A DNA stretch of 64,000 nucleotides from Octopus vulgaris (taxonomy: Eukaryota). How positions within the stretch are numbered: the stretch's first letter is position 1; the number at the start of each line of letters is the position of its first letter. The DNA is taken from NCBI GenBank assembly GCA_951406725.2, contig OX597819.1, positions 42,780,001-42,844,000 of the forward strand. The letters are read 5' to 3'. Positions 1 through 64,000 of this stretch are shown here, in pieces. The notes under the pieces are model-generated. The model did no database searches, had not been told where the DNA came from, and saw nothing but the letters and a program-made list of their open reading frames with translations. The position numbers and the translations under genes were made by a program.

Positions 1-502
1 CATGTTAAAATAAAACATTGAGAATCAGAGAGAATTATTATTATTATTATTGTTGTTGTTGCTGTTGTTCTTCTTCTTATATACAGAGAATGGTATATGA
101 TGGAACCAACAACACAGCAAGAACCATCATAGACAAACTGGGGAAAAGGAAAATATAACATGTGCCAGAATGCAATGGAATACGCATACAGATGCCAATA
201 AATAGAATAAACAAATAGATAAAAATAATAATGGCTTCCTTTATATAATACAAATAATAATACATTTTATATAATACCACTAATAAAATTCTTTATTATT
301 GCCACAAGGGCAACAGATAAAGAACATTGCAGAGACAATTTACAAAATATGTACTGTGAAGAGAGGTGGTATATTGAAATGCAATGAAATACACAGTAAA
401 CAACATATGGTAAGGTCTCCTCAAAATGAGGACCAACCACTAGCCAGAGACAACTGAGGAACCCTAGAGATGCAAGATTACTCTGACTATCAAAAGTTAT
501 TC

Positions 503-805
503 TCTTACTTGTTTCAGTCATTTGACTGTGGCCACGCTGGAGCACCACCTTAAACGGTTTGGCCAACAGCAACAGAAGAAATAAACTCCACGACTTTTTC
601 TTTTGTAAGCCTGGTACTTATTCTATCGGTCTCTTTTGTCGAACTGATAAGTCACAGGGATGTAAACACACCAACGTCGGTTGTCAAGCAATAGTGGAGG
701 ACAAACAGGCATAATGACATGCAAATATATACATGTGTATATATATATATATATATACATACATATGTATATATGCAGAAATATATATGTATATATGTGT
801 GTGTA

Positions 806-873
<68 letters not shown>

Positions 874-1008
874 AACATACACACGACAGGCTTCTTTCAG
901 TTTTTGTCTGCCAAATCCACTTACAGGGCTTTGGTCTGGCCCAGTGGGATTGAACCTTGGAACAATGTGGTTAGAAAGCAAGCTTCTTACCACACAGCAT
1001 GCCTGTGC
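503..1008 (-). mobile_element. Octopus tRNA/CORE-type SINE, family A (OR-like), with expanded internal (TA)n/(CA)n
   Basis: Shares TTACTTGTTTCAGTCATTTGACTG...TTATTCTATCGGTCTCTTTTG...CCACACAGC with more than 10 other copies in the window. Confidence 0.85.
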
Positions 1009-2189
1009 CTAAGCAGGCTCTCCTAGAAGATGTTTTCCCCAGCCAACAGACAGATGCTGGCGTGCTGAGAATGAAGCCCATTTGCTAGGACCATGCTCAT
1101 CGCATTTACCCACCTTCTAAGAAACTCACTGAAAAGCTGCACATGTCAAAACAAGACCAAGGCTGGTTGCTTGCCTGCCCTGCCCTCTCAATCCTCATCT
1201 CTTTCTCTTCTCTCCCTTTCGTCTGCAACTAGAACTTGACAAAGAGAAAAGTATTTGTCGTCAGTCCTTTCAATTGTGACCACCATATAACCTTTTTGCG
1301 GTAGCCACCAAAAGAAAAAGAAAAAAAAAAGAGAGAAGCTGTCTAATCTTCCTTAGTCAAAGAAAGGTGACAGAGTGATCTTTGTGAAAGATTAACCTTT
1401 TAGCATTCAGATTACTCAGTCACATGTAATGCTTATTTATTCACACTGTTTTGAATTAATCCTACATTATCTTGTAGCTTTGAGATTTCAATGATGTCAT
1501 TATGTATTTTTTGAATGACATTGTAGGGTGGGTGCGAGAGACTGGCTCTGGCCAGTTTGAACATAAAATAGATAAAATATTTGGATCAGATACGGTTGGT
1601 TTAAATGCTAGAGGCTTGAGCCAATAGTTGCATCTCTCCTACAAGAGACAACAGCTGTTTGACATAACCCACTGGTCAGCAATGCTTGGACACTGAACTT
1701 GCACATGCAGAAAAGTTTTGTTACTCTGCCTGCATCTTGGACTGGCCCAAGATCTCAAACTGGCTATGCACATACCTCGTTCCACTGCCAGATTAAAGTT
1801 TCTGAAAGTTATCAGAAGACCTTGGTTTGAAAGTCTTCAAGGACAGGTCAGCCAATTGATTCCTGTTAATTCCAGCTGGAGGGCATAAGCAGGATTAAAT
1901 GGCAAGTTAGTGAAAATATCACCTTGAACCTCACAGTACTTTTAACCCAGGCAGCTTACAGAATCTTATTCTGGCTCTAGCAATGGTAGAAAAGTAAGAC
2001 AGGCAGATAATTAAATGACTTTGCAGAGATCTGTGTTAAAGCTTATAAATAGACTTTCCTGTCAGGTTTTACTTTTGAAAAATGTGTTTCTTGTCATCGC
2101 TGTTTAATCCCAGGCTAGCCTTGATGAAGCAGGCCTTTGACCAACAGAATATTCAAGTCACGACCCATTCCGTCTTTTTGAGGTTTGTA

Positions 2190-3178
2190 TTGGGTTGGCA
2201 AGAAAGTAATTTCGTTTTTAGTAAATAGATAGAGTTATGATTTTTTTTAATGACTTTTGTCAATGTTATGATGTTTTTCCTTTTGACATTTGATAGCCAT
2301 TACTTTTAGCTTACTTTAGAAGCAAATTGCACGTAATTTTGTTTACAGCTTTTGTTCAGTGTCAATTTTAACATGGAGTGTAAAAACAAACATTTTCACC
2401 ACATTTTGCTCTTTATTCCCATAAAGGCAAAAAATCTGCCGAGGCTCACAAAAAGATATGCGAAGTTTATGGTGTTGATTGCTTAACAGAACACACATAT
2501 CAAAAATTCCATTGGAGATTTTTGACATGAAGATGGCCAATGTTCTGGTCGACCCACTGAAGTTGATGATGACCGAATCAAAGCCATAACTGAAGCTGAT
2601 TGTCATATAACTGTGCAATGAAATCAATGTTTTTTTAAATGAATCATCACTGGTGACGAAAAATGGATTGTCTACAATAACATCAATTGAAAACAATCAT
2701 GGTCCAAGCATAACGAACCAGCACAAACCACATCGAAAACTGAATTGCATAAAAAAAAAAAAGGTCATGCTGTCAATTTGGTGGGATTACAAAGGAGTTG
2801 TGTATTTTGAGCTGCTTCCAAGGTACAAAACGATCAAATCAGATGTTTACTGTCAACAACTAATGAAACTGGAGGAAGCTATCAAAGAAAAACGGCCAGA
2901 ATTGGCAAATCGTAAAGGAATCATGTTCCACCGTGACAACGCTAGACCACACATGTCTTTGCAACCTCATGAAAAATTATTGGAGTTTGGTTGGGAAGTG
3001 ATGTCACATCCACCATATAGCCCTAGCCTTGCACCATCAGATTACCATTTATTTTAAATTTTGCAAAATTCTTTGAATGGTAAAACTTTCAATAAAGATG
3101 ATGACCTGAAGTTGCAGTTGCTTCAGATTTTGGCTGAAAAAGACCCAGAAGTTCTATGAGCGTGGAATCATGAAGTTG
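2190..3178 (+). mobile_element. Decayed Tc1/mariner element, mellifera-subfamily-like, internally deleted and 3'-truncated
   Basis: TA followed by left TIR TTGGGTTGGCAAGAAAGTAATTTCG. Start at 2373 reads MECKNKHFHHILLF. Catalytic motifs TGDEKWIVYNN, HRDNARPH and YSPSLAPSDYHLF, then KFYERGIMKL. Frameshifts, stops and no right TIR. Confidence 0.9.
2373..3178 (+). pseudogene. Mariner transposase pseudogene (DD34D type)
   Basis: ORF 2653-3057 carries KKVMLSIWWDYKGVVYFELL...DNARPH...YSPSLAPSDYHLF. The reading frame is broken and the WVPHEL linker region is missing. Confidence 0.88.
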
Positions 3179-3665
3179 TATTTTAGATCACCTTTAAAAC
3201 AGGAAGACTGTTTCACAGAACCAGGGGTGATCACAGGCGGGCTGGTACCAAAAGAGATAAATTTTTAATAGGGTCACATTATCAGTGAATCTTCAATATG
3301 CAAGTAGTAGAGTATGATTTGAGAAAATATTTGACTGCTATTTCTAGCAGGCTCCCTTGTGCTTCTTGTATATAAAAGAGTTTTGCTTTGTTTTCCATTT
3401 TTTTTTGTTTTTAATGGCGTTTGACTGCTACTCCTATCTGTTTATAATGACTAAGAGACAAGGTTATAATGACTCTTGCAAAACAATTTAGAAGGAATAC
3501 ATTTTTTATTCTTTTTTTACTGCTTTTTTTTTTACTTCTTTTTCTTGAAATAACCAAACAACACTTAAATATAATGACATATACAGATGAATAACAAGAG
3601 GGATGATGCACTGAAAGGGACAGCAATGCTGGTGGCAATAAATGCCTAGGGATTACTTCTGGAAA

Positions 3666-3668
<3 letters not shown>

Positions 3669-3734
<66 letters not shown>
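3669..3734. repeat. Long pure (GA)n microsatellite
   Basis: Direct reading. Other (GA)n tracts occur at about 9271, 12809, 42192 and 59391, all with GA on the plus strand. Confidence 0.97.
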
Positions 3735-3736
<2 letters not shown>

Positions 3737-4216
3737 ATAAAGAGCAGTGTGTTAAGGGAGGAAGTGATAAAGGGAACTCTGCGTGTGTGTATGAAAGAGA
3801 GAAAAAGAGGGGGTGAGGGAATACTGAGGAGAATCTATCAGAGTAGTCCTTGTCCAAGGTAGGGGTCAATAGAGTATAAAACATGATACAGTGACAGATT
3901 ATCACCACCACCACCACCACCCCCAATACGGCTACTGACACAAACCCACCCACCTCTGCCACAGCTGTTACCACCTTGATGCAAGGTACATTTATGTTCC
4001 CTATGCTTGAATAAATGTCCCCAGAAACCCCAAATCCCTCCTTCTGTCCTCTCCTGCACCCCAACCCCATCCCCCACCAACACCTCCACCACCACAATGA
4101 CAGCAGCATTAAGTTTTATAGTTTCTAAAGATGTCAAAACAAGATCAAGGCTGCCTGCTTGCCTGCTCTACCCTCCTCCACCACCAACCAATTCTACATG
4201 CTAACTCCCCTTGTTG

Positions 4217-4250
<34 letters not shown>

Positions 4251-4304
4251 TGTTATTATTTTTATTATTACTAAAGAAATTTTTTTTTTTAAAAGACAAA
4301 AACT

Positions 4305-5092
4305 GGGAGCTGGCAGAAATGCTTAGTGGCATTTTGTTGTCTTTATATGTTCCAGAGTTCAAATTCCATGAAGGTTGACTATGCCTTTCTTCTGTTCAGA
4401 ATCAATGAAATAAGTACCAGTTGAACAAGGCTCCATGTAATTGACTAGCCCCCCCCCCCCCAACCCCAGAAAAATTTCAGGCCTTGAGCCCATGGCAGAA
4501 AGGGTTGTTCAAGCTGGCAGAATGGTTAGCATATGGGGTGAAATGCTTAGAGGTGTTTTGTCTGTTGCTATGTTCTGAGTTGAAATTCCACTGAGGTCGA
4601 CTTATCCTTTCAGGGTCAATAAATTAAGTACCAGTTGCATACTGGGGTTGATCTAATTGACTGGCCCCCTCCCGCTAAATTTCAGGCCTTGTGCCTATGG
4701 AAGAAAGGATTATTATTGTTGTTGTTATTGCTTTTATCCTTTCAGAGTTATGTACTGAGGTCAATGTAATTGACATGCTAGACTCCTACTGCCTGAAATG
4801 CTGGCTTTGTGCCAAAATTCGAAACATTTATTATTATTATTATCATTATTATTATTATTATTATTATTATTAAGATGGTGAGCTCATAGAATTGTTAGCA
4901 CACCAGACAAAATGTCTACTGGTATATCTTCTGAGTTCAAATTCTGCTGAGGACAACTATGCTTTTAGTCTATTTCGGAGTTGGTGAAATAAGTACCAGT
5001 TGAATACTAGGGGTGTTGGGATGCAATATCAACAAGCCTCCTTCCTCAAAAAATTGCAGGCCTTGTGCCTATGAAACATAGGATTTATTATT
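4305..5092 (+). mobile_element. Head-to-tail cluster of family B (Meta-domain-like) SINEs
   Basis: Repeated GAGCTGGCAGAA...GAGTTCAAATTCC...AAGTACCAGTT...AGGCCTTGTGCC units, flanked or separated by (TTA)n. Confidence 0.8.
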
Positions 5093-6124
5093 TTCCAAGA
5101 AACAGATCTTGCTTAGCCTAACCGGAAATATCTAATCCGACATGGCTACTCTCACCTTCGACTCCCCTACCACTGAACCCCTGCAACTTTCAGGGTCAAT
5201 CCCAGCATCAGCTATTACTTACTACTAGCTAATCCTACTGACATAGTAATGAACAACAACAACAACAACAATAACAACGGCAGCCGCAGAGGCTGATGCC
5301 ACCACCACTGCAACTATCATCACACGCATTGCAACCCTCATCAAAAATAAATAAAAATGAAAGAAGCTTCAAATTTAGTAATCTGAGCTGTAAGACCCCC
5401 TTCCTCCACCCCCCACCCCCCAGCACTGCCACCACAGTAGTATCCTTGTTCTACCCATCCACCCACTCACCCACCACCAATAGAGTAACAGAAAATTGTT
5501 AAGGCAGTAGGGGGTTAAATCTGATTCTTAGATACCTATATTAAGTTAAAGGGTGATGTACTGAATGACATTATGTTAAGAAAGAAAAAATAAAAACTTA
5601 ATTGACTGAAATTTCTTTCTCACAGAGAACAACAACAACAAAAAAAAGTTTGTAGCTAAGGGAGAAAACTCTGGACAGGTTTCTCTTTTATTTGATTGCC
5701 ACCAGCATAGCATGATCTACCAAAACCATGTTATGGCTTTTAGAAAAGATAAAAAAAAAATTTTCTGCCAGTATGATTTGTATAATTATACAAATTTTTA
5801 ATAAGTGAAGGGGAAATAACTCAAATAGATCAATGGCATGAATTTAGCTAAGTTAAAAGGCCTGATGCACCAAATTTAATTCCTAGTTGTTTGCATAGAG
5901 TAAGATCCTCATGGTAATTGTGAGTGACTCTGAAAGAAATGGGGAGATAATTTCAAGACATTAAGAATCATTGGCATATTTCAGACTTATTGGACCTTAT
6001 CAACATAATATAGTCCACTCAAGATTATTATAATCAGTTGACAAAGATTTTGCACATGGGAAGCAAATGTTAGGGTTTAAAAATATTTTCTCCTTAATGG
6101 ATTAATTCCTGGACTGTAGCCATA

Positions 6125-6365
6125 CTGGATATGCTCATGAAATTAATGTGCATGTGGTCGAGTACTCCATAGACATGCATGCTCTTAATATAGTTCTCAA
6201 GGAGATTCAGCATGACACAAAATGTGATAAGGCTGGCCCTTTGAATTACAAGTAGAGCTCATTTTTGCTGGCTGAGTGGACTGGGGGCAATGTGAAATAA
6301 AGTGTCTTGCTCAAGGACACAGCATGACCTTCCACTTGTGAGCTGAATACCCTAACAATTAAGCT
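6125..6365 (-). mobile_element. Family C SINE (empty-site copy)
   Basis: Reverse-complement match to 35115-35648 without the MITE. Confidence 0.7.
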
Positions 6366-7369
6366 ACGTGCTTTCACATATGCTTGTGTGAGTGCGTGTG
6401 TGTGTTTGACAGTCTTCCACACAGGTTCCATCTACAAACTTCGCTCACAACTGGCCTAAGGGTTTAATAGAAGTGACTTGCCCCAGGTGCTGTGCAATGT
6501 GGGACTGAAACCAAAACCATGTGATTGCAAAGCAATCTTCTTAACTATACAGCCTGTGCCTGCACGTATGCGTCGTGTAGGCTCAAAAGGTAGACATCAT
6601 GTATCTAGTGTAATCATAAATACTATCATTTCCAAGGTACTTAGAGGTTGGATTGAAAGGAAACTCAGCTGCTATTTCTAGCAAGCCGAACTACCACATA
6701 GACAGCCCCTTATTGTTTGGCTTGTCAACAGCAAGATAACTAGCAGAGGAGGTCGAGGAAAACATAGAATAATAACACCATCTAGTACTGGTGTTCCCCA
6801 GTTTTGAGTTCAATTTATTCCAGGCCCAAATGCCTTTTATCCTTGAAAAGGTTGATAGTCGAACAGTAAAAATTATATATATATATATACTGACTATATT
6901 CTTTAGCAAAATTGGCCTTGTGCCTGAGAAAGAAATCAATACTATCAATACCATTACCATTACCATTATTATTATTATCATCATCATCATCATCATCATT
7001 TCTTTATATTCTGTCCAAATCTTTTTATATGGAAAGATGCTGTGAATACAGATATCCTACATAACAGCATTTCCATTTCTTTGCTGCCATAACTGTATAT
7101 GTTTTAGACCACACATTAAACACTGGCCGAGAGAGAGAGAGAAGGGCGGGGTGAATAAGAAATAGACAATGTGAGTGAGTGAGAGAGAGAGAGAGAGAGA
7201 GATGGTGAAAGAGGGAGGGAACACATTTCTCTCAATGTATGAATCGAAATATTTTATAGAGAATGGTGCACTGAAGGAAAGAGATAAACTACGAATGTGT
7301 TGCTTTTCGTCTCGCAGATTAATCGTCAAGATATGTGTGTGTGTGCGAAAAGTCACTTGCTACAGCTAT

Positions 7370-7586
7370 TAATACACATATCGTGTATGTGCATACACAT
7401 ACACACATACAGAAATACACATGCATACATTCATACACATGTATATATACATATGTGCATATACATACATTTGTACATATATATAGCTATATATACATAC
7501 ATATTTATATATATATATACATACATATTTATAGAATTTATATATATATATATATGCATACATATCTTACATACATATACATATAT

Positions 7587-7660
<74 letters not shown>

Positions 7661-7890
7661 GTATATATATTTTATACATATATATATATCATCATATATA
7701 TAAATGCATATATATATATATGCACACATGTATACATAACTGTAATGATATATATATATGTGCATGCATGTATCTATAAAGACATACACACATGTACACA
7801 CACACATATGCGCACATACACACTTATGCTCAACAAGAATGAATGGTAAGCAGGAGTTGACAATTTAATATACATACATATATGTATGTA

Positions 7891-7944
<54 letters not shown>

Positions 7945-7990
7945 AGTGTGTGCATGTGCAAATACATGCATGTATGTATGTGTGTGTATG
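7370..7990. repeat. (TA)/(CA)/(TG) low-complexity microsatellite field
   Basis: Direct reading. This is the source of the YI/CV-rich spurious ORFs. Similar fields lie at 8530-9170, 33620-34090 and 50640-50840. Confidence 0.95.
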
Positions 7991-9266
7991 GCTGTGTGTT
8001 TAAAAAGAGAAAAGAAGTCATTAGCTATAGGGTGCCGTTGAAATGTATAGCTGGATTATTCACAACTTTTAAATTGCCCTACAACCATTATTATTAGACA
8101 AATACAAAAATGAAATGACTAATAAAAAAAAAAGAAAAAAAAAGAGAAAGCAGAGAGAGAGAGAGAGAGAGAGGAAAGAAGGAAGGAAAAAAGAAAGAAA
8201 GGAAGGCAAAAACAAACTTCCTACTTCCCACTCCCCCAGTTTGGACAATTTACAAGTGTGTTCATTTCCACAGTGCCATTAGGTTTGTATTGCTTTTGTG
8301 GAATATTGGAAAGAACTGTAAGGTTGGATGGCAAATGTCAAGCTTTTGTTTGCATTGTAAAATAATTCTAAAGCCTCAGACAGGCTCAATTCCTGCTAGT
8401 GTGGCCCCAGAGTCGGATTGTATAGAGAAGTTATAGCTGATATGTCATTTCATTCAGGTGGTGATGGTGGAGAAAGGACGGGAAGATGGTGGTGGGTAGC
8501 GGCAGAGTTTTTGGAGACTGTTAGTGTGGTTGTGTGTGTGTGTGTGTGTGTGTGTTCATGTTAAATGTGTATATGTGCATGTTAATTTTTGATTATGTAT
8601 GTATGTTGTTTAATGATTGAGCGTGTGCATATGTATGTAAATGTGTTTGCTAATGTTTGAGTGTATGTATGTGCAGGTTTGAATGGAGGTATGTGTGTGT
8701 GTGTTATTGTTTAATTGTGTATGTGTGCATATATATATATATGTGGGTGTGTGTGTGTTAATGCTTGACTGTATCTGCTTGCATATGTACTTGTGTCTGC
8801 ATTCACGCTAGTGTTTGTATGCAAGTGTGCTAATGATTGTGTGTGTGAGTGTATTCTGGTGTGTGCGTACGTGTGTTTGTGCAACCATGTGTATGTATAT
8901 TAATACTTTTGAATATGTGCTGGTGAGTATGTGTTTATGTGACTGTAAGTGAACGCGTCTGTGTGTAAGTATGTTATGCACATCTTATATGTTTGAATAT
9001 ATGTGCTGGAGAGTATGTGTTCATATGAATGCTTATGTATATCTATGATTGTGTATAACCATGTTTGTACGCATGTAACCATGTGTGTTTTAATATATAT
9101 ATATATATATATATCTGAATGTGCACAGATGAGTATGCGTCTATGCACATGTGTGTATATATGCGTGCATTGCTTCTGTCCTTAACATTATCTACATAAG
9201 TCAATAATAAATAAATAAACTCGCTTTTATTTTTGATACCAAACAACACTTCACACTTTAGAGAGA

Positions 9267-9342
<76 letters not shown>

Positions 9343-10021
9343 TTGATAGAAAAAGAGAGTAACAAGTGATTTATTAGTAGCCAACACCTCCACTCCACTG
9401 CTAAGTCGGATTTGGCTGTTAGCTAAATATAGACAGTGTATGTGTGCGCATATATACATATATACATACACACACACAGAGTCATATTAAGATGGTGGCT
9501 TCTTATCTTCAAGAGAGAAAGATAAAGAGGGAGGGAAGGAATGTGTATGCTTGTGCATGTATGTGTGAGCGCATATTCATGTATATGAGTGTGCACATGT
9601 AAGCATGTGCAAAACTGAAGAAAAAGGCATGAAACATGAAGTGAGAATCACCCTCCCTTGTTGCACAATGTTTGAAATGCATGTTAGTATATAAACCAGG
9701 TTGTGTGCATGCAAGATACATGTTTGTATGGTTTATTTGATGAAGAAGCAACTATGAAAAATGTCAGCAAAGATAGTATTTCTAATCAAGCACTAATTAT
9801 AAATTATGATAATTGTAAGTATTCTAGAAAAACAAAATGTGTATGAGCCAGACTATCTGGATGGAATAAATAGCATTTAAGTTATGATATGCTTCTTGTG
9901 TGCGCGCGCACGCGCGCGTGTGTGTGTGTGTGTGTGCATGCGTGCGCACAGCTCCTCATAAGCAGAACATATGTTGCAACTGAGAACCGAGATTTCATAG
10001 GGGTTGGTTTGTATGTAGGAT

Positions 10022-10530
10022 CTTTTATCTTTTACTTGTTCCTGACATTGGAATGCAGTCATGCTGGAGCAACACCACGAAGGGTTTAGTCGCCAGACGA
10101 GATGGTGAAGATGCCGACGACTGTTTGGTTCAAAGTCTCCCTTGACCTTAAGTGGCCTGAACTCTTTACATGAACACCACCCAGTACATAACTCCATGTC
10201 CCCCTACATGGCCTTGCTTTTTGCTTTTTGAGCCAAAAAATTAACTAACTAACTAACTAACCCCAGTACTAATTTTTTTTTTTAATGTCTGGTAGTCTGG
10301 TACTAATTCTATTGGTCTCTTTCACCATACTGCTAAGTTATGAGGATGTAAGCAAACCAACACTGGCTGTTGAGGCAGGGATGGAAGACTTTTAGCTTAC
10401 CAAATCCCAAATCTGCTCGGAAGGTTTTGGTTAGCCCAAGTCTAAAAGAGAAGACACCAGCCCAAGCTGCCATGCAGTGGGGCTGAACTCAAAACCATGT
10501 GGCTGGAGAGGTAAACCACACAATCCCAGC
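10022..10530 (-). mobile_element. Family A SINE (degenerate), interrupted by a CR1 fragment
   Basis: Family A motifs lie on both sides of 10091-10260. Confidence 0.7.
10091..10260 (+). mobile_element. 5'-truncated CR1/L2-type LINE 3' end
   Basis: 10093-10173 reads PDEMVKMPTTVWFKVSLDLKWPELFT*, resembling the CR1 ORF2 C-terminus (LP..VV.......FK..LD..W). A short 3' UTR and an (ACTA)n tail follow. Confidence 0.65.
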
Positions 10531-11594
10531 TGTGCTTATATAAAGTTATGATATGGTTAGTGTGTGTGTATATGCAAATCTCCACAACTGTGAACAGAGA
10601 TTTCACAGTGGTTAATTTGTATGTAGTTGGTATATCAATATCTCAAGCAGAGGAAGAGTTTTACTGCAAGTGAAGGCTACCTTAGGCAATAACTGAAGAA
10701 TTTGTTCATTGAAGCTAACCTTGTTCTACCATTTCCTTTCAATTATTTAAAGCATTTCCTGTGATTTTTCCTCCTTGTAGCTATGCTTCCTTTTATATCT
10801 AAATGTTTTGATGAGTCAGTCTGTGATCCATTGTTGTTGTTGTTCTTATTTGGCCATAAATCAACCATCATCCAACAGACCTATCATCTATAGCAATTCA
10901 GCCACAGCCAATATATGACTATATTTCGGAGCTTGTAGGACTACACAGAAGACGGACAACACTGATCATATAACCCTCACTACATGTAAGAGACTGTGAA
11001 GAGGTGAAAGTTAAGGGAGCCAATCCAGACAGCAAATTGAGTTGGAAGAGAATCCTTACTCGCTGACCCTACACATCCAAAAGAGAGCATGAAGATGCAG
11101 TGAATGAGGTGAGTGAGTGAAGCCCTCCCTGTAAACCATCAGTCAAGAGATTGAGAATATTTACTCACTCATTCATTCAGGACAACATTATCTAATGTTC
11201 CCTGTCTTTATTTATATAAGATGGTAAATGTAACTTGAGTAATATTTGGTTGTTATTTCCAGTAGAACAAATAACCATGTAGAGCCCTGGTTATCAACCA
11301 GAGTCCATATGGCCATAGTGGGGACTATATAAAATTTTGTTGGCAAAACTTATATGCAACAAATTAGACACAAAATATTTTAACAATTTTTTGATACAAT
11401 TCTTATTAATATTTAACTATAAAAAATATAATAAGGTTTTTAACTATCAAATGGCCATGAAGGTTCACCTGAGTAAAATAAGAATCAAAAAGGGTCCAAA
11501 ACATAAAAAAATGATTGAGAAACACTGATGGTGTTCTTCAGATGGATATCACTTTGAACACTTACAAAATACCAAGGTAATATTTAGGTATGTG

Positions 11595-11809
11595 TTGAAG
11601 TGGCAAGCTGGCAGAAACGTTAGCATGCCGAGCGAAATGCTTAGCGGTATTTCATTTGTCTTTACGTTCTGAGTTCAAATTCCGCCAAGGTCGACTTCGT
11701 CTTTCATCCTTTCGGGGTCAATAAATTAAGTACCAGTTGCATACTGGGGTCAATCTAATTGACTTAATCCCCTCCCAAAATTTTGGGCCTTGTGCCTAGA
11801 GTAGAAAAG
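11595..11809 (+). mobile_element. Family B SINE with 16-bp TSD
   Basis: AATATTTAGGTATGTG is duplicated at 11579-11594 and 11810-11825. Confidence 0.9.
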
Positions 11810-11972
11810 AATATTTAGGTATGTGGAAATAACAGACCAAAGCAAATTACAGTGATTTGACTTATTTTCCACATGAAGCTTCAATATATATTTCCAGTTC
11901 ATGGTTTGGATTTAATCCTTTCTGTATCAACCTGCATGAAACTATCCACAGTATTCCACATATATTCTTTTA

Positions 11973-12333
11973 TTTTTTTCACTTGTTTCAGTCATTTGAG
12001 TGCGGCCATGCTGGGGCACCACCTCGAAAGGTTTTAGTCAAACAAATTGACACAAAGGCTTATCTTTTTAAGCCTAGTACTTATTCTATCGGTTACTTTT
12101 GCCAGACTACTAAGTTACAGGGATCTAAACACACCAACACCAGTTGTCAAGTGATGATGGAGGACACACAGACACACACATATATATATGACAGGCTTCT
12201 TGCAGTTTCCATCTACCAAATTCACTCACAAGGCTTTGGTAGGTCTGAGGTTATAGTAGAAGATACTTACCCAGTAGGACTGAACCTGGAACTATGTGGT
12301 TGGGAAGCAAGCTTCTTACCACACAACCATGCC
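11973..12333 (-). mobile_element. Family A SINE
   Basis: Colinear with the family A consensus. Confidence 0.8.
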
Positions 12334-12803
12334 GTATATGGGTGTGAAGGCGCATGGCTTAGTGGTTAAGGTGCTGTACTCACGATTGTGAGATCGTGAC
12401 TTCGATTCCCAGACCAGACTTTGCGTTGTGTTTTTGAGCAAAGCACTTCATTTCATGTTGCTCTGTGATCATTTCGACATCTGACATGTGGCACCGTTGC
12501 ACCTGTACAGGTCATGTCGATCTGATGGCGGGAATCTACACATACATTTGATCATTATAAACAAATCATCTGTGTGGTTGTTGAGTAAGAATTTGTCGAA
12601 CCCTCATACATCGTGTAACAACGAGAGAGTTCATTATATATATATATATGAGTACATGTGTAACTATGTGATTAAAAAGCCTGCTTTGCAACTATGTAGT
12701 TTTAGGTTTTACATTCAGTCCCACTACATGGCCCTCTGGATATAGCTACAGGTTAATGAATTAAATGAAAAGCATATGGAAAGTTCATTGTACACCCATG
12801 AAA

Positions 12804-12856
<53 letters not shown>

Positions 12857-13343
12857 CATCTACATCTATCATCAATAAGAAAAACAAAGAGGAAACAAAC
12901 CCCACGGTGCACTTTCAACCAAGTCTTTAGTATCAAGTTACAAATGCCAAAACATATGCCAAACAGCTCTTGCTGGTGCTGGCATCATGTAAAAAGCACC
13001 CAGTACACTCTGTAAAAGTGGTCGACATTTAGGAAGAGTATCCAACCAAAACGGACAATTGAAGCCGGTGCAGCCCTCCAGTTTGCCAACTGCTGTCCAT
13101 CCAACTCAAGCCAGCATGGAAAACAGACATAAAATGATGATGATGACCTCTGTCAGGAGTTGCAACAGATTGATTGTCTGTCTCAGTAATCAGAAGAAAG
13201 CAATGAAAACACAGTTTCCGTGATTTAGTTGAAAGACTGACAGCCACCACTACCATCATTAACGGCGATACCACTGCTGCTGCCACCACCACCACCACCA
13301 CCACCACCACCACCACCCTGGTTTCTTTTCTTTCTTTCTTTTT

Positions 13344-13721
13344 CTTTTACTTGTTTCAGTCATTTGACTGCGGCCATGCTGGAGCACCGCCTTTAGTCGA
13401 GCAAATCGACCCCAGGACTTATTCTTTGTAAGCCCAGTGCTTATTCTATCGGTCTCTTTTGCCGAACCACTAAGTGACGGGGACGTAAACACACCAGCAT
13501 TGGTTGTCAAGCAATGCTAGGGGAACAAACACAGACACACACATATATATACATATATACGACAGGCTTCTTTCAGTTTCCGTCTACCAAATCCACTCAC
13601 AAGGCATTGGTTGGCCCGGGGCTATAGCAGAAGACACTTGCCCAAGATGCCACGCAGTGGGACTGAACCCGGAACCATGTGGTTGGTTAGCAAGCTACTT
13701 ACCACACAGCCACTCCTGCAC
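13344..13721 (-). mobile_element. Family A SINE, young full-length copy
   Basis: Near-identical to 14391-14790 and 36077-36495. On the minus strand it has a tRNA-like head (GGTTCAGTCCC B-box) and the CORE-like CTTGGGCAAGTGTCTT. Confidence 0.9.
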
Positions 13722-14390
13722 TTAAAACATTTCAGCTACAAACATCCCCAACTTTTCTTTTTTCTTTACAGGTGATGATATCTTCAGTTCTATATTATCC
13801 AATGTGTACTTTCCTAAAACAGGTGATTTGGTTAGTATTTCTAGCAGGCTGAGTGCGACCACATCAGAAAGCTGCCTTGTTGGCTCGTAAAAGCTGAGTT
13901 ACGCAGTTTACAAGAAATAAAAGTTGTCATTCCAGAAAGTATTGCGTGAAAGAAAAACTAAGAGCGAAGTTCAACATATGGCATGGTTCTTTGTTAAACT
14001 GTTGAGTTAGGGGTGTAAAAATATGCCAAGCAAAGAAGCATGAATAAGTTTTTTTCTCTTTCTTTTTTTTCTTATTTCTTTTAATGCAGATGACAAAATT
14101 ATTTATGCAATTAGCACACTCGTATGACTAAAATAACTACAAGGTAGAACTTATTACTAGCCAATGAATGAGGTATTGCTATTTATATAGGTTGGATCTT
14201 TAGATGAAGTAACACTGCTATATAAAAAAACATAACAGCAAATAAGTTCTTTACGAAGATAACTGACATGTTTAACCCCTGATCAGCTCTGATTGAGTCA
14301 AAAAAGCCTATTATCAGATGCATTCCATCTGTGACCATCCTGTAATACTTTCTTAAACATATTTAATGCAACTTGGCCTACATTGTATAA

Positions 14391-14790
14391 TACTCTTACT
14401 CTTTTACTTGTTTCAGTCATTTGACTGTGGCCATGCTGGAGCACCACCTTTAGTCGAGCAAATCAACCCCAGGACTTATTCTTTGTAAGCCCAGTACTTA
14501 TTCTATCGGTCACTTTTGCCGAACCGCTAAGTGACGGGGACGTAAACACACCAGCATCGGTTGTCAAGCAATGCTAGTGGGACAAACACAGACACACAAA
14601 CACATACATATATATATACATATATACGACAGGCTTCTTTCAGTTTCCGTCTACCAAATCCACTCACAAGGCATTGGTCGGTCCGGGGCTATAGCAGAAG
14701 ACACTTGCCCAAGATGCCACACAGTGGGACTGAACCCAGAACCATGTGGTTGGTTAGTAAGCTACTTACCACACAGCCACTCCTGCGCCT
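14391..14790 (-). mobile_element. Family A SINE, young full-length copy
   Basis: Near-identical to 13344-13721. Inserted into an older family D repeat. Confidence 0.9.
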
Positions 14791-15455
14791 TGTATACTTC
14801 CATTCATTTTTTTTTTATTATTGTTATTCTAGGCTGTAGGGTATGATTTGAGGGAAATTTGGCTGCTATTTCTAATATTCATGCAACTACATAGAGCTTC
14901 CTCAGCTCAACTTGTTTCATATAGATAATGAAAGTATAATTTCGTCCTTGAATTATATACATCCATAATATACAGCACACACACGCACGCATGCGTGCAG
15001 CATGCACATATGTGTGTATATATTTATATAAATATACACACCCATAATAATTTTGTGTGATCCCTGTTTTTATGCCACAATTCCTCTGCAGGCTACAAAA
15101 AGACGAACTGTCATCAAGGTGGGCTTCTGGCCATAAAAAAACACTACCTCAAGAAAGTCCCATCCAATTCATACCAGCATGGGATAAAATGGACAAAAAA
15201 CAACAACAATTGACTATATTGTAACTTGGAAAAGGAAGCGGAGGAATTAATGTGAAGAGGGGGATAACTGGGAAACTTCTTTGAAATATGACATTAGGAG
15301 AAGCAAGTATTTAGTTACAACAAGTCTTTCATGGTTTCAGGGCATACACAGAGTGAGAGATATCATGGTGGGTGGTGGTTCAGGTATTTGAAAGACCATA
15401 CGGACACAGGTTCAAAATCTTTTAGATATAGATTACATGTATCCACCAAGTTATG

Positions 15456-15662
15456 GGCGAGCTGGCAGAAACGTTAGCACGCTGGGCGAAATGCATAGCC
15501 GTATTTCGTCTGCCGCTACGTTCTGAGTTCAAATTCCGCCGAGGTCGACTTTGCCTTTCATCCTTTCGGGGTCGATAAATTAAGTACCAGTTACGCACTG
15601 GGGTCGATATCTGTCCTTGTTTGTCCCCTCTGTGTTTAGCCCCTTGTGGGTAATAAAGAAAT
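15456..15662 (+). mobile_element. Family B SINE, young, alternative 3' tail
   Basis: GGCGAGCTGGCAGAAACGTTAGC...GCCTTTCATCCTTTCGGGGTCGATAAATTAAGTACC...TTTAGCCCCTTGTGGGTAATAAAGAAATA. Confidence 0.9.
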
Positions 15663-15794
15663 AATTATTAATGCGAGAATAGGCATAATACTGACCAATC
15701 TGTACAAAACGCTCATGGTTTTGGTCATCAGCTCTGAAAGGATGAAAGGTAAGGCTGACATGGGTAGGACTTGAACTCAAAATGTAAAGATTCT

Positions 15795-15922
15795 GGTAAT
15801 CCACTACCCTAAAAATACTACTACTACTAATAATAATAATCCTTTCTACTTGGGTAATCCACTACCCTAAAAATACTACTACTACTACTAATAATAATAA
15901 TAGTAATAATCCTTTCTACTGG
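15795..15922. repeat. Local tandem duplication of about 58 bp
   Basis: GGTAATCCACTACCCTAAAAATACTACTACTACTAATAATAATAAT..CCTTTCTACT occurs twice. Confidence 0.85.
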
Positions 15923-15992
15923 AAGCACAAGGGCTCAAATTTGTGAGGAGGAGACTAGTTGATTACATCGATCCCAGTGTTTCACTGGTACT

Positions 15993-16032
<40 letters not shown>

Positions 16033-16822
16033 GTTTCAAATTTTGCCACAAGGGCAGCCATTTTGGGGGAGGGGTTGAGTCAAAGTCAACCTTAGTGGAA
16101 TTTGAACTCTGAACGTAAAAAGCTGCAACAGATACTGCAAGGCAGTTTTCCTAATGCTCCAATGATTCGCCAATCCACCACCTTTTCTAATAATAGCAAT
16201 ATTTTTATTTATTTATTAGACATGAGACCCCTGAGATGAGATGTCAAATATAATTAGAACATAAATTAACTACAAATATTAATTATTCATCAGCATGGAT
16301 GAGAAGTATCTCATGAGGCATAAGTCTCTCTCTACTCTCTTTTTCTCTCTCTACTCTCTTTTTCTCTCTCTACTCTCTTTTTCTCTCTCTCTCCAGTTCT
16401 TTCAACTTTTTAGTTCAAACAACCTCACAGGCTGCATACAGACTTAATTAAAACTAATTTGCTAACCCTACCCTTGCCTCTACCTTTTTTTGCTCATTGG
16501 AACTGCATGGCAGATAGAACTGGTCATCTCCAGCTCCAAAATACGAAGAGTCACAGATAACCTGCCTCAAACTGGAGGGAGCAAGTGCAGTGATAATTTT
16601 ACAGACCTCATAAAGGAACCTGCGAAGACTAGCAATACATGAAGTTAACTTCTTAAAGTAACCACCACTACAAACCGCCTGACTGACAAACATGTTGACT
16701 GACAAACATGACTGATGATGTTCAGCCTCAGGTCAATCCTGATTGAACAAACATATGATTAAAAACACTCCACTTATGACAGTCTCATCTTTTTTCTATT
16801 TTAAGAGGTATGTATTCTGTTT

Positions 16823-17228
16823 TCTTTTTACATGTTTCGGTCATTGGACCGTGGCCATGCTGGGGCAACACCTCAAAAGGTTTTACTCAAAAAAAACTGA
16901 GCCCAGATCTTTTTTCTTAAATGTTTTTTTTTTTTAAATGTCTGGTACATATTCTACCAGTCTCTTGCACCAAACTGCTAATGTTACAGGGATATAAACA
17001 AACTAACAATTATCAAGTGGTGGAGGAAGAAATACAAGCACACACACACACATATAAGCATATAGTGGGCTTCCACTTAGTTTCCATCAACCAAATTCAC
17101 TCACAAATCTTCAGTCAGCTAAGGGATATAAAAGAAAACGCTTTCACAGGATGCCTTGGCAGTGGGACAGAACCCCAAACCACATTATTGTGAAGTGAAC
17201 TTCTTAACCACACAGCTTTGCCTGTGCC
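16823..17228 (-). mobile_element. Family A SINE (old)
   Basis: Degenerate match to family A. Confidence 0.7.
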
Positions 17229-18602
17229 CATAAAGGACTACATTACCTAGTGTGCCATCTCTTTTCCTAAGACAGTAAGTATAGCATTTGTTGAAGGACA
17301 TTTAGCTACTATTTTAAGCAGGTTAAGCAACCAGAGAGCGGGGGGGGGGGGATGAACTATTTTTCGGATCAAGGAGGACATATTAGTTTTCAAATTTTGG
17401 CACAGGGCTAGTAATTCAGGGGAGGGGGGGGAGTTGATTACATCAATTCCAATGTTCAACTGGTACTTATTCTTTCAACCTCAAGAGGATAAAAGGCAAA
17501 GCTGACTCCAGTAGAATTTGAACTCAGAATGTTGAGACTAATGAAATGCTGTTAAGCAGCTTATCCAGCACGCTAACACTTCTGCCAGCTCACAGCCTTA
17601 GTGCCAAGGACATGTTAAAAGTACATAAGAACCATGGAAACACATGCATACAAAGAATAGTAATAAATGGCTCTTTTTATTTTGTAAATTCATAAGTACA
17701 CAACTTTATAATGTTGAATTATAAAGTTGGGGTGTTAAGGCTTAAACTCTGCATCTCCCCCCCCCCCCCCACACAGTTTAAATTTCAGCAACGTGGTGTG
17801 CAGTTTCAATTTTGAATGCAGCAAAATTTCACCAGTAGGCACTTGGTTCTGCACACTTACTGCAGAGGCAAAGCAGCTTCAATGTTGGTTCATGACAACC
17901 ATAATAGATAGATTTGATAGATATCCAGTTTTAAATAAAGCTGTAAAGTGATCCCTAAAGTGTAATGAATTTATGCTCTGTTGATTCGGCAGAGACCTCA
18001 GTGAGGTATTTCTACCTCTATTACTGTAATTGGATTCAACCTGTTTCTATTTCAATCATATTTTCATTTCAGCTAAAAGCTTTACTTTGACATCCACCTA
18101 AATCGCAATGTTCCTTTATGTTAAGTGCTTTCTATAAAAATAAAAAAAATAAAATAAAGTAAAAACCTAACAACAAACTCCTTAATTTCCTATTAATTTT
18201 ACTTTGAAACGATAGTCATCAGATCAAACCTACATTCAAGGAAACCAGCAGTGGCTTACTTCAGCAAAAAGCAGTTAATAAATATTTGCAAATTTAAATA
18301 AGTTGATATCTAAATTTGCAAACCTTGAATATAAACTTATTTGAATTTGAATATAATTTAAATCTGAATAAGTTTATATATTCAAAGCTTGTAAATTTGA
18401 ATATAAAACTTATTTGGATATGCAAACTTAGGAATATATGAGTTTTAATATTTCGTACAATGCTAAAAATTGAGATTTTTTTCAGCTTCGGTAATCCAGT
18501 TTGCTTCCTTAGTTAGTCAGAATCTAAGTAAACCACAGCTTTAGAGTAAAGATTGCTATGAGCTAACTCTCGTTCTGTTATGCAAAGATTCTCTCTACAT
18601 AG

Positions 18603-18962
18603 ATGCAGGCATGGCTGTGCGGTACCAACCACATGGTTCCAGGTTCAGTCTCACTGCATGGTACATTGGGCAAAGTATATTCTACTATAGCTTTAGGCTG
18701 ACTAAAGCCTTGCGAGTGGATTTGGTAGATAAAAACTGAAAGAAACATGTTGCGCATGCACGTGTGTGTATGCAAGTCTTTGTCCCCCACTAGTGCTGAG
18801 TTGTTTATGCTCATGTAACTTAGTAGTTCGGCAAAAGAAACCAACAGAAGTATTACTTAATAAATAAGTACTGGGGTTGATCTGCTTGACTAAAAGCCCT
18901 TCAAGGCAGTGACCCAGCATGGCTGCAGTCCAATGACTGAAACAAGTAAAAGATAAAAGATG
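18603..18962 (+). mobile_element. Family A SINE, plus orientation
   Basis: Reverse complement of the family A copies above. Ends GACTGAAACAAGTAAAAGATAAAAG. Confidence 0.8.
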
Positions 18963-19706
18963 AACATTAAAAAAAAAAATTTTTTTTTTTTTTAAACCAA
19001 GCGTTAATCAACCCAGATAGGGAGAGGGTTAACTAATAATATTAGTAACACTGATGAAATGAAAGATTGGATGTGGGAGAGAAAACAAAGCAAAACCAAA
19101 ACAGAGAAAATAACTCAAACATTACTAAATATTTACAAAATCTTAGAAGAGATGCCACTTTTAATGGTGTATTTTAAATATTCATAATTAATCATAATTA
19201 ATTTTGCATAATTAATCAGTTGAGTTCATGCTGAGGAAACAGCGGAAGGAGGGGGTTGAGCAAAAAAATAATTAAATAATTAAACAAAAAAAATTAAACA
19301 AGGTAAAATAACTAGTCAAATGACCCCTACGCAAACTGCTAAGCTGGTCAGAGCTACAAATAATTGGGAGGTGAAGGTTAACAAAACTGATTTTGTTAGG
19401 CTTTTCAAGTGTGTTATTTTGGGTGTGGTGGTGTACAATGCCAACACTGGATGAAGTGGAATAGTTCAAAAAGTTTCATGCTCACCCATAATATGAAGCT
19501 GATTTTCTCCAGAATTCATAAAATTCTGGATTTCTGGCTAATTCTGGAAAAATGGCATCTCTATTTAAGAAATAAATAATCTTTGTTAAAATAATCTCCA
19601 TTTAGGTGTGTGTGTGTGTGTGTGTGTTTACGCGCTTATGTATCTTCTTGTGTGCATGTGTATGTATCTGTATAAAACGAATGATGTATCTAAATGTAAA
19701 TATAAA

Positions 19707-19737
<31 letters not shown>

Positions 19738-19758
19738 GTTACTGTTATTACTGTTACA

Positions 19759-21830
19759 AAGGCAGTGAGCTGGCAGAATCGGTGACATGCTGGACGAAAT
19801 GCTTAGCAGTATTTCACCTGTTGCTATGTTCTGAGTTCAAATTCTGCCGAGGTCAGCTTTGCCTTTCATCCTTTCAAGGTCGATTAAATACGTACCAGTT
19901 ACGCACTGGGGTTGATGTAATCAACTTAATCCTTTCCCCCAAATTTCAGGCCTTGTGCCTACAGCAGAAAGGACTACTACTACTACTACTACTACAACTA
20001 CTACAACAAAGGCGGTGAGCTGGTGGAACCATTGATATGCTGGACGAAATGATTAACGGTATTTTGCCTGTCACTACGTTCTGAGTTCAAATTCTACTGA
20101 GGTTGACTTTGCCTTTCATCCTTTGAGGGTCAATGAATTAAGTACCAGTGAAACACTGGGGGTCAATGTAATTGACTAGTCCCTTCCCACAAACTTCAGG
20201 CTTTGTGCTTTTAGTAGAAGGGATTATTATTGTTATTATTATTATTATTACAACTATTATTGTTGTGCATAAGCAGAATTGTTACAGTATAAGGACAAAT
20301 GCCTTGAGGTATTTTGTTCCACCTTTTTATAGTCTGAGTTCAAATCCCACTGGGGCCAACTATGTCTTTCATCTTTCTGGGGTTGATAAAATAAGCTAAC
20401 CCTCTAGCATTTAAACCAGCTATATCCAAGCTCAAACATTCTATCTGCTTTATGTTCAAACTGGCCAGATCAAGCATCTCACACCTATCCTACAATGTTT
20501 TTTCTAAAAATAAACAATCACTTCTTCAAAATCTCTAAGTTACAAGATCATATATGATTAATCGTTAAAAATGTGAATAAATGTTACATTGCGCTGAGTA
20601 ATCTGAATGCTAAAGGGTTACTTATCTAACTCAGTGTTCCTTGACCGTTTTTTACCTGTACGGTTACCTATTTCACTTGGATGGAACCCTTTAGCTATTT
20701 CATACTTTTTAAAAAATCACTTCATAATTTTCATAATCAAATATTATTAGGAATTGTATAAAAAAAAATTGTCAAAATATTTTGTATAGTGTAAAAGAAT
20801 AATCAATTTATTGCAGATAAATTATAACAACACCCAAACATCTTATGTGGGGCCCCAGTTGAAAATCACTGATCTAACTCATCCTTCCAAACATTGCTGG
20901 CCTTGTGCCTATATCAGAAACTATTCTTATTATTCTTACTATTATTACTACTACCAAGACAGTAAGCTGGCAGAATCATTAGCACAATGAGTGAAATGCT
21001 TAGCAGTACTTCACCTGTTGCTACGTTCTGAGTTCAAATTCCACCGTGGTCGACTTTGCCTTTCAGGGGCAATAAATTTAGTACCAGTTGCATACTGAGG
21101 TTGATCTAATCAACTGGCCTCCTCCCCCAAAATTTCAGGCCTTGTGCCCATAATAGAAAGGATTACTACTACTACTACTACTACTACTACTTAAGGCAGC
21201 CAGCTGGTAAATACCTAGTAACATTTCATCAGTCTTTACAGTCTGAGATTGACATTGCTGAGTTCGACTTTGCCTTTCATCCTTTGGAGGGGGGGGGGGG
21301 GTGTCAAAATAAATACCAGTCAAGAATGGGGGGATTAAGGTAATCAACTAGTACCCCACTTCAAAAAAACTTCAGGCCTTGTGCCAACAATAGAAATAAT
21401 AATAATAATAATAATAATTATTATTATTATTATTATTATTACTATTATTATTAAGGTGGTGGGCTGGCAGAATCGTTAGCACACAGGGCAGCTTGCCTTT
21501 CAATCCTTTCGGGGGTCAATAAATCAAGTACCAGTGAAATACTGGGGTCAATGTAATTGACTAGTCATCTCCTCCAAAATTTCAGGCCTTGTGCCTATAG
21601 TAGAAAGGATTATTATTATGGTGGTAAATTGTCAGAATCATTAGAAATGCACTGCAGTGTTTGTTCCAGCTCCTTATGTTCTGAGTTCAAATTCTGCCCC
21701 TTGAGCAACTTTGCCTTTCATCCCTTTGGAGATCGATAAAACAAAGTATTGATCATGTACTGGGGTTAATGTAATTGACTACCTCTCCCCACCCTCAAAA
21801 TTATTGGCCCTGTGCCTAAATGAAAACAAT
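19759..21830 (+). mobile_element. Large nested cluster: about 7 family B SINEs plus two MITEs
   Basis: Same-orientation SINE units joined by (TTA)n/(CTA)n. MITEs at 20397-20620 and 20632-20871 split one unit. Confidence 0.85.
20632..20871. mobile_element. hAT-type MITE with perfect 8-bp TSD
   Basis: CAGTG...CACTG termini. ATCTAACT at 20624-20631 and 20872-20879. A paralogue ends at 11527 in reverse orientation. Confidence 0.85.
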
Positions 21831-21982
21831 TATGTTATTATCATTGCTGTTGTTGTTATTATCATTATTAACCCTGCCACGTTACCAGAGGCCACATCTT
21901 TCAATTAACCTTTTCCTAACAATGCCTGTTATTTCCTCTTCAGATTGGCTCCCTTTAACATTGAGGGCCTGGTATGATAACA

Positions 21983-22214
21983 AGGCAGCGAGCTGGCAGA
22001 AACGTTGGCACGCCGGGCGAAATGCGTAGCCGTAATTCGTCTGTCGTTATGTTGTGAGTTCAAATTCCGCTGAGGTCGACTTTGCCTTTCATCCTTTCGG
22101 GGTCGATAAATTAAGTACCAGTTACGCACTGGGGTCGATCTAATCGACTTAATACCTATGTCTGTCCTTGCTTGTCCCCTCTATGTTTAGCCCCTTGTGG
22201 GTAATAAAGAAATA
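21983..22214 (+). mobile_element. Family B SINE with perfect 12-bp TSD
   Basis: GGTATGATAACA at 21971-21982 and 22215-22226. CpGs are intact. Confidence 0.93.
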
Positions 22215-22668
22215 GGTATGATAACAGGGTTTTCTGCCATTGCTTTTTTTTCTTCTTTTCTTTTGTGTGTGTGTCTGCAATCAACAATACTACCATTCCT
22301 TTCATGTCCCGCTGCCAATATGAGAAAGACTCCTCATCATCCTCATAACCAATAATAAAATCCAGGCCAGCTCAGGTAAACAGATCTAAGATCAAAGATG
22401 TTCCAACTATGACCATCCTGTCATTGTTTTTTTTTTCTTTCTTCACACAGTGGACTACATTATCAAATGTTTCCTAAAACTCTGACTGCTATTCTTATTA
22501 GACCAAGGGACCATTTAGGGGCTCCCTTGCTGGCTAATAATGAATAGGCATAGCAGATAACTAAGCCTGGTTATAATTAAGTTTTGATTTCAATTCCCAC
22601 CAGGGCTGAATTTGCTGATCAATACTTTTTGATTGATAAAATACCAACTAATACTAAATTTTGTTGAT

Positions 22669-22861
22669 TTAACCTTTTTGATACCAAACCGCCTCTGGCT
22701 CTGTAATACAAATGTCTTGTTTACGTAAGTTCTGAATTAACATCTCCCACCAAACCTTAGTCACAATTTATGTTCCTAACACTTAGCTTCTTTGTTATAT
22801 TTAAAATTAATTGAAAGAAACATAGAGCATCTCAACAGAAATATGGTAAGAAAAGGGTTAA
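22669..22861. mobile_element. piggyBac-type MITE, family P2 (internally deleted)
   Basis: TTAACCTTTTTGATACC ... GGTAAGAAAAGGGTTAA. The body matches the 48060 copy. Confidence 0.8.
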
Positions 22862-24730
22862 AATGAATTTATAAATACCACGAGGCATAAGATCTAATGT
22901 TATTACACTTATGCCAAACTGCTATACTGGATTGATATTGAACCAAGACAGACGAAAAGCAAAGTTGACCTCAGCAAGACTTGAACTCAAGTGCCTTGGA
23001 AAAAATGTCAATAAACATTCTAACCAACACTCTTAACACCACCACCAACTCATCGTCTTTACTGTCCAGCATAGTGGATGTTATTTTTAATCACTGATAT
23101 TCAAGGCCATCTTAACAGTATTAGAGAACCCCTCCTCATAGCTAAGCAGTGCAGTAGGCCTCACTCATATTTTATTTATTCACAGCAAACCACAGTATTT
23201 TTTTTTCTTTTTCAAATTTATGTCAATGTAAGTGCAGAAATTATAGTAAAAACAAAATGTTGTTATATTTCTAAAATTCAAAATAAATAATGCAAATCTC
23301 GCCCACTTTTCTCTCACCTCATAACACCAAGGACTTCACTTGAACAGAGTGAGTGTATGTGTGTGAATATATAAAAGAAAAAGACATGATGAATGAAGAA
23401 GGGGCTGAGTGATAGCCAGAAATTACCAAGGAGTGAATTACTGGGGGTTCAATGGAATAAAGATATTTATGATCATTGAAAAAGGTCGGGGGATGGGGGG
23501 GGGAGTGTTCCTAGTCAATGCCTTTTCATTACAAAAACTAAATGCATCGTATAATCAACAAGAACGGGCATATTGGATATTTTGCTAATTTCTCAAAGCA
23601 ATATTATTTGCTAAAAGTCTATGAACAAACATGAACTTGTATATTGTTAGTTTACTCCAATTAGCATGTAGCAGTAAATTTTAGCCCCACCCCCACCATT
23701 ACCACCGGGAAGGAGGAGGGCTCATAAAATTTTCAAAATTTCTTGGGACCGATGGGTCAATGTGAGTGTATAATAATATGTTAGATAATGGAGAGCTTAA
23801 TTTGTATTACTATGAAAATTTTCTTCAACAAAAGAAACGGAATTTACATTAATTTTTTTCTTTTCTTTTAGTAATTTAAATTTTTCTGCCAAAATAAACG
23901 TGCAAAACAACATTTTAGTAATAATTAGGAGTGGAGTAGAAAGCATGGAGTCGTGTAGTTTTGGCGTAAACATTAGAGAATTCTTTGTGAACGTTGTACG
24001 GATTATTTTTCCCTAAGTGTCAGCAGAAACACTTAAGTTTTGACAACAAAACCACACACACACAATGAATATGTACCACATGGGATTAAGTGAAAAAGTG
24101 GGGGCAGGAAAGGTAATTATTAAGACAGGGGGGAAGCCGAATATATGTTTCGAAAACAGTTTCATAACCTGCATAATTAACAGTGAAATGGCGATGTTTC
24201 AAGAACAGAACTTTTATTTCATAAGGAAGATCTCCCAGAGAAAGCTGATGTAGTTTTTTCTTTTTAATTTTTTTTTAATCTTTTATAAAAATAAAAAACA
24301 AAACAAAATAAGATATCTGTTCAGAAATTGATTTTGAAAAAAAAAAAAAAACTTTAACCAAGGGAGATTACTTTCGTTAGTCGATTGTGAGTTACTCCCC
24401 TTCATATGGTGCTCCTAAAGTCAATAGCTATTTTAATTTACGTTGATATTTTCTTTCCCGTATTTCTTTAAAAGAAAGAAAAGACAAGAATACCTAATTT
24501 ACTTCCGCAGTTTCAACAGTAAGGATTGTTGCATTTTAATTTGAAACACATTCATAATATAATTCTTTTAATTAAGAATATATAAACAAATCGCAGTAAA
24601 CTTCCGGAGAGTTGCGTCTGAACCGACTTCAATTCCTTGAATTTATTTCATTTTAAATATGTTTGCTGGTCTACGACTACTCCTCTGCAAATCTGGGATG
24701 TGCTTACTTTTAAGATAATAATAATAATAA

Positions 24731-25056
24731 TCTTTTCTACTCTAGGCACAAGGCCCGAAATTTTGGGAGAGGAGGCCAGTCGATTAGATCGACCCCCACT
24801 ACGCAACTGGTATTTAATTTATCGACCCCGAAAGGATGAAAGGCAAAGTCGACCTCCGCGGAATTTGAACTCGGAACGTAAAAACAGACGAAATACTGCT
24901 AAGCATTTCGCCCGGCGTACTAACGTTTCTGCCAGCTCGCTGCCTAGGCCTGAAATTTGTGGAGAGGGGGAAAGTCGATCACATCGACCCCAGTACTTGC
25001 CTGGTACTTAATTTATCGACCCCGAAAGGATGAAAGGCAAAGTCGACCTCGGCGGA
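24731..25056 (-). mobile_element. Family B SINE plus a partial second copy, minus orientation
   Basis: Reverse complement of family B. CpG-rich. Confidence 0.88.
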
Positions 25057-25537
25057 ATAATGATGATAATAATAATGTTTGCCACAGGGGCGTCGGAAGA
25101 AGGGGACATTATTATAGTGAGAGTGCTTACAGAAATTGGACAACAATTTAAAAAGACAAAACAAAATGAACGATACACACACATACACACACACATTTAT
25201 ATAAAAGCACATAGTGATGATAGATGCAATCCTCCCAATGCCGGGTAAATCTTCCCTAATTAAGGCCAATTAAAGAAACCTCGCAGATCCAGGATCCTCT
25301 TGACAAACAAAAAAGCATGTGTCGTTTTCCCGTCAAATATTTCTTTTGCAGATTTTGTGTGAAGGTGTTGGGGGATTCGGTTAACCTCGACTTCACCTAA
25401 CTACTGGACAACATTAACAATACCGGGGCAGGTTTGCCGATTTCAGTCGGATGAAAGGCAAAAAAAAAAAAAAAAAAAAATCAACTCCCGGCAGAATTCG
25501 ACATTAGAAGATAATCAGTAGTCAGTAATTATTGCAT

Positions 25538-25574
<37 letters not shown>

Positions 25575-26123
25575 CGTATCTTCTGGCATACATGTTGAAT
25601 TTTTCAGACCAAAAGTTCTACATTAAATGCAGCAGGACTTAGAAAGAGAGTGACAATATTTGACTGTTTACGCTATATACTAGTTGACTTGTGTGCTGAA
25701 AAATACGGTGTGTGTGTGTGTGTATTCGTAAATGTCAAACAATAAGAATGAGTGTGCAACACTGCATTGGATACAATTTGTGTATTATAAGGTTACCTTT
25801 GGTTTCATGTTAAGAAAAAATATTTCAATGTCTTAACTTCTCAAGTCAATCACATGTTCGTCTCCACTTTGGATGAAAACACGACATATATATATATATA
25901 TATATATAATGTATATATGTATAATATATATATGTATATATATAATGTATATATGTATATATATATATGACAGACAGATATGGTACTGTCGTTTCTGCCA
26001 ACACAACAACCCCTGCTATTAACACTACTACCACCACCACCAGCACCATCATCACCACTACCCCTCCTATAATGGCAAGTATTGATAAGAGAAACAAAAA
26101 CAAAGCAATAAGTTGTTAATTAC

Positions 26124-26330
26124 CGATGATTATCTTGACTATGTGACATCACTTCCTGTTTTGGTCCTGCAGTGACAATTGCTGGATGGGGTATTCCTGG
26201 ATGCGGTAAGCCTGGAGGTGGTAAAAGACTGGGTGGACCAAATCGTGTTAACGGGGATGTGTTGATTAATGACGGTGGATAAGGCCCAGAAAAGGCACCT
26301 GAGGATATAGGATAACCTGGAGGTCTTTGC
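26124..26330 (-). CDS. TCF: TCF/LEF internal coding exon, 207 nt, phase 2 to 2
   Basis: Acceptor AATTGCAG|G and donor CATCG|GTAATT. Encodes QRPPGYPISSGAFSGPYPPSLINTSPLTRFGPPSLLPPPGLPHPGIPHPAIVTAGPKQEVMSHSQDNH. GIPHPAIV...KQE is the hallmark pre-HMG motif of TCF/LEF. Confidence 0.95.
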
Positions 26331-26574
26331 CTGCAATTATAATCATTAACACATAGAGAGAATAATGATACACAACAGCAAATGTGTCAGTAATATATTT
26401 TATTATAAATGTGTTAGTAATATATTATTAATATTATTAAAACAGAGGCGAATGGAAGTGTTTATTGAATTTTCGGTAAAGCATGAAATAATGCAAAATA
26501 ATATTTAGGCATTTATTGGAGAACGTAAGGGATAGGAATTTAGTGTATTCTAGTGCTAGTAACTGTGATTAAAT

Positions 26575-26755
26575 CCGTGAACTGATGGAATCCTTAACGG
26601 CTTTTCTTTCATCTTCACATTCTGAGTTCAAATTCCACCAAGGTTGGCTTTGCCTTTCATTCTTTCGGGGTCGATAAAATAAGTATCAGTTGACCACTAG
26701 AGTTGGGGTTGATGCAGTCAACTAGTCCCCACCTCCCTTGTGCTAAAAGTTGCTA
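26575..26755 (+). mobile_element. Family B SINE (degenerate)
   Basis: TTCTGAGTTCAAATTCCACCAAGG...GCCTTTCATTCTTTCGGGGTCGATAAAATAAG. Confidence 0.75.
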
Positions 26756-29247
26756 TCAATAATTGTGATCCCTTTAAGCATTTAAACTGACCATATCCAG
26801 CTAAAATAATCTCCCTGTTTTATGTTGAAGCTGGCCGAATCCAGCCTCTCAAACTCATCCTACAACATTATTCTAATAATAAACAATCACATCATTGAAA
26901 TTTCAAAGCTGCAAGGGAATGCATAACTAATTCATATGAATATGAACAAATAAGCATTACATTTGACAGATAAATCTGAAAGCTAATGTGTTAAGGCACA
27001 AGCCAGCAGTCTTTAAGGGAGGGGGCTAGTTGATTATATGGAACCCAGTAATTGACTGGGACTATATTTTATCAATCTCAGAAGGATGAAAAGCAAAGTT
27101 AATCTCAGTAGGACTTTCCTCTGTTATTCCATTGATACTATCCATTCATCAACATAATGAAGGAGCTTTTTTTTTTTTATTTAGAGACCCCAGCCAACTA
27201 TTTTGAAAGGAGGCAAAAATCAGTCAATTAAAGAGATGTTAGTACTTCACTGGTACTTCATTTTATTGAAATTGCAGTGATGTATAGCAAAGTAGGATCT
27301 GAGCTCAAGTATGTAAAGAGCTGGAAGAAAAAAACTAGGAGTACAACATCAATTTTCTAGAACCTTTGGTTCCAAAGCCATTCCGATTTTTCCATATCAG
27401 GAACGATCACATGCTAAATTAAACAAACATTCACTTAAATAACTAAATGAAAGACAGGTACCTGTACATTGGTGTAAATAATACAAGCTTACTAATAACA
27501 GTACTATGTAAAGTGCTAGTTAACTAGTCTAGTAGCCATGGGAATTTGAAGTTCCTTCTTGTAAATTATAAGAGGTTCTGGACCATCAGTGACTAGAAAG
27601 TTAGCGGTGTACCTGTACAAGGCATTTAGCCTAATAACTCTGGCTATTCTACTAGCTCATTGTCCAGTGATAATAATGCTTCTAACATAGCCACAAAGGC
27701 TGAAACCGATAGAATAAGTACTAGGTTTACAAAGAAGAAGGATGATGATGAGGAGGAGGAAGAGGAGGAGGAGGAGAAGAAGATGTCAGTTGTTAAAGAT
27801 AATATTTAAAAAAATGAAGAACTTGAAGTGAAGTGGGGGAGGTGGTCATGAAGACAAATATTTCTCCAACAAAATATTAAAATCTTTTTTTTTTTGGTTT
27901 AACATTGAAATTTTAATGAAGAATTTTTTTTTTCACAACAAACGGAAAGCAAAACCTCTCAGCTTTGAGCCACATCCTCCCATATCTATTGCATTGTCAT
28001 ATATTTTGGTTATGTGGTGGACTGTCAGAGGAAGGGAAGAATATTAGCAGAATGCAGAGACAAACACTGCAGATTTTACAGTTTTAACTGTCATCACACT
28101 TCTCTCTGCTATGATGTCTGATGACAAAACAAATGAGTCATGGCCAGTTCGGTGCCACTTTCCCACAAGTATTCCATCATATCAAGCTCACTAACACTGC
28201 CTTAGCCAACAAAAGACTCTTCACAGCCAATATACTCCAGCATTCATTTATTTGTTTATTTATTTTACTCAATATTCTTTCTGAAGGTTGGAGAAAGGGG
28301 AAGGGAGGATTATAGAAAAGAGAAACAAAGGAAGAAAGAGAGAGAGAGAGAGAGAGAATAAAATGGAAGGAAGAGCAGAGTGGTTGGTATTACTTAAATA
28401 AAATGGTGATAGTGATGATGGTGATGGTAGGGGAGCTGATAAATCAAATAAGACAATCCTTCCTCCCCTCCTCTCTCTCACTATCTATCTATCTATCCAT
28501 ATCTCTTACCCACCCCATTAACCATACATATCTGGTTACAGATAAATATAGTGTCCCAACACCCTTACAAAAAAAAAAGAAAAAAACGAAAAAAAAAAGA
28601 AGAAAAGGACAAATATAAAAAAAAGAACAAACTTCTATCAGATGTTGGAAGTGTCATATAAAACATAATTTATGTTTATAACTGCAGCAAGGAAATAACA
28701 ACGCTGGGAAGAAACTTATTGATAAGAAGGTTTCAATCAAAATCTAGCCAGATCTTCAATATTGACTTATCTGCTTTCTGGCTGTTTGGTTGCCAACACT
28801 GTACAATGAACGGGGTGGAAGTGTGGGTGCATGGGGGCGGAAGAAGAGAGAGGAAGGGAAGGGGGGAAAGAGGGACTCCTTGAAAAATCTTTTCTTACAA
28901 TGCAAGTATTATTATATGGTAAGGTACCGAACCCTTAACTATGTATGAAATGATCAAAAGATGAGAGGGGGAAAAAAAAATTAACAAGCCCCCCCCTGCT
29001 CTCCATCACCACAACCATCACCGTTAATGTCTGATATGAAATAATAACAACTTATCTTTCCGAAATGAAGAGAGAGAGAGAAAGAGGAAAAATGGTATTA
29101 ATATACAATATTCTAGCACATTTTGACTAGTATCAGGGTTTAGTTTCAAAAGAACCATGGTAAATATTCTAATTTATAAAAAGACGAATAAATTTCTCTT
29201 CTCAGTGAATACAAAATGAACGAATGAATGAATGAATGAATGAATGA

Positions 29248-29285
<38 letters not shown>

Positions 29286-29905
29286 AATGGTAAATGCTAA
29301 GAGAATTAGATGGAAAAGACAAAAAGAAAAACCAAGAAAAAGAAAAAAAAGTTTAGGTGTTCATAAAGCATTTTGACATCCATGATAAGAGAGTGGCTAT
29401 AATGACCCAAGGAGGTATTAAGATTACAAGTGACATCTTTGTCCTAACCAGGAAGAGATAAACAAGCTACCCCATGTTGAGTGAATGCTGCTCTCCCTTC
29501 CAACACACATTAGATTAATGGCTGGTGAATTTTAGATTGTAAGTGCAAGATAAAGCTAGACTGGATAGGTTGCAAGAATTGGAACAGCAGATCCAACCCC
29601 ACCTCACTCTGTCTCTTTCTCTCTCCCTCTCTCTTTAGTAAGAAAACTGCAAGAGAAAGAGTGAGGGGGGGGGGTAGTTTCTGAAAACAAACAGTTCCAC
29701 TCTGCGTAGTAGAGATGTGATACAGCAAGCAATGAACAGACCAGATGTGGTTGAATGACTTGTGAGACTGGTGCTAGGAGTAAGTAAGACCCAGCCAGGG
29801 CAAGCAATGAATTCAATGAAGAAATAGTTCAAGTTGGTGTCCACCAGGGCTATCTGCAACTATTTTGTCACCCCGACCCCCAAAATAATCACATATGGTT
29901 GCACA

Positions 29906-30115
29906 TACTCTTTTACTTGTTTCAGTCATTTGACTGTGGCCATGCTGGAGCAATGCCTTTAGTCGAAGAAATCGACACCCCAGGACTTATTCTTTGTAAG
30001 CCTAGTACTTATTCTATCGGCCTCTTTTGCCGAACCGCTAAGTTACGAGAACATAAACACACCAGCATTGGTTGTCAAGTGATGTTGGGGGGGACAAACA
30101 CAGACACACAAACAT
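29906..30115 (-). mobile_element. Family A SINE 3' half
   Basis: Matches the 3' half of family A only. Confidence 0.8.
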
Positions 30116-30154
30116 GTTTATATATTTATTTGCAAACTGATGATCTGGTTCATA

Positions 30155-30386
30155 TTAACCTTTAGCATTTAAACTGGCCATATCTAGCCCAAATATACTA
30201 CCTTTTTTTATGCTGTAACCAGCCAGATCCAGTCAATCACACCTATCCTTCAATGCCATTATAAAATATAGAATCACATCACGAAAAATTTTGAAGCTAT
30301 AAAATAGCTTAATTAATAAATAAAAAACCCAATTTGAATGGAAAAGTATTACATTTAACAGAATAATCTGAATGCTAAAGGGTTAT
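30155..30386. mobile_element. piggyBac-type MITE, family P1
   Basis: TTAACCTTTAGCATT ... AATGCTAAAGGGTTA. Paralogues at about 1392-1617, 20397-20620, 26768-26994 and 61215-61434, plus a split copy at 38880-39710. Confidence 0.8.
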
Positions 30387-31624
30387 AGAATCTGTTAAAG
30401 AACACTGGGAAACGTTTCAAGTTATACAGTAATAACCAAGAATGACAAAAATATAAAAATAACCCTTCAAAGTTAACGTGGTGATTACTTAAGTATAATG
30501 AAGAATACAAAAGCCATGTAGCTCCTAGGGAATGACCTTAATATAAAGGGAACTGTATAAACTTAATATTGTATAATCAACAAAAAATATTGAGGGTGAG
30601 GGGAAAGAGCCACCCACCAGTCAGGCTGACCATGTGTCTGCACAAGTATGTGCAAGTTTGGGCAAGATTTTATGAGGAAGACTGGAAGTTACCTATACAT
30701 GCAAGTCTCCTGTCTCGCCAATTGATTGACACTTATTTATTCCAAGAAAAAGACTTGCCAACATGGGCTGATACACTTTAGCTACAGCGTCACTGCAGGA
30801 GTTGCTGTCAGAACACAAAAACAACTGGCTGGAAGAGCTACTATGAGGAATCTTACCCAACCCTCTAATCCATCACCATATAATTGGTAAATTTTTTTTT
30901 TATAGACCACAAAAAGGATGTAAAACAAGTTGACCTTGGAGTGATCTGAACTCAGAACACAGACAAAGCAGTTCTATTCAACACTCTTAATGACCCAGCC
31001 TGTTCACAGCTGAGTGATTATCCCAATTCACTAGATCTACAAGATAGATAAATATGCAGTTAGATTTGCAGTTGTTGTAGTTGTCTGTCAGCAGGGAGTG
31101 GATTAGATTTGAAAGCCATGGAGTGTTTAGATGACTTGCTGGATAAAGTAGCTAAGTATTGCCTCCATATATAATATAATTAGTGGTAAGTTCCAATGAA
31201 AGCATGATGTGTGTGCTAATGAGGTGAAAGAAGTTCACAGAATTGTTGTCTTTGTAGTCAATGATTTTTTTTGGTGTTGTTTTCTTTTTTTCTTATGTAC
31301 AAAAAAATTAAATTACATTCTTCATACCTTCATGATGATGATGATGAAGGTGTGAAGAATGTGTGATGTTGCACAACAAAACAGACAATGATTGCAACTA
31401 AGACAACAGCAGAAGTGTAGAGAAATGAACTGAGTATGATCCACTGGGAAATTGAAATTAAACATCATTTTACAAGGGGATTGAAAGAGAAAGAATTAGA
31501 CAGACAGACAGACATTAGTCTTTAGTAGTATTAGTTCCTATGTGTAGGAGAGATAACTATGTACTGGTTTGGGCATTTACTGTGAACAGAGGTCACTTGC
31601 TATCTGAAATATAAGTGCCAAGTA

Positions 31625-31845
31625 GTTGCTGTTTAATCCAAGGTCAGCCCCCACTTGGGAAGACCTGTGACCGAAGGAAGCACTGCAGATGTGATCATTC
31701 ATTCCTTTCCTACATCTAGGACTTCATTGTCTTATGTGAACATCCCTTTTGGCATTTTTGCCCAGGCAATAGGGTGTGATTTGAGAAATTTGGATGTTAT
31801 TTCTAGCTGAGAGAGTGACTATCTAAATACTCTTCTCATTGGTTA
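31625..31845. repeat. Old dispersed repeat family D
   Basis: TGTTTAATCC..GGTCAGCC...GTGATTTGAG....TTTGG.TG.TATTTCTAGC recurs at about 2095/3310, 6640, 10850/11240, 13820, 14270/14840, 16720/17290, 22360, 37820 and 63540 (reverse). It often hosts younger insertions. Confidence 0.6.
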
Positions 31846-31969
31846 CCATTCTTGAAGGGTAGATACTTATGACAGAAACAGACTGAAGAATGTTTGGGAG
31901 AATAATAGCGAGGTCAGTTCTGAAATTACTGTCAAGATGCATAGAAATATGCCAGTACAGTAACTAGGT

Positions 31970-32566
31970 CAGTGTTTCTCAATCATTTTTTTATTTATGG
32001 GCCCCTTTGATTTCTCTTCTACTCGGATGGATCCTATAAGCCATTCAATGTTTAAAAAAATCATATATTTTTATAATTAAACTAGCACTATGACCCGGCA
32101 ACACCGGGTTATAGTGCTAGTGCATGCATGCGCACATACACGCGAGTACTGTCCAAATCTCCGACCAATTACATACAACTAGCTGGCATTCAATTGGCGT
32201 ATCAAGTTTTGGGCATTTTGATGGGTTTGGTTTAGAAAATTCACAAAAAAGTCGCTTCTATTGATTTTTTAATGACTTTGCGGGGTGACTGGGGAAATGT
32301 AAAGATGTGCACGACCACCCTTGGACGGTTTTGAATGACCATAGAAAGTGCGAGCCCTCTAAATGAAAAATTGTGGATTTGTATAAAGGATACGCACACA
32401 GACATTTTGCCATTTATATATAGAAAGATATCATTAGGAACTGTATAAAAAGATTGTTAAAATATTTTGTGACTTGTAGAAGTACAACAAATTTACTGCA
32501 GGTAAATCTTAACAAAATCTCATATGGACTCTGAAGAGCTATATAGAACCTGGTTATGAACCACTG
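31970..32566. mobile_element. hAT-type MITE hosting a Helitron
   Basis: CAGTGTTTCTCAA...TGAACCACTG termini, with flanks AACTAGGT/AAGTAGAT (6/8 match). The body aligns to 20632-20871 except for the 347-bp insert. Confidence 0.78.
32082..32428 (-). mobile_element. Non-autonomous Helitron, 347 bp
   Basis: The minus strand reads A|TCTTTCTATATATAAATGG...ACCCGGTGTTGCCGGGT CATAGTG CTAG|T: 5' TC, 3' hairpin plus CTAG, inserted between A and T with no TSD. Confidence 0.85.
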
Positions 32567-33429
32567 AAGTAGATGGAGGATACAGGTAGGGTTGTGTGGA
32601 TAGCCATGTAGTTTTAAGTTCAAACCCACTGCTTGGCACCTTGAGCAAGTATCTTTTAACATAACCTTGGGCTGACTATTGCCTCATGAATGAAATTAGA
32701 TGGAAACTGCATGGTAACCTAGCGCGTATGCACGCGTGTGTGTGAAGAGTGTACCCCCTCAGGATGCAAGGTGAATTAGAGAAAGACAGAACAATGAATG
32801 AATTAATTAATTTGTAAAATGGCGAATACCGTAATCTATGAAATTAGAGTACAGATGAGTGAATTTTTGCCTCCACTACTCAAGAGCTGGGAGAAGAGAT
32901 GCAGAAAAGGAACAAAATGAAACAGAGCTGTTCAAGAACGGAAGAAGAAAAAAAAAAAAAAACAGTTAAGGGATGGGGTGTTTCCTTTTTTTTTTTTTTT
33001 TGAAAAAAAAAAAAAAAAACCTCGCCCATTTTTGGCACATACACAAGAAACCATGTATTGTCATGTAAAAGTTAGCAAGTGCCGCAGGATTCATTTAATT
33101 TTGTCTAAAGTGAATGAAAGAACATTCAATACATAAATTCATTTTAGAATATGTAATAGACTTTATTTTGTTTTATTTTATTTATTTTTTGAAGACAGGC
33201 TGAAGAAAGCAGCATTACAGTTATTTCTAAGAAGCATCTCAGTTCCGTTCGCTTACTATTATTCACAGGAACAACGGGGAACCCCCACACATAAACACAC
33301 ACGCACAAATTTACAAGTACCTCTTTAGAAAACCCAAGTTATGCCTTAAAAGGTGGCAGTTTACAATAAAGAGATGTTTTATACATATTTTAGTAGATGC
33401 AGAAAGAGAGTAAGAATACATGGAGGCAC

Positions 33430-33471
<42 letters not shown>

Positions 33472-33738
33472 AAGTAAGAATGGATAAACCTCTAGTTGTT
33501 AGCGTCCTTAGGACATTAGAAATCATGTAATGTAAAACTATTCCTACAGGTAAAATTCTTTACAAAAACAGTTACCAGAAAAAGAAATTTGAAACAGCAA
33601 AGAGTGAGCAATATAGATATCATGTGTATGTATGTGTGTGTGTGTGTGTATGTTTACATATATGCATATGTAATATGTATATACATTATATACCATGCAT
33701 GTTTATAATATAGATAAACATAATATACATATTATATA

Positions 33739-33801
<63 letters not shown>

Positions 33802-34005
33802 TTGTGTGTGTGTGTGTGTGTGTGCAGAGGTGGGGGGCAGAGAAAGAGAGACAGACAGACAGAGAGTAATACAATTGATAAATTCATTTGTAGAAAGTGG
33901 AATTCATCTTTGGAAGTGGACTGCAACAAATTGTATATTGTTTTTAAAAAATGTCTATTCTTGTTTCAGCCTTATAACAACAATGAAACAATGGTAACAG
34001 TTTCT

Positions 34006-34071
<66 letters not shown>

Positions 34072-34498
34072 GACACACACACATATGAGAGAGACCACAT
34101 AAATGAATTTAACCATTTTTGACAGTGTTCATCATCATCATCATCATTGTTTGATGATGATGAGTGTTCAATACTTAAAATAAATTGTAAATTTAGGAGG
34201 ATTTAGGGAAAATAACTGTGTTGTTAATTTGTGTTTTAAGAACAGTAGATCTGTTGAAACAGTACAATGAGTGAAAAAATATCTTGTATCTGAAACTTGA
34301 GTGAGTATTTAGTTACATCACTTTATGTCTCAGGTTCAAATCTTGCCAAGATTCACCTTGCCGTTGATGCTTCCGAGATCAATAAAAATAGACTCAGTCA
34401 CAGACACAAGCATAGATGAGTTCACTTTGCAGCAAATAAGTGTCAGGTTTGATTTTATTGAGCAGCACCATCTTTGATCTTCTATAATAGCCTTGAGT

Positions 34499-34683
34499 AA
34501 GGCAGTGAGCTGGCAGAATCATTAGCACGCTGGACGAAATGCTTAGCAGTATTTTGCCAGTCACTACATTCTGAGTTCAAATTCCACCAAGGTCGACTTT
34601 GCCTTTCATCCTCTCGGGGTCGATGTAATTGACTATCCCCCTCCCCCAAATTTCAGGACTTGTGCCTATAACAGAAAGGATTA
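34499..34683 (+). mobile_element. Family B SINE
   Basis: Family B body with an imperfect flanking duplication ATAGCC(T/C)TG(A/G)GT. Confidence 0.85.
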
Positions 34684-35114
34684 TAGCCCTGGGTTGCCCA
34701 ATGCTTTATTAGTGGAATGTGGTAGCCACCATGCATGCATGTGTATGTGTGTGTGGCCAATTGGTCAAATTGTTGGAATCACAGTCATGAGGTCATAGTT
34801 TCAATTCCAGGACTAGGTGGCACATATTATTCTTGGGCAAGGCACATCACTTCACATTATTCCAGTCTACTCAGCTGAAAATAAGTGCCAACTTAGTGCT
34901 GGTGTGGCCCTTTGTCTCTCCAGCTGGTATATCCTTAATGTTTGAGTAGTACAAGAGCAGGAAGACTAAGAGGGCGTCTCTGTCTGTTCACAAATACACA
35001 GGCACTTGAAACAATTAGCAAAAGTGTGGTACACTACCAGACCATACACAAGGGTGCTGGTTAAGGAAGTTATATGTATATATATATATGTACACAAACA
35101 CAAACACACACATA

Positions 35115-35648
35115 GGTGTGTGGCTTAGTAGTTAGGGGGTATTTGATGCATGATTGTAATGTCATGAGTTCAATTCCCAGTGACATGTCCTTCAGAAGAC
35201 ATTTCATTTCATGTTGCCACAGTCCACTCAGCTGGCAAAAATGAGTAGTACCTGTATTTCATGAGGACCGGCCATGTCACATTTTGTTTCATGCTGAATC
35301 TTCCCGAGAACTACATTAACCCTTTCATTACTGTATTCATTTTGAGATGCTCTGTGTTTCTTTCAATTATTTTAAATATAACAAAGAATTTAGTAAAGTA
35401 ACTTGGTTATCATTAAGTTAGTGTTAGGAACATAAATTGTGACTAAGGTCTGGTGGAGGATTTTAATTCAAAACTTACAAAAACAAGACATTTGTACTAC
35501 AGACCCGGTTTCAGCTGGGTTGGTAACGAAAGGGTTAAGGTCACGTGTGTCTGTGGAGTGCTCAGCCACTTGCACATTACTTTCGTGAGCAAGCGGTTCT
35601 GTTGATCAGATCAACTGGAACCCTCGTCATTGTAACCGATAGAGTGCC
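35115..35648 (+). mobile_element. tRNA-headed SINE, family C, interrupted by a TTAA MITE
   Basis: CAGTCCACTCAGCTGGCAAAAATGAG...CTGAATC...GAGAACTAC matches the reverse complement of 6125-6365. Related heads occur at about 12349 and 34755. Confidence 0.7.
35316..35538. mobile_element. piggyBac-type MITE, family P2 (coordinates include the TTAA TSDs)
   Basis: TTAA-CCCTTTCATTAC ... GTAACGAAAGGG-TTAA. Paralogues at 48060-48287 and 22669-22861 are in opposite orientation; fragments occur near 61.1 and 62.2 kb. Confidence 0.88.
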
Positions 35649-36076
35649 TGTTACATATGTGTGTGTGTGTTGTGGTATTTATTCTGACAGAGTTGCACAG
35701 ACAATCCCTAGTTACTCTGGCCTTCAGAGATGCAGTGAACCTCCCGTTGGCCCACTGTAAACGCCCTGTAGCCAATGATGCTCTTGTTCACCAGTTGCAA
35801 TGAAATAACTAGAGGGGTTTCATAAAATCACTCTCAAAATGTATGCACATGATCTTGCACGTGCACTTATACTTATTAATTAGTGTTTGGAACAGAACTT
35901 AAAACATTCAGGAAGCAGGCGGGTGGTTTACACAAAATTATCATGGAGGGCCTTTTTGCTGTGCAAATACAAACACTCTAAAAACTAGAGTAACTGGGAA
36001 TTTTTTTAGCTTAATAATAACATCGATTGGTTGCCAGGTCAATAGATGCTTAGCAGCTATGCATATGGGGGATCTT

Positions 36077-37030
36077 TACTCTTTTTTACTCTTTACTCTT
36101 TTACTTGTTTCAGTCATTTGACCGTGGCCATGCTGGAGCACCACCTTTAGTCGAGCAAATCGACCCCGGGACTTATTCTTTGTAAGTCCAGTACTTATTC
36201 TATCGGTCTCTTTTTGTTGAACCGCTAAGTGACGGGGACGTAAACACACCAGCATCGGTTGTCAAGCAATGCTAGGGGGACAAACACAGACGCACAAACA
36301 CACACATACATATATATATATATATACATATATATGACAGGCTTCTTTCAGTTTCCGTCTACCAAATCCACTCACAAGGCATTGGTCGGCCCGGGGCTAT
36401 AGCAAAAGACACTTGCCTAAGATGCCACGCAGTGGGACTGAAGCCTGAACCATGTGATTGGTTAGCAAGCTACTTACCACACAGCCACTCCTGCGTGGTG
36501 ATTCTGGCTATTGATGTCACAGAGATTCCTCATCCAAGCATTGTGATTGTAAGTATTGCTAACAGTCAGCTGATGTTTTTGTTGAAACTGCATATGCACT
36601 GTTATCTTTTATCTTTTGCTTGTTTCAGTCATTTGACTGCAGCCATGCTGGGGCACTGCCTTGAAGGGTTCTAGTCAAACAAACTGAACCTAAGACTTTT
36701 TTTTAAAGCCTGGTACTTATTCTTTCGCTCTCTTTTGCCGAGCTGCAAAGTTACAGGGATGTAAACACACCAACATCAGTTGTCATGCAGTAGTGGGTGG
36801 GCGGGTGGGGGGAAACAAACACAGATACGCACACACACACACACATAGATGGATACATATGAATATATTATGATGGGATTTTCCCCCAGTTACCATTGAC
36901 CAAATCCACTCACAAGGGTTTGGTCGGCCAGAAGCATTAGTTGAAGACACTTGTCCCAGGTGTCGCAAAGCGAGACTGAACCCAGAACCATGTGACTGGG
37001 AAGTGAGCTTCTTACCACACAGCTATGCCT
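36077..37030 (-). mobile_element. Two tandem family A SINEs (36077-36495 young; 36605-37030 older)
   Basis: Both are colinear with the family A consensus. Confidence 0.85.
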
Positions 37031-37550
37031 ATCCATTGCTTGCCAATCCTTTACTGACCAGCTCTGTACAAACACAGAATGTTGCCTCACTGACCTCTTG
37101 AATACTAAACAGAATCATGGTAGATAACATTGTAGGGACGGGTAAAATCCAAGCAAGCTCAACTGGATGATGATGATGAATAAACACAAGGTTTTTTTTT
37201 TTCAAGAGAACAAAAGGCAGCAGTGATTTCAAGTTTCATACTCTTTGCTATCAAATGGGTTAAAGAGCAGTTTATAATAAAATCAAAACATTTATAATAG
37301 CTAATAAAACAATGTTAAGTGAAGAGATTTATTTACTTAGCAGTTTGAAAGCAGATAATTGAAGATTTTTTTCTTTAATAAACTGACATCAAATTAGACT
37401 GCTGTGAAACAGGAATTAGACAAACATAGAAACGACAGCAACGACAACAACAACAACAACAACAACATATAATGTGAAACTGAAGCCGAGTTGGCTTACT
37501 TTCTCGTTTGGTGTTTTATTGATTTATTTCATATGAAAACTGAAACTTAC

Positions 37551-37641
37551 CATTGCACTTGAGGGAAATCTGGGCCATAAATAGGGTGCGGAAACTGACC
37601 AGGGGGAGCTGGGTAACCATACATGGGAGGTCGTGGCAACC
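37551..37641 (-). CDS. TCF: TCF/LEF internal coding exon, 91 nt, phase 1 to 2
   Basis: Acceptor TTTTAATTTCAG|GG and donor CAATG|GTAAGT. Encodes (G)LPRPPMYGYPAPPGQFPHPIYGPDFPQVQ(W), which continues DPKTG|xPRPP as in TCF7L2/LEF1. Phases match both neighbouring exons. Not annotated in the ORF track in this frame. Confidence 0.92.
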
Positions 37642-37703
37642 CTGAAATTAAAATGGAAACAAATCATTTGGAGGTGGTCATGTTTATGTAAAACTTCACT
37701 TAC

Positions 37704-37734
37704 CATTGGATAGTTCTGGAAATTTGGATATTAG
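37704..37734 (-). other. Candidate alternative TCF micro-exon (12-nt form 37715-37704 or 31-nt form 37734-37704)
   Basis: Consensus donor CAATG|GTAAGTG. Two acceptors: TTTCATTATTCCAG| and AAATTTCCAG|. Both forms give open in-frame products (see findings). No transcript evidence is available. Confidence 0.45.
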
Positions 37735-38984
37735 CTGGAATAATGAAACCAAATGTTATTGACAATATTTTAAAAAATTCTTTCTTACTTTGTCAATATT
37801 CTTATTCTGTGCATTATTCAGCTGATTTTGATTGTGAAGATTTATTATCAAAGGTATCCCTGCTATAACCAACCCATCTGTTTTCTTTTTTTCCCCTCCT
37901 GGCCTTGTAAACCCTGAATTACACAATGTATGCGCTCCTCTCTTCCGCAAAATAGTATGATGAGATGTGGCTGCTATTTCTAGTAAGATGGGTGACCATG
38001 TAAAATAACTATGATGATCATAACTAGACAGGTGGAGATCAGTGGTGTACCTTATATAAGGACACAATTTGACATAAGGTAAGCAGCTTAACTATTCACC
38101 TCTCTCAAAAATACACTAGACTTCATTAAAAAAAGGAAACAAAACCGGTTCAGTGACTTACTGCACTGAGTTCAAATCCAGCAAGAATTGAATAAGTGTC
38201 AATAGGAAAATTTGTTTCATTTAGTTGGTAATATAATAACTCTATTTACAAGCTATTGTTGTACATAGTTTTGAATATTTTTTTATGTACAGAATACTGA
38301 ATAACAAAGGAACAAAATTCTATGCTGCGTGGAATTTGTCAGTGAGCAGGTCGTGGTCTCAAAGTGCCGAAAATATTTTGACAAATTAAATTTAAATGTT
38401 GAAGTGAATCTAACAGATTTTGTGTGTTTCTTAAATGCCTTATAAACACCTTTCACAGCATTGTAATTATTAAGCTGATATTTGTAACATGAAATTTTGA
38501 CCAAAGGTTTTAATTCACTAAACAAAAAAAAAGGGGGGGCGGGTTATATCATAGAATCAAGGGTGCTTTCAGACTATTTGGTATCTAAAGGGTTAAAACA
38601 GAAAGATTTGTATCACAGAAGTAGGAATCAGTCTCAGGCAGGTTGGTATAAAATGGGTTAAAGACAACATGCCCATAACAAAGACAAGACAATCCCAACA
38701 AAAAACCTTGATAACACATTTCATTTAATCAGCTTTTGGCATCATATTTGTTTGAACAAAGTCAAGTGAGAGATCTGACTAAAAACAGCAACCCCCAACA
38801 GGTTGAGTCATTGGTATTCATGACATTCAAATACAGAATGTCAACATATCCAGCAACAGGATGTGCAAATTGGACAGTAATCCTTAAGTATTCAGATTAC
38901 TTTGTCTAATGTAATGCTTATTTATTCACATTGTTTTGAATTAATCATGTATCATCTCATAGCTTCAAGATTTTGATGATGATG

Positions 38985-39610
38985 ATGATCATCATCATCA
39001 TTAAGTGTCTGCTTTCCATGCTGGCATGGGATAGGTGGTTTGACGGAAAGTGGTAATATGGAGAGCTGCACCGGGTTCCAATCTAAGTTGACATAGTTTC
39101 TACAGCTGGATGCTCTTCCTAATGCCAACCACTCCAAGAGTGTAGTAGGTGCTTATTACATGCCACCAGCACAGGTGCCATTTACGTGCCATCAGTACAG
39201 GTGCCAGTTATGTGCCAGTTATGTGCCACCAGCACAGGTGCCAGTTATGTGCCACCAGCACAGGTGCCAGTAACGTGCCACCAGTACAGGTACCAGTTAC
39301 ATGACATTGGCATTGGCCACAGGTACAATTCCACTTGACTTGACGAGTCTTCTCAAGCATGGCATATCACCAAAGGTTACTTATCACTTCCATGAGGTCC
39401 AAAGTTCAAAGGGGGGCTTTTTACATGCTACTGGTACGGGTGCCTGTTACGTGATACCAGCATCAACCATGACTATGATTTCACTTGGCTTGATGGGTCT
39501 TCTCAAGCACAACATATCGCCAAAGGTCTCAGTCACTTATTACCTCAGTGATGCCCAACATTTGAAGAGTGTTTTTTTACATGCCACCAGCATCAGCTAT
39601 GATTATGACA
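38985..39610 (-). mobile_element. Dispersed retroposon family E with (GAT)n tail and internal 26-bp tandem repeats
   Basis: TTTCCATGCTGGCATGGG...GCTGGATGC.CTTCCTAATGCCAACC is shared with 12970-13146 (+), 45540-45715 (-) and 56170-56365 (+). TGCCACCAGCACAGGTGCCAGTTATG is repeated about 5 times at 39161-39300. Confidence 0.7.
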
Positions 39611-42188
39611 TGGTATGGTAGGTGTGAGAAGCTGGACCTAGCCAGTTTGAACATAAAACAGGTAGAATATTTGAGTGAGATATGGCCAGTTTGAATGCTT
39701 AAGTGTTAAATGTATCGATGTTTTGCAGGAGGAGATGATAGCGGCAGTGAAGAAGTACAGAGTGAAGAAAATACCATCAACTGAAGGCAGAAAGTACTTA
39801 TCGCAGGGATAGAAAGCAAAGAAGATATAGAAAGGAACAGTTATGTCAAGAGATCAGGATACTGAGAGCCACAGTGTTGAGAAAGGATGGCAATATCTTG
39901 TGTTGCAGACATATCTTGCTATCATGGTAAAATAGATATTAAAACAAAAATAATACTGATGATGAGAGCGGTGATGATGATGGCAATGTTAATGAAATAA
40001 AAGAAAAGAAAAAAGACAAAAACAAACAATAAATCAGAACTTTGTCTTAATTTTTCCTTTCTTTCAGCTAGTCTTTAAGATGAAATGTTACATCCATTGC
40101 TTGAGACTACAAACCCAATCTAATCCTACACTAACTATTTTTTTCTGAGAAGTCTTGTAATGGATGGTGGTGCAGAGGTGAGTTTTGTTTAGCCATTATT
40201 ACACAAGGATCGTCTCTGAAACTAAAATGTCAGCAACACACAAATAGTAGGTTAATTTAAAGCATCTTTGCACATCTTTACATTGCAGCTGCTACGCAAG
40301 AAGAGAAATGTTGGGAGGGGAGGTGAAAGCGAAAGTGAAAGTACAGCCGGCCAATAGCATTTAAACAATCCTGCGGCACTAATGGAGAATTACATCAGTG
40401 TAATCTGGTTGCACTGGACATTATTCCTGACCTCTTCTTGTTTAACGGCAAGAGACTTTCTAAGCAGCATGGTAAAAACCTATATAATATTCTAAAATGG
40501 CGTGAGATAGGTGTCTTATGTTGAACCAGTCTCCTGGTAGTTAAGGTGTCATCTTCCACCACAAAATCAGGAAATGATCAACTCCTACTGGATTTTATTA
40601 TCAGCAATGAGACAGATAATATGCTAACAAGCAAAAGGATGATAAGATGGACACAATGAGAAGTGTGTGTGTATAAGAGAGGGAAAGAGAGAAACAATAA
40701 AAGAGAATGCGACTGTAAATCCATAATACACAGAAGAAAATAAATCAAAATGACAAAAAAAAACAAAAAAAACCTCTGTCTAGCAAAAACACATTTGCAT
40801 TCACAAGGCTGATGACATTTCATTTCATACAAACAAAAGAAGAATCAGTCATAAGAGAATGACAATGAACTCCATATGTTCTCATTCTTGAAACGAAAAT
40901 CTAGCTCAGAAATACGGCTTATAATACTATTTTACACACATACAGGTATGATTGATTGATTGATTCTAGTTTCAGCTTATGAGCTGTGGCCATGCTGGGG
41001 CACCGCCATTTGATGTATAATATGATGTATAATATAACTCTAGTATTTGTGGTCGGTAATACACTGTTCTTTATTCACACAAATAACTGCACCCCTGCTC
41101 TTTCTCTCTCCCTCCCTCTCTCTCATACACACACACACATACTGTCCAACATGATTATTTAAAAACAAATACAATTTACTATCAATATCTGATGAAATAA
41201 AAAGAATTTGAATTGATTCTTTTGGAGTAAAGGAAGGGTTAATGATGAGTGGGTAACACTAAATTTTTGTATTCCCTTAGTAGTGGTGGGGGTGTAACTA
41301 AAATGGAACTACAGGGCTGGTTGTACAGATGAACTACAAACATACTGTAATACAATGCAATGCAATATATATCTAGTGGTGGTGGTATTAGCAGTGGTGG
41401 TGAGGCTGAAGAGCCATCTCCTCCCTCCCTCCTTCCTGCCATCATCCACTTGTAATTACACTAATTTAAGATATAAACAGATAAGGGAAAGTTGACTGAG
41501 ATAAATGGCTATTTTAATATGAAGGAATCTGATTTTGTGATGAAGCGATAATTTCATATTTTTTCGCCCCCACAAAAAAACAAAACAATAACAAACAACG
41601 ATAACAATAACAAGAAGAAGAATAAGAACACCAATAGCATTATCATAAAAGAAAAATTGGAATGTTAAAGTTTTATGGTAATTGTTGGTTTAAAAAAAAA
41701 AAGTCCACCTTCCTCTCTCACCAAAAACTATGATGTAGTATATATAGTTAAGTAAAGAGAAAGGAGAGGATTAGAGAGAGAGAGAGAGGGGGAGGGAGGG
41801 AGTTGATAGACTTGGCTAATGGTTGGAGTTGAGTGAGGAGGAAGAGGGTGAGGAACTTGTTTAATCGGTTAAATCCATGTGTCTGTAAAAGATATGGTAA
41901 CAAATAAGGGATTAGAGAAAGAGAAACTATAAGTGCAGATAGTGATTTGGAGAAAGAGCAGAAAAGGTAAAGTATTTGAAGAGAGAGAGAGAGAGAATAT
42001 GCAAAACGAGAAAGAACTGGGGAAAATATATAGTTAAATAGATGAGGAAACAGTGTATGGGTATGAGAGGGAAGTGAAAACAAGTGGTGGTGGTGGTGGT
42101 GGGAGGAACATTAGACAGACTAATGCATGCAGACACTCAGGCAGACACCAGAGGCAGAATGGAAACTGTAATGAGACTGGGATAAAAA

Positions 42189-42231
<43 letters not shown>

Positions 42232-42394
42232 GATGGAACACATAGAATAAAGATAATTAAACCAATGAAGGACTATCATAAAAAAGAAATTGGAGAGATT
42301 ATTAAATAAACAACAACAGCGATAATAAATAACAATAATAATAATTATGCTGCTGCTGCTGCTACTGCTACTAGGACAATGGATTGGTGGAATC

Positions 42395-43662
42395 ATTAGA
42401 CTGGTGAAATCAGAAATGCTTTGCAGCATTTGTTTGGCTCTTTAAATCCAGAGTTCAAATCCCACACAGGCCACCTTTGCTTTTCATCCTTTTGGGAGCC
42501 GATAGGATAAGAAAATCCAGACAACTACTAGAGTTGATGCAATTGGCTAGCACCCTTCCAACTTTGCCATTCATTTTCTGGAGTTAATAGAGTAGAAGAA
42601 ACAAACAAGTACTGGGGGTTAGTGCAATCGACTTCATCCTTCCACTCAAAATTGCTGGCCTTGTGCGAAAAATTGAAAAGGATTATTATTTTTATTATCC
42701 TCATCAAGGCGGCGAGCTGGTAGAATTGTCAGCATGCCGGATGAAATGCTTAGCAGCATTTTATCTGTCTGCATGCGCTGAGTTCAAATTCTGCCACGGT
42801 CGACGAAATGAGTACCAGTTACACACTGGGGTTAATGAAATAGACTCTCCCCCTCCTCCAAATTGCAGGCTTTGTGCCTCCAATGGAAAGGATTACTATT
42901 ATTATTATTATTATTATTATTACCGCAATGGCAACAGACGAGGGAGACATTAGAGAGACAGGTTATTAAAGAAAAGAAAAAGGAATGATCATACTACTAA
43001 AACAATACCAATAATGATTCCCTTTAATAATAATAATGATGATGATGATGATGATGATTCCAAATTTGGGTACAAAGCCAGTAATTTGGGAGGAGGGGAT
43101 AGTCCCCAGTATTCCACTACTACTTATTTTATCGACCCTGAAAAGATAAAAGGCAAAGTTGACCACAGCAAAATTTGAACTCAGAAAGTAAAAACAGATG
43201 AAATATCACTAAGCACCTTGCCCCAGCATGCTAATGATTCTGCCAGCTCAATGCTTTAGTAGTAGTACTACTACTACTAATAATAATGAATAAATAGTAG
43301 AAGAGTGCCATAGTTATCATGTGAAATGTCGTTCAACCAATTTCACATGATAACGATGGCACTCTCCTACTTTTTATTTCTGTATAAATAATTTCTGGAG
43401 GAGTTACCTCAGTCCTATATAATCTTAAAAATAATCCTTTCTACTATAGGCACAAGGCCTGAAATTTTGGGAGGGAAGGGGCCAGTTGATTAGATCGACC
43501 CCCCAGTACGCAACTGGTACTTAATCTATCGAACCCCCAACCTCCCAAAAGGATGAAAGGCAAAGTCAACCTCAGCGGAATTTTAACCCAGAATGTAGCA
43601 ATGGGTGAAACAACGCTAAGCATTTCGTCTAGTGTGCTAATGATTCTGCCAGTTTGCCGCCT
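42395..43662. mobile_element. Cluster of family B SINEs: plus copies at about 42395-42900, minus copies at 43058-43255 and 43435-43662
   Basis: Family B motifs in both orientations within 1.3 kb, flanked by (TAA)n. Confidence 0.8.
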
Positions 43663-43709
43663 TAATAATAATAATAATAATAATGATAATAATAATAATG
43701 ATAATAATG

Positions 43710-43747
<38 letters not shown>

Positions 43748-45104
43748 CAACAACAATGAAGAAGAAAGCTGGATTTATGCTAGTGAAAGCATAATTATGT
43801 CCAGGAACATTAAAAAAAATGCCCAACTTCAAAGTGTAGTCAGCAATTAGTTTTGTAAAAGAGGTCAGTTAATGATGTTCTGATCCAGGACAACCATCAA
43901 CTCAAGACCCAACAATCAAGATTATCTTGATTAGAATCAAATGTATGCAAATAAGGTAATAAAATCCCCCCTCCCACACACACACACACATAGTACCACC
44001 ACCACCACCACTACCATCATCCTATACAACAGCAATGATGATGATGGTGATGATGGTGGTGGTGATGATGATGATGATAGTGTTATGCCACACCACATCT
44101 TCAACCTAATAACTCTTCAGTTAGTCTGTGTTGTCTTTTGTACCTCGCTTTCCCCTTTGCATCGTCCAGTGAAGATCACCACAACTACCACAACAACAAC
44201 AACAACAACAACCACAACCACCACAGCCACAAGCGTCACCACCACTACCACCACCACCACCACCAATTTATACATTCCCTACCATTTCCCAATAGTTTTG
44301 TTCCAGACAGCATGAAAAGAAATTGAGAGATAAATAGAGAGAAGGGAGGAGAAGAGAGAGAAAGAGAGAGAGAGAGGTGTGAAGATAGATTTTTCAGCAA
44401 ATTAGAAAGATAGAAGCAGAGAGAGGGGGGGTGAGAGGCAAATGAAAGGATAAGAGATATTGAGTGCAGAGGAGTTGGAGCGGGAGGGGGGGGGGGAGAG
44501 ATAAAAATTTCATCAAATTAGATAGAATGGAGAGAAAAGGATAGAAAAAAGCAAGCAATTTTGTGTGTGTATGTGTGTGTGTGGGAGATCTTCTAATTAA
44601 GTTATGAACTAAATTCCACACCACTTTCTGTCTAAACTTTACTCTCACTGCATCTCTTTCGCTTTCTCACAACACACACTCAGAGAGAGAGAGAGAGAGG
44701 GGGGGAGTGAATAAAGCAGTAAAGAAAAAGTGAGTAGAGTCAGAGTGAAGTGAGTGCAACACTGGATTGAGTGAGAGGGTGAAAAAAAAAAATGGGGGAA
44801 GAGAAGTGAGTGAGTGGTGGAGTGAGTGAATGAGAGCAAACTGAAGATGTGCAACAAGTCACTTGACAGTTCACAACAGAGAAACAAATATTTCTTCAAG
44901 AAACTTAACTGACACATATATGGCCTAAACCTATCAACCAGAAATATCCAGAGAAGGAACAGACATGGAATGGACTTACACACACACACAGAGTGATATG
45001 CCGGCTAATTGATTCCACAGCATGAAACTAACAGGAGCTCGTTTTTTAAGTACTGTGCATAGTAAATAATATACATACATACATACATACACACACATAT
45101 ACAT

Positions 45105-45258
45105 AGGCGTAGGAGTGGCTGTGTGGTAAGTAGCTTGCTTACCAACCACATGGTTCCGGATTCAATCCCACTGCGTCTTCTACTATAGCCTCGGGCTGAC
45201 CAAAGCCTTGTGGGTGGATTTGGTAGACGGAAACTGAAAGAAGCCCATCGTATATATG

Positions 45259-45289
<31 letters not shown>

Positions 45290-45512
45290 GTGTGTGTGCA
45301 TATGTTTGTGTATCTGTGTTTGTCTCACCACCATCGCTTGACAACCGATGTTGGTGTGTTTACGTCCCCGTAACTTAGCGGTTCGGCAAAAGAGACCGAT
45401 AGAATAAGTACTAGGCTTACAAAGAATATAAGTCCTGGGGTCGATTTGCTCGACTAAAGGTGGTGCTCCAGTATGGCCACAGTCAAATGACTGAAACAAG
45501 TAAAAGAGTAAA
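45105..45512 (+). mobile_element. Family A SINE, plus orientation, young
   Basis: GGAGTGGCTGTGTGGTAAGTAGCTTGC head through to a GAAACAAGTAAAAGAGTAA tail. Confidence 0.9.
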
Positions 45513-45714
45513 CACATATACATATACACACACATTCATAATCATCATTTAACATCCATGTTCCAGATTGGCAGGGTTGGATGGGTGTCTAAGAATTGCA
45601 TTGTGGTCTGGTGTTTGCTTTGGCATGGTTTCTATGGCTGGATGCACATCCTAATGCCAACCCCTTTACAGAGGTAGAGTGCTTTTTCCATGCTACAAGC
45701 ATTAGTAAGGTTAC

Positions 45715-45746
<32 letters not shown>

Positions 45747-48059
45747 CACATATATCGTCATATATATATATGTATGCACAACCTGCATATATAGACCTTC
45801 ATATATCTATGTATGTGTATGGTAAATTAATTTTCAATAGAAAACCCACTTAAAATTCAAAATAAAAATGTTTAGTCAAATAATTTTATTCAAATTTAGG
45901 ATTAACCATTGTTCACACTATAACTGTCAGTTTCATCATCTCCTGAGATCATCAGGTAATAATAAATCAAGCATTTGAACTTTACACACACACACACACA
46001 CACACCAAACTCGTATGACATGAAAAGAATCAAATAGGTGAAGCAATCAGATACTTCTTATTCTCCATCAGGGGTCATTTGTGTTTGAATCTACTTAATT
46101 TAGAACACACACAATCAATCAATCAATCATTGTCTTTGTCATTTGAACATTTGCTTCTCCATGCTTGCATGGGTTAAATGAAACTCACTGAAGTAGATTT
46201 TGTACAGCCAGATGCTGTTCCTGCCACCAACCCTCACCAGTCTTCAGCCAAACTAATGTTTCTTCCTGGCTGGACATTTTCATAGAAGATTGGAAGCGAA
46301 GGACATTGTTTGTATAGGAATGCTACTCATTTACAGCTAACAAATCATGTCAAAATAAGAACACAAACAAATCAAATATAAAAACACAAACAACAAAAGC
46401 CAAAAGGAAAAATACACAGTAAACACATTAGATTGATGCTCAGTTTAAGATGGAAAAAAAAAGAGGGGGTGTGACATTTCAAGCATAGTTCTTTGTCAGA
46501 ATGAGGAAAGGTCCAGAGAGAGGGAAAAGAATAGTCCAAGAAAAGCACGTGTGTGGTTACATACACACACAAACACACATATACATACATGCACACACAC
46601 ATACATATGTACAAAGAATGGGCCTCTTTCAGTTTCCACCTAATCAATCAACTCCCAAGGCTTTTATCGGTAGGGCTATAGTATAAGATACTTGCCTAAG
46701 GTGCCATGCTTATGTTCTTGTATTCAAGAACATAATGTACAGACTGGTCCATGGATCAAAATCACAATCTAACAATTGTGATTACAACAGACCAACCACA
46801 AGACTACATGCCTTCACTAGAGGTGATTTAAAAACAATAGATATTTAAACAATTTATAGTAGAAACTGACAGCAACTGAACAAGCTATCTGTGATATAGT
46901 GAAGGTTTTGGCCACTCTATGTAGTAGCTGAATTAGCTGCCCCCACAATAATATAAGTCACCTCCCTGTGTGGTCAACACACCTCATGCACCACACTGAT
47001 CTATTGCTCTTTATAAAGCCATATTATTGATAATAGCTCTGCAATAATATGGAATAAATTAATAAAATACTGCTTGGATAATACAGTATTTTTTGTATCT
47101 TAGACTGATATTAAGAAACTAGTGTCAGTAGCTAAACAAAATAATGTGTTTTAAGACAGGATACACTGTAGCTCTATTTCCCCCAGCTTGTCTTATGAGA
47201 AAAAAAAAAGCAGTCATATCTTTCATAAAGTGGTTTGTACTGGAACAAATATTTATCTATGAAATATTATTTAATTTAACAAGGACAGTGGCTGTGAAGG
47301 TCAAGTTAAGGTGCTGGTCTGATGAAAACAATGCTATGATCTCAATTAGAAATGTTAAGCTTAGATGTATTAGGGTGCATATTATACTTACTTCCTGGTA
47401 ATATGAAGGGCATTCAGCCACACATATACACACACAATCATTCACAAAAACACTTCTAAATGTTTTACAATTCATATACATATAATGATGTTTGTCAAGA
47501 CAACAAACGTGCCAAGTTAAACATTCTATAACATACTGACATTCATGCCAAGATGTAAATGAATAAAAAAAGGAACAAAATATGGAGGACAGAGAAAAAA
47601 AAAGGAATCATTTTAGTAACAAGGAGACACATGGATACAGGCATGGAATTTTGCTTCATGACCATGTGATTCTGGGTTTGATTCCACAGTATGGCATCTT
47701 GAGCTGGTGACTTTCACCACAGCTTCAAGTTAATTGATGCCTCATAAATGAAATTCAGTAGACAAAAAGCAGTATGGAAACCTTCTGCATATATATATGC
47801 CTTTGTATAATGATACATATACATAATATATATTAGCAACAAAGGAAGTATTAATACCGAGATATAATATTTATATCTCCAGTTGAGCACAGATGTTCTG
47901 TTGGAACAAACTATACTGTGGTAGATACCATGAGAGAACTCACATATTGACTTTTGGTGCAAAATACACTTTTGTTTAGGTGTATCTTTGCATGATGTTT
48001 ATTTGCCACAAATATGTATACATCAATGAGAAAAGTAAGAAGAATGATAAAGCATTGCT

Positions 48060-48287
48060 TTAACCCTTACATTACCAACCCAGCTGAAACCGGCTCTGGC
48101 TCTGAGTACAAATGTCTTGTTTTCATAAGTTTTGAATTAAAATCTTCCACCAAACCTTATTCACAATTTATGTTCCTAACACTAGCTTAATGATAACTAA
48201 GTTATTTTACTAAATTCTTTGTTATATTTAAAGTAATTGAAAGAAACACAGAGCATCTCTAAATAAATACGGTAATGAAAGGGTTAA
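48060..48287. mobile_element. piggyBac-type MITE, family P2, about 35 nt from a TCF donor site
   Basis: TTAA-CCCTTACATTACC ... GGTAATGAAAGGG-TTAA. Confidence 0.88.
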
Positions 48288-48322
48288 AATTAAAAAAAGA
48301 AGAAAAGTAGTAGATTGTTTAC

Positions 48323-48443
48323 CTGTTTTTGGATCGATATGTACAGGTGGAATTCCCATATGAGCTGGAGGAGGTTGACTGTAATCATTATTATACATCA
48401 TGAGGCTGGCCAGTGGCGGCTGGACCATTGACATCTTACCCCC
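48323..48443 (-). CDS. TCF: TCF/LEF (pangolin-like) internal coding exon, 121 nt, phase 0 to 1
   Basis: Acceptor TTTCATTTCTTTCAG|GGG and donor ACAG|GTAAAC. Encodes GGKMSMVQPPLASLMMYNNDYSQPPPAHMGIPPVHIDPKT(G). PPPAHMGIPP..DPKTG matches the recalled protostome TCF/pangolin central motif (vertebrate ...YSNEHF...DPKTG). Confidence 0.93.
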
Positions 48444-49399
48444 CTGAAAGAAATGAAAAGAAGTGGTTAGCAAATGTTGGACAGCAAATAACATAAGATC
48501 AGATGTGGTAAACAAGCCACAGTAAACTGTATAGAAACAAAACAAAACAAAACTACCCCTTCCCCACCTCCAAACAGAAAAAAAAAAAAAAAGGCAATAC
48601 ACTCTGAAAATAAATACATTGAAATACATAAAGCGAGTGAACTAAACAAGAAATTATTGCACATTTAAAGGCAAACGCCTTTATATATATTAAAATTGGT
48701 TGAAAATATCTTCACGGAGCATGTAATTTGTAAGATTTTGAAAATCTCAAGAGGAAAAAGAAATGAAGTATAAAATATCACGCAGAGTTTAGAATTTTCA
48801 GTTTAACAAGTCATACAGAAGAGTTAATTAAAACAGAGCAACTTTTAAGATATTAATAACGATTTAAATTTAAAGTAGATCTTATATGTGTGTGTGTGTG
48901 TGTGTGGGTATGCATGTGTTTTCGGTCAAGGATAGCTACATTTCTAGTTCTAGTTTTTTTTAATATATTTTTCATAAATTTTTTTTTTCCCATGTTTTCT
49001 TTTCTTAAACAAAACATGTGTTAGATTTTACTTATACAAACACATATCCAGATATCACAGACATTCTTTATCACATGTTAAAGAAAAAAAAAAAAAAATT
49101 AAAATAAGAATAAAGTGTCTGAATATGTACATATCCTGTTCTTTTGATTAAAAACTTTTTGTTTCTTAAAATTTAAGACATGAATACTTTTCTGTATTCA
49201 CATCTTGAATTAGCAAAATAGCAGCAGCAGCAGTAGCAGTAGTAGTAGTAGTAGCAGCAAGGAATAATTTTGAAGCAACTTTAATAATTCTTGGTAAGAA
49301 TGAGTAAGCATAACTGAGAGGGCAACTACAGATGAAGTATTATATATGCTTGTTTATGGTTGTCCAATGAAACCTATGGCAACTGAGTAATATAATGCA

Positions 49400-49431
<32 letters not shown>

Positions 49432-52002
49432 AGAGAGAAACTAGTATGAATGAATATATATATATATTTATATGTATGTAAGTATGATGTGTATATCTGT
49501 ATATTTAAATGCTTTTCTTAATAAAGATACATCATTAAGGACCATGATGAAGTCACACTGACATTCAATATTGGGTGCAGTGTTCCTTACAGCAGAAACG
49601 GCTGTAAGCTAATGAATGTAATTATGAAATGCCTGTTCTTTTGTCATTTATTAATTAATATTACATACACACACACACACACACACATGACAGTGTTGTT
49701 TCCTGTAATTAAATGCTATTTAATACAGCAAACAATATGCGCACAAACAAGAAAGTAGGCAACTATTTTGTAGTTTGTAATGCTACTGAGAGATGATATA
49801 ATACCACTCTGTCTATCTTCACTTTTAAAAATGAAATTAAATTAAAGAGTATCTAGAGAGACTTTTCTCACAGAACGATGTAGAGCCCCATGGGGGTATG
49901 AAAGGAAGTGAGTGGGGTGGAATTACCATGTTTAATAAAATTAGATACTTCTTAAACTTGTCCAACAGCAAAGATAGAGTTATATGGATGAAGACTATCG
50001 TGTCTTCTCATTATTAAAGATGGAAAGTAAGATGGCGAGCTGGCAGAATTGCTAGCACACTGGGCAAAATGCTTAGCAACTCTTAAGTCAGTCTTTATGT
50101 TCTGAGTTCAAGTTCCACTGGGGTTCACTTTGGTTTTCATCCGTTTGGGGGTTGATAAAATAAGCACCATTTAAATACTAGGGTTGATGTAATCAATGAG
50201 GTTCCCTTATGCCGAAATTTGAAACCATTAAACCATTATTAAAGAGGGGAAAGAAAGGTGAGGGGGGGGGGGGCTTCGCTGATTGTTTGAAAATTACTGA
50301 TTTGAGGTAACGAAGAATGATTAAACATTTGTATTTTATTCATCACCACCACCAATTATTGCGAAACCAAACTGAGGGGTGGAGGAAGAATTGTCTGTAA
50401 AAATTTGTCGCTCCCCCCCATCCCCTCTCCAACACCTACAACTACCATTCCTTTCTTTTGCACACCCATGTGTGGTATATTATGGCTTAGACATATTTGT
50501 CTGTCTGTTTATATATCAAATCCAATTTAGACAGAGAAAAATCAAACATAATAAATAAAATAAAATAAATAAATAAATAAAAAAACAGTTCACTGAATCA
50601 CTTATGTGAATGTATGAGTATTTTATTGAATTATATACATGGGCAGAAATCCGCCTCCATACACACACACACATATATATATACATACATACATACACAC
50701 AATATACATTACATAGATGAGCGTGCCCACGCATGCACACACACAGAGCACTAATCATACAATAGGCAATATGATAAAGTAACAAGTAGGATATATATAT
50801 ATATAAATATATATATACATACATAGAGAGAGAGAGGTCATATTAGATTAGAGGATAGAGGAGAAGTATTAGTAAATAATATAGAGAGGATATATTGTTT
50901 AGCGAAAGAGTCCAAGTCAAGTGACAGAGTTCATTGTTGAATATAGCTGAGAAGTCAGAAGGAGAAATGTTTGATATCAATAAAACTTATTCTCTAAAGA
51001 ACTGCCAGCAATTTTTTTTTCCTTTTTAATACAATGCTAAAGAAATAAAATTTGCAATTCTGAAAAATACATACATACACACACACACATACATATATTG
51101 TTACTAGTGTTACCAGGGGGAAATATGCAATAAATAAATAAATAAATGAATAAAATGAAATAGAAGACAAAGTATGGGAGCCATTCATGGTTATAGCCAA
51201 CCATTGCCTCCAATAATATCAGGTAGATGCAGTCTGGTAGAACTGGTGCAACAAATATGTCATCCACCTTTTTTTTCTTTCTGTTATATACAGTATTGTA
51301 AAGGTGTTTTGCTAATTTCCAGCTCTCCAGTTTGCTGTGGAACTGTGGTGGCAATGGTGGTAGTAGTAGTAGTAAAAGGAGGAGGAGCTAATAATTATTT
51401 TATTAAATATTTGGCACAAGGCCAACATGTTTGAGGGGAGGGGCAAGTCAGTTGCATCAACCCTGATGCACAGCTTGTGCTTATTTCATCGATCCCTACC
51501 ATAACTGTGACCACCGCCGCCACCGCCACCAAAAGAATGAAAGGCAAAGTTGAGCTTGGTGCCATCACAACTCCGTAGTAATTAATAATTATGGTATACA
51601 TTGGTGACAGCGAGCTTGGCAGAACTGTTAGCACACCAAGCAAAAATGTGTCTTTACATTTTGAGTTCAAATTCCAGCAAGGTTGAATTTTCCCTTCATC
51701 CTTTTGGGCGCTGGGGTCAATGTAATCGATTAACCCCATTCCTCCGGAATTGCTGGCCTTATATCAAAATTTGAAACTAATAATTGTGAGATACGTTGCA
51801 TTTCTCCTTTTGAATACAAAACTGAAGAGACACCCCCCACCACCAATCCTGATTCCAGAAAAGGTAAGTGAACACTGTAGTGTATGTGTGTGTGTGTGTG
51901 TATGTGTGTGTACATGTGCACACATGCGCTGTGTGGTTTTAAGTTTGGTTTTCTATCATGTAGTTTGGTGGGGTTCAAATCCTTGGTGCAGTGCCTTCAG
52001 AA

Positions 52003-52225
52003 AGGCAGTGAGCTGACAGAAACGTTAGCATGCTGGGCAAAATGCTTAGCAGTATTTCGTCTGAGTTCTGAGTTCAAATTCCGCCAAGATCAAGTTTGCC
52101 TTTCATCCTTTTGGGGTCGATAAATAAAGTACCAGTTACACACTGGAGTCGATATAATCGACTAAATCCCTTTGTCCTTGTTTGTCCCCTTTATGTTTAG
52201 CCCCTAGTGGGCAATAAAGAAATAA
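52003..52225 (+). mobile_element. Family B SINE, alternative-tail subfamily
   Basis: Same 3' tail as the copies at 15456 and 21983. Other family B copies lie at about 50033-50228 and 51410-51780. Confidence 0.85.
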
Positions 52226-52332
52226 GAAAGTAGCTTTCTAGTATAACTCTGTGCCAACCAATAAGCTGAAAGAATCATGTTGCTTGTGCATGTGTATGTA
52301 TGAGTGTGTGTGTGTGTCTGTGAGACATGTAT

Positions 52333-53198
52333 GTGCACAAGTGCATTTCTATATGTACAAAAAAATTAGACTGAGCTGCAGGTATGGATAGTGACACCAG
52401 TGCACAAGTGCATTTCTATATGTACAAAAAAATTAGACTGAGCTGCAGGTATGGATAGCGACACCAGTGCACAAGTGCATTTCTATATGTACAAAAAAAT
52501 TAGACTGAGCTGCAGGTATGGATAGTGACACCAGTGCACAAGTGCATTTCTATATGTACAAAAAAAATTAGATTGAGCTGCAGGTATGGATAGTGACACC
52601 AGTGCACAAGTGCTTTTCTATATGTACAAAAAAATTAGACTGAGCTGCAGGTATGGATAGTGACACCAGTGCACTTCTTATATGTACAAAAAAATTAGAC
52701 TGAGCAGCAGGTATGGATAGCGACACCAGTGCACAAGTGCATTTCTATATGTACAAAAAAATTAGACTGAGCTGCAGGTATGGATAGTGACACCAGTGCA
52801 CAAGTGCATTTCTATATATACCAAAAAATTAGACTGAGCTGCAGGTATGGATAGTGACACCAGTGCACAAGTGCTTTTCTATATATACAAAAAAATTAGA
52901 CTGAGCTGCAGGTATGGATAGCGACACCAGTGCACAAGTGCACTTCTTATATGTACAAAAAAATTAGACTGAGCAGCAGGTATGGATAGCGACACCAGTG
53001 CACAAGTGCATTTCTTTATGTACAAAAAAATTAGATTGAGCTGCAGGTATGGATAGTGACACCAGTGCACAAGTGCATTTCTATATGCACAAAAAAATTA
53101 GACTGAGCTGCAGGTATGGGTAGTGACACCAGTGCACAAGTGCATTTCTATATATACAAAAAAATTAGACTGAGCTGCAGGTATGGATAGTGACACCA
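52333..53198. repeat. 67-bp minisatellite, 13 copies
   Basis: Unit GTGCACAAGTGCATTTCTATATGTACAAAAAAATTAGACTGAGCTGCAGGTATGGATAGTGACACCA. Copies start at 52333, 52400, 52467, 52534 and so on. Confidence 0.97.
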
Positions 53199-53889
53199 TT
53201 TTTTGTGGTTAAGTTGTAACCAGTGAGGTTCAATGACATTTCCTGTCAACAAACTATCCACAAGTTCTGCGCTTTCAAATTACTCTAGAATTAAAAAAAT
53301 TCCCAACTTGAAAAACAGGTAAATGCTGGTGACAAGAAATGCATCCAACCATAAAAAAAATTTGTCTCAAAATTTACTCCAATCTAAGCCATGTCTAGCT
53401 ATGGAAAAAAACAACATTTCAAACAAATAATCACACACACCACTTCAATTGTATATGTGATATACATGCATGGAAAATGGTAGCTAAGGGATCATAAAGT
53501 CAACACAAGAATTTTTGATTTTAAAGCAAAAATATCCCCCATGGTCAAAAATGGTTTAAACAGAGTGATAATAGATAAACAAATTAGATTAAATAGATTA
53601 AAGAGAAACAAACCAAAAAAATGCTTGTTATAGTTTCTGTGGGGTACGTATACACATGCATATGCATATATGTATGCACTTATTGACATATATTTACATA
53701 AATAAATACATATGCATACACACGTATTGACCTCTACACACACACACACCTATATATGCTCCCCCTCTTTTTCTCTGTACATTGAAAGTGTATAAGGAAT
53801 GTGTATATATTCTTATGTAGTTCATTGTCACAGCTGAGGCTTCCAAATATTTAAATTAATTTCAATACTTCTGATTCATGCTATATTTT

Positions 53890-53924
<35 letters not shown>

Positions 53925-54929
53925 TATGTATGCATGTGCACATATATACATGAGCTTTTCTTTTGTGAAATAAAGACATTTACCTGTGATTCATAACATT
54001 CATTGGAATGGAAGTTTAATGCTGCATTATTAGCATATGGCATTGAAAATAATAATAACAATAATAATAAAATTCTAGAGGGTTCTTCTAATCAGTAGGC
54101 TATACAACACCTTTCCACTCTCCCACATACACACACACACACACAAGTGCGGAGTCAAATGAACAATTGAATGAATGAATGAATGAATGTATGTATGTAT
54201 GTATGTATAAGAAAAACAAGTGTGTGTAAGAAGAAAACAAATGTAAGAAGGGGTTTGTTTTTGGCTCTTTTTTTTTTTCCCCCTTCTTTCCTCAACTGCA
54301 GAAATCTCTCAAACTGTGTAGTAGTGTGCTTTAAAAAGAAGACTGGAACTAAAACTACAAGCCATTGGGGGGGGGTAGGTGGGTGAAGGGGGCTATTGTT
54401 GATAGGCCAGCAGAGAGGGTTAGGTAAACAGGTGCAAAACATCTCTCACAAACTGCTGCCACCATCACCACCACCACCACCACCATCATGTGTACACTCA
54501 AAACTGTTTCTGTACAAGATGACGATTGGAGGATGGGGGGTCAGGAGGCCGAGGAGGAGGAGAATGGAGGACGAGGAGAGTGAGAGGATGTAATATGTTG
54601 TTAGATCAATGAATGGTGGATTAAAGCCTCCTGCTGGATGACGGAAACAGCCAGCCACATCCTGTCTATAGACACAGTTCTACTAGTGTAAAGACCAGTC
54701 AAACACACTAGCACTTACTGTGAACCAGTCTGAGTAAATACAAATCCTTAGTTGAGATGTTTTGTCACTTAAACAAAATCCTAAAGAATGGAAAGTAGGT
54801 CTTTTAATAAAACAAGCTAGTTTGGTGTTGATTTTTTATTTTTGTCCTTGTTATTGTTGTTGTTTTGGTAGTGATGTATGTATTTATTTATTTTTTAGAC
54901 AGAAAATGGTTTTAGGTGATTAAATAGGC

Positions 54930-54963
<34 letters not shown>

Positions 54964-56636
54964 CTAAATAGAAATATAAAAGTTATCAACACACAAATAG
55001 AGTTAGCCGATTTCTATCACAATAGAAATGGCTGGCAGGTAATCTGTTGCCAAAGAGGTTTTACGGTGCAGTTTTACTATCTTAAATACTAGCTTGTTGC
55101 TTTCACCAGGGAGAGAGAACAAAAATAAAAATAAAAAATGAAAGAAGAAGAAAAGTAAACAAAAAGAACCCAATGGTCATATTAGTGCACTAGCTGCTAC
55201 AGTATACTAGCCTCCGAAACAACAATGATCACAACATGTTCCTCAACCCGATTGAAATCCTATAAATAGTGGCTTGACATAGGGCTTGAGAAAATAGATG
55301 TATTTAGAATTAACTTTCAATACACACACACATTATCATCATCATCTGTACATAAATAGTAATAACAAATACAACCAATAAGCTTACTTTCTATATTCCT
55401 TGAACAGAACTTAGATTATGGATGAAGTGGCATTTCCTTATTTTCAAGTCGTTATCCCAAAAAGCCACTTGTAATATTAGCTGAATAATTTGCTACTACA
55501 AGTAATTACTACGTTACTAATATGCAATTTAAGTCTGATGCAGCTAAAGATATTTTCAACATCCTCTTTTATTAACTGCCATTATTGCTAACTAAAATAC
55601 TTTGGTATTATTATGTATTCAGGTTTAAATAAACAAATGAATGTGTAGGGGAAGAAAAAAAAAATCAGAGTTCTTGCAAGCTTATATAAGAGGATATATT
55701 TCATCTGAGAACTTTGGTATGTAGCTGTAGCAAATTTTCTTTTTTGCTCTTTCTCTCTCTCTCTAACAGACATTTTGAGACCAATTTCTAATGTAATCTA
55801 AACAAGGAAATATTAACAGAGTGGATGGACATAAACAATTCTAATTTCCACAAGGATATAATAATTCCTTAGATTAACACAAAACCATTAATTTGTGTGT
55901 ATAAAGGTATCGGTGGTATTAGATTGAATTGACCCTTGTTCACATTCAGTTTTATTTTACAGAGACTGAGGAGCATAGATTTACAACACAAAATAGAACC
56001 ATTTCCCAAGACAAATGTGACACAGGCAGCAACCAACCTTGCTGGGGTGTATTGATCTCATATTGATCTCAATACTTATTTCAACCTGGCACTTATTTCC
56101 TCTTCAAATGGCTGGAACTTGAAGTGCTAACCCTTACGCACACACGCGCACACACACACTTGTTTGTTGCCATGTCAAAAGCACACAGTCCACTCTGTGG
56201 TTTGGCATTACAAAGGGCATCCAGCTGTAAAAGCCATACCAGAGCAGACAGAGGAATATGGTGCTGTCCCAGTCCTCTGGCTTATCAGCCCCTGCTAAAC
56301 CATCCAACCCATGTCAGCAACATGGAATATAGATATTAGATGATGATGATGATGATGATGATGATGGTTGTTGGGGTTGCGGTAGTGATGATGTTTATTT
56401 ATTTTAGCATGCTGGATGAAGATTCGTTTGAGGTAACATTTCATGGTGGGATGCTCTTCATGTCTACCAAACCCTACTTGTTTTACATGTAAGGGATATT
56501 TTGTTCCACTGGTTGTTGGCATTAGGTCATGATGTCAACAAGAAATGTAAACATTTGTCCACATATATATACACACACAGACATTATATATGATATAATA
56601 TGTGTGTGTGTGTGTGTGTGTGTGTATTCTTACATT

Positions 56637-57040
56637 CTTTTACTTGTTTCATTTATTTGACTGTGGCCATGCTAGAGCACTGCCTTTTTAGTCAAACAAA
56701 TTGACCTCAGGACTTATTCTTTGTAAGCCTAGCACATATTCTATCAGTCCTTATTGCTGAACTGCTAAGTTACAGAGACGTAAACACACCAACATCGGTT
56801 GTCAAGCGATTGTAGGGGTCAAACACAGGCACACAAATACATACACCACACACACACACATATAGAAATATACGATAGGCTTCTTGCAGTTTCCATCTAC
56901 CAAATCCACTCACAAGGCTTTGGTCAGCCTGAGGCTATAGTAGAAGACAGTTGCCCAAGGTGCAATGCAGTGGGACTGAACCTGGAACCAAGTGGGTGGT
57001 TGGGAACCAAGCTTCTTACCACACAGCCACTCCTGCACCT
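56637..57040 (-). mobile_element. Family A SINE
   Basis: Colinear with the family A consensus. Confidence 0.85.
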
Positions 57041-57565
57041 ATATATACATATATATATTAGTTAGACAAAAGCATAAGTTCCTGCACAGTTTCAAAACCA
57101 TGAGTTTGATATTCAGGAAAAATGGAAAGAGTAAATTGTTTCAGACACTGTCTTTCTTTGGAAAAGAATGTCGAGTAGAATAGTGAAGAGAAAAGACAAG
57201 GAAAAGCAAAAAATAAAAACACAAAAATAAATTAAATAAAAAAGCAATCAAAATGCTCCATCCAGTATAAGCAGTGTGTACAGTTGTGCCCCTTTATTTC
57301 AAAAGGTTAACAACACTTAGTCTTCCAATAAACAAAGATGATTAAAACACTAGACAGAAATAAGAACGAAGGGAGTGGGGGTGGGGAGCAATATGGGTGG
57401 CTAAAAACAGGTAAAAAAATAGAAAAAGAAAACCTTTGAAGGTAGTGGGCTATAGCACAGTCGCAGTTCAATGACTGTAGCCAGAAGAATGACAAGAGAA
57501 CAGCAAGTAAAAAAAAAAGAAATAGGAAGAAGCTAGTCCTGTGTCTGTTCAAGGTATATAGTATA

Positions 57566-57603
<38 letters not shown>

Positions 57604-57781
57604 TACACACACACATACATACACACACACACAGAGTAAAGCTATTAGGTTATGTTGTACAATCTGACTGATTCATATTAAACCATAATAGTGAATCTAA
57701 TTTTCAATTGAGCTATGTGTGACAAAACAGTTTCAAATGATTTGTTACTTTCACTCCTTAAGAAAGAGAAATGAGGAGAAA

Positions 57782-58201
57782 GGAGAGAGAGAGAGAGGCA
57801 GGTATGAAGAGGGAGAGAAAGAGAGAGAGAAAGAGGGAGAGAGAGGCAGGTATGAAGAGGGAGAGAAAGAGAGAGAGAGGCAGATATGAAGAGGGAGAGA
57901 AAGAGAGAGAGAGAGAGGCAGGTATGAAGAGGGAGAGAAAGAGAGAGAGAGGCAGGTATGAAGAGGGAAGAGAAAGGAGAGAGAGAGGCAGATATGAATA
58001 GAGAGAGAGGCAGGTATGAAGAGGGAAGAGAAAGAGAGAGAGAGAGGTAGGTATGAAGAGGGAAGAGAAAGGAGAGAGAGGCAGGTATGAAGAGGGAAGA
58101 GAAAGAGAGAGAGAGGTAGGTATGAAGAGGGAAGAGAAAGGAGAGAGAGAGGTAGGTATGAAGAGGGAGAGAAAGGAGAGAGAGAGGTAGGTATGAAGAG
58201 G

Positions 58202-58232
<31 letters not shown>

Positions 58233-58254
58233 GCAGGTATGAAGAGGGAGAGAA

Positions 58255-58295
<41 letters not shown>
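57782..58295. repeat. Purine-rich minisatellite, (GA)n-GGCAGGTATGAAGAGGGA, about 13 units of variable length
   Basis: A recurrent GG(C/T)AG(G/A)TATGAA core separated by GA runs. Confidence 0.92.
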
Positions 58296-58297
<2 letters not shown>

Positions 58298-59387
58298 AGC
58301 GAAAACTAATGAAAGGCTCTGAGTATGTGTGTCGATATTATGAAATGTGAGTGATGTATGCGCATATATGATGAGCATGTGTGAGAGTGTAAGGGCACGT
58401 TACATCAAGCCTGCACATTTGCATAGCTTTGTTTGCAGCATGTATGTATGATGTAATATCTGTGTATGTGAGTGAAGGTGTGCGCCTGTGTGTGCTTGTA
58501 TGTGCAAGTGCTTGATGGTTTTCAAACTGTGCCTGTGTGACAGAATGTGTTGCTGGTATGTCATTGTTTATGTGTGCATGTATATGTATGTATGTATGTA
58601 TGTGTGTTGTCTTCTGCACAGAGGTGTATGTATAAAAAGCTGCATGTGTAATATGTAATGTGTGTGTGTGTGTGTGTGTGTGTATGCATGTGTGCAAGCA
58701 AAAAAAAAAAAGTGTACAGTGAGGTGATAAATAAACAAATTACGTGGAATAAATAATTAAATGCAGATACTTTCTAAAGAAAAATAACGACAACAGCTAC
58801 AACAACAAGGAAGTTGACAAAACAAAACAAAAAAAGAAAGGAAAGGAAAAACAAAAACAAAAACAAGAAAAGGAAAGAAAGGTTTCTTTTCAAAGGCAAG
58901 TTATCAATGCAATAGTTTGGTGAGAGCAGACATGACATAGGTGATGGTGATAATAATGGTGGTGATGGTGTAGTGGTGCTAACGGAGGAGGGGGTGGAGA
59001 AGAGGATGAGAGGGAGGAGGAGGAGGGGGGTAAACATGGCATAACAAGTGTTAATTATTGTGGAAAATTTGACAATAGCAGAAAACAATCAACTGAGGTG
59101 TCACTGACAGATCCCCCCCTTCTGCTGCCGCCCTACCAAGTTGAAATTATTATCGGAAAATTTCTGTTCCTTCCTCTTTCTTTCTTTCTTTTTCTTTTTT
59201 TTCTTTCTTCGGGGTGAATGAAAATAAGCTTCAAGATACTTTGGTGGTAGATTGATGTGAAATAAACTGTTCCAAATTGTCAAGTTTTGGAGGAGATGTG
59301 AAAGAGGGAATTGTGCATACATATACGTGTGAGAGGGAGAGAGAGGAGGAAAGGAGGGGGAGAGAAATAGAGGGAGACAGACAGGAG

Positions 59388-59427
<40 letters not shown>

Positions 59428-62400
59428 AGAAAGCGAGATAGACAGACAGTAGATATAGATATATAGACAGACAGAAGAGAGAGAGAGAGAAAGAGAAAGC
59501 ATTTTTGAAATTTCACTTCTTTTGTTTTTTTGTGTTTTTTTTTGGGGGGAGGGGGTGTTTTGGAATTTCTTAATGACTTTGAAAAACCCAAGAAAATGAA
59601 AACAAGTATAGGTGAGTAATTGTATGGAGTGAAGGTTGGGAGAAAAGGAGGAGGAGGAGGAGGAAAGAGGTGAAGTACATAAAGAGGAAGAAAGACAGAG
59701 GATGAGAAAAAGTAAGAAAAGGGAGGCGGTAGGGGTGGTGGGAAGATGGGGGGGGGGGGAGAGACTTACGTGGAGATTCTCTTCATTGATACATCAGTTT
59801 CAAGAGAAGTCAACTAGATTACTTTGTATAAAACTCCATAAATAATACATTGCCCTCATTTTTTTTTTCCCCCTTTAGTTTCAATCTAATATTTAGAGCA
59901 CAAGCAGAGGAAAATAAAACCAAACAGAAGATCACCAAAATGTAATAAATAACAAGAAGCAAAGATTTCCCAATAATAATAATAATAATAATAAAATAAT
60001 AATAATGTTGATGATGATGAAAGCAGCATCAACAGCAATAAAAAGCCAAAAAAAAAAAACAAACCAACAAACAAACAAAAAAAAAGAAACATGTAAAATA
60101 GATATAAAACTCTACACTATGAATATACACAACTGAAAAATTGATTCCAAAGTCAACACTAAATAGATTGCTATATTAAAAAGTAGACAGAAAACCAGAA
60201 AAAAAAGAGAGAGAGACTTTACAAAAAATAAGCTCTAAACAGGAGAGGAATTATTCTGGAAATAATGACCAAGTAGAAGTTTATTGACAGATATTCCTGA
60301 CAGGTTCTTCATTGTCCACCAAAAAACAACCCCAACCCTCCCGGCAGCACCATCAGTAGTGTCACCATCACCACCAGCAATGCCAACATCAACACCATTC
60401 TCTCTCATCCATGAATCTAGCAATTCTGAAACTTCCATTGCCAAAAAAGAGAGAGGGAGAGGACAGAGGAACAAAAATGAAAACAAACACACACGTTTAA
60501 AGTGGGATGAAAGAAAAGTAAGAGCAATCGTGTTGAATGGTTTCGTCCAAGAAAATCAAAAGAGCCACCAACATAAAATGGTTTTTGTATGATGAAGTTT
60601 AGACATTAACACAAGGAGCTAATTAAGGCTTAACTTATATAAACAAATAGTTCTTTTGTTTGTTGTTTTCTTTCTACATAGCTATTTCTTTTTCTCTGCT
60701 TTATTTCAAAGAAACACCCTAAAATGTAAGTCCACCAACGCTTAGGAGGCGTTCAATGAAACAGAATTGACAATATATATTCTCTTTTTACAACAACGAT
60801 CTGATGAGTTTTGCCTGATTACTTAATTCAGGTGAAAATACCTGAAGTAGGATAGAAGGGAAAAGTAAACCCAGATAAAAAACCTTTAATGAATGATAGT
60901 AATTACTATCATTCTGTAGAATTCACAGGTTGATTGTTCCACCTGTTTTTCGACTGTTAGATAACAGCGGTCAACAATAGAACTCTAATTACCAAGGATT
61001 TCAAAAGATACGTGGGTTCACACAAACAAGAAATTACTTGAAAATCAGTTCAAACTTTTATTCAACACTATTTGTTGAATTACACTGCCTTTGTTTTGGT
61101 TAACTTAAAAAAATAATGAAGTGTTTAATAAAATAATTTTGTCATTAATAAATATAAATTAACATGAAATTTTGATGGAAAGTTTTAATTGACCATGGCT
61201 TGACTTGACTTCAACTCTTAAGCATCTAAAGCAGCCATAACCAGCTAGAATAATCTGTTTTATGTTCAAACTGCACAGATCTGGCTTCTCACACTTACCC
61301 TACAATATTATTCTATAAATAAGCAATCATATCATTGAAATATAAAAGCTACAAGGTAATGTATGACTAATTCATATCAATGTGAATAGATAAGCATTAC
61401 ATTTGACAGAGAAATCTGAATGTTAGAAGATTAAAGCCAGATGTTTGCATCATAGAACCAAGAGATAGTTTCAGGCAAGCTGGTAAATAAAAAAAAATGG
61501 GGGTCAAAGGAAACAAAATATATAGGAATGCTTCCAGTCAAGAAATTTATACTAATCTAATTCACTCACACACAAATAAAAATAAGGGGTATATTAATAT
61601 CGAAGAGTAAAGTTCCTATTATGAAACACCTATATAGTTTTAAAATACAGATTATAGAGTTTTAAACAAGGGGTGAATTGTTTTGTTGGGCACAGTGGCT
61701 TGTGATATTTGTTCTAGCTTTGTGCACTCTAGGTTCAAATCCAGCCAAGGTCAATTTTGCTTTTCATCCTTTTGAAAAACTTTCAGGGCCTGATAAAAGA
61801 GTACCAATTCAAAATGGTGAATGACATATTTAAAGTATGTTTTTTTCCCTTCTTTTTTGAATTTTAACAGCAACATCTGTAACAATACTGAGGGCATGCT
61901 GTTTTGGCCCTGATGGGGTAACCTTTTCCTTAGACAAGATTGGTGCCATGGAAAGGAGAGGCTGGCATGTATGGACAACTGCTAAACTTACTTAATACAC
62001 ACACACACACCCAAGTACATTTATGCATATTCATATGGTCAAGTCTAACTGATGGAGGTTCCTTGAGAATTAGACAAGCTATTGGAATTAGTTCTGAAAA
62101 ACAATATGAAACAAACTTAAAATGTTAGTTTAATTGAGACAGCTATTGTTCCAATTCATTTTGAAAATAATGAAGAATTTAGTAAAAATAGCTGTCAATA
62201 TTAAGCTGATGTTTGAAACATAAATTAACATGAAATTTTTATGGAAGGTTTTAATTTAAATCAACTTAAAATAAGAAGTTTATTTCATACAACTAGGTGT
62301 CGTTGCAAGCAGGCTGATATAGAAAAATTTACAGATGTTAAATAGTAGGGCGTTATACTAATTACCTAATTATCAATATCAACAACTCAACAACAAAAGG

Positions 62401-64000
62401 AAATGTAAATAAACATGAAAGAAAATATACACTATATATATATATATTCTTTTAAAAAATCACCTGAAGGCTTTAATTCAGTACTTAACCCCATTTGGAA
62501 ATGGTATTTATTTTAAGTAAGGTAAGATGACCCCTAGTTATATGATATATATATATATATACATACACATATCATTGTTATAAATGGAGCTGGATAACAA
62601 ACATTCACTATCTCAAAGCTTCCTATATGACCTTTTAAAGAACCAAAAGTTTATTAGGGAGAGATAGATAGATCTCTCCCTAATAAACAGATAGCTGGAG
62701 AGAGGGGGGGCTGGAGGGAGCAGGGAGGGAGAGAGAAATTAGAATCTTAACAGCAAGACAAGGTGAGACTGTCATCAGGCGGTGCTGCAACATAATTTGG
62801 ATGGTTCGTTTCCTATTGTAAAGGTGCGAAATTGTACAAACATGTAACTGCTGAACCTTAACATGGAGACAGGAGTGTAGAGATGAACAGAGAGGAGGAT
62901 AGGAAAGAGTAGAGAGAAGATGTTGAGACAGAGAGATAAAAAGAAAGAGAGGAGGAGGAAGATGAAACAAGAAGAAAAGAACCAAGAGAGCAGAGGGGAG
63001 GCTGGAGAACAGAGACAGAAGTGTTAAAAAAAACAAAAAACTAGACAATGAGACAGTGAATGTCAAGAAGACATTGATGGAGAATGAGAAGAAAGGAAGA
63101 AGGAGGTGATGGAGAGTAAGAGGGGAGGGAGGAAGGTTAGAGTGAGAGGGAGATCGAGAGAATGAAGCAAGAATATGAAAGAAAATGTGAGGGAGAGAGA
63201 GAGAGTTATATAGGGAATGAGTGAGGTTAGAAATGTTAAAGTGAAAGATATATAACAGGGAGAGAAGGGCTGTAGTGAGGAGATAAGGGCTGTCGTGAAG
63301 AGAGACAGACAGAGATGAGAGAGAGAGCATAAGTAAGCTGAGGGATATGAGTTCAATTCTGAAGTGAATCTAGGAATATAGATGGTTTCCAATGTCACTA
63401 CTTAGAAGGAATAATAGCAAAAGCTTGAAACCCGGAGACAAGTATGGAATAAACTTGAGAAATGGTAAAAAGGAGGAAGTTACAAATAGATCACCATTTT
63501 GTTTCTTTTTTTCCCCTACAAACATAAAGAGATCTTCATGCTGTTGCTGAACCTGTTAGAAATAGTAGCTAAATCTCTCTCAGATTCACATGCCATCATT
63601 TTAGAAAAATGGAAGGACACATTGGATATTGGAGTAACTAGAATAGAATAATTCCTGAAAAGATGGGATGGTCACAGCAAGAATGTCTTTGATTATGGGT
63701 CTGCTTGATCAGAACTGACTTGAGATTAAACAACAACAATAACATACATCGTTACATTGAAGAGGAGAGGTATATAGAAACGAGATAGAGATAGACAGAC
63801 AGATAGGTAGGTAGAGAGAAAGAGAGAGAGAAAGAGAAGGAATATTTCTTTTTCCCTTTAGAAGAGGAAGTTGGTGCGAAAACTGGGCAATAATGGCAGA
63901 ACAGTTTGAAGATGAAATAAATATTCACTTCAATGAATATATATCTATAAGGCTGTTTAAGTGTGTGTGTGTGTGTGTGTGTGTATGTCGGAGCGTATGT

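Follow-up and report, generated by a model that had tools for sequence, protein, structure and literature searches.

In the TCF gene of Octopus vulgaris, a short stretch with the outward features of an exon lies just upstream of a conserved coding exon, which raises the question of whether it is spliced into the message, as an alternative exon or as a micro-exon, or is a silent relic. Judged by sequence comparison, the gene that runs along the minus strand of the window (the whole stretch of DNA analysed, 64 kb in length) is the single TCF/pangolin gene of the Wnt pathway in this species: the strong matches of a squid TCF query all fall on a single contig, around the window, with only weak HMG-box matches elsewhere, and named proteins of O. 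vulgaris and O. sinensis contain the exon peptides at 100% identity. An upstream coding exon of 121 nt ending in IDPKT(G) in phase 1 (48323..48443, minus strand, as are all features of the gene given below) is spliced to position 37641 in two RNA-type contig sets, X10 and X16. This position opens a 91-nt coding exon (GLPRPP...QVQW, 37551..37641), linked by RNA contigs to both neighbours and conserved across molluscs, with 11 of 33 peptide columns invariant in seven sequences. Its donor, CAATG|GTAAGT (37545..37555, first intron base 37550), is referred to here as D2, and its 3′ end is spliced in X10 and X16 to a downstream coding exon of 207 nt in phase 2 (QRPPGYP...QDNHR, 26124..26330). The candidate unit lies at the 3′ end of the intron, 10,681 nt long, that separates the DPKT exon from the 91-nt exon.

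This unit (37704..37734) is 31 nt long, runs from phase 1 to phase 2 like the 91-nt exon, contains no stop and would encode ANIQISRTIQW. It is preceded by an acceptor with a pyrimidine tract, a CAG and a branch-like TAAC with its A at −22 (37756; the whole site at 37735..37760) and followed by a donor, D1, reading CAATG|GTAAGTGAAG (37694..37708, first intron base 37703). The first-pass annotation had pointed out that this donor lies 62 nt upstream of the 91-nt exon and shares 11 nt with the exon's own donor; both statements were reproduced, and the 11-mer has exactly two copies in the window on both strands, D1 (37703) and D2 (37550). Its description of two pyrimidine-rich CAG acceptors holds in that both CAGs exist, but only the far one is pyrimidine-rich. 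Scored with a small matrix built from 12 acceptors and 14 donors of this gene, with two acceptors and one donor set aside and the sites of the 91-nt exon left out for scoring, the far acceptor reaches 12.1 bits and is outscored by two of the 12 real acceptors, and D1 reaches 10.0 bits against 9.3 for D2, so that both sites of the unit would rank in the top quarter if placed among the real sites of the gene. The near CAG, whose AG derives from an imperfect 18–19-nt tandem repeat inside the unit, scores −1.1 bits, with just one of the 12 real acceptors below it; it delimits a 12-nt cassette (37704..37715) that would add ELSN. Along the 190,499 nt of the gene's transcript strand, with the candidate's own scores as thresholds, 14 donors score at least as high as D1, an acceptor of equal quality lies within 250 nt of three of these, and one of the three pairs, the candidate, also combines phases 1 to 2 with a stop-free frame. 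The exon-like anatomy of the candidate is thus more than chance. Recursive splicing at the candidate acceptors was dropped, no GT following them, and an open reading frame reading through the candidate was closed, in the one frame tried, by a stop codon at the far acceptor.

The reading frames proposed earlier were also recovered as described. The 12-nt cassette spliced to the 91-nt exon gives DPKT-ELSN-GLPRPP with no stop, and the 31-nt unit in place of the 91-nt exon gives DPKT-ANIQISRTIQW-QRPP, again with no stop, the two exons ending in the same QW and differing in length by exactly 60 nt, an in-frame difference. The frame is shifted by joint inclusion of the 31- and 91-nt exons, by the 12-nt cassette alone and by skipping both; joint inclusion of 31 and 91 nt meets a stop after 189 nt of the following exon, before the HMG exons are reached. 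The 62-nt gap between D1 and the 91-nt exon (37642..37703) contains the acceptor of the latter and, in a motif scan, the branch candidates TGAC (37678) and TGAT (37664), 26 and 40 nt from D1. These distances lie below the 50 nt under which steric exclusion is expected according to the available part of PMC5740500, a limit taken from human data, the minimal intron size of octopus not having been found in a literature search; together with the frameshift they would bar joint inclusion. The earlier suggestion that the short gap favours steric exclusion stands in this respect, but it conflicts with the 12-nt form proposed beside it: the two uses are at odds because the 12-nt form needs the 62-nt intron removed whereas the 31-nt form needs it kept. 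With the same phases and no in-frame stop, the unit has the framework of one member of a mutually exclusive pair. Similar length and sequence, usual in such pairs but not obligatory, are absent: the exons measure 31 and 91 nt, their DNA likeness is confined to the 3′ end and the splice sites, and their peptides share QW only.

The likeness of the two exons, confined as it is, points to a common origin. Over a distance of 153 nt, the 31-nt unit matches the 3′ end and donor of the 91-nt exon at 18 of 24 ungapped positions, which extends beyond the splice consensus. The donor-anchored alignment was reached by 0.68% of 5000 shuffles in which GTAAGT was held fixed, and it ranks top among 218 GT[AG]AG sites other than the real donor (score 36, the next 29). 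The far acceptor resembles the real one to a degree that 13 of 309 pyrimidine-rich YAG sites attain, a count that includes the two sites themselves, and the whole-unit alignment was equalled by 31 of 3000 shuffles. Overall, the likeness of the unit to the 3′ end and donor of the 91-nt exon has a p of about 0.007–0.01, a modest value driven in part by splice consensus and AT content. The unit is therefore likely, on sequence grounds, to be a decayed partial tandem copy of its neighbour, the simplest account being a local tandem duplication after which the copy lost 60 nt and its GC content drifted down to 32% (55% in the 91-nt exon); the QW common to both peptides would then be present because the donor was copied. 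Origin from a repeat family was rejected, as 37500–37800 matches the genome once and the 15-mer occurs at background counts.

Exon duplication has occurred elsewhere in this gene. The second HMG-box exon is tandemly duplicated (L017:1600-1426 and L018:1557-1395, minus strand; G000:C6 about 42769099-42768925 and 42758056-42757894), and among 26 cephalopod models eight carry the copy WHALTKAEQ..., 18 carry WHALDR[AS]EQ... and none carries both. These copies are a real mutually exclusive pair, and the TCF gene is accordingly one prone to exon duplication. They differ in the basic tail after WSARDNY, and their exchange could alter DNA binding. In oyster and Pomacea models, alternatives are found in the first HMG exon instead.

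Use of the candidate was sought in transcript and protein records. Contigs of four of 24 listed runs were compared with 37400–37900, namely the RNA-type runs X10, which bears the same species label, and X16, from another species—tissue is recorded for neither—and the DNA runs X11 and X14. Junctions using the donor at 37703, which the first-pass annotation had named as the decisive sign, are absent from the two RNA-type sets, a result of limited weight since these are two runs of Logan contigs, which drop rare variants. A deep contig in each (depth 110.8 in X10 and 97.4 in X16) passes without interruption from the upstream exon to 37641, the unbroken upstream part being 255 and 516 letters long, respectively, and 37551 is joined directly to the downstream exon in both. 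No joint or loose end at 37734, 37715 or 37704 is found among those listed for the X10 and X16 contigs. Only the 91-nt exon is joined to both flanks, in two of two RNA-type sets, a comparison blind to rare isoforms. The candidate itself is covered only by an unspliced X10 contig (37623–37776, depth 5.7) that crosses the 62-nt gap unspliced. That common alternative splicing breaks these contigs is suggested by an internal control: the deep X10 contig ends precisely where the 207-nt exon does, the branching point of a 75-nt cassette exon. The X16 contig is broken at 37550 and at a point 16 nt inside the following exon; these breaks lend no support to the 31-nt isoform, because that isoform would be expected to break contigs at the junction with the upstream exon and some 25 nt inside the following one. 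In the DNA runs X11 and X14, 11 of 29 sampled words are present (38%, against seven for exon-only RNA), which fits exon plus boundary words, and their contigs show chance matches only, near 37760–37890, within the 37400–37900 stretch. A stretch of 40–45 nt at 37828–37888 draws many 80%-alike contigs from all four runs and is probably what remains of an old, short repeat. Metagenome contigs were scanned twice by pattern for mollusc DNA, with zero and 15 loci returned, all 15 unrelated on translation, and a literature search at the level of titles and abstract beginnings found no paper on this octopus TCF exon.

Protein models agree with the contigs. Among 28 of the 32 members of four cephalopod clusters, all 23 models that have DPKT and an intact exon follow the canonical path; the other five comprise one O. 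bimaculoides model that enters the 91-nt exon at an internal AG, two that start within the exon and two C-terminal fragments. The peptides ELSN, ANIQ, IQISR and TIQW and the frameshift peptide occur in none of 295 proteins, nor does the truncated TCF expected from joint inclusion of 31 and 91 nt occur among the proteins searched, negatives that weigh little for rare or tissue-restricted forms since gene models miss micro-exons and share evidence. The internal AG belongs to an in-frame CAG within the 91-nt exon (37610–37608, minus strand), and the model that uses it (P0033) reads DPKT-APPGQF; the start of two other O. bimaculoides models nearby suggests an assembly defect rather than an isoform. 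Of the earlier proposal of a mutually exclusive exon, the anatomy thus survives—phases, sites, spacing and signs of duplication—whereas its use appears in no transcript or protein record examined.

A feature that the first-pass annotation does not contain may bear on this lack of observed use. A repeat scan of 37300–38200 yielded an intronic element, E (37310..37324, minus strand), which on the transcript is complementary to both donors: it pairs with D1 at 14 of 15 positions (−15.6 kcal/mol) and with D2 at 10 of 11 (−8.1 kcal/mol). A possible extension (37283..37306, minus strand) adds two further collinear complementary blocks, 37299–37306 with 37729–37736 at the far acceptor and about 37283–37293 with 37751–37762 in the branch region, whose helices form in only one of three folding windows, the tightest. 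The predicted probability of E–D1 pairing is 0.88–0.98 in 510- and 700-nt windows and in a 1000-nt window falls to 0.21 at 37 °C and to 0 at 18 °C. E was found post hoc. A 14/15 match is attained at 18 of 2581 other GT sites of non-simple sequence, in one of 3000 shuffles and at none of the 15 real donors of the gene, the best of which matches at 12. The inverted alignment is reached in none of 2000 context shuffles, by 26 of 2500 random intronic queries and, under four scoring schemes, by 1, 8, 8 and 28 of 792 unrelated tiles; the E motif itself occurs in the genome at background frequency (25 against 18 for the control). Pairing energy is less distinctive: 36 of 260 donor-like sites reach the energy of E–D1, as do six of 135 at matched GC (itself included) and 155 of 400 with a 76-nt query. 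The nulls therefore range from 0.1–4% when based on matches to 14–39% when based on energy without matching or with a long query. The complementarity of E and D1 is suggestive, and the modelled helix is not robust across energy nulls and window sizes. A local hairpin within 37520–37780 was not indicated, folding there being weaker than that of shuffles (z +2.0).

The explanation to which we give somewhat better than an even chance is that the 31-nt unit is a silent pseudo-exon, probably a duplicate, which is predicted to be masked by RNA pairing. In a local duplication, the donor of the 91-nt exon and the 3′ portion preceding it, perhaps with the acceptor, would have been copied to a place 153 nt upstream, where the copy would have drifted to an intron-like AT content. 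As E would be transcribed about 380 nt after D1 and about 11 kb before the next acceptor, it should be able to pair first, and through its preference for D1 over D2 it would hide D1 from U1 and leave D2 free. The short, AT-rich unit at the end of a 10.7-kb intron would, in addition, have to compete with a strong acceptor 62 nt away, and any leak that joined both exons would produce the frameshifted message, a likely target of nonsense-mediated decay. The outcome would be constitutive use of the 91-nt exon. Masking of this kind has precedents: according to the available part of PMC8052449, stems overlap inactive and cryptic splice sites above expectation in human genes, and in Drosophila CG33298 a stem over a donor turns this donor off, as far as the accessible text of PMC2724269 shows. 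Against silence, the unit is better formed than every other same-phase pseudo-exon in 190 kb, and a neutral relic would keep an in-frame length difference, here 60 nt, just one time in three. Against masking, an exon looped out by a stem is usually less included, in the portion of PMC8052449 at hand, and no such reduction is seen for the 91-nt exon. If the unit is silent, it illustrates how duplication of part of an exon can place a strong donor next to an essential exon, and how a complementary sequence nearby may neutralise that donor; it would be a snapshot, of modest interest, of the birth or death of a mutually exclusive exon within a gene that has a working HMG pair.

One alternative, an unlikely one, would make the 31-nt unit a genuine mutually exclusive exon of rare use, its choice being switched by structure. 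With E on D1, the 91-nt exon would be used; opening of the helix by a protein or by A-to-I editing would admit U1 to D1, which would block the branch point of the 91-nt exon 26–40 nt away, and the freed E would cover D2, so that the 31-nt exon would replace the 91-nt exon and put 11 residues in place of a conserved Pro/Tyr-rich segment of 31. The identical phases, the stop-free frame and in-frame difference, the strong acceptor, branch motif and donor, the short distance from D1 to the branch candidates, the duplication signal and the real duplicated pair in the HMG box of the same gene all agree with such a function. So does the match of one downstream element to both donors, the layout predicted in the available part of PMC6071210 for duplication of an exon together with a stem arm. 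It is opposed by the lack of a junction in two deep contig sets and of a protein model, and by a threefold length difference and unrelated peptides, unlike typical duplicated pairs, including the HMG pair. Known selectors moreover lie in the introns beside the exons, in the accessible text of PMC6071210, whereas those proposed here overlap the donors themselves. A short replacement of the 91-nt exon occurs in no protostome TCF examined; one scorpion gene model has an unrelated replacement. A more specific version, which we regard as improbable too, envisages a young switch in which the duplicated donors are competing selectors for a single anti-donor element, E, that can also cover acceptor and branch point. 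A-to-I editing is abundant in coleoids, and opening of the helix, e.g., by such editing, would swap the pan-protostome 31 residues for 11 in some tissue outside the sample. Were the unit used, cephalopods would have their own way of remodelling the region between the β-catenin-binding and DNA-binding domains of a single TCF, through a donors-as-selectors layout unlike the docking systems described.

The 75-nt cassette exon (DAIFPELARNPEFYEFWRKSAS..., 19560–19486, minus strand) lies just 5′ of the HMG box and is present in 20 of 26 cephalopod models, including squid, and in none of the bivalve and gastropod proteins compared; it is better supported than the 31-nt unit as a cephalopod-specific TCF switch candidate. 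Alternative upstream exons, two of them with their own ATG, occur on the minus strand at 54043–53984 of the window, at L032:8920-8843 and at L033:7848-7786; as drawn in gene models, they would give a TCF without the β-catenin-binding N-terminus, like the vertebrate delta-N forms. An open frame on the plus strand of the window (2611–3057) contains WWDYKGVVYFELL and HPPYSPSLAPSDYHLF and resembles what we take to be a fragment of a mariner/Tc1-type transposase.

That the whole arrangement is coincidental—an AT-rich intron with a consensus donor and a good acceptor, the likeness of the donors and element E having no role—is likewise unlikely. GGTAAGT occurs 10 times in the window, the energy nulls for the helix are unremarkable, and each of the sequence p-values, about 0.007–0.04, was obtained after the site had been singled out. 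The donor likeness, the acceptor likeness and the inverted 14/15 match nevertheless all fall on one 70-nt unit, and the inverted alignment was not reached in any of the 2000 context shuffles.

Still less probable is a poison or decoy function, by which inclusion of 31 and 91 nt together, or non-productive binding of splicing factors, would lower TCF output through decay or intron retention or, in a variant, yield an HMG-less fragment like vertebrate TCF4N, a precedent described in the available part of PMC2847248. In its favour, the frame of joint inclusion ends after 189 nt of the following exon and so ahead of the HMG exons, decay would hide the transcripts from contigs and gene models alike, and X10 does show low-depth intronic cover. 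Joint inclusion, however, requires splicing of the 62-nt intron, the intronic depth of 5.7–8.3 reaches beyond the unit and fits ordinary pre-mRNA or DNA, and no truncated protein was found.

The 12-nt cassette had been proposed as a micro-exon; as a neural one, it would insert ELSN before GLPRPP. Its length lies within the 3–27 nt of frame-preserving neural micro-exons, its donor is strong, a CTAAT branch-like motif stands at −16, and the octopus frame KFPELSNG resembles chiton VFPYLSPG. Among 244 proteins with DPK[TSA], 208 run directly into G[LIM]PR, nine have short inserts (chiton five, horseshoe crab two, others two), four tick models have a 22-residue insert, and the remaining 23 consist of 19 intron read-through fragments, two tick models without the insert and two odd models. 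The DPKT|G junction therefore tolerates inserts, e.g., VFPYLSP in five of six chiton models, VASLSP in two horseshoe crab models and those of other chelicerates; tandem splice sites probably lie behind them. The inserts comprise 7 aa in chiton (P0194-P0198), 6 aa in horseshoe crab (P0242-P0243), a 16-aa form (P0166/P0244) and 22 aa in soft tick (P0171/P0251/P0254/P0255), and those of chiton and Limulus both end in LSP. The latter look like products of tandem acceptors with pyrimidine-rich codons, which would explain part of the peptide likeness, and with an acceptor of −1.1 bits, no TGC within 40 nt upstream of it and hence no UGC between branch and AG, a 62-nt intron to be removed across branch candidates only 26–40 nt from the donor, and absence from the contigs and proteins examined, the proposal is weak and a micro-exon here is very improbable.

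If the unit is a masked pseudo-exon, the nearest known cases are structure-masked donors, as described for CG33298 and for human genes in the available parts of PMC2724269 and PMC8052449. These share with the octopus locus a strong unused donor in a predicted helix of about −15 kcal/mol with a partner a few hundred bases away, although the octopus helix, at −15.6 kcal/mol, belongs to the class that is weakest in PMC8052449 (−15 to −20). They differ in that they are defined by conservation or mutagenesis, whereas the octopus helix is known by prediction from sequence, and in that the latter would span a constitutive exon and has a partner arm that also matches the real donor. In the docking/selector systems of insect 14-3-3ζ, Mhc and MRP1, so far as the excerpted PMC6071210 describes them, signs of tandem duplication, matching phases and short spacing are found as in octopus, where two similar sequences may likewise compete for one downstream complement; here, in contrast, the first exon is without sign of use, the exons measure 31 and 91 nt with unrelated peptides, and the competitors are the donors themselves. 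The SRRM3/4 (eMIC) neural micro-exons resemble the 12-nt cassette in a length of 12 nt, a multiple of three, and in a strong donor. They combine a strong, distant pyrimidine tract with a UGC between branch and AG, which in the part of 10.1101/2024.09.17.613571 available is a feature of 74–79% of SRRM3/4-dependent micro-exons and not strictly required; the octopus cassette lacks a UGC, its pyrimidine tract is weak and near the AG, and the intron that follows it measures only 62 nt. Finally, the parallel drawn by the first-pass annotation with the LVPQ and SxxSS motifs of vertebrate TCF7L1/TCF7L2 is sound as to place, since they belong to the same family and the same stretch between the β-catenin-binding and HMG domains, but not as to mechanism: they are produced by alternative splice sites, donors as well as acceptors, of exons 7 and 9, which flank exon 8 of TCF7L2, rather than from a separate micro-exon, according to the accessible text of PMC2847248 and PMC9303524. 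The vertebrate variants, as described there, are expressed and affect repression, whereas the octopus unit, a cassette of its own, shows no sign of being expressed and has no motif in common with them.
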